The notes under the pieces: model-generated | What the model was told of the DNA's origin: nothing | The model's database searches: none | What the model saw: only the letters and a program-made list of their open reading frames with translations | Origin: Mytilus californianus | Lineage: Eukaryota | DNA: 64,000 nt | NCBI RefSeq assembly: GCF_021869535.1 | Contig: NW_026262582.1 | Span: forward strand, 57,350,001-57,414,000 | Direction of reading: 5' to 3' | In this document: positions 1 to 64,000 of the stretch, piece by piece | Layout of the letters: each line of letters starts with the position of its first letter | Position numbering within the stretch: position 1 is the first letter of the stretch | Program-made: the position numbers and the translations under genes

Positions 1-369
1 CTAGAAATCATCTCTCATTATCATATTTGCACTTTGAAATTTTCGGCAAAGTCAATTATTGCCTAGTGATTTTAATTTTATGCATTTGTACATGTAATGC
101 TTCTTTCTTTATAACTTTGTGGAATATTAATGATTATACCATGACGGTTCTATCGCAATAAATATCTAAAGAAGGATTTCCCCAAAAGGTATGCCGGATG
201 ACTGGACATTGAATTTGCTGATAATTCGGAGTTTAGTATTCCTATTTCATACTTTTAATTGTTTTTATCAGACTTTCATAAGTGATACAAGTGGAAGGAC
301 AATTCTACAATTTAAAAGGATAACAATCAAAGGTAGTTCTATAAAGGGACAATGCAGATTGAAATGACA

Positions 370-450
370 TAATTCCTTACATCCACTTCATTTGAACTTG
401 GTGGAAAGTTGTGTTATTGGCAATCATATCACATCTCCTTATTTTTATAT
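370..450 (+). mobile_element. 3' terminal fragment of Penelope-like family C tail
   Basis: Matches the tail end at 25330-25410 (ggcaatcatatcacatctcctt...). Confidence 0.7.
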
Positions 451-1539
451 GTAACGCTATGAACTATGAACGGAACCACAATATGTTGAGAACATTTCTT
501 CTGCATGCACGCTTTATAACTCAAATCATTATTTTCGTTGCCACGCGAAAATCTGTTGTTCGTAAAAAGTGTAGTGTCGATAATTGATAGAGTTTTATGA
601 AGAACAACAACTGTATAGTGACTAAATGTTACTCGGTACGTTTTACTTAGATTAAGCACGTTGTTGTCTACAACTAGACTGTTAATTATATCTTAAATAT
701 CAGACCAGATTGCCTAATTGTTGTGGCTGTATGAACAAATGTATGAGTGCATATCCGAAATCAAGAAATAAGTTATCCAAATGAATATACTGAGGTTTTC
801 AAATGACATGTTCAAAGAAAAACTAAAATTTAGCAATTGGAGATTTGAAGCTTGTACTATTGTGCATAATTTACACTTTATCTTATAAGAATGGACAGGT
901 ATTTTTTTGTATAATTGGCTCAAAATGAACAAGGAAAGGTTGACTGATTACTTCCTGTTAAATTCGATATGTACAATACAAGTTAACGATTTTGTACTTT
1001 ACATGGTGTCATCTCTTTTGAATAATGGAACAGCGTGATTGTATGATAGCAGAAAGCAATATATCTAATGGGGTACTAATGTTTACAGATAAAATGAGTC
1101 GATTTCAAAACAGTACAATATAACTAAACGGTATCATCATCATTAAAATAAAAGAACAATTTTTGCCAGTAAATAGTGAAAAAAAAAATCTGTTTATGAT
1201 TAATATTTTTATTACAGTTTTCGACATACAAAGTGTACTGCAAGCGTATAAATTATCTTCAAAACAATTGGGTAAACTTGCAAATAACCTTTCTTTTACT
1301 TACAAAAGTTTTGTAAAATTATTTCTGCATATATTTTCTTATTAGCTTGTTTATATCAATTACATTTGAACTTAAGGTTCAAAGGAGCCTGTATCTTAAA
1401 TATTGATTTATGTTCAATGCCAATACCGGTCACTTTCGAACGCTATTACGTCTGGTGGCTTCCCTCCTATTTCTACAACTATAAGGTGGCCTCTTACTTG
1501 TTTTTTGAAAAATCTTAAATTGATGAATATGATTATGAT

Positions 1540-1850
1540 GTTGGATGGCTGTTTAACGTCCAGCGGCAAATTAAATTCATATTCTGGACGAGAACAAGTG
1601 AATGTTATATGAATATTAACCCTGCATTGTACTAGACCGACACGTTGAGTCTGATTTTTAACATGCTAGTTCACAAGGTAACAGTCTGCAGTAGACATGC
1701 TACCTTACCCGGACACATTATTCTGACTCCGACCCGACCAGTCTTTGCTCTTACTCCCAAGTCTTTGGTTTCACCCGGGCTGGGTTTGAACCCAATACCT
1801 CCTGCACTCCAAACAAACACGCTACCACTTAATTCGAATAAAAATATATA
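1540..1850 (-). mobile_element. tRNA-derived SINE (mollusc V/Meta-domain type; family not certain)
   Basis: Minus strand: tRNA-like head gtggtagcg...gggttcaaaccc (A/B boxes), central ggagtaagagcaaagactgg...ataatgtgtccg, 3' end ...gctggacgttaaacagcc. Confidence 0.7.
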
Positions 1851-2569
1851 ACACCACAGCCAAATTGGTCCCTGGTATGATTTTTAAAACGTCTTTACTA
1901 TTAAAGTTTTGTATTCTTTTTGTAATAATATCTGGATTGTTTCAAGGTGGATTGCGTCATCATTTCGTTTTCTTTTTTAAAAAAAAGCAAGTGTCATAAA
2001 TGTATTGGATAAAAGGTGGAAGCACTAAAACATTTTTTAGAGAAAAGGTTTTTTTCCTGATTTTTTAACTTGTTCCTGTTAAAATTAATGTGGAATTATT
2101 CGATTTGGAAGGGTCACCAACCATAATTCAGTGATTGTATCTTAAATTTCTTATCTTGTTGAATGGTTCCTTCATAGGATTTAAATTCGCATAGAGGTAT
2201 TGATTGAAGTTGTCATCAATAATTCGATTAACAGTTCATATTTGTTTCTATTGACACACCCGGTACCGCATTTTTTGCAGTTCTTGCTTATCGAATTACG
2301 AGAATTTTACAACGGTAAATTACTTTAGCTAAAAAGTTTGTTTACACTTATCATTGTTGATTAAATACCAATATGACACCAATGCACTTTTCGGTAACAA
2401 TTTTTCTTCAGTGATATTCTAGGCCAAAAATATTGGAAAACAAACTGCATATAAAACATGCATTAAGGATTAACACGTACAACATATACAATGTGTATTA
2501 AACAATATAAATTTGGGGCACTATTTGCTATTGTTTTTCTTTGAATTCACTCCTCTCACTAAATAACTC

Positions 2570-3300
2570 AAAGTATTGTGACTATGTTGAACGCATATAT
2601 CTCATCGAACTTAAAATAAAAGATACAACAGATACAGTTAAGTTTGTCTCATATTTTGGCTTACATATAGAAATTGACAATTAGGGTCAGTTGAGAACAA
2701 AACATTACACAAAAGAGAGATAATTTCAGCTTCTCAATCGAGAACTTTCTATTTCTGTGTAGCAACATTCCAGCAGCCCCTGCATATGGAATGTGTATCT
2801 CCCAGTTAATACGATATTCTAGATCTTGCATTTCTTATCATAATTTCCTTCATAAACAAAAAAAAAGCTATTAAACCAAAAGTTCCAAGTGATGAAGTTG
2901 AAATCACCCCTTCGAAAATTTTACGGACGCCATTACGAATTGGTTGACCGTTATTGAATATCTGTTTTACAGATGACGACAAATATGTCCGAATTGTCGT
3001 AACCACAATACCGCCCTCTTCTCTTCAAAAGAGACCTACCAAATGAGTCTTATCACCGGGTTAGTACTTTTATGAGCAACACAACGGGATCCACATGTGG
3101 AGCAGGATCTGCTTACCCTTCATTAGCACCTAGTATCACACTTGTATTTGGTGGGGTTCGTGTTGCTCAGTCTTTAGGTTTTATTTTGTGTTTACTATTA
3201 TTTGTTTTTTGGTCGTTTTTTCGTTTTTTGCCATTACATTGACAGTTTGCTTTCGACTTTTGAGTGTGATTGTCCTTTTTGTATCTTTCACCTCTCTTTT
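2570..3300 (+). mobile_element. 5'-truncated Penelope-like element, family D (RT thumb plus tail)
   Basis: Disrupted RT C-terminus IKDTTDT...SNIPAAPAYG...SQLIRYSR...RKFYGRH; tail gtggagcagga...ggggttcgtgttgctca. Confidence 0.85.
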
Positions 3301-4888
3301 AATTATATCAAACCGCTTGTATGATTTCATGACACCGTTTGACCGAATTATTTTCTTTGAAAGAGGTATATTACCAATCACTTCCTAACCAAAAAAAGGT
3401 CAACAAAAAGATTTTGCTTATTCTGAATGTATGTAAATTAACCCACGAGAATTTTAGACTTTGATTCGTTAATATTGAGATCCTGAAACACGTGCGTATT
3501 ATTAAACATTTTAGTCGCATTAGGTGTGGTATATGTATGAGCTATGGAAGGAACAGCTGATCTTTTAAGTAATGATGATTTTTATTACACTGATCTTTAT
3601 GTGGGATTATAACTAAATTATTGGCGTCGAGACCTTTGTAGGGTTAAGGAAAGTTTGAGAAAAGATCGGTTTTTCGTAATATCTTTTCCAATGCAAACTG
3701 GTCTTAAAAGTCTTTGACTGGCATTATCCAAGATGATATTAGTTTGAAAGGGTATTTGTAGCAGTAGTTTCTAAGCAAACGTTATATAGAGTATCAACCT
3801 CACACATGTTAAAAACAAAAGTAGGCGTCTTATTATCGTTATTTAAAATATGGTATTAATAGAAGATCTAGACAATACAGTATTTATAAGAAGATTACAT
3901 TTCAAAACCAAACTTAAATTTACTGTGCACATGTAAATAACGGGTCATTGTGTAAGTTTTGAATGTTTCCAATTTTTCAGCCAGCAAATTGCAAATAACA
4001 AATTTTAGCAAAGAAATTTTTAGACCACAAGGTACGAACGCATAGAACCACGCATTTTATAGACTCTGTCAAATAACAGATGTATGCAGGTGTTATCAAA
4101 CTTACAGAAATGTTTTTCATAAACAGATACTCTATCGTTCAGGACACACATGTTTTGATGTGTTTCAAATTACTGTAACATTTGAAAATATACTTCGCTG
4201 CACAGAATTACACTAAAGTAATTTATTGTTCATATATTTGGCTTCTTGGCTAGGTGGCTTGTAATATAATAAGGGATGCACAAAAGTCATGTCACCATGC
4301 GTCAGTAGAATTTGGGATTTAGTTCCTAACATTGATGCCCTAATCTATCTGAAGATTATCTTTGAGATTGTGAACTCTTTTTAACATTTCTATGTCACCA
4401 GGACAAAGGGGTTATCACTGCAGCTCAAGTGTTATGCTTAAAATCAGTACTTGCTGTTAATATATATTAATATCAAAAATGTGCATGGAGGTTATAACTA
4501 TGTTTTAGGCATCACTAACCAACATGGAGTATTGGTTATTCTAGACATCTTGTGTTTCCTTAAGATCTGTTCCAATTAGAAAGTGACCTTGACTTTGTCC
4601 ATCAGAGGTATGCTTCCAATAATTTCTTTAATTGATTATAGAACTGTAGACTTCCGGTTTAGGAGTATCGGCCAAACATTTTCTATCATAATTTTATATT
4701 TCATGCATGTCGACTTGTGAACCTTATACTTCTGAGAAATTCAAATGTGTTATTTATTCTGTCGAGAAAAGTAAGCATAGCACATGTGACGTGCTTTTTC
4801 TAAAAACCAGTCTACCCAATTGTTATTTATGATCCTTATCCTATTTTAGATGTTGATTATAGCATCATTATAAAAGACAACATTTAAA

Positions 4889-7010
4889 AATATGTGTTCT
4901 ATAGACGTATTTACACGTGTAAGTAAATTTGTCTGCCATTGCAGTCACACATTTTGCATCACAAAGTAAAACAAAAAATGACGTCATAATTAAAAATGAT
5001 TGTTACATGACATAGGAGGTTATTGGAGACAGATATAGGCTCATATGGAGACAATTCAGCTATACACCTAAAAATTAAAAAAAAACGTCTATTTTGTTCT
5101 CGGCAAATGACAAGCCTTTCTCTTGAATTAACATACTTTTCCTATGTTCTGAAATATAAATAGATTTATAATGCAAACATGTTTTAACGCGTTTGTGTCC
5201 TGTCTGCATATGTTTCCACATAAAAATACACTTATGTATACGTTTCAACCTTTTTGTATATACGTAAATACTAGATGAGCTCCAAAAACGATCAAGTTGA
5301 AAAAAAAATCAAGGATCCAAAATCTGTAGAAAGATACAGCCTCCCAGTTTTCTTTGCCAAGAAAAAGTATTTTAATAATATAAGACTAAACCGTAAATGA
5401 TCCAATTTGGCTGACATTATATACTGTTTTACTAAGTTCAATTCGACATATTGTAGTCTAACAGTTGTCTAACGCAAGTGTATTGATATCAAGACTTTTT
5501 TTTCATCAAGATGATAATAAATTGATGTGCCGATTTATAATTAGAGTTAAGGAATTTGTAAGTCTGCTATTGGGATATGAGCTGATGTTATAATCACTGC
5601 TTATCATAAGTTTCTAGTGTCATTTTCAGACTTTTTTCGTGTCCTCTGGATAATTTAAACTTTTTAATTTCTCATTTATTTATTGTTTTCTTATAACATT
5701 TCATTTCAAATTGAAACACCACCAAAATTACGAAATCCAACTTCTTGTGGACTGTTAGTCTCCGAATGTATCACCAGTCTGTGTATCGGTACTGACACGA
5801 TTTACAAAATATTTTTCTAAAATTCCCCCTTTTTTGCATTGAAAAGTTAGGAATTTATTTGGAAATAAGGTTCTAACTCCCTATGGCAAAATTGACCTCA
5901 GATTAATTTCGCTCTATGATCGCTTTTTTAATACATCTTTGGCTTTCAAATTTTTGTGTTAAAGCGCTCCCAATGATCGTTAAATCTACAGACAGTTTTA
6001 CACGTGTATGCAAATTTGTCTGTCATTGAAGTCACAAAGTATTTCCGAAACAAAATTTGCATTACAAAGTTTATGCTTATATCATATGTTACATGATACA
6101 TTATAGATATATGTTTCCATATAGAAATAAAGGTATATACAAGTCGCAACTTTCTTGTATATACGTAAATACTAGAACAACTCGACCATGTTAAAAAGAA
6201 ATTCAAGGATCCGAAATCTGTAGAACAATACCGTCTTCCATTTTTCTTTGTCAAGAAAAGTAACTGCAAACATATAACTCCAAACTCCAAACCGTTAATT
6301 ACAACGCATAAAATAGGCTTTCTTCCAGTAAGATGAGCAGTATAAATCGCCAACGAAATATGTAAACAAATTTGGCTAGTGCATTTTATACAGTTTTACT
6401 ACATTTAACTTGAAATACAGTACATCTGACGCTAGAATGTGAAATTTAAGAATAACCTGATTTAGTCATCAAGACGATAATAACCGGATGTCTCGTTTTG
6501 TAATGACATTTAAGAAAAGTGTTATTTGTAAGTCTGCTGTTGGGGTTAAGAGCTGATGTTGCAATTACTGCTTTATTAATAGCATCATTAACCAACAAAT
6601 TCATCGTATCCTCTGGATTCTTTTTCAAATTTTTTTTTATTTGCTTTTGCTTATCATATCATATTTGATTTCAAGTTGATACATTACCAAAATTACAATA
6701 TTCCACTGTCGGTGGACTTTAAGTGTCCGAAAGTATTATCATTTCAGAAGTGAGTGCTTCGGTACTGGTATGATTTATATAAAAAAAACATTTACATTGA
6801 TACATTAAAAATATTTAGGAAACTAAGATTCCATCTACCTATGGCAAAGTTGGCCTTAGATAAAATAGGATACTCATTTTAGATTACTCTTGAATATATT
6901 ATATCACGTATTCAAATATAAGTACATCCTTGGTTTCCAAATGTTAAGGTTTGAGAAGTCCTGCTGAAGCTAAACTCTGAAAAACGCGTTGGACTTGCGG
7001 AAATATAAAG
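4889..7010 (+). repeat. Diverged tandem duplication of a ~1.1 kb unit ending in a hammerhead-bearing terminal repeat
   Basis: Colinear blocks at 4889-5985 and 5986-7010 (ttacacgtgt..aaatttgtctg, tcaaggatcc.aaatctgtagaa, tttgtaagtctgct, ctatggcaaa.ttg.cct.agat). Confidence 0.75.
6956..6996 (+). ncRNA. Degenerate type I hammerhead ribozyme (family F)
   Basis: aagtc-CTGCTGA-agctaaactct-GAAA-aacgcgtt-ggactt; stem I present, core has A6>C. Confidence 0.5.
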
Positions 7011-8177
7011 TGTTATTTTCAAATGATCAAGTAGAATTGGAAACTAATCCGGGACGATGAGGATCGGCAAAATATAATGACTTGAATCTTTTATCAGACA
7101 AAACAAATGAACTGAAAATGGACTTTTCTAATCCATATCGTGATATTTCTAACAGTTTGTATTTACATGGCGTGTGATGCATGCAAAGCAAGAGACGACT
7201 ACCAAGTCGACGCATTTATTATGCTTCCATTTGATACAATCGTGTATTCTTCTTTGTTTGTATATTCTAAATAGATTCACAAATTTTGAACATCAGTTAA
7301 ATACGGTTGCCCTTTTATCTTTGTCTCGAAATACTGATTTTTGTTGATTTTTTCTGATCGGCAATATAGATGCAAAGCATACTTGTCGTTTTTACAAAAC
7401 ATAGTCGGTTCGTGTTGCAAAACTAATGTCTACTACGATGACTTGAAATAGCACAGATATTGTCTTATTAACTTTCATTCAATGATATATTCAATCGACC
7501 AGATGTTAAAATGTATCTGTCTAAATCTCGAATTAGGTCAGAGAATCACAAAATTTTCTACATGCTTGAAGTTCTTTTGCTGGTTTTGACAATAATCAAA
7601 CTTGTCTTGTTAATTTTCCGAAAGCTGTGTCCTCAAACAGACTATGATCAGTTTATTTTATTGCAATGAGTTTCTGATTTGTTCAATAAATAGTTAATAA
7701 ACGAAACTCAACACTATTAGACATTATTCCAACTTGCTCGTGAAAATGAAGTTCTATGATTAAACTAAAAACAAAAATTGAAATGCGGATAATTCAGACA
7801 GTCTAACTTATGATATTATCAATTACTAAACCTTTGAAAACTACCAAAAGAAGACAATAGTCTTATCTGTTATTTGCAACACACGTTTGTCTTTGAAAAA
7901 TGTACCTAACATCATACGAAAACTGCTTCTACAATCTATTTATAAAGTTCTTTTCAGATAAAGGGATTTCCATGCCACAATGATATTGCTTTCTAAAAGG
8001 AACCCAATGAACTATATAACTACTAGTCATCATTTTGGCACAGTTTTGGTTAGACCCCTTTCGGGTATTGGTTATGTACTAGATTCTATATTGTAGTTTC
8101 CTACAATCTTTTTCTGAACGTTAATGGGAAGGATATATGAGAAAAAAAGACTTCATAAATAAGCTCATCATAGATAA

Positions 8178-8217
8178 GCCAGACGCGCGTTTCGTCTACA
8201 AAAGACTCATCAGTGAC
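8178..8217 (-). ncRNA. Type I minimal hammerhead ribozyme with intact core (family G terminal repeat)
   Basis: Minus strand: gtca-CUGAUGA-GUCU(uuugu)AGAC-GAAA-C(gcgc)G-UC^uggc; stems I, II and III all pair; palindromic loop III. Confidence 0.85.
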
Positions 8218-8248
8218 GCTCGAATCAAAAAAGTTGTAAACTTTCATG

Positions 8249-8288
8249 CGTCCGATACGCTTTTATGGATTTACTTTCATCAGGAACG
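8249..8288 (-). ncRNA. Degenerate hammerhead ribozyme (family F)
   Basis: Minus strand: cgttc-CTGATGA-aagtaaatcca-TAAA-agcgt-atc-ggacg; GAAA mutated to TAAA. Confidence 0.6.
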
Positions 8289-9554
8289 CTCAAAGCCGAA
8301 TACTTGAAATCCAAGGATGTACAAGAACCAAACAAATTTGCACTCTTCCTGTGAAAATGTTATCAAGTCGTTTTATCTTCTTTTTTTTTCGCTGTGTCCT
8401 TTTTAAAATGTTGTGGATTTATCAAATATTTGTTTTTATTTTGGAACCAATTACTTATCTCAAATGGAGCATATACAGATTCCTTTATATATAACTGTAA
8501 AAGTTAATTACGCCATATCAACACAAAAATCGTGTTTTTCGGTATCAGGAAAGTAGAAAAATCAGTTAAATGCAGAATTTAGCAGATACGTTTCCTAGAA
8601 ACTTTAAGAGATGTCATTTGCAAAGACGACACATGCATTAAAGTATTTAGATGTGCCGATAGTGTCACGTTATGTCTCATTTATTACTTTCTTATCTTCC
8701 ATTTCTTTGATGCTTAGATTATTTCTTAAATGTTACTTATGACTATAGTTTGTTTACCCGTAAATACATGTAAAAACGTTTACAAAGTGCCTTGAAAGCA
8801 ACGCTAAAGATTACATTGAAAAATCATCTTTCAAGATGAGAGGAGTTTCAAAAAATTTTACCGCTGAAAAAAATAAGATTTTAATATAATTAAGCAATTA
8901 TCACTCTCCGACTAGTGTAGTATAATATATTTATTTACGATCAAAGCAAAAAGTTGGAATTCCAGTCTAATTAAACATTTAGGACTGGAAAAACGTGGAA
9001 ATCATAACTTGGAAATAAAAAACTATGAGGTATGAAATTTCAATTCAGTGCACAGTGAATACAATACAGATGTATTTAGAGGCGCTTGCCAGTGCAGACT
9101 TAATTTCTAAATTCTTCAATGAAATTCAAAATTATAACTGACTGACTGTAATAGAATTATATCTTATCTAACCTTTGTTGTAGGTATCATTTCAGTAATG
9201 TTATTCGGTCAATATAAACAACCGTCTTGTGCAGCAGTCAATAAATGTAATTGGAATTGATATTCGCACTTCCTTTTTGAACTTTATCAAAAGCAGTACG
9301 TGACTTTACATTCATTGTTAACTTCCTACAAAGATTAAAAACCCAAGGTTATTATTTTAGTTACATCTGATTCAATAAAGCATATGTTTGTGCTGAAAAG
9401 ATGAAAATATTAGTTCTTTGTTTGAATGTTAAACCACTTTAACGTTTAAACTTTGCAGTTTTATGATATCAAGTATCTGTATACATCTGTTTTGATTTCA
9501 CGTTGATAATGATCATAATAGAATAGGGGCAGAAGAAACTAAATATTATTTAAA

Positions 9555-9675
9555 CTCTTCAGTCGAAAAAAAAACTGACAACGCCATGGCAAAACAAAAT
9601 AAAGACCAAAAGACAAACAACAGAACACAAAACACAACAAAGAAAACTGAAGACTGAGCAACACGAACCCCACCG
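9555..9675 (-). mobile_element. Penelope family D tail fragment
   Basis: actgacaacgccatggc...actgagcaacacgaacccc, reverse complement of the 3150-3300 tail. Confidence 0.7.
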
Positions 9676-9954
9676 ATGAGAGATCTGTGTATCAAATTAA
9701 CAGCGAAAAGAAATATGCACAAAATGGTCTTTTCAAAGAAATAGTATTGGATGAATTCACATTTCCCAAAATATTTATAACTTTTTCATGACCATGAAGC
9801 AAAGATATATGTTTCAATAAGGCCCTTATATGTCACCTATTTCTAGTTAAATTTCAAATTAGGATTTTCTTAAAGGCGATTATCTAATCGATTTCCCAGA
9901 TGTAAACATCGGTAAAATACTGCTGCCTTAATTTATTATACATCTACAGTGATT

Positions 9955-10156
9955 GATTAGTCTGTCAACATTGAGGTTGTGATTTGGAATCCCGCTCAGG
10001 AAAGGTGTGTCCGACTCAAATCTTCATTGATAAGGATTGTGAGTCTTCTTGACAAATGTCAGGGGCGCTCTTTATGGCCACTTCAGATTCCATGACCACC
10101 AATAACCATAATGAAGTAACCATAGTGGCGTAAAACACCAAAAATCAATCAATCAA
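9955..10156 (+). mobile_element. Decayed SINE (Deu/Meta-domain-like)
   Basis: gttgtga.tt.gaatccc B-box remnant; 3' end agtggcgtaaaacacc followed by (aatc)n tail. Confidence 0.5.
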
Positions 10157-10469
10157 AATTTACAATGTATTCTTTCAATCGAAAATAGCATTCATTTCTT
10201 GTTCTATCGAATACAATGAAAAAGGGTCAATACCCATTGTTATAGTGCATGCATGCACAAAAAGATCATCTAACAATGATTTAAAAAAAAACTGAATATT
10301 TCCTATGTCAAATCATGTGCTTTACGTTTTCTGGGCATAAATGTGGTTGAAATCAGAGAATTACGCCCACTTCACCCAAATAACTATTTGTTCTACTTAT
10401 TTTGGGTGTCAACGATGTAGTAGACAAGCTTGGCTACATGTCTTTTTAGTTCACTCGCTTAGATTGTAA

Positions 10470-10910
10470 AGATTAAGAGATGTGGTATGATTGCAAATGA
10501 GACAACTCTCTACAAGATACAAATTGGCAATCTTAGTTAAATGGTAACTAGGAATCACCGACTTCAACAATAATAAAAACCCATACCACATAGCAAGCTA
10601 TAAAAGGCCCCGAAATTACAAATGCAAAATGCTCAAACGAGAAAACTAACGGCCCTAAATTGCAGGCTCCTGACTTTGGATAGGCACATTCAGAATATGC
10701 CGGGGTTAAACATGTTTTCGCGCGCGTCACCCCTCATCCTGACCTGGGTCAGTTGTGTAACAACACAACATAAAAACAAACTGTAAAAGTTAGTAGAAAA
10801 GAGGGTTTAACTCATCAGATCGATACAAAGCACAAAATCAACTAAGAAAAAACACAAAAGACACAAAGTACAGATCTGAGATTATAAGACTAAAATACTA
10901 ATCAGTACAT
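10470..10910 (-). mobile_element. Penelope family C tail
   Basis: gagatgtggtatgattgc...ctcctgactttggataggc...gggttaaacatg...atcagtac. Confidence 0.8.
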
Positions 10911-11514
10911 ATATTTTCATCTTAAAATAATATTTGGGACCAAAGAGGTCCATAACTGCACCTATTCTTTTTGACACTTATAGGCTTTTATAACTTGAAT
11001 TATTATAAACTATTTTTGTATTTATCTTATGCAATCAAAAGATGCAATATTCGTTATATTTTTCTAAGTGTAAAAGCAGTCATTCGTCTTAACTAAAAAT
11101 TAAACAGCTGAGACACGTACAGATGACGTTTGTCTTCTGATTTTCACCATTAATGTCTTAAAATTTAAGTGGGAAAGTAGGTTTTATTTTTTAAATATTG
11201 AAATTATTAATTAGTCTTTAAGATGGATTTAAAAGAGAAGCAAAATCATCTAGGCATTGAAATTACTTTATATAGATGCATAGAACGGTCATTTGGAAAA
11301 AGAATTATTCATGATCAGTGTTGATTAAATTAAATGTTATAATTCAAAGGTATAAAAAGTTCAAGAGCAATAAGCCAAATCTCGATAATGATAACTTGTA
11401 CATTTAAAGTAAAACATGCCATATTTTCATATCTTTATATCAACTGAAAAATTCTCAGGGACCAAAACAGCAATGACTACTATGCTAATGAGACTCTCTT
11501 ACAGTCCTACAGAA

Positions 11515-13107
11515 AGAGACCGTGCAATATTTATCAGGCAGGTGGGACCGGTGCAAACCACAGTTGGACAAACACATTTTTCTTCCACTTTAGGCATAAA
11601 GTCTCCACTTTTTTTACCTTTGGTGGCCATAAGACATAACGATTTATTCAAACTATTGCTATCAAACAAAAAAATGTATTAACTAAATATCCAAGCAAGA
11701 AACGTTTGTGTAATCAATAAAATAGTTTATATTATAACAAAAAAAAACAAAAAAAAAACAATGTAAACTTATATTTATTTGTTATATTTAAAAGTATAGC
11801 TTGTTTGTTGATATATATTTAATTCAAAACATATGTTGCTAAGCTTTTTTCTCAGTATACAGGTGCTTTATAATAGGAAACAAACTTAAATGATAAAAAA
11901 AGTATTTACTATTGCAATTGTTTGATTGGCAAATTTGATTAATGTTCAAGTATGACATATCGGCTGTTTATTTTTTGGCTTAAATCATCATCTTTAATAT
12001 ATTGTCATGGTAAAACATGATATTTTCATATTCATATGAATTAACTCATTTTTAACAATTTGCAGGCAAAATAAACAAGGACATTAAATACATGTAGCAA
12101 GTAATAATCATCAAATGAACAAATCAAATGAAGAAACCTCTTTCAAGGTAAATAGGCAAAGTTGATCTAAATAAACATATATTTTATCAGATGCAATTGT
12201 CATACCCTATTAAACTTTCCACTTTAATATTTCAATAATGTAAGAATTGTTCTTGCATGTTTTTACATGTATATAGCTTCATAATTAACAAATGAAATCA
12301 AATATTCATGACAAAAAATTTCAACAAAAAGAGGCAAATATAATTGGAGTACATACAAAATTCAAGCTCTTCTATTCTTCAAATTTAGCATGTGTAAAAA
12401 GAGTATATTTCTTTAAAGGGTGATAATACGTGTTTTCTTCAATTAATATTTTTGCAAGTTTAACATCACATCTACAATAGAAATACTTTTATTTTTTTTT
12501 TTATGGTCTACATTAAAATAAATATATTAGGATCAAAATTTGTATTGGAAACTTTTCTTTTCATAGAAGACTTCAATAAGTCATAAAAGTCATTTGACCA
12601 AAATTAAAGCAGATTCTAGATGTACTTTATTACGATTTGAAGCCCAAATAATGTTAATGCTAAATATAAGGTAAACGTTCAAGAAAGCTTTTCTTCCCAT
12701 TTTTAAACATCAAATATCTCGAAAAGGAGTTCCGTATCCTATCAATATGTTTAACTTATCTGTTCCTCATAAACTAATGCTGTTCTGATTTATAATATCA
12801 ATTTTAAATTCCAGATTTTTAAATTTCACTTAATTAAATGGCTTGTTTTATTGTATTATTGATTATGTACATACTTAAACAACAATATTCAAACACATTT
12901 TTCATTTGTTACTGCATCACTAAGGACATCATATCACTTAGTGCCAGATTAATTCAGATTAAGGTAATAGGACACATACTTTTTTCAACATGCAAGTCAT
13001 AGAACATTGAGTTTTTACATCTCAAATCAGTAAAGGACATTCATTTTTTTTGTCATAACCAGAATTTGCACCGGTCCCACCTGGCTGATAAATATTGCAC
13101 AGTCCCT
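11515..13107. mobile_element. Non-autonomous DNA transposon (~1.6 kb) with 42-bp TIRs
   Basis: 11516-11557 versus reverse complement of 13065-13106: 39/42 identical; AT-rich non-coding interior. Confidence 0.85.
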
Positions 13108-14690
13108 AATGGTCTGACTACCGAGCTAATGATACTTTCTTAAAGTCCACCATCAGTGGTTTAGTTATTTACCAACATGGATTTGTCTCTGTTGAAGTAA
13201 GATTATGAACCTTGTAACACGAAATAAATCAATGGGAGTTGACAGTGAATTTTGGGCATTTATGAGACGAAATAAACGATAAACAGCTCAGAACGTATAA
13301 AATTAAATCATACATGAGCATAAAGGTCCAGACAAAAAACCGAGGCGACAATGCTGTCCATTTTTAGTTCTGGTAAAAATGAAATTGTGGTGAAATATCA
13401 TTTGAACAATATTTCTTTTAGACATCATGGTGGCTGTCGAAATTTTTTATGTCACTTTCTATTAATGTTTTAATAGTGTTTTCATGCAGTGTTTAGTTTT
13501 ATAACACACAGTTAGAATATCGACTATTTTATATGTATTTGAGAAAATCTTAGCGGGACATAGCAATAAATGTGCAAAATATACTTTAATAAAAGACATA
13601 AGCTGTATATCGTATCATCTAATAATTATTCAATTATATACTTAGGAGGAGATATTGAATGAATATGATGGTTTGAGAAACAGTACTGAAATATATGCAA
13701 AATACAACAAAGTGAAATTTCGTAGTATTAATTTCTTGTCAGATTTCCTACGTTTATTTCAACTATTTACTTTACATGTTAATGGTGTAAGAAGGAATGT
13801 TTGTTTGAAATTATATTTGTGAATTAAATGTTTTTAAAACTTCCGTTTCAAGTGTCTGATCAAAATGACTTTACACAGTCATGTTTGCTTGCATTGAAGT
13901 TGCACCATCGTTTAACAGTTAGACTTCTTTTTTCAAAATGGAACAGTTATACTATTCACTTCATGTGAATGTTTTACTACATTTGGAACCACATATCAAT
14001 CATTAATCAACAATGGAAAAAATGAAATAACAAAATTACTGCAAGGTAAATTCAAAGAGGGAAGTCCATAAAAACAGACATAACCAAACGATCGACTAAG
14101 AAAACCATCATTTGTATATATTATATGTACAATATCAACGTATATACATAATGAACTGAAGAATATTTTTTGACAGTACATAGACAATAATATTGTCTTA
14201 TACATTCAAGTTATTAGAATAACAGTGTTGATTAATTACATAAATGCGATCGGTATGTTGATCTTCAAATTATAATGAATATGTATTTATCCTTTCTAAA
14301 TGCAATAATTTAAACCAAAGAATTCAAAAAAGAGTTGACTTTATTCTAACGAATATTCATTCAAAAAACGAAAATATTAAAAACAATTGTTTATATTTTC
14401 TATTACTTAGTGTATTTAATTTCAACATAAAAAATCACCCAATTTCATAACCAAAAGGTCAAAATGCTATAGAGATATTTAATCTACAACATTTGGCTAT
14501 TTTTGTATGACCATTAGCAATTAGTCTAAATGCAGTTCGCCAATTTGCATAACGTTGTACCGTATAATCTGCGCATCTCAAAATAAAAGATCATTCATAA
14601 AGTTAAGAGAAATTTTATTTCATTTTATTTCAAATTTTTACAATTTTTCATGTTCTAACGGTTTATTTCTTTTTGTAATGCATTAAAATC

Positions 14691-14741
14691 GGAATAACAG
14701 TACTGTAGTTGAAGAGTTGCCGCCGTCAATTTTGTTATTCC
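14691..14741. mobile_element. Mini deletion derivative of a palindromic MITE
   Basis: ggaataaca...tgttattcc 9-bp inverted ends around gtactgtagttgaagagttgcc. Confidence 0.4.
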
Positions 14742-15653
14742 TTAATTATACAGTAAATATGTTAATAAATTAACCTTGCAGGAATTAAATGATGATAACG
14801 CTTTTAGAGTTGTAACTAATTGTTCCCATTGACTAATTATTTTATGATTAAAAATTAATCCAAAGAATATTGAAAAATCAATACAAAACACTTTAGATAA
14901 TGAAGCTATAAATTGTCTTCCATATGGGGGATTTCAAAAACTTATTTCATACAACATGTGGGATGGTTACCAATGAAACAACATCAATTAAAGACCAAGT
15001 TTTATTTTTATCTGAAAGACGATACATAGCTTCATTTCATATTGAAGTTTGAACGTTCTTCGAATTTTTTATTAAGATTAAAACTTAACATTTGCCAAAA
15101 GTTTATACAAATGAAACTGAAATAGTGTCAAATTTTGTTAAGATTGAATACGTTTTGAAAAGTATGTTAGTATGACATAAATTTGAAAAAGTTCGGGTCT
15201 ACCATATTTAAGAACCTTCTATTATGGTGAAACTAAAATAAAAGCGTTTGTTTGTCCGTCTTGGATTCTTAAAGATATGTCTAAACGATTTCACCCATCC
15301 GACTTTTCACATAAACTTCAGTCTATCGTATAATAAATATTGTCTTTGAATTCAGATTTAATGGTGACAAAAAAGTTAGTCAATGGTAATGATTGTTACA
15401 ACTTTCAAAACTACAACATTAAAAGATTCCTACAAAGAATGCTTCAAACAGTACCATATTTAATTAATTTTTTTTATAATGGGATCAGTGTCATTTCTTA
15501 TTCTAGGGTTGTCAGTTCATTAATTCTTTCTTTTTATTTCAGATAATATTGCTTTTCTATTAAGTACTATCTGGAATGTCGTTAAAATTAATCCGATGTG
15601 ACTCTATAAAGATTTTCCCGTGAAAACCAGGTTTAAATTTGTCAAATTTCTGA

Positions 15654-16600
15654 TTAGCTCACCTGGCCCAAAGGTCCAATTGGGATTTTCTTATCACTTG
15701 GCGTCCGTCGTCGTCTGTTAACTTTTACAAAAATCTTCTTCTCTAAAACTACTGAGCCAAATTTAACCAAACTTGGCCACAATGTTTATTGGGGTATCTA
15801 GTTTTAAAAATGTGCTAAATGACCCCGCCTGCCAACCAAAATGGAAGACATGGCTAAAAAAAAAGCATAGGGCCAAAAAATCAAGTTTTGTATATTATTT
15901 TGAAAACCGTTATAAATAGTGAAAATCTGACTGGAGCAGAGATGTTCAAAATGTTGAGCTCTACCAATTGATTATATACGTCAAAACTGTCAAACGACTT
16001 CTTATAGGAGTTATTTCCCTTAAATGACAAATTTTACTATTTATTTTTTTCATTTTTGCCTATTATCTTGAAAACTATAACAGATAGAGAGAAACTTTAA
16101 ATTGCAAAAATGATCAGCAACACAAGGTCTACAAACAAGTCTCATGGTCGAAATCGTCAGTCGACTCCTTATTGGAATTATTGCCCTTTGCTAACAATTT
16201 TTACCATTTTTTTGCGTTTCTGCCTTGTATCTTGTGAATAAGTAAGATAGAAACTTGAATAAGTAAAAATGATCAGCAACACTAGATCAATAATTAAGAC
16301 AATTATGGAGGAAATTGTCCGACGACTTCTTATTGGAGTTATTGCCCTTTAATGACGATTTTTATCGGTTTTTTTGTTTTTGCGTTTTGCCTTATATGAT
16401 AAAATTTCTAATAGATACATAGACACTTTAAATCACAAAAATGATCAGCATGGCAAGATCTACGAACATGTTAAATTTTGCAGATATAGTAAGTAGACTG
16501 TCATTTTTTATAGGAGTGATTGCCCTTAAATGAGGATTTTGTTTACTCTCTTTTATGATTTGAGCAAAGACTAAAGAAGATACAGAGAAACTAAACAGAC
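15654..16600 (+). mobile_element. Helentron-associated (HINE/DINE-like) element with internal ~160-175 bp tandem repeats
   Basis: 5' ttagctcacctggccc...tcacttggcgtccgtcgtcgtc; four recurrences of gga.tt.ttgccctt and aaaatgatcagca; its inverse end occurs at 53055-53192. Confidence 0.8.
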
Positions 16601-16771
16601 TAAAGAATCAGCAATACAAGATCAACAAAACAGAAATTTTTGTCATGAATTCTATTCTCGTCTATAATGTTGGAAAGTGTCCTTTGTAGAATATGCACAT
16701 AGACCAAAGTGAACGACATAGCCTCTTTAGAGCCTCTAGTTTTTTCTATTTGTATAGCTACAATTGTTAAC

Positions 16772-17880
16772 AAAAAGTAAAATAACAAAAATACCGAACT
16801 CCATGGAAAATTCAAGGAGAAATATCATTTTGAAATTGCAAAATCAAAAAGCCCAATCACATCAAACGAATGAAAAACAACTTCCATATTCCTGACTTAG
16901 TACAGGCATTTCCTTATGTAGAAAATGGTGAATGAAACCTGGTTTGATAGCCAGCTAAACCTATTTTATAGGTTAAAATGTCAAAAATACGGGTACAGCA
17001 GTCATCATTGTGTTATAATCTTAACAAACAAACAACTATGTCAACAAAGAAAAACAAAATGGCATATAGACACCATATAGACAAAGCACATAAGCAAAAA
17101 TAAAAGACAAGAATACAAAAAATGACAATAGCAGGATAACTCAATGGCCGGATCTATAAATACCGAGCCACGCCAAAAGGATAATATCAGAAATGGACTA
17201 AAGAGTAAAGGTTAAAAATATATAAAGACAAATAAAAAACCAGTATAATACGTAATTAAGATGTTAAATAACGTCAATACCTAGAATCTATACTTCAAGA
17301 CCATCCTGTATTATTTGTAAAGTTGATACGGAATATTTATCAACAAGGTCTTTGTATCTTCCGATGATTTTTTTTAGAATAAAGATGAAACGTTCTTTGG
17401 CATAACCCTGGTTCATCAACTTTCTGCTCAGACACTGGTGACGTTTTATAAAATCTGAATAGTAGCTGCAAGCTCTTGAATATCGAATGAGTTGGGAAAT
17501 GTATATCCCATATGAAGGTGAGGTTGGTATATTGCTGCTAAGGTTGGGGAAATTTATGATTTCAAAACTAAAATCGCCTCGTTTGTCATAGATTCTGGTA
17601 CTGAGATTACCTCTTTTGTCGAATTCGAGGTATAAGTCTAAAAATGAGGCGGAGGAAGCTGTGTCTGTTGTTTCTTTAATGTCTAGTTCTAGAGGATAGA
17701 TTAATTGAACCCCATCAGAAAAGTTTGGATTGTTAATGGAAAGAACATCATCAATATATTTGAATGTGAAATAAATGATCTGGCTTCTTTGATCTTCTTG
17801 TTTTTGACAAGTTTCTGAAGGAACTCCGACTCATATGACAATAAGAAGAGGTTGGCAAGCAGTGGCGCACAATTAAACTT
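16772..17880 (-). mobile_element. 5'-truncated Penelope-like family A (RT core to stop plus tail)
   Basis: NCAPLLANLFLLSYESEF..YIDDVLSINNP..SQLIRYSRAC..DGLEV* (stop at 17288-17290) then 3'UTR and tail. Confidence 0.9.
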
Positions 17881-19595
17881 GTGAAAAAAAGAATAGTCTA
17901 GACTTGTAAATATAGTACACAAAACTTTACTTAAAATGTACTTTCAACCTACTAATGAACATCATCAACGTTACTATTACTGCTTATTCACTGTCATTAT
18001 TTCATAAAACACTGCGTTAAATTTTTAGAAATTATTGCAAACATGCCTTCGTGATTTTTTACCACTTTTACGCAAATCAATAAAATCTTACAACGGTTTG
18101 ATCAATGCAGAATGACAAATAATTAGTTGATCCTGACAATACATATGTCGAACAGTCATTTTATTCCGCTTTTAGCGATTCCTTGATCTGTCCCAAGTTA
18201 CTTTTATTTCAATTTTTACAAACCAGCCTTGTAAATGAATGTGAAAAGTTTTATCATAAAATTAATCTGCTGCAGGATTTCCCTACTTGCAGTCACTTAA
18301 AGCATTTAAAAATTTCAGATTTTTTTAACATTCTCTGACATGTAGTGTTCTGCCCAGTCATTTTCCCTCTCTTTTCAGTGTTCTTAAGATTGAAGTGAAT
18401 TTCAAATATTTTTAATGATATAAGAATATTAATCTAAAGAATAATAAGTGAATTCTCATATTTGCCGCAAATCATACTTCACTATATTTCACCGTATTTT
18501 TTCAAATGGGTTTTCCCTATGCACAAACGAATATCAGATTATTTATTTTGTTTCGTAAAATAAATCTGTGTTGATTGTACATAACAGCTTCAAATATCGG
18601 TATCCAGCTTTGTTATAGATACTTGCATGTGGCATTACTTATTTTCGTTCTCTTTCCCTTGAGATTTAGTCATTTTCAATTGCTCTCCAAAAAGTAATTA
18701 TAAGTTCTCATTCACACCTTTTTATTGAATATTGAATATGAAGAAAAAATGATGAAACGGAAGTATACGTCTCCAAAAATATCTGTGATGCATCTTGTTT
18801 TTTTTTTTGTAATTGACTTGAAGCTGAAAAGAAATAATTAATTAACGGTTTTATCATGAAATGCAATGTATACTGCATGCAACACAGTTCCAGATGTCAA
18901 ATTAAAATCTGATTTCAAATCATCTGATAGATAAAGATTGTTTTTCAAGCTAAACAGAGAAAGATTTTGCAGTAACTTGTTTTACACTGTAAGAAAATTA
19001 GAGGTTAAAACAATAAGATTGTTAATCTTTGACATGTGGATGTTATCTGATGTAACGTTGGTAATCAAATGTACTATTTACTCGGGTTGTCCCAAGAACC
19101 GATGGTTGACGAATTAATGATTGAGATTCTCAGCTCACATAAGATTGTATTTTTCTTGCAGGACCACTGTTGAATATTTCATGCATATATTCAGGTTCTA
19201 ACAAATTACACAATATATATTTTTGGACGGTTGTGCCGTCTAAGTGTAAAGACTTGGAAGAATGACGGAAAATAAGAATATATCATGAAAAAGCGTGCAA
19301 GTAGCTCGGGAGGATTAACCGGAAACAAATATCCCATAAGAAATTGTTGCAATGTTTCTTTTGTAGGGTTAAAAAACGCGTGCCACTCTTCTAACACAAA
19401 TTATAGAATTAATGTAACAAATATAATGTAATTCCCTATTTCCACTGAACTGTTGTAAGGCATTCAAACAGACAACTTTCCTCTGTATGATAAGGTTGTT
19501 TAATCTAACTGTAGTCAACGTGCCCGATTTTCTATACCTAAGGAAGCTTTTCATTTTTTGAATAAATTTTGAATTTTCAATTACTTTGGCCTCGA

Positions 19596-19639
19596 GCACC
19601 ATAGAAAAGACATTTATTGTCGAAATTCGCATCTGGTGC
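19596..19639 (+). ncRNA. Hammerhead relic (third family; CUGA box decayed)
   Basis: gcacca-TAGAAAA-GAC(atttatt)GTC-GAAA-ttcgca-TC-tggtgc; perfect stems I and II. Confidence 0.55.
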
Positions 19640-19924
19640 ATTAAAATTTGTATCGTTAATGTTATGCTAAACGTCTTCAATATAAAAAGTAAACTTTTTT
19701 CAGCAATTCATTATATATGATCTAGCCTGACGCAAAACCTGCAATTTGGTTGTAAAAGAATGAAAATATCATTGGCCTTACATCAATTATTAGTTACGCA
19801 AGTTTGGCTAACGAGATATCCTGGTAATAAGTTGACATCAGCGTAGGCGTGTTTTCTAGACGGGATACCAGTCTTTAAAGCTAGTTGCATAACTACAGTT
19901 ATATATGAATTATATATATATGTT

Positions 19925-20812
19925 TAAAAAGGAGGAGATGTGTAATGAATGACAATGAGAAAATTATCCTAAAGAGTAAAAATGAAGCGGATTTAAGCAT
20001 TTACATGTCACCGTACGGCCTTCGTTAATAAACAAAACGCATACAGTAGTGTAAGCAATTAAAAGGCCCCAACATGATAAAATGTGAAAAAAATCGAATG
20101 AAATGTCAAATCAATAAACGAAAAATATAAGCTACTAACTGGGGATATGCACATACAGAATGTGGCTGAGTTAAACATGTTTTCAAGCGCTCAACCCTCT
20201 CCAACTTGAGACAGTTGTGTAGCAGCACAACATAAGAACACACTGTAAAATAGTTTGAAATTATTGTCTCATCTTATCGAATCGATCCAAAAAACAACTG
20301 AAATGGAGATAAAAGACACAAATTACCGATCTAAGAGTACTTGCAGTTACTCTGTTGCAATAGTTATTTGTTTTTATTGTAATTAAGCTTATAAGACAAT
20401 GACATGTTTACCTTTTATGTCTATTTGCTTTCCTCACACATTATTGTCATTATAATGGAATTCTATGCGACTGTCATATAAGTGAGAGGTTTAGCTAGCT
20501 ATAAAACCAGGTTTAATCCACCATTTCCTGCAAAAGGAAATGTCTGTACCAAGTCAGGAATATGACAGTTGTTTTCTATTCGTTTAATGTGTTTGAACTT
20601 TTGATTTTGCCATTTGATAAAGGACTTTACGTTTTGAATTTTCCTTGGAGTTCGGGATTTTTGTTATTTTGCTTTTTACTGAAAGCTAGTTCATGGCTAA
20701 TAACAAATAAAAAAATATCCATCGAGACTTAATTATCAATTAGAAATCATCCAACTGATTTTGAGGAAAAACGTCATAAATAAAAAAGCATGACCTTGTG
20801 CAATGCCAAAAT
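19925..20812 (-). mobile_element. Penelope family C tail interrupted by a family A tail (20352-20675, opposite strand)
   Basis: C tail resumes colinearly after a 5-bp duplication ttact (20347-20351 and 20676-20680). Confidence 0.8.
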
Positions 20813-22779
20813 ATGTCTGTAATATCGACAGGATGTACATGATATAGGACCATAAGTTCCATAAAGTTTTAGCAATTAAATTTAAGTTTTTATTTAATTG
20901 TGTTCGTATATTACACTCGAGGGAGGATAGAGAAAGATTTTAGTAAAAGAACTAGATATTTTCACCCAGAGGACAGTAACTGAAAGATATGACCGTTAAT
21001 CTTCTAGATGTATTTATTAGTCATAGTGTTGGATGTTTAAATATTTTATCGGTTTGATAATTATTACACAAACCTGCATTGTAAGACACATCTCAAGGGA
21101 TTTATATATCTATAAAGCTAAACATTATGATCATTATTTCCACTTAAGTTCGTTTTTGAATTTTGTTTGTTCGAGAGTATCATATTTACAATTCTAAATT
21201 ACATATTTATGTGTAAAAGCGATAGTTTGTTTGATGTTCTATTTTTTATCAGTTATTTCAAATTTCATGAAATTAATCGAAACGAATTCAAACTTTTAGG
21301 CATACTAATTTTTCAAATCGGATAATTTCTACTGTCCATTCAAAGAGAATTTGTTACAATATTTGGTACCGGATTTTAATCAATAACCAAGACTTTATTG
21401 CATTGTTTGCATTAATAAGAAATTGAAACGTGTGCAGCAATGTATTGATAATGGCCTGAAAACTATTGCCAGATGTCAAAAGTTATAAGGATAATGATAT
21501 AGCTCTCTCTTTTACATTAAAGTTGTTGAAATAATAGTATTAATATAATGCGTCAGTGTTATCTGAATGTTGATCATTAAAGGAATGTGAATGTGTGTAT
21601 TTTTATCTTTTCTTATGTTAAAAATACATACGAATGAATTCAGATAAGGCCCGGATGTATAAGGTTCGTTTTATTTTATTTTTTAATTGTCATTATGCCA
21701 TATATACGTGATCTCCAAAAGATCTATATTGATCCTAGCTTGATTTTGGTCGCTTTCATCTTTATTCAAAATACAATTATGCGTCTCATTTTAAACAAAG
21801 CATGTAAAATGATCACGATATTATTAGTATTCTGTTATTTAAGATATGGTTTGAATAAATTCTTAAATATCTACAAAACAAAGATATGGTTTACTGTTCA
21901 AAATTCTACAGCATAAAGACAAAAAAGATCTAAAAACACCTTAACATGGTAAGCTTCCACTTGTATCTATAAAACAAACTATAATACCGACTTTAATGAC
22001 ACGTGTTTAAAACACGCTCGAAACTCTAAATTCTTGAAATATGACATTAAATCTAAAAAAAATAGAGCATTAAAACAAAATAGCCTTAACAAAACCGCAA
22101 TAATCGTGTAATGTCACCCACCCCGAGGGAATTTCAACCTTAGTTTTCGAACAATTCTTATATTACCGAAAATTTTGAAACAAGGGATGGCACTTCAGAT
22201 CATACCAGAGCAATGACTACTGTGCATGATCGAGGTAGTCTAGTTCAACAAACATATATTTCACATGAGAGACTGACTATTAGTTTATGTTTGGAATATC
22301 TGTATGATAGTAAAACAAATTAAACAATACTTAACAAAAACATTCCTGGAAATCTTCTTAGCCCAATAGCGATCCTGTCGTTTCAGTTTACTGCTACAAA
22401 CCAAAGCACTATAAACCTCTGCCATTTTAAAGGTTATTTTTTTCTGGTATGACATTGTTTCCAAATTATTATTAAACTTGTGTAAAATGGAATAAAAATT
22501 GATATTGGTTTATGATATAAAACTGCTATGTAATATTGATATTTAGTTAATCATATTCTAGCATTGTTTATCTCCGAAAGTAAATTACACAGATAAGGCG
22601 CGTCCGGCAAAATTATCTCTCACACTTCATTATCGTTTTAAAAATTCTCAGTGAAAATACATTCATGTTTAGTCAGTCATAAAATATCCATTATGAAATT
22701 TCAATATAATGCAATGAACTATCAAATTAAAGATATTCCCATTAACTTTACTAAATCGTGTATTGTTTGAGATAATGCA

Positions 22780-22960
22780 TATAAAAAAAAACTCATTATA
22801 GATACCAGGATTGAATTTTTGTACGCCAGACGCGCGTTTCTTCTAAAAAAAAGACTCTTCAATGAGACGTTTGAATCAAAAAAGTTTAAAAAAAACAAAA
22901 ACAAAAAATAAACGAAGTACGAAATTGAAGAGCATTGAGGAAACCAAGAAATTACTTGCT
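22780..22960 (-). mobile_element. Family G terminal repeat with degenerate hammerhead
   Basis: ccagacgcgcgtttc...aagactc matches 8178-8217; core damaged. Confidence 0.7.
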
Positions 22961-23034
22961 ATTGGTTTGAAATAATATCTTGTATGTTAAATGGGGATGA
23001 AACAGTGAGTTATTTATATGATTTGATTTCCAAC

Positions 23035-23545
23035 ATCAGTAACATGCCATCTCCTCCATCGTTAGACGTTCATATATATCAATTAATACGTTTCACAAGT
23101 GCGTCTTCACACTGTACGGAGTTTACTAGCAGGGATGTGTGCCTCAAACAAAAACTGCTCTCACAGAGTTTTGAGGAAGAACGACTGAAATCGACACTAC
23201 ATACGTTTCACAGTCACCATTACGAATACGGTTGACTGATGCGATAAGTCTGTGTCTCAACTGACTAGCCATATGTTTTCGCAGTCTTAGATCTTTGATA
23301 CCATAATAGTTTCCTCATCTAGGATTTTATTGATTGTGTCGTATTCCCCATTATGACATTTTGACTGACTGTCCATTCGCACGATTGGTGATGCATGCAT
23401 AGTAGAAAACGATAATCTTTTCGACGTACCCGGTTTCGCTCTTTTTGGAAATCATGCGCTTCCTTTATTGTTTTCGTTTTTTACCTTTTTTGTCTTCTTA
23501 ATCGATTTTCGAGATTTGAACTTCAATAAACTACTGTTGCCTTAA
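23035..23545 (+). mobile_element. Penelope family E RT-thumb fragment plus tail; a second tail remnant at 23760-23860
   Basis: YQLIRFTSASSHCTEF..KQKLLSQSFEEERLKSTL; tail gatttgaac...aaactactgttgcctt. Confidence 0.75.
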
Positions 23546-24059
23546 ATTATATATATGTCCTGTTCATTGATTTATACAAACAAATATAAGTGTAAAGAAG
23601 AAATACATAAAGGTTTTAAGATGACTAATGTCATATATAGACTTTTGTTATACAAAGAATTCACTGTGCAAGCTAAATGGGTTTTTTTCTATTTGAGGTG
23701 TTTACACTGTACGTACAAGCAGAAATGACTGTTTTTCATCCATTCTAACTCCTTTTAAATTACGTTCGATTCCCTAAGTTTATGTTTGTTACCTTGATTT
23801 GTCTCTTCCCACTCGATTTACGACATTTGAACATCGGTAAACTACTGTCGCCTTAATTTGTCAACGTTAATGTTTGTCAGCTTTTAAACGTTTGTTTTTG
23901 GGTTCTGGCTTCATTTAACTTTTATAAAATATGCAACCCATATAATACCAGGCCAAAGTGTATAGTGCTAATTTGGACCAAGTTAAATTTAATCCAAAGG
24001 GTCAACCAAAACTCATAAGTCGATAAAAAAGACAAAACCATGGACAAAGAGAATAAACT

Positions 24060-24730
24060 GTTGGCACAGAGATATGTCTTGGCTGTCGGCATAACATTCC
24101 GAAAAATACAATCTGATGGACAGCAACATTGCTTATTAATTCAGTCACTGGACCATTCCTAGGGGACAGGGCCTCAAAATAGTCGTCAAACTGATATGTA
24201 CCGATAGTAATGCAACTTTATATTAAATATCAATGATCTTTCACAAGTAGTTCCAATCAAACTAACTTAAGCAGAAAACTTAACATTGAAAATGGCTAAT
24301 TAATTCAAAATCACTGGACCATGTCGTAGGGGGCAGGGCCTCTAAATAGGTGTCAAACTGATATGTACTGATAGTAATGCAACTTCATACAAAAAATCAT
24401 TGATCTATTACGAGTAGATCCTAACAAACTAACTTAAGCAGAAAAATTAACATTAAAAATTGCTAATTAATTCAAAGTCTCTGGACCATGTTCTTAGGGA
24501 CAAGGCCTCAAAATTGTAGTCAAACTAATATGTACTGATAGTAATGAAACTTTAAATTAAATATCAATGATCTATCACAAGTAGTTCCTATCAAACTAAC
24601 TAAAGCAGAAAACTTAACAATTGTTGACGCCGGAGCCGTCACCATCACTGTCACCGTCACCGTCGCCGTCGCCGGAAAAGCAATCCTTATGTCTCGCTTT
24701 CTGAGACTTTCGTCGCAGGCGAGAGAAAAA
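24060..24730 (+). mobile_element. HINE-like element: three ~165-bp tandem units, (ccgtca/ccgtcg) microsatellite, 3' hairpin
   Basis: Units start ttaattca at about 24137, 24300 and 24467; microsatellite 24628-24672; ends tctcgc...gcgaga plus A-run; inserted in a family D tail. Confidence 0.85.
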
Positions 24731-25029
24731 CGACGAAAGGACAAAGAACAGCTATTAAGGAGACAATATCAAAAATTCAACTAAATTTAAATGTATCATA
24801 CTCATTTCAGTGCATCATAAAAGTCTAACAATATTCAAAGTAGCCTGTAATCCGCAAGTTTGGGTAACCAAATGCAAACAAACTTTGGAACGTCGAATTC
24901 CAAAGTACTGAAGACGACAGTCAAAATTGTCTTATGTCAACCTTATTCCCGGGAATTATTACATAAGTTTTAATTCAATAACATAATTCATATACAGCAA
25001 ATTTACAGTCGAGTCTATCTTTAAGGTCA

Positions 25030-25410
25030 TGCAATGTTTCTTATGTTGTGCTGTAACACTACTGTCCCAGGTTAGGGGAAGGTTGAGCGCTCACAAACAT
25101 GTATAACCCCGCCTATTTCTTTGAGTGCCTGTCCCAAGTCAGGAGCAAGTAGTTCAGTGGTTGTCGTTGGTTCATGTCAGTCATATTTGTTTTTCGTTAA
25201 TTGTTTTGTTATTAGTTAGACCGTTAGTTTTCTCAATTGAATTGTTCCATATTTTTCAGGTCCGGGTCTTTTATAGCCGACTATACGGTATGGGTTTTTT
25301 CTCATTGTTGAAGGCGAAACGGTTGCCTATAATTGCTTACATCCACTTCATCTGAACTTTAATGGATAGTTGTCTCATTGGCAATCATACCACGACCTAT
25401 TTTTATACTG
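25030..25410 (+). mobile_element. Penelope family C tail
   Basis: gtcccaggttagggga...gcctgtcccaagtcaggag...ggcaatcataccac. Confidence 0.85.
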
Positions 25411-26939
25411 TAGCTCTGACTTTTGAGTAGATGGTATCCATGGGTATCAATAGCTTTCCAAATGTGAAACCATCCAATTAATAGTCAAGTTAACATATGA
25501 ATCCTATATTAGTCTGCTTTAAAAGACATGCTTCAGTTGGTTTCAGACCCAAAAAAAATACGCAAAAAAGTTATAAGAAATGACGATGACATCATTACCA
25601 TGTTAATCTTCATTATTGGGTTTAACTAAAATAGTGATTGGCCTTCCCTTCGTCTACATCAAGCTGCTAAACCTTCGAAAATCAAACATCACAACCAGGT
25701 AACCTTACTTATATTCGTCGTCTTTTTTCTAGTTGACTTACTGATTAAACAAAGATAACATATTATTTTGACTGAATAACCAAGCAAATACAATGCCATA
25801 AATCGATTATAAGTTTGTTCTTGTAGCAATGATATTGCTAGACACAAATAGCTTTAATTAGGTAATACAAATTCCATTTAGAAGTGTTCAATATTTAAAC
25901 AAACTCATAATGATTTAATTAATACAATACGAATGTAATTATTTGTAAGTGGTGACTCATGTAGTATTGTTTTGAACTTGATTTGGTTACGTACCCTCGC
26001 CGATCATGTGAAAGTGTGTTCTAGTATTTGAAACATGGAAAATTAAAGCAGTACTTATAAAAAAGAATGAATCACAGCATGTTTTGGTTACATACCGATT
26101 TAACTGAAGCCAGTCTGGTGATGAAATTTAATATAACATGTTGTGCAAAATGAAATGATATAATTATAATAAAACATCATAAAACATTTACAAAAAAATG
26201 TTTTCGACACTGTGTCACTCTTAAAAATACCATAAATATTCCATTTCCTCTAATCGTAACTATAATGTTGACGCTAGTCCTTCTGGTAATGTGTTGTACA
26301 TTATTAATTGGCAGATGATATATAGAAACTCGTGAAATTGGCTGAGAAAGAAAATCTGATATAATATTTGGCCCAGAAACACCTGTTTCCCAATATGTTT
26401 TAAAAGTCGTTCATCACATAAACACTTTGGAATAAAAATTAAATATTGCTACCTCGAAATCATATTTACACAGTTTATTATGCGATTTTCAACCAGTCAG
26501 CCTTTTCCTATCGAAAAATTGTTTGATTTTTTTAAATGCGTTTAACTCAAATATGGTTCCATTTTTTTTTTATATATATAAGTTTAATGCATTGTCAATT
26601 TTCATTGAAAAAGACTTCGTATTTTGTTTTTGTTTGATTTTCATCGGCGAATATCCTTATACTTAGGCTATAGGAATAATTTATCTAATGTGAAAAAATT
26701 CAATGTTGCGTTTCTTCAGGTCAAAAGTCTAAAATAGAAAGCTGACTCATAAGACTCAAAAGTATCATAACAGAAAAAATTTATCCATGATCAAGTTCTA
26801 GTAATTATGAATATTTTCTGACCATATTTTTTAACAACACTATATTTTGAACAATCATGAGCAACAAATGCTGACATGCAAACAATGATACTGTTAACAA
26901 CCATATGGAAGGAATAAAACTCAAGAAACTTTCTTTTTA

Positions 26940-27066
26940 TGGGATCCGTGTTGCTCAACCTTTTTTTTTCTAGACTGTTGTTTGTCATTCGTCGTTTTTC
27001 GGGTTTTTGCCATGGCGTTGTCGGTTGTCTTCGACTTATGAGTTTGGCATCTTCCACCTCTCTTTT
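26940..27066 (+). mobile_element. Penelope family D tail fragment
   Basis: cgtgttgctca...gccatggcgttgtc...cctctctttt. Confidence 0.7.
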
Positions 27067-28329
27067 TTATTAAACAATGCATGTTTACTGCGTTTTTATC
27101 TATATGTGATACACACCAGGAAATTAGAAATTAATTTTAGCATTTCGAAACAATTGAATATCCCTTTTTACGTTTTTGGGGGTTTTTTTTCGTCTCCAAA
27201 ACTTATACTGATTTGGTTAGTTTGCTTACAATTTGTTTCGCCAGAATGAAAATCCATATTTAGGGAAAAGAAAAAATCTGTTGTCATTAAGACGAAACAA
27301 AAAATAAGTTTTCTCGTATGTATTTCATCAAGGAGGAGCTATTGCAGATAATGTAGTTCGTTATCTTCTCCATCTTGACCCTTTCATATTAAACAAACAA
27401 GTGTTCACAATCGCCTTGTTTTCTTGTATAGCTCAGACAAAACGTGTGTACTATCGACTGATCAATGAGAATGCTATAAATAACAAAACCAAATATGTCC
27501 AAAGACTAATTCTACCTTCGTCTTACAAAAACGGATCTATTTTAGATCATACAAAATGTTACAAGACATTAGCGAATAGTTATTTTGCTTCTTAGACTTT
27601 TTGAAGAGAGCACAATATCTAACTTGATGAAGACATTGCTCTAAACGAAGCGAATCTATGGATATATTTTAGTCATTGATTGTAGTATCAAAATGTTTGT
27701 TCATGTCTTTCGACATAAAAATGCATTTATTAAGAAAATGGTTTGCTAATTGCAAAGATTCTTAATAGCTTCTAGTGCATAAAAATGTTTCATGGTCATA
27801 AATGATCTTCAACTACATTGTATCTCGTTCAAATAGTTTTCGTGTTTTTTTTTACTTTTAATAAAATATTGAATATGTGTACGGTTATATGGGAAATTGC
27901 TTAAATTGAATACATATGAAAGTGATGTTGGGTAAAAAAAAAAACGAAAATGGTTCGACATGATAGACTTTTAAAACTATGAGCTAAAACAATTTTTTGA
28001 GGAATATTTGGAAAACAATTGTGATTACCGTCCATATGAAATCAGTATCAGCTGTAGTAAAAGTTGGCGACTTTTCTCCCTTTTTGCTTCATTGTGTGCT
28101 TTACATTCTCTAGTCACTCACATTGAGTCTGACGTAATAAAAATTATAATGATTCTCATGGTGTAAGCTAGTATTTGAAAGAAAACTAAATACCAGAATT
28201 CCTTCATACTTCAAATAAATACTTTTGTAGTTTTGTACTTTCATTAAAAAACTGTCAGCAAAAGGTACCTATCATTGTACATTTAGGAGATATATTAGCA
28301 GAAAACACTATACAGGTAATTGAAAAAGA

Positions 28330-28520
28330 TCGGTGGAAGACACAAGTGGGTTATTCAATCCCGAAGACAAACTGATATCGCCATGGCAAAAAATGAAAAA
28401 CGACCAAAAGACAAACAATTTTCTTCAAAACACAACATAGAAAACTAAAGGCTGAGCAACACGAACCCCACCAAATTCCGGGAGTGATCGCATGTGTTCC
28501 GAAAAGGATAAGCCGATCCT
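28330..28520 (-). mobile_element. Penelope family D tail
   Basis: ccatggc...gagcaacacgaacccc...cctgctcca. Confidence 0.75.
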
Positions 28521-31489
28521 GCTCCAACTGAGAAATGATGCAATGAATTTAAAGCTATATTTTAGACATGGAATATGTTAATCACTTCTCTAATCACTTT
28601 CACTAGCAACTTAACAGGAAAAAAATATTATACAAAATCTTTTGAGCCTCCGGAATGTTCCACGGACAATATCGTTTACGGAATTGATTTTTCTTTGTGT
28701 GGGCTACTTTAATTTATATCGGTGAAACTCGACAAACTTTGCGTGAAAGGATGAATCGGTCTAATAATAAAGATCCGCAATTCATGGCTCTTTATAACCA
28801 TTTTAAACAACCGGACCATTATCCTTTTTTATCTATGAAAGTACGCATCATCGCGAAAATTGATCATCATACCAATAGCCCTATACTAAGTAATCCTTTC
28901 CGAAAAGATAAGAGAAAATATCTGGTAGGGAACTAGGTACTGCAATGCCATATGGTTGCAATGATAACATCAAAGGAGTAGGAAATTTGTCAAGTCCAGC
29001 CTGCAGTGATATAAATGTAATGAGCTTATTCAATACTAACTTAAGACCCTAGCGTGGTCATGGGATAAAACATTACCATCGGCCCAATGTAAAAATAAAG
29101 TCTTCCAAATCTAGATCGCCCTTTGGGAGCTTTGGTGACCTTTTTTCACATCTTTATCATCTGCTAGGGATACATTACATTAGAACTATTCTTTTTTCAG
29201 TGCCTGTTAATTTTCTAAAATGTTTGAGAAACTATGCCCTTGACAAGGGATGCATAAGTACATTTTCTCCAATATACAGACTGGACCTTGATTTAGAAGA
29301 ATACATAAAAAAAACTTCTGACATGCGACTGTTACCACTCGCCTTATATTTACAGCCCCTCTGACCATGTAATTACTGAGGATCTAAACATAATTCAACC
29401 TGAACATCTCCGAATGGTGGTATCTTAAGGTCCTGAGTTCAAAGAACCCCAACACATCAACTGGAACCATATCTTCAAAATAATTATGGGTTCCAAACTG
29501 TGTGATTGATTGACCAAAGTCCGTATTCAGAGACAAAGAAGCTTTGAAATGTCTATCATTTCTTCACGATAGATATTTTGTTGTTTCTGCGGACAAATCT
29601 TCAAATAATATTGTTTTTGTATTTAAATCGTACTACTACGAGTGTCTTGTAAAAAAATTAGGAATAAATCAGCACTCAGGTAATTCCACATACAAAAACA
29701 TATCATTTGACGAAAATGAGATTTTGGCGAATCATAAGTCCTTCATGGCTTTAATGCCCATTACATTGAACAGCAAATCTGAGGACTGACCTTGTTTGTA
29801 TTGAATACCTAAGCTTCACAAAATTCCATACAAACAGCGCTACATGACAGCTCATCTGCATATTCTACAAAGGAATTGTTCATTAGATTGACAAAAATTC
29901 TGTCCGCAGTGAAAGGGGGTCTTCAGAAGTACTGTGAAACTGTTCACTCACGTAATGTATTAACCATTTATGGATTCTAAAAAAAACTCTAAAAATAACT
30001 TCTGGATAATTTTCTCGATCTTTTTCTGAAATTAATTATATCAAAACCTATGATTTTTCAACCCTTTATACCACCATATCCCATGTGAAATTGAAAAATC
30101 GTGCAAAAAAAAATAATCCACAATGCGTTTCAATATAAAAATGGTAGCATACGCTATAAATTTATTACTTTGGGGTACCATACGGCATATTTTGTTAATA
30201 GTGAACAAAAAGGTCAAACATTCTACTCAGAGGAACAAGTGATTAGTATGCTGGAGTTTCTTATTGACAACATATTTGTTGAATTTGAAGGTAGACTTTT
30301 TCAACAAATTGTCGGCATTCCTATGGGAACGAACTGTGCGCCTCTTCTTGCCGACCTATTCTTATTTTCATATGAGTCGGAGTTCCTTCATACACTTGTC
30401 AAAAACAAGAAGAACAAAGAAGCCAGATCATTTAATTTCACATTCAGATATATTGATGATGTTTTTTCCATTAACAATCCAAACGTTTCTGATAGGGTTC
30501 TATTAATATGTCCTCCAGAACTAGAAATTAAAGAAACAACAGAATTGCTTCCTCCGCCTCAGTTTTAGAGTTATACCTCGAATGTGACAAAAGCGGTCAT
30601 CTCAGTAAAAGAATCTATGACAAACGAGACGATTTTAAATTTGAAATTAAAAAAAAAATCCCCAAACTTAGCAGCAATATACCAACTACCCCTGCATATG
30701 GGATATACATTTCCCAACTCATTCGGTATTCAAGAGCTTGCTACTGCTACTCAGACTTTGTAAAACATCACCAGTGTCTAAGCAAAAAATTGATGAACCA
30801 GGGTTATGTCAAAGAACGTCTCGTCCTTTTTCTAAAAAAAAAGTTCATCGGAAGATACCAAGACCTTGTTGATAAAAAATAATACATGATGGTATTGATG
30901 TATAGATTCTAGGAACTGACATTGTTTATCATCTTAATTACGTGTTATAGTGTTCTTTTATTTGTCTTTGTAAATTATCAACGTTTACTTTTTAGTCCAT
31001 TTTTGGTAATATCCTTTAGACGTGGTTCGGTACTTGTACATCCCGCCATTGTGTTGTTGTGCTGTTGTAATTTTTTGTATTCTTGTGTTTCAATGTTGCT
31101 TATGTGCTTTGTCTATATGCCATTTTGTTTTTCTTTGTTGACATATTTGTTTGTTTTAATAGTGATTGAGATTGTAACACAATGTTAACTGCTGTACCCC
31201 TATTGTTGACATTCTTACCTATTATTAAATCTGTTTGTTTTGTTCACACATTGTTGTCAATATAATAGAATTATATGCGACTGTCAAACAAGTGAGAGGT
31301 TTAGCTGGCTATAAAACCAGGTTTAATCCACCATTTTCTACATAAGGAAATGCCTGTACCAAGTCGGGAATATTGTAGTTGTTTTCCATTCGTTTGATGT
31401 GTTTGAGCTTTTGATTTTGCCAATTGGTAAGGGACTTTCCGTTTTGAATTTTCCTTGGAGTTCGGTATTTTTGTTGTTTTACTTTTTTC
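28520..31489 (+). mobile_element. Naiad-type Penelope-like element, family A, copy A1 (GIY-YIG, then RT, then tail); pseudogenised
   Basis: N-terminal EN ECSTDNIVYGID.SLCG..YIGETRQTLRERM..NHF (28650-28850); RT KTYDFSTLY, GIPMGTNCAPLLADLFL, FRYIDD; stop TAG at 30901-30903; many frameshifts and deletions. Confidence 0.9.
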
Positions 31490-31589
31490 TCCTATCAGAA
31501 GAAGTTTTAATGCAAATTAGAATTTTTTTATGAATTTATCAACCATCATTTATGTTTTGTTACTACTTCATACATTGATCCGTATAAAG

Positions 31590-32842
31590 AACGATATGTA
31601 GTCGAGTCGTCAAGATGTTCGACTAAACAATTTTTTAAAGTTTTTACAAACATTCCTTCTGCAGTGAAAGATGGCCTTAAGAAATATTAATAGTGATGAG
31701 GCATATTCACCTTGTGGATCTTCCGTGAAGTCTTCAATGATATTCTTGACAGTTCTGCAGGAATATCAAAACTTTTGATTTTTCTACGTATCAAACTACT
31801 GTTCCTCATGCTCATTGAAATGATTGAGTACATGATCTCTTTAGGTAGAGCTTTTTCTACCAAAATGGGAATCGTAGATAAAGTTTCTTGCATCAAAAAT
31901 CTTACATTGTAGAGAACAAATATCAAAAACCAAATATTGTTAAATTTCTTGGATTTGTTTTCTTGCAAAAAATTCAACGGGAGTGGTTGTCGCAAAAATA
32001 CAAAAACTAGAATTTTAATTTTGATAGCATCATTTGCATACACCAATTATCTCGCATTTTGTGAACTGTTCAAATATCACAATAATAGATGCACGCAAAA
32101 ATTTCTGAATATACATAAGGCCGAAGATGAATTAAGATTGGTGGATTGATATTTCAACAGACAGTCGGTATTCAACTGGGTTCATATACTACATTCCTAC
32201 TGGCCGACTTGTTTTTGTACTCATATGAAGCAGAATTTATACAAACCTATCGAAGCCAAAAATACCATCTTGCAAAATTCTTTGATTTCATTTTCAAACA
32301 TGTAGATGATGGCATGTCACTTATGAGTTTGAATGTCCCTTTGGTACAATTCGCCTATCTTTTTCTCTCTCAATGACCAACATTTCAATGAGTGCTTACA
32401 ATTCATATATCCGAGTGACCTTTAGTGTAAGGCTACTCTCCAAACAAGAAGTTCTGCTTCATACGTTGATATTTTATTCGATATTGACCCCAATGGACGA
32501 CTTCAAACTAGAATCTATAACAAGCGAAATGATTTCAACTTTTCAATTGTAAACTTCCATTTTTCTAACAGAAAAACGTCTGTGCCTCATCTTTAAGATA
32601 CCAGAATAGTTGTCTAATATGTTTACTAGTTGTGTCCTATTTTGGAATATGACAGTGCGTCTGAGTGTGGATTCGAATTGCGGATGTTGCTTGCTTTGCT
32701 GGAGACTCTTACCCTGTCGACACAACCGGTTTCGTTCCCTTTGAAATTCATGCGATTCCCTCAGTTTGTGTTTGTTACTTTTATTGGTTTTCTTGATCGA
32801 TTGTTGTGAATTCGAACATCCGTAAATCTACTGTTTATTTAT
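31590..32842 (+). mobile_element. Decayed Penelope family E RT with an unrelated insert at about 31940-32125
   Basis: IKTFDFST, FQQTVGIQLG...LLADLFLYSYEAEF, HVDD, RIYNKRNDFNF; E-type tail. Confidence 0.8.
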
Positions 32843-33164
32843 ACCAGATGTAAAAGTAAACCTATCTTATTTCAAGTTTTATGTTTAATTTTTGGAGAAA
32901 AAAATGTATAAACATGAATTGTCCAATAATATTTTAGGCCTTAAATAGATTAATGAATGGAATAATGGTTCACATCTACTTGCCAACTTCAGGGAAATTG
33001 GGTTAGCATGTTAAGAGTTTTGTAAGGGAATTCAAGAGCACACCTCCAGACATGACATTTCTATGGAACATATACATATATATATTTATTGTTTCTATCT
33101 AACTATTACAGACGATTTAGAGCTTGTTATATTGTATAAACATCTGTCTATTGTTGAAGACTGT

Positions 33165-33765
33165 ATGTTGCATACAAAATGTCTTTTTGGTTATTTATGT
33201 AATTTGATGGCTGTCTCATTGACGTATTAATCACATCTCCTTTGATTCTTATATACATATATTATTGTCCTACTTAAGAAAACAAAAATTAAAATAGAAC
33301 AAGGAGACCAAATTGTATAGATGTTAGCAACTACATGTCACCGTACTCACTTAAACAATGCGCAAATCCAAAATTGCAAATCAAGCTATAAAAGACCCCA
33401 ACATGACAAAATGTAAAACAATTCAAACGAGGAAACAAGCGTCTTGGTTTATGTACAAAACAACAAACGAAAACATATTTGATCTACAGCAACAAACGAC
33501 AAACCTATGAATTAAAAGCTCCTGGCTTGGGAGAGGCATATTCAAAATGTTGCGGGGTTAAACATGCGGGCATCCAACCTTCCACCTATCCTGTGACAGT
33601 GGTTTAACGACAAAATAGTATAACAAACTATAAAAAATCAGTCAAAAATGGCTTTACACACAAAAACAACTAACAAAAACTAAAGACATAAAGTACCGAT
33701 TTGAAAGTACTAGTAGTTCATGAAAGATAGTTCAAAGTCAAAATCAACTACAAGTAATAAACTGC
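33165..33765. mobile_element. Two family C tails in opposite orientation (33165-33255 +, 33320-33765 -)
   Basis: Similarity to the 25030-25410 and 10470-10910 copies. Confidence 0.7.
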
Positions 33766-34124
33766 TTTCTACAGATATATTCGTTGTCTTGCTCATCGTT
33801 CGTGCGTCAGATATAAAGCATGTAAACCAAGAATCAAATAGGAACATATTTCATTAGTTGACGCTTTACACGGCTACAAAAAAGTCAATCATTAAGAGTA
33901 AATGTGGTTGGAAATAACGTCAGTTTTGTGAGATCCACGCGATAACTTGATTAGGCCAACTAAAATTATTTGGTAGACTTCAATCCGGATTTTTGAAAGA
34001 ATTGGGGCGGGTGGGAGGATTTTATTTTTTTATTTTAATTTTTTCCGAAACCCTTTTGTAATAAGTTCTTCATATATGCCAGGGTAATAATAGGCTTGTA
34101 TATATATATATATATCATGTATTT

Positions 34125-34640
34125 AAAAACAAGGAGATGAGGTATGATTCCCAATGAGACAACTATCAACCAAAATTCAAATAAAGTGGATGTAAGCAAT
34201 TATAGGCAACCGTAAGTCCTTCAACAATGAGAAAAACACATACTGCATAGTCGGCTATAAAAGGCCCCGACAAGAAAATTTTGAAACAATTCAACTGAAA
34301 AAACTAACGGCCTAACTTATAACAAAACAATTAACGAAAAACAAATAAGACAGACATGAATCAACGACAACCACTGAATTACAGGCTGCTGACTTTGGAC
34401 AGAAGAACAAACTATACAAATCAGTTGAAAAAGGCTTAACCCATCAGATCGATACAAAGAAGAAAAAAATCAAACATAGACCGGACGTGGCAGGGGTATT
34501 TATCCATCCCTCATCCCTAACAACAAAAAGGACACTAAGTACAGATCTGACAGTACTCGCAGTTACTGACAGCTAGTTCAAAGCCAATAATAACTAATAA
34601 AAAAAATCATGTATCTAAGACTAAAATATCAATCAGTATA
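34125..34640 (-). mobile_element. Penelope family C tail
   Basis: Long, well-preserved copy ending at aatcagta. Confidence 0.85.
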
Positions 34641-35689
34641 AAGGAATTCTACATAATTTTTCAAATTCTTAAATAAATACAACCACTGTTCTAAATGTAA
34701 TTACCGCTTAAGTAACTTATTTTCAGTAAATAACTAAAAGGTAAAGAAATGCGCTCTTTTAGACTACCTACAAATTTATTTGGCTTTCTAAGCTATGGTT
34801 TGTAGTGGTCATAAAATGAAGCATATGCATTGGTATGAAAAACAAATATTATGAGTACAGAGTGAAATTAAAACTCGAACTGTGTTGAAAATACTAGGGT
34901 TGATGCTTTATCATTCTTATGCAAGGTGCAAATATAATTATACAATTTGTAAAACATGAATTTTACCAAAAGAAAGAAGTTGTTTAAGGACTTTATTGAG
35001 GTGCTGGTGACAGAGGGTATTTGCTGTTTGTCAACAAAAAAACGACAGTCTTTCATTATATTATTACTTTCAGTAACATTTTTGTCTCATATACAATTTT
35101 GACAAAGCAAATATACCTTAATAAGAGTAATTGTTTCCGTCCTGGATCTTAAAACATAGTTCTTTCAGGAGAACGCAATTAGAACACGTCTTTTTCTATT
35201 TATGTTGTAATAAAAAAAAAGATGTTTTGAAGTAAATTTGAACTATTAAAAAACTCACGAGATATGCTCACCCAAATAGATATCAATAGTTTCTAAACGG
35301 TATCCAACATGAACACGTCCCTACGTGGTACGACTAGTACCAAATCACCAGAAGTTCTGATAGTTCTTGGGAAATTAAAACAACACGATAATTAAAGCAG
35401 TCCATCCCATAATAAGTAAGGAGATTGCTAAGTATATCAGGATATGCATGGTGCATAATTTTTTTAGTGAATTCACTAAATTTCAATTTTATCGTTAAGC
35501 TTCAAAAAGAAAATCATTTGTACATGTTGGTGAATATCAATTCGCAGGTTACTTATTTTGTTACAATTTTGTACATAATTTCAGCTTTTCTTCAATTGTA
35601 TGTATCATAAAAGTAGTCAGTGCTTTTGATTTGGCATTATTTATAACAAACTATTTTAAAAATTCACCGTTATTAAATTAAGAAATTAT

Positions 35690-35880
35690 GAAGAAACTCC
35701 CTCAGCAAAGTTGGCATTAGATAAATTGTACTATTTTGCTTTGTTCCTTTTCAGTCATATAGCTCGCCGAACTTTTGTGCATATTTTTACATCTCTGACT
35801 TTCAAACGTTTAGGTTTGATCGTTCCTGATGAAGGTTAATCCAGAAAAGCGCGTTGGACGCACGAAGTTTATATTTATTT
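35690..35880 (+). mobile_element. Family F terminal repeat with hammerhead variant at 35821-35860
   Basis: cgttc-CTGATGA-aggttaatcca-GAAA-agcgcg-tt-ggacg. Confidence 0.75.
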
Positions 35881-35899
35881 TTTTTTAAATGGAAAATCA

Positions 35900-36040
35900 C
35901 AAACCATCATCAAACAGACAATCATCCAACATTTCAATACAAAGAAAACTAGGATTGAGCAACACGAACCAAAGTCTTAAAAATGACCTCAGGTGCTGTG
36001 GAGGAGATATCAATTCCTGCTCCACAAGTGACACCGTCAA
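35900..36040 (-). mobile_element. Penelope family D tail
   Basis: gagcaacacgaacc...caggtgct...cctgctccac. Confidence 0.65.
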
Positions 36041-37014
36041 CATGTAAATGAAATTGTAAAAATCGATAGAACAATTCATTATTATATCAACAATAGGAGT
36101 ATATCAAAAGTAAAATATCTCAAATATACATATGTATAATAGTATAGGTTCTACCTACAATAACAGCATATCCATAGCACATTATTGGTGAGAACAATCA
36201 TACATAGTTCTATAAAAAAAAATATGGTATAATTATCTTAAACAAAAAATTGCAACATTGACGAATAATCTTACACCATTTTCATTGTAATGCAGAAATA
36301 AATATGTTATATTCGTCTCATTTTCAGTTGTGTATTGAGTTGTTATTTTGAAGAGAAATTGAGTTTTGTTTTGTTCTTTGTAAATGTATTTTTTTGTATC
36401 ATTGATGTAGTGGCATGTACAATTATAAGGCTATTCGATGCACTAATCTTGAGACGGTATATTGAAGATTTGTGAATAAGTTTAATTGATCAAATCAGGA
36501 CTTTGTAAGAAGAAAAACATTAAATTCTTCTACAGTGAGACTTGAAGACAAATCAGTTTGACTGACATCAATTAATCCAATTTGTCATCATTTGACTTCG
36601 AAAGTGTTCTTCAAGCGACCTGTTAACATGGAGTGAAAGTTCTCAAAAAGAAGGCACGCAATGATCTTTCTTATTTCGATCATCACTGGTGGTAACTTGA
36701 TTTCTGAAAAAGACATATGATGTATAAAATTAATTGGAACTTTCATTTTATTGGCAACGACTAATTATTCAAAATGGTACATGCAGGATTTACAATTACA
36801 TCTTATCATTACTAAGTTTTCTTAATATCTAATACTGAGTGTAATACAACTTTGGATATCATTTCCTTTCATGAACATTTGTCATTTGGTTTTAGTGGGC
36901 TTCATGTTAATCAATCTTTGGTTGTAGGTGTACCCTTTTTTGAATCGTTGTTTGCATTTACCACATTTATATTTTGAACATGGTGCTGACTTATGGTTTT
37001 TGATTTTCCCCTAT

Positions 37015-37295
37015 AGATATAAGAAGATGTGGTATGAGTGCCAATGAGACAACTCGCCAGCCAAGTCACAATTTTTAAAAGTAATCAATTATAGGTCAAA
37101 GTACGGCCTTCAACACAGAGCCTTGCTCACACTGAACAGAAAGCTATAAAGGGCCCCAAAATGACTAGTGTAAAACCATTCAAACAGGAAAACCAACAGT
37201 CTAATCTATAAAAAAAAAACACTTATAAACCAAATTAAAAAACGACAACCACTGAACATCAGGTTCCTGACTTAGGACAGGTGCAAACAAATGCA
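37015..37295 (-). mobile_element. Penelope family C tail
   Basis: agaagatgtggtatgagtgccaatgagac...ttcctgacttaggacagg. Confidence 0.8.
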
Positions 37296-40039
37296 GCCCT
37301 ATGTATCTTTTTCATCATATACGAAAGTGTTGTTTTCTGCCTCTTCTTCACTTGTAAGTTCCAGTGGTTGCATAGAAGAAATTTATGCTTATAGTTTCCT
37401 ATTTGAACCCTTTCGGTCATTGACCGGAAAACTGACTAATAAAGTCTACCAAACTTAAAGAAATATCGGATGGTCCACAAAGTATACTTGTGAAATCAAA
37501 AAATTGGTGAAATAAAGAAAACAGATAGAACATAGTACATGAAACTTTATTTATGATTGAGTATCATTAGCCTAAAGTTGATTATCCTCATCATTATTTC
37601 ATCTGATCACTGTATTACATTTTTGAAACAGGCAAATCTGTTTTCGGAATATTTTTACAATGTAAAAGCAAACCAGAAAAGCCTACTACTGTTTGAACAT
37701 TGCAGGATGTCAAATTAGTAAAAGCTTGACCATTACAGTCTCGGGGTGAAACGTCGATCTTTGTCACGTTCATTTAGTTAGTTTATTTGTTGCGTTGTGT
37801 TTAAATATTACATTAAATGACAATTTTGTTCTTGTTATGGAAAGATATTGACAAATGGAAGTGTTGGTGTCCTTGAAATTTGTTTATCTTACATGGAATT
37901 TATAAGAATTGTATAGACTATTGAATAAAATATTTGTTTAGAATGTACACGATTGGATTTCAAATTGCCTCAATTGTTTCATAAATTTGTTACAATCTCG
38001 TAGATTATACGAAATATCAAAAATATTATTAATGCTGATGTTTGATATATTGAGCTGGATTTACGTCCAGAACGACCCGTTATTTAACCATAATTTAACC
38101 ATTCTGTCTAAGTGTTATCATGACTTGCTGTTTTACAGAGAGTGCATGATTTCTCTGGGTCCCTCTCTGTAAATCATCCCTAACCAGGTCTGAGAGCACC
38201 AAAATACTCCGTCTGCCAAATCTGTAAAATCTAAAGATAACGCATTTTTGTCGCGAAAATGTCGCGGTCTTCTTTGGTGAGGAACATTGTGTATTGCAAA
38301 GGCAGCCATGTTTAACGCAGTCGTTAGTATTTAATCATGGGTAAAAAAATGATTAAATTTAGCAAGATTTTAACACCAAAGTTAACGATATTATTTTTGA
38401 ACAACACTTAATATTCTCGTTAAATTATAAGGGCATGTTAACGACAGTTTTACACAGTCGTTAGGCTAACGACACTTTTGAACAACTGTACCCTGATGTC
38501 TATTCATATTTAGAGTAGACTATAAATTTACCGACTAATAAGTCAACTCGGACCGTCTATAAAGTCAACACGGACAGTTTATAATGACAACTTTGACAAA
38601 GTATATCGACATGGCCGGTTGGTAAATCTTTTGGTCAGTTAACATGTTTCGGCTATTGTTTTCAGCAGACCCGGCACACACTGACGGAAGATGTTGTGAA
38701 AAGAGTGCAATCATAAACAAAAGTTGTAAAAAATATACTTTACAATTTGTCGTTGTTGTTTTCAGATTTAAAAATCTTCCAATGATTGCAAACAAACCTG
38801 ATCATCCTTGGCCTTTCATCTATTAAAACATCAACAAGTACAAATAATATGAAACATTAGCGGCAAATTGTACCAAAATAAATTGAATAACTGTCAAACT
38901 TGGAGGATTATGTTCCAAGCCTACAAAGTGAGAAGATCGTTAGGCAATTATTCACAAGCGGCAGAAGTAATAATCAATATTTAAACGTTGAATTAAGATA
39001 CGATCTTCAGAACTGATTGTTCAGTGTTTGAAACTGCTGGTGCAAAATACATATATAACGTTTTGAGACTTAGGCATTTGGTTTATGGTACAAACAGTGT
39101 TGTGTCGAGGTTTTGTGGACTTAACCCAAGCAAATTTCAATGAGTGTTTGTTTATAAGACAATGCCTTTGTGTTGCTCTGAGTTTCTGTACATTTGGTTT
39201 TAAGGTGTCAGACAGCTTTCGTACATGTTATAGTAATCTGCTTCTTAAAAGGTTCAAAACATGTGGTAAAAATCATAGGGTTCAAACGGATATTAATTGT
39301 GATAGGTTTGAAACAGATTCTATTTATACAGACCTTCGGAATTAACACCTAATTGAAAAGCTGTACTTAAGAGATGACGATAGGAAGAAGTAAGTTTAAA
39401 AGAGACCCTAGACGACTGCTCATATTGGCTGTGTTTAATATCCCTCAAGATGTGTAAAGGAGTAACTTCCTGTGTATATGGCGTTCAATACCGCAATCAG
39501 TCAGTCATGGTATGTTTTCCCTTCTCGTTCCCATTCTTTTTTTTATATAATCTCTTCCTCAAGATGCCCTTTAAGGATTTTCTTAATATTTTCTAACATG
39601 TTCTCGCTCCCTTTTCCTCCTTTTATCGTCATTTCATAAGTTTTAAAGAAAATTTCAAACAAACTTACTGCCTGCTTCCAAATTTATAAGTAATAAATCA
39701 TTGATAAGAACATAACAAAATGATTAAAGAATATACAGTGTAATTAAATTACGGAAATGCGTCATCTTTAACAAGAAGGGCATACTGGATCTTAATAATT
39801 TGTATTAAACCTTAAATATGACAGTTTTTAAAAAAATTGCTATTAGGGGAAAAGGGGGGGGGGGGCAATTACATGTTCTTAATTGTGATGCAAACAAATT
39901 TCGTCAGATCTGTGTTACCGATTATATCTGCCTTGCAAAAATCAAAATGATGAAACTCGATAGGACAATCGAACACATTACCGTACAAACCAAATAAAGT
40001 GACACGTACTCAAGAAATCTCGGCAAATTCTTCATATAA

Positions 40040-40370
40040 TATTGATATTTACGTAACCAAAATCCCGTCCTCTTTTTCTCGATTGCATGTGACACCACCT
40101 AATGAAACTTATCAACGGATGTGTACTTGCATAAGCAACACGACGGGTTCCACATGCAGAGCAAGAACTGCTTTCTCTTCGTAAGCACCTGCGTTCACCC
40201 TCCCCTAGGTTTTTGATAAGGTTCGTGTTGCTCAAAATTTAGTTTTCTATGTAGTGCTTTGTGCACTTGTTCGCTCTTTCGTCATTTTTCGGGCGGGTTG
40301 CAATGGCGTTGTATGTTTTTCTTCGACTTGTTAGTTTTGCATGTCCCTTTGGTATCGCCCTCCTCTTTAT
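40040..40370 (+). mobile_element. Penelope family D 3'UTR plus tail
   Basis: agcaacacgacgggt.ccacatg...ggttcgtgttgctc...tccctttggtatc. Confidence 0.75.
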
Positions 40371-41089
40371 TTAACATATGTTTCCAAACACAGGAAATAG
40401 GCGACTTCTTATGGTAAAGGACCAACTGAACACACTTTATAAGCAAGGTGTCATATGTGTAATCTGCCAAAATCTTATCTCCATGTCATGTTATAACATT
40501 ATACGCATATTCATTTCGTTGAGAAAATGATTTTGTGATATGTAATTTGTATATGTCTAGGAGTATAAGTTATCACGAGAACGGCATCTAACAGGTGTTA
40601 ATCCTATACGTCGGTGTCCCAATTGGTTGCATAGAAGAGTTTCAAATCTTTATATTTTTATATTAGAACCCTCAGTGTTTATCAAAATAACTTACATAGA
40701 GGAGAATGAGATTGTTCGATAGTTTATAATACTAAGAGAGGACATTGTTATTGAAGATAAAACAAGTAAATATGTGCAGAATGGGGAATGGGTAAAGTTT
40801 AACCTCATAAGTCTCAGGATAAAAATGTAGTATGTCACATAAGTTAACTATAGACAATTATAGTTTTTGAATAAAAACGATTTCTTTCGATTCTCACATA
40901 CAGCAAATTGTTAACCGAAGAATAACAATGGCTTGGCCTCGGTTCACAATGTTTTTTTCTGGAGTGACTATCTACTCTATCAGGCGTTCAGCTATGTCTT
41001 ATTTAATGTATTATACTGTGTTTGTTCTGTTATCATTGTCTTATTTTATGGATTTTGTTTTCTCTTGTCAGTTTAAAAAACTGTTGTAT

Positions 41090-41695
41090 GATTTCCAATG
41101 AGATTACTCATGATCAACCTGAGACCATGAGAACATTTGAACCGGTTCAAAAGAGAAACCCTGATTTATACTAGAAACAATAAACGAATAACAAATATGG
41201 CAGCAAGCAACGAAAACCACTGAGTTATAATATATATACAGGCTCCTGGCTTGGCACCTAAAGAATGTGGCAGAGTTGTTTTAACATTCAATCTTCCCTA
41301 ACATGGGATAGGGGTAACAGCAGAACAAAAGACAAACTATAATAATCAGTTGGAAAAGGCTTGACTCATCAAAGCTACGCTTAGCAAAGAAAAAACCCAA
41401 CCATAAAGACAAAAAACACACAAAGTACATATATAAGAAAACTCAAAGTTACCAAAAGTTACTTTAAAGCCAATTCTAACTAATAGGTAAATCATCCCCC
41501 CACCAAACCCAATTCAAATATCAATCATAAAACTAGTGTACATTATTGTTTAGGGGCCAGCTGAAGTCCGCCTCCGGGTGCGGGATTTACTCGCTGTGTT
41601 GTAGACCCATTGGTGGCCTTGGGCTGTTTTCTGCTCTTTGGTCGGGTTGTTTCTCTTTATTTGCCACATTCCCCGTTTCCATTCTCACTTTTAAT
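41090..41695. mobile_element. Family C tail (-, 41090-41495) followed by family B tail end (+, 41535-41695)
   Basis: ggggccagctgaag...ccgggtgcggga...cattcccc.tttccattctca. Confidence 0.7.
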
Positions 41696-42689
41696 GTTGT
41701 TTTCATTGGTTGATACGAGATGATCGAAGTTGATAAAATGAATCTGCTGTGTTATTCATAACTTACAAATACCAATGGTACGTTTCTATTATATAGATTT
41801 ACGGTAACTATTGAATTGAATTATTCGAATCACTTAAGTTTTCTTCTTTTTTTTTTTGACAATTATATCAGACCTGTATAGTTGCACTTAAAACGATCAA
41901 AATATCGATATTCAACTTTGTTATAGTCAATTGGTTCTCTATTGTCGTTCTATCAACTTTTATTATTCCTTAATTCAAATTTTCTCTTTTATTCTTTTGT
42001 TGTTTGCATTACTCTTTTAATTCTGGTTCCTAGTAGAATGCAGTGACGATGCATTCTTACAAATATGAATCAATCAAAAACGGAAGTGAAATTATAAACA
42101 TGCAGAAATTGTGATGTATCTTTTTGTGTATGAATTGATCTTTTCAAGCGCCTTTATGTAGCTGAAAAAGAAGTTATTGATTGGCCAATAATACTGGGAT
42201 TCATAGAGCATATTAATTTGTTTTGTATAAGATGTTATGCACGTTATTGCGTCTCAATTGGTAACGTCAAAATAAGACGTTTTGAGCCGGTAATCGAAGA
42301 TATTTATTTTTGTCGGTAATTTTTTTCTGATCGATATGGATACTTCTAAGTCCTGAATATGCCTGAAATACTTCCAACTTCCTTAAATCTGAGATGAGCG
42401 AGGAAGCTCTCGATTTTGCTTTAATAAAAAAAGTGTGGGTGTTGTTTGTTTGTTTTGGTTTGTTTTGGTTTTTTGTTTTTTTTTTTTTTTTGGGGGGGGG
42501 GGGGGGGGAGGGTGGTTGATAAGTGAAAGGGTCTTACATAAAAAGTTAGATATAGAAGAAAAAATAATTGTATTCATCCAATATGTTTCACAAGTTTTGA
42601 AAATAAACATCTGAGTTTTTATCCTCTCGTAATACAGCCCTTTCACAACCTTAGAAAGTCGGCTAAACGTACAACCCCAGTCATCTAAA

Positions 42690-43690
42690 ATATTTTTTAT
42701 ATTATGAAGCCGTTTTTTATATATTCCACTCTGTGGATTCTGGCAATTTTCCTGAGCAAAATCAAGAAGGTCACTTGCCGTCTGAATTTTAGTTTTACCC
42801 CCGGAGCACGGCGTAGTCCGCTTATTCTTTAGAAAACCACCATCAGCATCGTGTGGGCCTTTGCCATGCGAGGTTTCAAAATAGTTTCTAATTAAAACGT
42901 CATATCCTAGATCGGACCTACGTTTACAAACATCGCCCATACAGTTTCGGCTTTTTACTGAGCACTGCAACCGTCGGTAAATTCGTGCATAATCTTTATT
43001 TCAGAAGATATCGATTTCAAATATTTCGAAATGGCGGTTTGAACATATCCCGTATAGTGCTGGTCATGATCCAAGTATGGACTAATGACAAAAAACTGTT
43101 CATTACTAACTATTACCGGTCAATCTAATGTGATGTCGATCCCGTCGACCTCTAAAATAGCATGCCTATTTAAAATTGTAACATGTATGCTAACCTCTGT
43201 TCTCTGAAAGTATAATGATTGGATTTCAGTCCGGTCGGAACATCGATAGTTCTCAGAAAAATCGTGAATACAAACCGCGTGATTGGTTGGAAGATTTTGA
43301 GCAATATTTCTATATTGTTCACTTTGCCATTTATCTTTATTTTAATGAGCCGGAAAGGTTGCAAGTAGTGATTTGAAATGGTTAAACATTTCGCCAGGTT
43401 TTATTATTTTTTTACTGACTAACATAAGTTTCGTTCTTATTTTTCTGCCTTTTAAGTTAATTTTAGTGTATTCAAATTTATCCCATTTGATGTCGCAAGC
43501 ATTTTTAGATGTGTCTAGTTCTTTGTCGTGAAAGTACAATTTTCGACTCCACATTCTTTGCAACTTTGCATACGGTGCAGTCTTATCACATAAAGTTTCA
43601 TCACATATGTCATTCAAATGTTCAATAACTGGTAAGTTCTCTTAGTTCAAGTCTAGATTACTTGCATGCAATTTTTTCCAAAAGAATTCG
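42690..43690 (-). pseudogene. DDD-type cut-and-paste transposase relic (Sola-like; superfamily tentative)
   Basis: Across frames: CIHDFSENYRC..EIQSLYFQ, MHEFTDGCSAQ.KSRNCMGD, NYFETSHGKGPHDADGGFLK. Confidence 0.75.
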
Positions 43691-45566
43691 GACCTCTATA
43701 TGCTGCCAAAGCGAGTCTAAAATAATGTATTTTCAAATTTTTCTTAAAAAGTTCGATGGAATATTCATGTCTTAGATTGCTACGAAGATTGTTCCAGAGG
43801 CTCGCAGTAGCTTGGTCGAAACTTCTTTCTCCTTAAATTTTGGTTCGTACACAAGGTTGTATTAGTCACATTGCATTTTCCGATCTAAGAGATCTTGATG
43901 GTTGATAGGCGCTAATAAGTTCCTCAAGATAGACAGGCGCTAGGCCATGTAGGATTTTGAAAGTATATAAAAGCAGTTTATATTGTATTCGGTACTGCAC
44001 CAGGATCCAATGAAGTGACACAAGAACTGGTGTAATATGATGGTGTTTCTTGGTACATGTAACGAGCCTAGCTGCCGTATTCTGTACTCGCTGTAACTTA
44101 TTGACTAAACTAGCATTTAGTTCATGTAGCAGAGCGTTTCCGTAGTCTAGACGTGACGTGACAAACGAACAGACTAAAGTTTTACAGGCATCCTCAGTGA
44201 TATATTGCCGAATTCGACCAATGTTCCGAATTTTGATGTAGCACGACTTCGCGACAGCATTGACTTGCTTTTCCATGCTCAATGTCCTATCAAAATAAAC
44301 ACCAAAGTTTTTGACCACAGATGCATTGCTAACTATTGATCCATCAAATGACAGATGACAATTCGAAAATTCCTTCACACGAGTTTTTGGTGTAAATTAT
44401 ATCAGTTCCGTTTTGTCTTGGTTCAGTTTCAGCATGTTTAAGCACATCCATTTACTAATGTCAGCTAAACAAGTCTCTAGACTTGTGTAGATATGTTGTC
44501 CCAATTATCGAGTGGTTTGATAACTAGGTAGACTTGAGTGTCATCAGCATATCTATGATAGTTAAAGTTGTGACGCCGACATATTTCACTGATCGGATTT
44601 GTAAAAATACAATACAAGCGGGGGTCCCAAGACCGAACCTTGCGGAACGCCATATTTAATGTTTATTACATCTGACAATATGGAACCAATTGCAACACGT
44701 TGAGTTCGACTATCAAGATAGGATCTCATCCACGACAGCGCTGATCCAGTTATGCTGTAAGAGTATTCTAACCGATTGATCAGGATGGGATGGTCGATAG
44801 TGTCGAATGCAGCGGATAGATCCAGCATAACAAGTACCGCACAACAGTTATTATCGAGTGCCAATGCTATATCATGGTGGACCCTTAGTAGAGCTGTTTC
44901 TGTTGAATTACAAGCACGATATGCTGACTGCATGTTGTCGAAAAGTGAGTTTGCTTCAAGATGCTGTTCGAACCGAGTTTCACTCACCTTTTCTAGGATC
45001 TTTGACGTAAAAGGCAAGTTCGAAACGGGACGATAGTTTTTTTTATCTCATCAACGTCAAGACCAGGTTTTTTTTCAACAAAGGTCTTAAAATTGCCCTT
45101 ATAAAATGCTGGAACATGCGATTCTGCCATTGAAGTGTTTACTATCTTGGTTATGATATGTGGTAAGCTGTCGAGGCATGATTTTAAGAGGTAAGTAGGA
45201 ATTGGGTCGAGTTCGCATGACTTTACCGGAGCTCTCTTGGTTATCTTTCGTACTTGTGACGAACATGTGACGCTGGTGAAAGCAAAGTTAGCGGATTTCC
45301 AACGAATTTTACATCGGCTTTAAGGGCATCATCAATTTCTGTTAATGGGTTGTTCGATTTACTCAGATTGTTCCGAATTGTGTCTATTTTTCCAACGAAG
45401 AATTCACCAAATCTATTGGATAATGCATGTTCGTTCTAATGTGATGGTAATATAGTTTCTGCTTTATTTCCCATGAGATTGTTCGTAAGTTTATGCAGTT
45501 GTTTTTGGTCGTTTCCAATTTCTAGTTTTTTGTTAGAAAAGTACTCATTTTTACATTTCAAGAGAA

Positions 45567-46607
45567 TAAAATTGAGAATGGAAATGGGGAATATGTCAAA
45601 GAGACAACAACCCGACCAAAGAGCAGATAACAGCCGAAGGCCACCAATGGGTCTTCAATGGAGCGAGAAAATCCCGCACCCGGAGATGTGCCTCAGCTGG
45701 CCCCTAAATAAAAATGTGTACTAGTTCAGTGAAAATGGACGGCATACTCCAAAACATATAAATGAACTAAAATTAAAAACATACAAGACTAACAAAGGCC
45801 AGAGGCTCCTTCCTTTGGGACAGGCGCAAAAATGCGGCGGGGTTAAACATGTTTTGTGAGATCTCAACCCTATTCCCCTATATCCCAATATAGAATAAAG
45901 AAACACACAGCAATACGCACAGTAAAACTCAGTTTAAAAGAAGTCCGAGTCCGATGTCAGAATAGGTAACAAAAGAAACTAAGGAAAATGACAATGATAC
46001 ATAAATAAACAAAGGACTACTAGCAGTTACTGACATGCCAGCTCCAGACCTCAATTAAACTGATTGAAAGATTATGTCTTCATCATATGAAAATCAAGCA
46101 CAATCCCTCCCGTTAGGGGTTTAGTATCATACCATCAGAAAATATATGAGAAGAACATAACCCGTATCATGCCAACAATAGGTTTTAGAATAAATGTGTT
46201 TATTTCCGATGCAAAGACCCTATTAGTGAATCAATATTAGTACCAAAATATGCCATTCTTAGTGACTTGACAACAGTATTGTAACTATATCCCTTCTGAA
46301 TAAGTCTGTTTAAAGGTTCGGTTAGCTTTTGAGGTACATGCCGACATTTTTGTGCTTTGTAAAGAATATTACCATAAAAGATTGGATGTGAAATACCTGA
46401 ACGTTTAAGATGTCTTCATGTTGATTTATATTTACGAATGATGTCCTTGTACCGATGATAAAATTTAGTAAATGTTTTGACAAGTTTGGGATATCGAAAA
46501 CCCTGGTGTAATAATTTTTCAGTAATACAGAGTTTTCTTTCGCTAAAATCAAATACGTTGTTACATACACGAGCGATTCGAACAAGTTGAGATATATAAA
46601 CACCATA
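45567..46607 (-). mobile_element. 5'-truncated Penelope family B (RT thumb, in-frame UGA, SECIS-like hairpin, tail) with 4-bp TSD agaa
   Basis: 135 codons from YGVYISQLVR to SLHRK*, whose only internal stop is TGA at 46416-46418; TSD at 45563-45566 and 46608-46611. Confidence 0.9.
46084..46148 (-). promoter_or_regulatory. Type II SECIS-like element
   Basis: CAUAU..c-UGAU-GGUAUGAU-acu-AAA-CCC(cuaac)GGG-aggg-AUUGUGCU-UGAU-uuuc-AUAUG: UGAU/UGAU quartet, helix II, AAA and apical mini-stem; the conserved A before UGA is C in this copy. Confidence 0.7.
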
Positions 46608-46999
46608 AGAAGGATGTTTGATTGTACACTTTTGTCCCTATAAATCTGCTTGTGCACCTCTAAATTTGTTTTACGCATTTGTCTCTCAGCTTTTCGGCGT
46701 TCTCTTTTTGCTTCATGCAATTCATCGGTATACCACTGCGTGTTAGGTCTTAGCAAAATGTCTTTTGTTTGCAATGGAGCATGTTTATCAATGATAGTTT
46801 GAACTTCAGAGTTAACTCTTTAACAAGTTCATCTGATGATTCCTCCGGATTACAAAGAACGGCAGAATTTTTCAAGTCAGTGATGAGATCTTTGACTGCT
46901 ATATCAGGATATTTCCGAAATGTCACTGTTTTGCGCTGTTTTTGAGGTTTAGAGATGTTAAGTTGTGAAGAAATTGCCAGATAATCGCCAGAGGGTTTG

Positions 47000-49900
47000 C
47001 CGAGGAAAAGAGGAAATTCCTTCCTGTTTACTTTACCAATAGAGGAATTGATGCAATCAACATCAGCAACGTTCTACATTACAAGGAGGTAACATCTAAA
47101 ATTCCTATTTATTTTCAAAATCAGTCTGTCCCTATTGTATCCTACAGTTACACCAAAACCACTGCACCCAAAATATTTAACTATTAACAAGTATTACAGG
47201 ACCATGATTCAGAACAATACCTAAAACACCCTCTGACATGTGACTGTTCCCACTCGCCTTACAATTACAGCACCTCTGGCCATGTTATTACTGGGGATCT
47301 AAACATAATTCAAGATGAAAATCTCCGAAAGGTGATTTCTCATGGTCCTAAGATTAGAGAACCACAACACATCAATTGGAACCATAACTTCAAAATAATT
47401 ATGGATGCTATTGGGGACTTCGCCAGAGCATGGGCTAAACGAAAAGAAGTTGAACTGGACATTTTGTCAGAATGGGTCAAAACAATCAGGTCTCTGATAA
47501 AAACGTCGCTTTCATAAGTTGAAAAACTGTGTGAATGATCGACCAAAGTCCGTTTTCAGAGACAAAGAGGCTGTGAAATGTCTATTATTTCTTCATGATA
47601 AGTATGTTGTTGTTCCTGCGGACAAAGTTTCAAATAATATTGTCTTTGAATGTAAATCGTATTACTACGAGTGTCTTGTAAAAGAATTAGGAATAAATGG
47701 GAACTCAGGTAATCACAAATACAAAAAAAACATATCATTTAACAAGGATGAGATTTTGGCGAATCATAAGTCCTTCATGGCTTCAATGAACATTGCATTG
47801 AACAACAAATCGGAGGACTTACCTTGTTTGTATTGGATACCTAAACTTCACAAAATTCTGTACAAACAACGGTACATTGCCGGCTCATCTGCATGTTCCA
47901 CTAAAGAATTGTCCATTATATTGACTAAAATTCTGTCCGCAGTGAAAGAGGGTCTTCAGAAACACTGTGAAACTGTTTACTCGCGTAGTGGTATTAACCA
48001 TATGTGGATTCTTAAAAACTCTAAAGAACTTCTGGATAATTTAAATCTCGCTCTTTTTCTGAAATTAGTTCTATCAAAACTTTTGATTTTTCAACCTTGT
48101 ACACCACCAATCCCCATGTGAAATTGAAAAACCGTCTAAAAGAAATAATCCACAATTCTTTTCAACATAAAAATGGTAGCATACGCTATAAATTTATTAC
48201 TTTGGGCTACCATAAGGCATATTTTGTTAATAGTGAACAAAAGGGTAAAACATGCTACACAGAGGAACAAGTGATCAGTATGCTGGAGTTTCTTATTGAC
48301 AACATATTTGTTGAATTTGGAGGTAGACTTTTTCAACAAATTGTCGGCATTCCTATGGGAACGAACTGTGCGCCTCTCCTTGCCGATCTCTTTTTATTTT
48401 CATATGAATCGGAGTTCCTTCAGACACTTGACAAAAACAAGAAGATCAAAGAAGCCAGGTTATTCAATTTCACTTTCAGATATATTGATGATGTTCTTTC
48501 CATTAACAATCCGAACTTTTCTGATTGGGTTTCATTAATATATCCCCCAGAACTAGAAATTAAAGAAACAACAGACACGGCTTCATCCGCCTCATTTTTA
48601 GACTTATACCTCGAATTTGACATACACAGTCATCTCAGTACCAGAATCTATGACAAACGAGACGATTTTAATTTTGAAATTATCAATTTTCCCCACCTTA
48701 GTAGCAATATACCAACTTCACCTGCATATGGAATATACATTTCCCAACTTATTCGGTATTCAAGAACATGCAGCTCCTACTCAGACTTTGTAAAACGTCA
48801 CCAGTGTCTAAGCAGAAAGTTGATGAACCAGGGGTATGTCAAAGAACGTCTCGTCCTTTTTCTAAAAAAAGTTCATCGGAAGGTACCAAGACCTTGTTGA
48901 TAAATATTCCGTATCAACTGACGTTGTTTATCATCTTAATAACGTGTTATAGTATTCTTTTATTTGTCTTTATTAATATTATTTTTACTGTTAAGTCTGT
49001 TTTTTGTGATATCCATCTGACGTGACTCTGTACTTATGTACCCCGTCATAATTTGAACGACAAAATTATTTAATTTTATTAATATTACTTTTACTGTTAA
49101 GTCTGTTTTTTGTGATATCCATTTGACGTGACTCTGTACTTATGTATCCCGTCATACTTTGAACGACAAAAAGTTAAATCACAAAAATACTGAACTCCGA
49201 GGAAAATTCAAAACGGTAAGTCCCTAATCAAATGGCAAAATCAAAAGCACAAACACATCAAACGCATGGACAACAACTGTCATATTCCTAACTTGGTACA
49301 GGCATTTTCTTATGTAGAAAATGGTGGATTGAACCTGGTTTTATAGCGCTATACCTCTCACGTGTATGACAGTCGTATCAAATTCCATTATATTGACAAC
49401 GATGCGTGAATAAAACAAACAGACATAATAGGTAAAAATGTCAAAATAGGGGTACAGCAGTCAACACCGTGTCACAATCTTAATCACAATAAAAACAAAC
49501 AAATATTTATCAAAGAAGCACAAAAACGCATATATCACATTTAACAACCTCGTTCATTGCTTACTTATTTTTGTATTTTATTTATGTATTATTTTATATC
49601 TACCTGTGTGACGTCAAACGCGCGATTCTACGCCAGTACTTAAAACCTTCCATCCTTTATGGGTGGATTTTACATAGATTAATAAAATCGTATAATAAAA
49701 AAGCAAAATGAGGATGTTAAATTTGATGTATGCCTTTTTGTGCTTCTTTGATACATTTGTCTGTTTTTATAGTGATTAAGATGATACCACAATGTTGACT
49801 GCTGTACCCCTATTTTTGACAATATAATGGAATTTGATGTGACTGTTATACAAGTGAGAGATTTAGCTAGCTATAAAACCGGGTTCAATTCACCATTTTC

Positions 49901-50049
49901 TACATAGGAAAATGCCTGTACCAAATCAGGAATATGACAGTTGTTATCCATTCGTTTGATGTGTTTGAGCTTTTAATTTTGCCATTTGATTAGGGACTTT
50001 CCTTTTTGAATTTTCCTCGGAGTTCAGTATTTTTGTGATTTTACTTTTT
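47000..50049 (+). mobile_element. Penelope family A, copy A2: long 5'-truncated ORF plus inverted/direct tail pair
   Basis: RGIDAINISN..TCDCSHSPY..GHVITGDL..GPKIREP, PADKVSNN, LYWIPKLHK, GIPMGTNCAP, FRYIDD; few stops or frameshifts; tails at 49168-49505 (inverted) and 49735-50049. Confidence 0.92.
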
Positions 50050-50251
50050 GTTATCACAGAGATGTGGGTCCTGAATTGATGGCGTATAACTCAAAATAGA
50101 ACTGTTTTCTCTCTAGGTAAGAACGGTAAGACATTCTGAATGTGATCATGGAAGTTGGTGTTACCATGTTAGCGGCATCAAATTACCATTAATTGTGTTT
50201 ACCCTTATTTTTTATTGATCATTCAAATGTGAGGTTGATTCTTTAAATATG

Positions 50252-51005
50252 TTTAGTTCATTTATATGTTTTGGAGTTTAGTGTGACGTCCATTTTCACG
50301 GAACTAGTACACAATTTTATTTAGGGCCAGCTGAGGACCACCTCCGGGTGCGGGTTTTTCTCGCTGCGTTGAAGACCCATTGGCATCCTTCGGCTGTTTT
50401 CTGCTCTTTGGTCGGGTTGTTTTCTCTTTGACACATTCCCCATATGTTTAACCCCGCCGCATTTTTGCGCCTGTCCCAAGTCAGGAGCGTCTGGCCTTTG
50501 TTAGTCTTGTATGTTTTTTAATTTTAGTTCATTTATATGTTTTGGAGTTTAGTGTGACGTCCATTTTCACGGAACTAGTACACAATTTTATTTAGGGGCA
50601 GCTGAGGACCACCTCCGGGTGCGGGTTTTTCTCGCTGCGTTGAAGACCCATTGGCATCCTTCGGCTGTTTTCTGCTCTTTGGTCGGGTTGTTTTCTCTTT
50701 GACACATTCCCCATATGTTTAACCCCGCCGCATTTTTGCGCCTGTCCCAAGTCAGGAGCGTCTGGCCTTTGTTAGTCTTGTATGTTTTTTTAATTTTAGT
50801 TCATTTATATGTTTTGGAGTTTAGTGTGACGTCCATTTTCACGGAACTAGTACACAATTTTATTTAGGGGCAGCTGAGGACCACCTCCGGGTGCGGGTTT
50901 TTCTCGCTGCGTTGAAGACCCATTGGCATCCTTCGGCTGTTTTCTGCTCTTTGGTCGGGTTGTTTTCTCTTTGACACATTCCCCATTTCCATTCTCAATT
51001 TTATT
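50252..51005 (+). repeat. Head-to-tail array (~2.75 x 271-272 bp) of the family B tail
   Basis: Units start at 50252, 50523 and 50795 and are near-identical. Confidence 0.95.
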
Positions 51006-51859
51006 TCTTTTGACATCAAAAATTATTAATGAATTCCATGAATTATGATACTGGTAATTCAAATGAAAAAAATATCTGACTTTTCTAATTAGGGTTCAGA
51101 AGAATGGAGAAAACAACTATTGTTAAAAAGATTATTGTTGATTCAATTACTCAATAGAAAAATTTAATCACGGTGAAAATTAAATATTTATTGAAGGAAT
51201 TCCGGGAACGTCAATTTCATTAAACCGCGTGAAAAGTTTCTAATTAATGTTTAGAAAATGTTTTATAGGATTACTTTTGCTGTTAAGAATCTTTCCACTT
51301 ATTACGTATATTATACGGATTTCATAAAACTTCATCTAAAAAACGTTAATGAGCAATTTAAAATTATGGATCGAGTTTGGAAGATATTATAAAGGAAAAG
51401 TTCGCAACGGGCCTCGTGAGATAAATGTGTATTGTAATATTCGATAACCAACAGACCCTAGGGAATGATATGCTCTTGTGCTGTTGTGTAAGTTTTAGGA
51501 CTGGGATTGATATGAGATGTGCCATATAAACTTCCTTATGACATTCTTTTAGTATATCCCCAAAAATGTTTATCGTTCTTTTTCGTTTTTAACACATCAT
51601 ATTTCAGAGCTTTAGGAGTAAGTCGGAACGGCAATGTATGACAAACTGTTTACTGGCAACAATGAATCCACGTTAATCACAGAAAACATTGTGTATGAAA
51701 ATACCTTTCCATGTTCCTTATCTAATATAAAGGAGAACTAAGTGTTATTGAACTTTTCACAACTCGTTACCATGGTAACAATAAATGAATGTTATTGTCC
51801 GTATTTGATTATCGGCTCTTCTGGTCATACGAACACATTAACGGACATATAATACATAT

Positions 51860-52902
51860 ATAATGTCTGAAGTGACGTTTTGGATTTCAATGAACGTAAT
51901 CTATGTATTACTGGTAAACTACAAAGTCAAGAATTTAGATTCCACAAATCACTTTAAAACATTTACTTAATTCTTTCGTAGATACAAAGATCTGCTTTGG
52001 AAGTTTGGCTGTACCTGTAGAATCTTTTTACAAACGGGAAAGCATATCCTGACCTTTACGGTGATGTTGTTTACCGAGCCCGTAAATTTAAATACGATCC
52101 GTGTAAACTTGTTGATCCTTTAGATAAACTTGTTCTAAATGGATACCAATGCAACACTGTAATTAGATCTTTTATATAGTTTTATCGGTATAAATAGTGA
52201 TTTTATCATCAATAGATTAAACCCAACTAAATATTATTGTTATACACGTTATGTACATTCACGGTTATACAATCTGTCGATACCGTGTGTTGTGTTTTTT
52301 TTTTTGGCATTGCACAAGGTCCTGTTTTTCTCCGACTGTTAATGACGTCTATACACTAAATCCATTGGATGTTGGATGTGTACTGTTACCTATTCTGACA
52401 TCGGACTCGGACTTCTTTTAAACTGAGTTTTACTGTGCGTATTACTATGTGTTTCTTTATTATACATTGGCTAGAGGTATTAGGGGGTGAGATCTCACAA
52501 AATATGTTTAACCCCGCCGCATTTTTGCGCCTGTCCCAAGTCAGGAGCCTCTGGCCTTTGTTAGTCTTGTATGTTTTTTAATTTTAGTTCATTTATATGT
52601 TTTGGAGTTTAGTGTGACGTCCATTTTCACGGAATTAGTACACAATTTTATTTAGGGGCCAGCTGAGGACCACCTCCGGGTGCGGGATTTTCTCGCTGCG
52701 TTGAAGACCCATTGGCATCCTTCGGCTGTTGTCTGTTCTTTGGTCGGGTTGTTGTCTCTATGACATATTCCCCATTTCCATTCTCAATTTTATGATAGAT
52801 ATTTTAGTCTTAATTGTTGTTATTGGTTTTGAACTAGCTTTCAGTAACTGGGAGTACTCTCAGATCTGTACTTTTTATGCTCTGTATTGATCTGATGAGT
52901 AA
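51860..52902 (+). mobile_element. Penelope family C RT thumb plus 3'UTR, interrupted by a family B tail (52386-52793)
   Basis: DFNERNLCITGKL..RRYKDLLWKFGCTCRI..YGDVVYRARKFKYDPCKL; the C tail resumes at about 52794. Confidence 0.85.
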
Positions 52903-53054
52903 GAAACGTGTCAGACCGACTGTAAACCTATAGATATCGTTTGACTTTTTTCCTTGTGGTGTTGCTGTCTTATTGTATCATTCGTATTTTCAAAATAGGA
53001 AATTATTACATGCATTTATTGAAGAAAAGCATGTAAGTAATAAAAAAAAAGACA

Positions 53055-53192
53055 AGTGGCCAAGTTTGGTTAAATTTGGCCCAGTATATTCAGAGGAGAC
53101 GATTTTTGTAAAAGTTAACGACGACGGACGACGGACGCCGGACGCCAAGTGACGAGAAAATCTCACTTTACCTTTTAGGCCAGGTGAGCTAC
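53055..53192 (-). mobile_element. HINE-like terminal fragment
   Basis: Reverse complement of 15654-15790, with a gacg microsatellite and caggtgagct. Confidence 0.85.
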
Positions 53193-53594
53193 AAAGGAAG
53201 AAACGGTCTTGAAACGGTCTTTAAATTAAATTGTCAAGGAAAAAACAATGTAGTGTGAAATCAAACTGTTTACAATATATTGAAATGGTATACGAGCAAG
53301 ATAAGTATAGTCAGAGTATAGGGGTATCAATGGTATTACTTTGATGAAGCTTGTGTTGCAAGTTGGTAGAATATATAAATTAAACTTTGTGTACCTAATT
53401 TTCAAGGCAATATATATTATCTTACCTTACCTCTGTATCTTTGACTCCCTTTGTAGTGGAACCATACATTTGTATGTAGAACTTGTGATCTGCATTTATT
53501 TATGTACAGTGATGCCTCCATCAGTTATGAATATGTTGTAGTGCTCTATATATACAGTGTATATATTATGTCTGGTTCAAAAAGAATGTAATGG

Positions 53595-55020
53595 ATAATT
53601 ATAGGTTATCGTTGGTCATCTCAACGAGATTGATATTCTCGCTTGAGCCGGTATGGCGAAAGTGAGAAAAGCAATCGAGTTGAGATGACCAATGATAATC
53701 TGTTTATCGCTATTTTACCTATGACGACGTTGTTAATTTCATTGACAACGGCACGTGCGCCATTAGTTTCTAGCGATAATTTTTCATATCACTCTACTGT
53801 GCTGAAAAAGGAAATTATCAGTCAACTAGATCAAAGGAAAATTTCGTAAAATAGCGATAATTAATGTAAATGTCGATTTCTAAATCATTTATACATCCAC
53901 AAGAAATAGTTCTCAAATCATATCTTAATTTCTGATGAGCAAAGCTGCAGAAATCGCATTATAATATCATTCACACTTCAACATACTTTTTGTTCATGCT
54001 ATATTTGCATTTTTAGCTAATTAAGTTAAAAATCGATTTGCCTATTTTTTTTCAATCTAAATTGTCTGCAATATATTCAGCGGTTTCAACTTCTTGATTT
54101 CACAAGCGAATGATAATGTCTGGTTTTTGGGCCATCTGACGGATTGTATAAAGAATTCCTTCTTTCCAATGCCGTTTTGTGTGAAATATATCCTTTCGAA
54201 CTTATAATAATACATGCGTATCGCTCACATTTTCACTACTTCCTTTCGTTATTTAGGATCGCCAAACGGATTTGATTTCTTTTCGGATAAACTGTTTTTA
54301 CTTTTAAATAATAATAATAAAAATAATAATATCTTTATTTAGAGAGAGTAACTCATTTGGATTACACCAATTTTCGATAAGGCTCTCTTAATACAATATT
54401 ATTACATTAAAAATTAAACGATACAAATTCAATAATAATGATAAATAAAGATGCAATACAATTTAAATTCGATAATTATAGATTATCGTTGATCATCTCA
54501 ACGAGATTGATTTTCTCGCTTGAGCCGGTACGGCGAAAGCGAGAAAAGCAATCGAATTGAGATGACCAATGATAATCTGTTTATCGCTATTTTACCTATG
54601 ACGACGTTGTCAATTTCATGTCAATTTCATTAGCAACGGCACGTGCCCCCTTAGTTTCTAGCGATTATTTTTATATCACTCGACTCCGCTGAGAAAGGAA
54701 ATTATCAGTCAGTAAGATCATAGGAAATTTTCGTAAAAAAGCGATAAACAATTATTATCGCTATTTTAGGAAATTTTCCATTGATCTTACTGACTGATAA
54801 TTTCCTATCTCAGCACAGTAGAGTGGTATGAAAAATTATCGCTAGAAACTAATGGCGCACGTGCCGTTGTCAATGAAATTAACAACGTCGTCATAGGTAA
54901 AATAGCGATAAACAGATTATCATTGGTCATCTCAACTCGATTGCTTTTCTCACTTTCGCCGTACCGGCTCAAGCGAGAAAATCAATCTCGTTGAGATGAT
55001 CAACGATAATCTATAATTAT
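53595..55020. mobile_element. Foldback MITE complex: three ~270-bp arms (53595-53862 +, 54472-54747 +, 54754-55020 -)
   Basis: Arms align over their whole length; 54472-55020 is a ~550-bp hairpin with a ~6-nt loop. Confidence 0.92.
54305..54470 (-). mobile_element. LINE (L2/CR1-like) 3' tail inside the MITE
   Basis: Minus strand ends ...ctctctctaaataaagat(att)n. Confidence 0.45.
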
Positions 55021-55511
55021 TCGGCATTAAAGTACAAATATCAATCGGTACAATGTAATGTTAAAAGTACATAGATTTGTAGTTATGTTTAAATTCTAAC
55101 ACTGTGTTTGATTTTCAAATTGTATTAGGAAGAGCATTCCAAACTTTTGGTCCACTGTACGAGAAACTAGACTTATACAACTCTGTATTTGGTTTTGGTA
55201 GTATAAAATTATCAGAAGACGAAAATCTCGTTTTGTATTTTTGGTTTGCAGAAGCTTATAAAATAAGACTTGACAATTAGTCTGGACCTAAAACATTTTT
55301 TGCCTTATACATTAGTAATGATTTATGATAATGTAGTCTTTTTGTAAATCGGCACAATGTTACATTCGTGAAATAATTCGCTTGAAGATAAATAAAGCAA
55401 TAAATAGCTGTATAGTTTGTATAGGTTACTAACATGTCGATCATGTAAATTTTTATCACAACCGGCATCACTCCCATTTAAATCTCGATACTTGTGATGA
55501 TTTAATAGAAG

Positions 55512-55777
55512 TTAGACCATTTTAAAGATGTGTTGATATCCCTATTTTAATAGGTCTAAGTAATGAACATGTTTCATTGAAATCATTGAAAACACGCACA
55601 TATCGAAACGACTGAGAAATGTACACTATTAGACCATGCAAGTATTATAATATCAATATAACACGGAGCTAACGGATAATACGGAAATCGAGTTATAATA
55701 GGAAAGGAAGAGTCGTCCCGTTTATTATAAGCTTGGATATGAAAGTTATTATGAGAAATTCAAGTATCAAGGTCTAA
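55512..55777. repeat. Two tiny elements with ttagacc/ggtctaa inverted ends (55512-55559, 55629-55777)
   Basis: The same 7-bp inverted termini occur twice. Confidence 0.4.
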
Positions 55778-57140
55778 AAGGGACATTCTATTATTAATGT
55801 TAGAAAATTGATGTTTTAATAAGAGGAACTTAGGTAATGTTTTAGTGTGGAGACAATTCTAGCGAAGTCAAAATCTGCCTGGTATGGAAGCGTTGTTTCT
55901 TCAATAACAATCAAAAGTATCGTGAAAAACACATAGAACTTAAAGTTAGAAAGTCAGTCAGATGTAGAAATTTATTGAGAGGATATAACCAAAAGATTGC
56001 CACATTTACAAGGAATAACCACAAGATTGAAAGGCAAAATCCCCCTTTTTTATTTTGTTGTTTTTGTTGAAAATTAATAGTAAATTTTCTTTCTATACTA
56101 ACTTAGTTCCCTTATTTGATGTGAACTTACTCTTATCTATGCAATCTTATATACGTGCTGCACCTCTATTCTTATATATATATAGAGAGAGATATAGGAA
56201 TAGAGGGACGTATAAACTATTCAATTTGTAATTGTAATATTGTATGGATAAGAACAAGAACATATCTAATTAAGGAAAATTAGTTGAATTATTCTATTAA
56301 GTTCAATAAAGAAAAATCTGTAACCAACATAAAAAAGAAAAAAGAAAAAAAAAGGAAAAAAAGGGTCCATGTCACAAACGCCTATGGTCAAATCATGCGG
56401 AATACGCTTTAAAAGCTTGGCAATTATTTTCTTCTTTGAAAAGCTTTACTAAACACTGTAATACAAATATTTTATTATCATATAATTCTTTAATATTGTA
56501 CTGTCAAAACTGTGTTGTGACCTAGGTCTGCAGCAATATAAATGCTGAAAGAAAGACAACTCTGTTGTTCCATTCTAATTTGTCTCAGTTTTTTTTGGCA
56601 CAGAACTTGTAAAATGTAGAGAGGATACAAGACTGTTACATGTACTAGTCTCAATGTTTTTAGCATAAAAAAAATATGAAAATAATTTCAGCGCCTGCCT
56701 ATTGACTAGAAATAAAATTATAGTGGATTTCAGTTAGTTTTCATATGGTATTTTGATAAGTATTTTGAAACTACTTACCATATTAACTCGAGCTGTCCTT
56801 CTGTCGTGCTGAACAGGATATTTTCTTTTTTTATAATCATCATATTTTTTTCTTTCTTTCGAAAGATTTGTCATATTAATCGTATTAATTTTATATCTAT
56901 AATGTACGTGCTACGTCACAGTGCCACGAAATTGTAATTTAAGCATTCTGCTACCTTCATATTATATGTCTTCCTGAACATGACTGAATTAGAGGGGGAA
57001 AAGTCTAGGTGATTGAAAAGATACACAAGGATATTCGTGTCAAAATTGGATGGGGGTATATTATAGGATATATAGATTTCAAGATAAATTTCAATATGTA
57101 TTGACAATAATATGATAGACTTGTTGTTAATAAATTGTAA

Positions 57141-57146
57141 TATAAA
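57141..57146 (+). promoter_or_regulatory. Possible TATA box of the peptide gene
   Basis: TATAAA about 190 nt upstream of the ATG; weak evidence in AT-rich DNA. Confidence 0.25.
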
Positions 57147-57333
57147 GATTAACGAAATTAAAACATGTAGGTCCCCTATACTGAAATTTCATATAATACA
57201 AACAAATTTGTTTCCGTCTTTCAATGTCATGGAAATCCGTTTATAACAATTCACCTTAATGTGACATGTGACGACAGATGTTATTTAAGCCAGGTAAGTA
57301 CGTGTAATGTACATTCGTGTATATCTTAACACA

Positions 57334-57385
57334 ATGGATGGTTTATTCGTAGTGTTAATATGGATGATTTGTCTAATTCCAGCTA
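57334..57385 (+). CDS. Exon 1 (signal peptide) of a small secreted 8-Cys peptide gene
   Basis: acaATGg start context; encodes MDGLFVVLIWMICLIPA plus 1 nt (hydrophobic, signal-like); ends at donor A|GTAAGT (57386) in phase 1, matching the phase of the next exon. Confidence 0.75.
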
Positions 57386-57794
57386 GTAAGTTGTGTAAAC
57401 TTATTTTATTGACTGGGGGTCTGGTTTATCCGATTGGTTAAAGTGTATTTTTCTGTAATCTTTTATTTTGTTATATTGTGTTTTGTGTTTACCTGAAAAT
57501 AATTGGTTGAATAAGGAAATAAAATTGTTTTTAACTAAAGATTTTTTTTTAAATTTCAATAAATGTGATGATGTTGTTGTTAATTGTAATTTGTACGTTA
57601 CTTTGCCTTTGACCCTCTTATGGGTGTAATTTGTGCCTAATGAAGTTTATAATAATCGGATCAAAGTCTTGTTTTCTTTTGTATGACTTAAGACCTTGGA
57701 GCTTATTCAAAAACATCCGTTAACGCACCCATTAAGATCTCCGTTAAGTTTCCATTAATCAAATTTAATTCGTATTCACAAATTCTTAGTTTTT

Positions 57795-58260
57795 TAAGGG
57801 CATGCGATACAGTTTCGATCTCATTTTATCGATTTGTGAGGAAATTTTAATACAAGCTATTTTTCATCTAAACTATTCAAATATGTAATAAAAGAAATAC
57901 CTTCATATGCCATTTTTAGAGATAAATTTGGTCGAAATTTGAAACATATTCTAAAATTATTTTTTTTTTGTTGGTTTTTTTTTTTTTTGGGGGGGGGGGG
58001 GGGGAGGATTTCTATCCTTCGGGCAGACATACCTACAACTTTGTTGATTCAAAAGCTAAACACAAGTAGAATTTTTATAAATAAAACATTGGGAATATCT
58101 TTTTTTACATAGGTATGCTCTAATTTTCTGTAACCTTTGTTTGGAAATAATTCATTTTTATGAGATTTTCACGGTTTTAGAAAAAAAATCCATTTAATGC
58201 TGCATATCTATCTAATTAAAAAATCATTGCTAATTTGTTCATACAAATTGTGACAAATAA
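57795..58260. mobile_element. MITE fragment in intron 1
   Basis: aagggcatgcgatacagttt start recalled from a bivalve MITE; no partner TIR found. Confidence 0.35.
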
Positions 58261-58771
58261 TCTTCCTACATAATTAGACCACCTTGGTAGCGTGCTCACC
58301 TCGAGTAAGAGAAGTCGTTACCGAATATATATGATTCAGATGTGGATACTAAAAAATTCTAAAGATTCGTAAGAGTACAAACAATCTTAGTCTCTATCCT
58401 CTTGCAATCTTATTAAACTTTGTTTACCCTTTACACAAGTATTCCTCATTCCAAACTAAAAGACGAATTGAAATAATTGGTTCTGCTTTGTTTCAGTCTT
58501 TTCCTCCTGCTACTTCTCTGGCACTGGAACAATTTATACATAGCTATACCAAGGATATACGAAATTTAAGTTATATCCACCATAAATTGAATTGGATCGG
58601 GCAACAGGCCAAGCTGATGTAAACCCTCTTTGTTAGTTAATGCATACTTTTTTTAATAAGTTCCCAGTTTATGTCACAATATTTCTGCAGATAGTTTCCT
58701 TTTATTTCATATCCCTGTGTTTTAACATTTGTAAATGTTAGTTTACACATTTTTTTAACTTTGTATTTTAG

Positions 58772-58889
58772 CTATTTTTGCCCCGATTGAAGTCACATGT
58801 CCTGATGGAAGACGACCGTTGGAGTGTCATGCTCGATACAAAAACCACTGTAACAGCATGTTTTGTCAGATCAAAGAAGCGGTGTGCGA
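58772..58889 (+). CDS. Exon 2 of the small secreted 8-Cys peptide gene
   Basis: Acceptor ttttttaactttgtattttag|CT and donor GA|GTAAGT; 118 nt, phase 1 to phase 2, open: (T)IFAPIEVTCPDGRRPLECHARYKNHCNSMFCQIKEAVC(E). Confidence 0.8.
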
Positions 58890-59029
58890 GTAAGTTACAA
58901 TATCGCTTTTCTTTACATGCTTCATCTTGAAAAAAAATAATTGGAAACCGCTTACCTTCCTATGAAATTATGATTTGCTATTTAAAGCTGTTTTTCAATG
59001 GAGCGTTATTGGTGTTTTTCGATTTTCGA

Positions 59030-59536
59030 TAAGAAGGTATTTCTTGATAGATGGTTGCTGCTTACATGGAAGCTATTGCGTCAAGGGTTCAGGGTGGTAA
59101 AGTTGAAGTCATCCATTCGAATGTTTTACGGACGCATTTATGGTTTGGTTGACCATTGTTGAATATCTGTGTCACATGACAAAAAAATACATACAAAGCT
59201 GTAGATCCTCGAGTTAAGTGGGATGTTTTTAAAGCTGAAGTAAGGGACATAACCATAAAATACTGTCCTAATTTTGCCGATTGTAACATTACCGAAAGCG
59301 ACTTGTTATCATATAATACTTGCTTGAGCACACGACGGATGCCAGGTGTGGAGCAGGAACTGTTTGTCCTTCCAGAATATATGAGTTCACATCTATTTTT
59401 AATTGGCGGGGTTCGTGTTGCTCAGTTTAGAGTTTTCTATGTGATGTTTTGTTATTGTTGTTTGTCTTTTTAGCTATGAATTGTTTGTTTTATTGGACAA
59501 ACTGAATGCCACCTTGGTATCTGCTCTCTCTTTTTT
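59030..59536 (+). mobile_element. Penelope family D thumb plus tail in intron 2
   Basis: LLRQGFRVVKLKSSIRMFYGR..LVDH; D-type tail. Confidence 0.8.
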
Positions 59537-59547
59537 ATCAATTATTC

Positions 59548-59976
59548 ATAAATAATATAAGGTGTCTTCATAAATAATATAAAGTGTCTTCATAAGTAAT
59601 ATAAGGTGTCTTCATAAATAATATAAAGTGTCTTCATAAGTAATATAAGGTGTCTTCATAAATAATATAAGGTGTCTTCATAAATAATATAAGGTGTCTT
59701 CATAAATAATATAAAGTGTCTTCATAAATAATATAAGGTGTCTTCATAAATAATATAAGGTGTCTTCATAAGTTTATAAGCTACCTTCTGAAGTTTATAA
59801 TATATCTTCATAAGTTTATAAGCTACCTTCTGAAGTTTATAATATATCTTCATAAGTTTATAAGCTACCTTCTGAAGTTTATAATATATCTTCATAAGTT
59901 TATAAAATATCTTCTTAAGTTTATAAGATATCTTCTTAAGTTTATAAGATATCTCCTATAATTTATAAGATATCTT
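59548..59976. repeat. Composite minisatellite: 10 x 22 bp, 3 x 42 bp, 4 x ~21 bp
   Basis: ataaataatataaggtgtcttc x10 (59548-59767); ataagtttataagctaccttc-tgaagtttataatatatcttc x3 (59768-59893); then 21-mers. Confidence 0.95.
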
Positions 59977-60534
59977 ATATATTTAGATATTAAAAGTAAT
60001 CTTATTGAGAACATTATAAATAGATGTATCATCTTTAGGAGGGTATATGCAAAAAAATATCAACCAAAAGGAAGCAACATTTCCTGACAGGCTATCCGAA
60101 GGTAATTTGTTCTCAAAACTGTAATTTTTCGTAAATACCCCTGATGAACATGATATGTTTATTTTCACCGAATATAGATAGAAAAGACTAAATAAAACGT
60201 TGAAATTTAATTCGGTTATTATTTCCCTATCAAAACGTTGCAAACTCGATTACGTTTAATAAAGCACACAAATGCGTTTTGGCCAATTCCACGACAGATA
60301 TCTGTATGAATATATATATAGCCATATTTCAATAACATTTCATATAGGTGTTTCATTAAGATTCCACCACTGATAGAGAACAGTCACGTTGTGATTTGCA
60401 GTGGTGTGTTGTGTCCCAATAAAACGCAACATCCGGGACAACAGTATACAACAATGCTTGGGAATATTAAAAAACAACAAGAACAAAAAAGTGATTAAAA
60501 TCGTAGTTTCCTAGTTTAAGCTGTAGAATTCAAT

Positions 60535-60860
60535 TAGAGCTATTATATAATGCTTGTAGTTTAAAGGGCTGGTTGGCTTGCTTGCTTTTTTGTATAAATG
60601 TTTGTTCAAACATTGTAATTTGTAATTAAGATTGAAATCTGCAATCAATAGATAGGCGGGGCTTCAGCTTGTATACATTATACGCTGCATTATACTTAAC
60701 ATCCAATAACATTTTAGTATAATGTATACAAGCTGGAGTCTCTCCTATCCATTGATTGCAGATGTCAATCTTAATAACAATGCTTGAGCAAACATTTATA
60801 CTAACAAAGCAATCAAGCCAACCAAACATTTACACTACAAGCATTAGGAAAATAGCTCTA
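60535..60860. mobile_element. ~325-bp foldback (palindromic MITE)
   Basis: tagagctatt...aatagctcta ends; inner cagcttgtatacattatac/gtataatgtatacaagctg perfect; loop about 25 nt. Confidence 0.85.
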
Positions 60861-61169
60861 AAACATTTGATTGATTTCTTTTAGTATCTACTATTAAAAT
60901 CTATAGACTGATGGACAAATTGGCATTTTACACCCATTAGTATACCAAGTATACCAGGCCGAGAACATTTTAATACGATATGAATATAATACTGCTGCAC
61001 CATTTAAACAATTTAGACAAGTCAAAAATCTATGTATTTTTGGAAGTTGAGTCCTTACATTTAGTTATGCCTTCTTCTTTTGTCTGGAGTAAAGGTAATT
61101 AAACTTTCTGATAAAAGTCTTGTATCTTAAATCGGCAAGGATTCTGTAGGACCTATGTTTTAAGTTATG

Positions 61170-61310
61170 TTATAAACTTTAGTGCGTCCGAAGCGCTTTC
61201 CTGAATAAATCTTCATCAGTATCAAAGAAACTCAAAAATTTGATATCCAAGGATGTATGAGTAATTTAAAACGCTTCCCCAATGAATTAAGATATAGCCA
61301 AATCCATCTG
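61170..61310 (-). mobile_element. Family F terminal repeat with hammerhead variant (61184-61222)
   Basis: Minus strand: CTGATGA-agatttattcag-GAAA-gcgc-ttc-ggacgc; 5' strand of stem I lost. Confidence 0.65.
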
Positions 61311-61920
61311 ATGTCATCTTTGCCTGAGAGGTATACAGTTGTTAATAAACTTGTAAATAATTTACCAGTATTGTTAAATGAAGAAACCCACGAGGTATAT
61401 CCTTGATTTATTGATTGTTGCTTGTTTAACACCCAGAGGCAAATTTATTTCATATATATTAAGGACATTCAAGAACAAATTAACAAGTACACAAAAGGTC
61501 GATTAGGAATAGGGGCGAGAAATTTGAACTGCCACAGGAAAATCAGTGTATGTTGGATAAGGCCAGAAATGTTTCCCTGGCAACAAGCCATCTATGGACT
61601 CCTCACATATTTGTTGCAAGGATACTTTAATGCGAAGAGAGAATTACCAGGTTTTATTCTACGTCAAGGCAAAGTTTTACAAACATGTTATTTGCAACAT
61701 TTGCTATTTGATATCAAAATAGTTCGTGACAGCAGCGTTAAAGGCTGTATTTGTTTTCTTTGTTCTATTTACTTGATATTCAGTTTTTTTTTTTTTTTAT
61801 TCAGTTTCACTTTATTTTATCGACTTTACGATATTGACTCTGTGAGTCTGTGAATTAAACAGTATATAGAAAATAAGTCACTTCTCTCATGGTGTGTGTT
61901 TTTTTTTTTTTAATTTGCAG

Positions 61921-62008
61921 GATTGATCTTTGTTACACGGATTGCTGGCCACGATTTTACCTGAATGGTACAAGACTGAAGCATTCTGACTGCGGAGGAT
62001 TCTCATAA
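61921..62008 (+). CDS. Exon 3 (terminal) of the small secreted 8-Cys peptide gene
   Basis: Strong acceptor (long T-run)aatttgcag|G in phase 2; (E)IDLCYTDCWPRFYLNGTRLKHSDCGGFS*; completes an even 8-Cys array; AATAAA at 62393-62398. Confidence 0.8.
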
Positions 62009-62511
62009 AATCATGTTTAATTCTAAGTATAAAACAAACACACGATGAGCACGTAAAATGAATACAAGTGGACTGCAGCTTTCAATTCTAAGTCTTTTAC
62101 GTAAAAACAAATAATATATATTTATAAAGTATTTCTAGTGTCGATAATGCAAGCGGTTATGTTGTAACTTTAGAATTTGGCAATATTGTTTTCTTTGAGA
62201 TAAAATTGTGTTGATGATTAAACAAAATAGACTTTGACTGCTTTGTTTTTCTCTAATCATTCGGTAATTTGCTCTGTTGAATTTCGTCACAGATCTCAAA
62301 TGTTTACGTGTCGTTGATTGTCATTTAAACTAACCGTCTTCATATTTACATTGTTGTAAAACTTGATAAGAGTTCGTGACAAAAAGGTGCACAATAAATT
62401 AAAATGTACGTAATGTTTTGCAAACACAAAAAACGGGTAAAAGTTCAAAAGTTCAAAAGTTCTTGGACCAGACTTGTCTTACTAATATACATTAGGATTT
62501 ACAATTAAAGT

Positions 62512-63073
62512 CATATTGGTACATACTGGTACATATTGGTACATATTGGTACATATTGGTACACATTGGTACATATTGGTACACATTGGTACATATTGGT
62601 ACATATTGGTACATACTGGTACATATTGGTACATATTGGTACATATTGGTACACATTGGTACACATTGGTACATATTGGTACATATTGGTACATACTGAT
62701 ACATATTGGTACATACTGGTACATACTGGTACATATTGGTACATATTGGTACATACTGGTACATACTGGTACATATTGGTACATATTGGTACATACTGGT
62801 ACATACTGGTACATATTGGTACACATTGGTACACATTGGTACATATTGGTACATATTGGTACATATTGGTACACATTGGTACATATTGGTACATATTGGT
62901 ACATATTGGTACATATTGGTACATACCATATTGGTACATATTGGTACATATTGGTACATATTGGTACATATTGGTACATACTGGTACATATTGGTACATA
63001 CTGGTACATACTGGTACATATTGGTACACATTGGTACACATTGGTACATATTGGTACATATTGGTACATATTG
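62512..63073. repeat. 10-bp minisatellite (attggtacat), about 56 copies
   Basis: Direct reading; variants actggtacat and attggtacac; accounts for all six repetitive ORFs. Confidence 0.98.
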
Positions 63074-64000
63074 CAACATTTGCTATTTGCTATCAGAATA
63101 ATTTGTGACAGCAACGTTTAGGGTTGTATTTGTTTTCTTTTTTCTCTTTACTTGATATACAGTGTTTTTCTATTCTCAGCGAGTATACTCTCAGATCGGT
63201 CTCTTTGTCTTTTTTGTTGTGGGAATGTATATATGCATTCGTGAAAGTTGAGACACATCAAATCTTGCCAACATACGGGTTGATTACCATGTGTCTATGC
63301 AATCACGGAAGCTAAAACGACCTGTTTAAACAGAAATTTCGGATCAATTCTTGACAAAACTGTTAGCTTATAGCTGTTTGCCGTGGTCCATTTCTGTACA
63401 AGAAATGTAGAAATTACTTCAAATTATATTCCGGAAACTGTTTCATATATGTACTTTAAACTCTACTGAAAATTGAATTCATGATTTTTCCTTCTTCCGC
63501 GTTTTAAAAATGTCATTATGCGTTTGATGGTTCAGCTGATATATGATAAGTGTTATCCTGTTTTTGCAAGTGACTTTGTTCTTTCGTGTTATACAGAAAA
63601 TAACCTTGAAGTTAAGTCCATTTTTAATATCTAATTCTTACTACTAGGTATACACATAGAAAAGACAGGATTAGAAAATCGGGGGGGAGTGGGGTCGGGA
63701 ATTTATATATCAAAACAAGAAAACACGTTATATACGGGATAATTTAAAATGCAATATTATATAAAGTCAATGTGGATAGCATTAACATTCATAAATAAAC
63801 AATTTAATTGGTTTATGTATACTGTATATGAACAACCAAACAGACATACTGAACAAGAGTGCACACGCTGAAATGTCTCGCCTACTATACTGATAATTTT
63901 TTTTTATGTTGATAGTCCTACATATTAAGTTTTACTACAAATATCACACTAACATTTATGATCCAAGAAAATGATGTCAAGGTCAGATAAACCAAGCCGG

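What the first reader, a model, noticed from the sequence alone, without database searches (positions are those of the whole stretch)
57334..62008. Hidden three-exon gene for an 85-aa secreted 8-Cys peptide
Three exons with consensus splice sites and matching phases join to MDGLFVVLIWMICLIPATIFA-PIEVTCPDGRRPLECHARYKNHCNSMFCQIKEAVCEIDLCYTDCWPRFYLNGTRLKHSDCGGFS. The Cys spacing is C-x8-C-x7-C-x4-C-x6-C-x4-C-x3-C-x15-C, there is an NGT sequon, and net charge is near zero (8 K/R vs 8 D/E). I cannot match it to mytilin, myticin, defensin, mytimacin or mytimycin spacing. It resembles a CPDG.P...C..PC....C....A.C...C..C...FY module that I recall from larger invertebrate Cys-rich proteins, here as a stand-alone peptide. 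It may be an undescribed immune, inhibitor or shell/byssus peptide family.
Basis: partly seen in the sequence, partly recalled or inferred. Interest (0 to 1): 0.85.

Follow-up and report, generated by a model that had tools for sequence, protein, structure and literature searches.

The report
Unannotated mussel gene, secreted 8-cysteine peptide
The three predicted exons are a real, transcribed and correctly spliced mussel gene for a small secreted eight-cysteine protein with no detectable relatives; its function is still unknown.

Summary
They have GTAAGT donors, polypyrimidine-AG acceptors, a strong start context and an in-frame stop upstream.

RNA evidence supports the model. One transcript contig carries all three exons joined exactly at 57385/58772 and 58889/61921. 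Two contigs from other studies carry the second junction and run on to about 62237, 15 nt past an ATTAAA signal. Four raw stranded RNA reads cross the first junction, in the orientation expected of + strand RNA. Introns are uncovered apart from repeat-derived reads.

The precursor has a hydrophobic signal peptide (likely cut after Ala21). The mature part is 64 aa, near neutral, with 8 Cys and one NGT sequon.

No relatives were found:
- The full peptide gave no Pfam hit and no word-index homologue.
- Exon 2, scored against 1.84 billion representative proteins, gave only an 11-residue TCPDG motif in a chitin-binding mucin, in a different Cys register.
- PDB, ESM Atlas, metagenome patterns and paper text gave nothing.

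It fails the defining features of CRP-I, Kazal and CS-alpha-beta peptides, although its exon and intron-phase plan matches CRP-I genes.

It is a real orphan gene for a secreted disulfide-rich mini-protein. Its function is only inferred.

The parts
57282..57288 (+). TATA-like box TATTTAA, about 46-52 nt upstream of the ATG (inferred promoter element; the transcription start was not mapped)
   Evidence: No RNA depth in 56800-57187.
57334..57385 (+). Coding part of the first exon: Met1-Ala17 plus the first base of codon 18, i.e. most of the signal peptide. Start context is acaATGG. An in-frame TAA lies at 57295. An alternative in-frame ATG at 57307 would add 9 aa.
   Evidence: The X7 transcript contig covers 57340-57385, and four raw RNA reads cross 57385/58772.
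57386..58771 (+). Intron 1: 1386 nt, phase 1, GT..AG
   Evidence: Joint 57385->58772 'skips 1386, GT..AG' in the X7 contig and in 4 X21 reads.
58772..58889 (+). Exon 2, 118 nt: end of the signal peptide (likely cut after Ala21, so the mature peptide starts at 58783) and Cys1-Cys5 of the mature peptide
   Evidence: Covered end to end by contigs of X3, X5 and X7, with one differing letter each.
58890..61920 (+). Intron 2: 3031 nt, phase 2, GT..AG. It holds 21/22-nt tandem arrays and MITE-like inverted repeats.
   Evidence: In the X3, X5 and X7 contigs, 58889 is directly followed by 61921 (record positions 118/119 and 246/247). Repeats.
61921..62008 (+). Coding part of the last exon: Cys6-Cys8, the NGT sequon (Asn72 of the precursor) and the TAA stop
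62009..62237 (+). 3'UTR with an ATTAAA signal at 62217-62222. Transcript contigs end at 62223-62237. One allele has a 7-nt deletion at 62152.

Best explanation
This is a genuine, expressed mussel gene that is absent from the protein collections searched. It has three coding exons and a transcript of about 0.5 kb.

Shown here:
- The transcript is made from the + strand, spliced at 57385/58772 and 58889/61921, and ends about 15 nt after an ATTAAA signal.
- Its only long ORF spans all three exons.

Inferred from sequence:
- The first 21 residues (or 17) act as an ER signal peptide, split by a phase-1 intron.
- Signal peptidase releases a 64-aa peptide of about 7.4 kDa and near-neutral charge.
- Its eight cysteines form four disulfides.
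- Asn72 (NGT) may be glycosylated.
- There is no usable dibasic processing site. The only RR lies inside the Cys array and is followed by Pro. The whole domain is therefore the product.

Function, by inference only: it most likely acts outside the cell as a rigid disulfide-locked binding module, for example an inhibitor or ligand of a protein target, possibly in defence. A membrane-disrupting cationic antimicrobial peptide is less likely.

No sequence relative was found, so it is treated as an orphan, probably lineage-restricted, cysteine framework.
For: Gene model.

RNA:
- The X7 contig (410 nt) reads 57340-57385 | 58772-58889 | 61921-62166 without a break.
- The X3 (456 nt) and X5 (414 nt) contigs read 58772-58889 | 61921-62237 and 61921-62223.
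- In X21 raw stranded RNA, 4 reads with 4 different starts cross 57385/58772 (GT..AG).
- All X21 exon depth is first-mate-on-minus, which means + strand RNA in most stranded libraries.
- Most intron bins have zero depth.

Twenty runs of one organism, from 6 studies, hold exon 3 plus the 3'UTR.

Coding signal: the ORF, GC and Cys statistics given in the observation check.

Protein features: hydrophobic core with a 9-residue Kyte-Doolittle mean of about 3.2, A-x-A-like sites after residues 17 and 21, pI about 7.2, and 8 Cys all in the mature part. Start context and upstream stop.

No relatives.
Against: - No protein-level evidence exists: no mass spectrometry and no ribosome profiling.
- No orthologue or paralogue was found, so there is no test of purifying selection on the frame or on the cysteines.
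- The homology search for distant relatives was weak.
- Expression in the one raw RNA run is modest: depth 1-5 from about 6% of the run.
- Tissue and condition of the runs are hidden, so the functional reading rests on composition alone.
- The transcription start and any non-coding upstream exon were not mapped.
Confidence: 0.8

Rival explanations
1. It is a highly divergent Kazal-like serine-protease inhibitor with one extra local disulfide. Cys1-5, 2-4 and 3-6 of Kazal would map to Cys 1-7, 2-6 and 3-8 here, with an added Cys4-Cys5 loop.
For: Six of the eight Cys fit a loosened Kazal spacing: C-x8-C-x7-C-...-C-x3-C-x15-C. Only 39 of 20000 random 8-Cys placements fit it. C2-x7-C3, C4-x3-C5 and C5-x15-C6 lie within the published motif ranges (PMC4549731). 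From memory only: a Tyr sits four residues after C2, as in many Kazal reactive loops.
Against: The spacing window was widened after seeing the data. The published motif C1-X(1-7)-C2-X(5)-PVC3-X(4)-TYXNXC4-X(2-6)-C5-X(9-16)-C6 is not met: PVC and TYxNxC are absent, C1-C2 is x8, and C3-C4 is x16. No Pfam Kazal hit at E<=10. No Kazal chain among PDB hits at E<=10 for either exon piece.
Confidence: 0.12
2. It is a derived offshoot of the mussel CRP-I (knottin-like) gene family that kept the gene plan but replaced the mature domain.
For: The coding-exon plan is the same as described for MgCRP-I genes. The first coding exon encodes the first 17 residues. A phase-1 intron follows, then an exon of about 100 nt (118 nt here) covering the signal cleavage site, then a phase-2 intron, then a last exon with the C-terminal part and the 3'UTR (PMC4558851).
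Against: The defining C-C-CC-C-C array in the last exon is absent. [quoted passage not shown] Here the Cys domain is split 5+3 across two exons and has no CC. The full-length word search returned no candidate at all, so no CRP-I protein shares three 5-residue words with it. Phase-1 introns inside signal peptides are common in secreted-protein genes (general knowledge), so the shared plan may be generic.
Confidence: 0.06
3. It is a spliced, polyadenylated transcript whose ORF is not translated, or has no selected function: a young or de novo gene, or a lncRNA with a fortuitous ORF.
For: There are no homologues anywhere and no copy elsewhere in the window. Expression is modest. The surroundings are rich in transposable elements.
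Against: The ORF spans both verified junctions (P about 0.004-0.02). The CDS is 11-15 GC points above the introns and UTR. A textbook hydrophobic leader is followed by an even number (8) of Cys, all placed after the cleavage site. The start context is strong and the ATG comes soon after a TATA-like box. The CDS differs by at most one letter across three independently assembled transcripts, while the UTR carries an indel.
Confidence: 0.1
4. It is a host-defence (antimicrobial) effector like other short Cys-rich mussel peptides, acting directly on microbes.
For: Mussels carry many lineage-restricted secreted Cys-rich defence peptide families with similar gene sizes and precursor logic (PMC4558851, PMC5577615, PMC10138031).
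Against: The mature peptide has net charge about 0 (pI about 7.2) and no anionic pro-region or dibasic cleavage site. Described mussel AMPs and CRP-I peptides are basic (PMC4558851). Its array differs from the CS-alpha-beta pattern. No expression data under infection were available.
Confidence: 0.2

Closest known systems
Mytilus CRP-I (MgCRP-I) knottin-like peptide genes
   Same: Both are short secreted Cys-rich mussel peptides. [quoted passage not shown]
   Different: CRP-I has six Cys as C-C-CC-C-C, all in the last exon, a conserved pro-region ending in KR/RR, and basic mature peptides of 25-38 aa. Here there are eight Cys with no CC, split over two exons, no pro-region, and a neutral 64-aa product. 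No sequence similarity was detected.
Kazal-type serine protease inhibitor domain
   Same: Both are small secreted disulfide-rich domains. Six of the eight Cys can be laid on C-x(n)-C-x7-C...C-x3-C-x15-C.
   Different: The PVC and TYxNxC signature residues are lacking. The C3-C4 segment is 6 residues longer and holds two extra Cys. No Pfam or PDB sequence match was found.
Peritrophin-A / CBM_14 chitin-binding domain (the only database hit, P0001)
   Same: They share an 11-residue stretch: P-[IV]-E-[VM]-T-C-P-D-G (7 of 11 identical).
   Different: In P0001 the motif holds the fourth Cys of a six-Cys CBM_14 repeat. The E-value of 3.9e-4 comes from five repeats of the same short stretch. The mussel peptide has no CBM_14 match and a different Cys spacing.
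Mussel CS-alpha-beta type peptides (defensin MGD, mytilin, myticin)
   Same: They also have eight Cys, a signal peptide and short multi-exon genes in the same animals.
   Different: There is no CxxxC...CxC core. The peptide is neutral rather than cationic and has no C-terminal anionic extension.

Membership tests
CRP-I (Mytilus) | Cysteine array C(X3-6)C(X1-7)CC(X3-4)C(X3-5)C in the last exon (PMC4558851) | tested here: not met
   The regex test was negative. There is no CC, and the Cys are split 5+3 across exons 2 and 3.
CRP-I (Mytilus) | Conserved pre-pro region with a dibasic convertase site before the mature peptide | tested here: not met
   There is no pro-region: Cys1 comes 6 residues after the predicted signal cut. 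The only RR lies between Cys1 and Cys2 and is followed by Pro. The word search returned no candidate at all.
CRP-I (Mytilus) | Gene plan: 17 aa / phase-1 intron / exon of about 100 nt / phase-2 intron / last exon, plus a non-coding first exon | tested here: inconclusive
   The coding part of the plan is met exactly. A non-coding upstream exon was not seen: there was no RNA depth in 56800-57187, and the transcription start was not mapped.
Kazal-type inhibitor | Motif C1-X(1-7)-C2-X(5)-PVC3-X(4)-TYXNXC4-X(2-6)-C5-X(9-16)-C6 (PMC4549731) | tested here: not met
   PVC and TYxNxC are absent, C1-C2 is x8 and C3-C4 is x16. Only a loosened spacing fits.
Kazal-type inhibitor | Match to Pfam Kazal profiles or to solved Kazal chains | tested here: not met
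   Pfam gave 0 families at E<=10 for the full peptide. The PDB phmmer search of the exon pieces gave no Kazal chain. HMMER filters hide matches weaker than about E 0.1.
Kazal-type inhibitor | Disulfides 1-5, 2-4, 3-6 and the Kazal fold | not testable with these tools
Peritrophin-A (CBM_14) | Six-Cys chitin-binding domain recognised by PF01607 | tested here: not met
   There is no Pfam hit. Similarity to P0001 is limited to 11 residues.
CS-alpha-beta defensin-like peptides | CxxxC in a helix paired with CxC in a strand | tested here: not met
   There is no CxC after the CxxxC.
Secreted protein (classical pathway) | N-terminal hydrophobic signal peptide with small residues at -3/-1 | tested here: met
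   The Kyte-Doolittle 9-mer mean is up to 3.2 over residues 4-12. I-F-A|P (after residue 21) and I-P-A|T (after residue 17) fit the -3/-1 rule. This was a rule-based check only; no SignalP was available.

The most novel reading that the evidence does not exclude
The peptide is the founding, so far single-copy, member of an undescribed disulfide-rich scaffold restricted to this mussel lineage. It may be of recent origin, and it would have its own fold and a new extracellular target.
Probability: 0.3. Interest if true: 0.65.

Novelty: new variant of a known kind. Interest (0 to 1): 0.45.

Why it matters
Mussels are known for large, fast-evolving repertoires of short secreted cysteine-rich peptides. 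Family discovery there has relied on manual annotation (PMC10138031). This locus is a concrete case:
- It is an expressed gene that is absent from a collection of about 15 billion proteins (represented by 1.84 billion sequences in the exhaustive search).
- Its eight-cysteine framework fits no named family.

If its fold and target prove new, it adds a scaffold for peptide discovery (inhibitor, ligand or defence molecule). It would also be an example of orphan-gene birth in a genome rich in transposable elements. If it turns out to be a divergent Kazal or CRP-I relative, it documents how far such families can drift while keeping their gene plan.

Tried and rejected
- **Full-length spliced peptide.** Pfam gave 0 families and the word-index homologue search gave no candidate. 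I complied. There was therefore no structure prediction, no fold search and no full-length exhaustive search. Only exon pieces by reference were used afterwards.
- **Exon 2 (40 aa), exhaustive phmmer.** It gave one hit, a CBM_14 mucin. I rejected it as an 11-residue motif repeated five times.
- **ESM Atlas, exon 2.** No usable hit.
- **PDB search.** Only chance-level hits: eS27 at E 1.2 and complement receptor 2 at E 0.5.
- **Metagenome contigs.** Two back-translated motif scans found 0 matches.
- **Paper full text.** A search for 'CPDGRRP' found 0 papers.
- **The scan's own notes.** A sequence look-up gave nothing.
- **Paralogues in the window.** tblastn found none.
- **Surroundings.** Rfam and tRNA scans of 50-64 kb found nothing. 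The sigma-70 promoter scan is irrelevant for an animal gene and was at chance level.
- **Kazal profile test.** I dropped it because memory sequences are unreliable and the Pfam Kazal profiles had already failed.
Full report
**1. Observation**

Reading the window at the stated coordinates and joining 57334-57385, 58772-58889 and 61921-62008 by script gives a 258-nt frame.
- Both donors are GTAAGT.
- Both acceptors are AG after a pyrimidine-rich tract (tttgtattttAG and a T-rich tract ending in ttgcAG).
- Intron 1 is phase 1 and intron 2 is phase 2.
- The start context is acaATGG.
- The first in-frame upstream stop is TAA at 57295, and no AG lies between 57298 and the ATG.
- The reading frame therefore starts at 57334 or, if transcription starts further upstream, at the in-frame ATG 57307, which would add 9 residues.
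- A TATTTAA box lies at 57282.

**2. Is it transcribed and spliced as claimed?**

Yes. Twenty public runs of one organism, from six studies, hold the last exon plus its 3'UTR. I laid four runs from four studies on 56800-62600.
- A 410-nt contig of run X7 reads 57340-57385, 58772-58889 and 61921-62166 as one uninterrupted record. This contains both predicted junctions to the base.
- A 456-nt contig of X3 and a 414-nt contig of X5 read 58772-58889 directly followed by 61921-62237 and 61921-62223.
- In the raw, stranded RNA run X21 (about 6% of the run was read), four reads with four different starts cross 57385/58772 (GT..AG). All exon depth is on 'first mate on minus', which in most stranded libraries means RNA of the + strand.
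- Most intron bins have zero depth. The covered bins are repeats, matched at only 90-95% identity.
- The 58889/61921 joint is not in the tool's joint table. The tool says it dropped one joint row for X21 at skipped repeats, and it notes for X3 that reads seem cut at the T-run 61773-61919 next to that joint. The joint is explicit in the contig piece table.
- Transcript contigs end at 62223-62237, 15 nt after ATTAAA at 62217.
- One allele (X5) lacks 7 nt at 62152 in the 3'UTR. The coding exons differ from the window by at most one letter per contig.

**3. Is the ORF coding?**

Several independent signals say so.
- In the RNA-verified transcript model (508 nt), the 85-codon ORF is the longest.
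- An ORF this long arises in 21 of 5000 shuffles and in 433 of 20000 random three-piece joins of window DNA.
- CDS GC is 0.42, against 0.30 and 0.31 in the introns, 0.27 in the 3'UTR and 0.33 in the window.
- Eight Cys in 64 codons has P = 0.002 from window background.

The protein features fit a secreted peptide.
- The N-terminus has a strongly hydrophobic core, with a Kyte-Doolittle 9-mer mean up to 3.2.
- Two sites fit the -3/-1 rule: after Ala17 and after Ala21.
- All eight Cys of the array lie downstream of both.
- The mature 64-aa peptide is 7.4 kDa, with pI about 7.2, 8 K/R, 8 D/E and 3 His.
- Its Cys spacing is 8-7-4-6-4-3-15, and it has one NGT sequon (Asn72 of the precursor).
- The only dibasic pair (RR) lies between Cys1 and Cys2 and is followed by Pro. 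No propeptide processing is expected.

**4. Relatives**

The full peptide gave no Pfam family at E<=10. It gave no candidate in the word-indexed 5.8-billion-cluster protein collection. That also means the protein itself is not in that collection.

From there on I used only exon pieces by reference.

Exon 2 (40 aa, five of the eight Cys) was scored against all 1.84 billion representatives. It gave one hit at E = 3.9e-4.
- The hit, P0001, is a 1274-aa protein with twelve peritrophin-A (CBM_14) stretches and Thr-rich linkers.
- The match is only PIEVTCPDGRR against PVEMTCPDGTQ, 7 of 11 identical.
- It is counted five times because the domain is repeated.
- Its Cys is the fourth of a six-Cys domain, not the first of eight.
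- I regard it as a chance motif.

Nothing came from the other searches: ESM Atlas, PDB sequence searches of both exon pieces, two back-translated motif scans of metagenome contigs, paper full text and the scan's own index. There is no second copy in the window.

**5. Comparison with known families**

*CRP-I.* MgCRP-I genes are described thus: the first coding exon encodes the first 17 residues; then comes a phase-1 intron, an exon of about 100 nt across the signal cleavage site, a phase-2 intron, and a last exon with the Cys-rich part and the 3'UTR (PMC4558851). The coding plan here is the same (17 residues, phase 1, 118 nt, phase 2). The defining features are absent, however: the C-C-CC-C-C array within the last exon, the conserved pro-region with a KR/RR site, and basic 25-38-aa mature peptides. 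No sequence similarity was detected either. Phase-1 introns inside signal peptides are common in secreted-protein genes (general knowledge). I therefore rate common descent as possible but unproven.

*Kazal.* Six of the eight Cys fit a loosened Kazal spacing that only 39 of 20000 random 8-Cys placements fit. I chose that window after seeing the data. The published motif C1-X(1-7)-C2-X(5)-PVC3-X(4)-TYXNXC4-X(2-6)-C5-X(9-16)-C6 (PMC4549731) is not met, and neither Pfam nor PDB searches see a Kazal.

*Others.* The CS-alpha-beta (CxxxC...CxC), WAP, Kunitz and CC-containing knottin patterns are not met.

**6. Surroundings**

The gene sits alone in repeat-rich DNA.
- Intron 2 carries 22-nt and 21/42-nt tandem arrays at 59545-59976 and MITE-like inverted repeats at 60548-60846.
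- A 10-nt satellite (CATATTGGTA, about 57 copies) starts 275 nt after the transcript end.
- Reverse-transcriptase debris lies at 44589-45017.
- No Rfam family or tRNA is present in 50-64 kb.
- No minus-strand gene overlaps the locus. The minus-strand RNA reads fall on repeats at 90-95% identity.

**7. Mechanism**

Shown: transcription from the + strand, splicing and the polyadenylation region.

Inferred from sequence: ER targeting, signal cleavage (most likely after Ala21), four disulfides, possible N-glycosylation, and secretion of the whole 64-aa domain.

Inferred only from composition: a neutral, rigid, disulfide-locked mini-protein is more likely to act by binding a protein target (inhibitor or ligand, possibly in defence) than as a cationic membrane-active peptide.

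None of the functional steps was tested. Tissue and condition of the RNA runs are coded and unknown to me.

**8. Verdict**

The peptide belongs to no family that I could test, and its function is open.

It is a new cysteine framework within a well-known kind, the lineage-restricted secreted Cys-rich peptides of mussels.

Earlier notes of this scan call the genome the California mussel. I did not check that.

The decisive missing steps are a fold prediction of the mature peptide and tblastn against other bivalve genomes and transcriptomes.

Noticed in passing
window 62512-63073: A 10-nt satellite (consensus CATATTGGTA, about 57 copies, 92% matches) lies directly downstream of the gene's 3' end. 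All the long 'ORFs' listed at 62482-63121 on both strands are artefacts of this array.
   Followed up: partly
window 59545-59976: Two adjoining minisatellites lie inside intron 2: a 22-nt unit x10 (95% matches), then a 21/42-nt unit x5-10.
   Followed up: no
window 60548-60846 and 59322-59515: MITE-like inverted repeats (arms 60548-60591 / 60803-60846 and 60620-60683 / 60717-60780) and a short element near 59400-59470 attract very deep RNA contig coverage (word depth up to about 1900). The matches are only 90-95% identical, so other copies of these repeats are abundantly transcribed.
   Followed up: no
window 53595-55020: A large foldback structure: 273-nt arms, 95% complementary, 880 nt apart, with nested 148-nt arms at 98%. 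It looks like a foldback or MITE-type element or a nested insertion.
   Followed up: no
window 50252-51065 and 52502-52793: A 271-nt unit in three tandem copies (99% and 78% identity), with a further partial copy 1.8 kb downstream.
   Followed up: no
window 44589-45017 (-): This ORF fragment has a reverse-transcriptase domain (RVT_1, E 5.6e-13). The neighbouring ORFs at 42-49 kb have no Pfam match. It is likely decayed retroelement sequence.
   Followed up: partly
window 57955-58014: A long T-run is followed directly by a run of G (more than 15) in intron 1. The read tool skipped it as a repeat.
   Followed up: no
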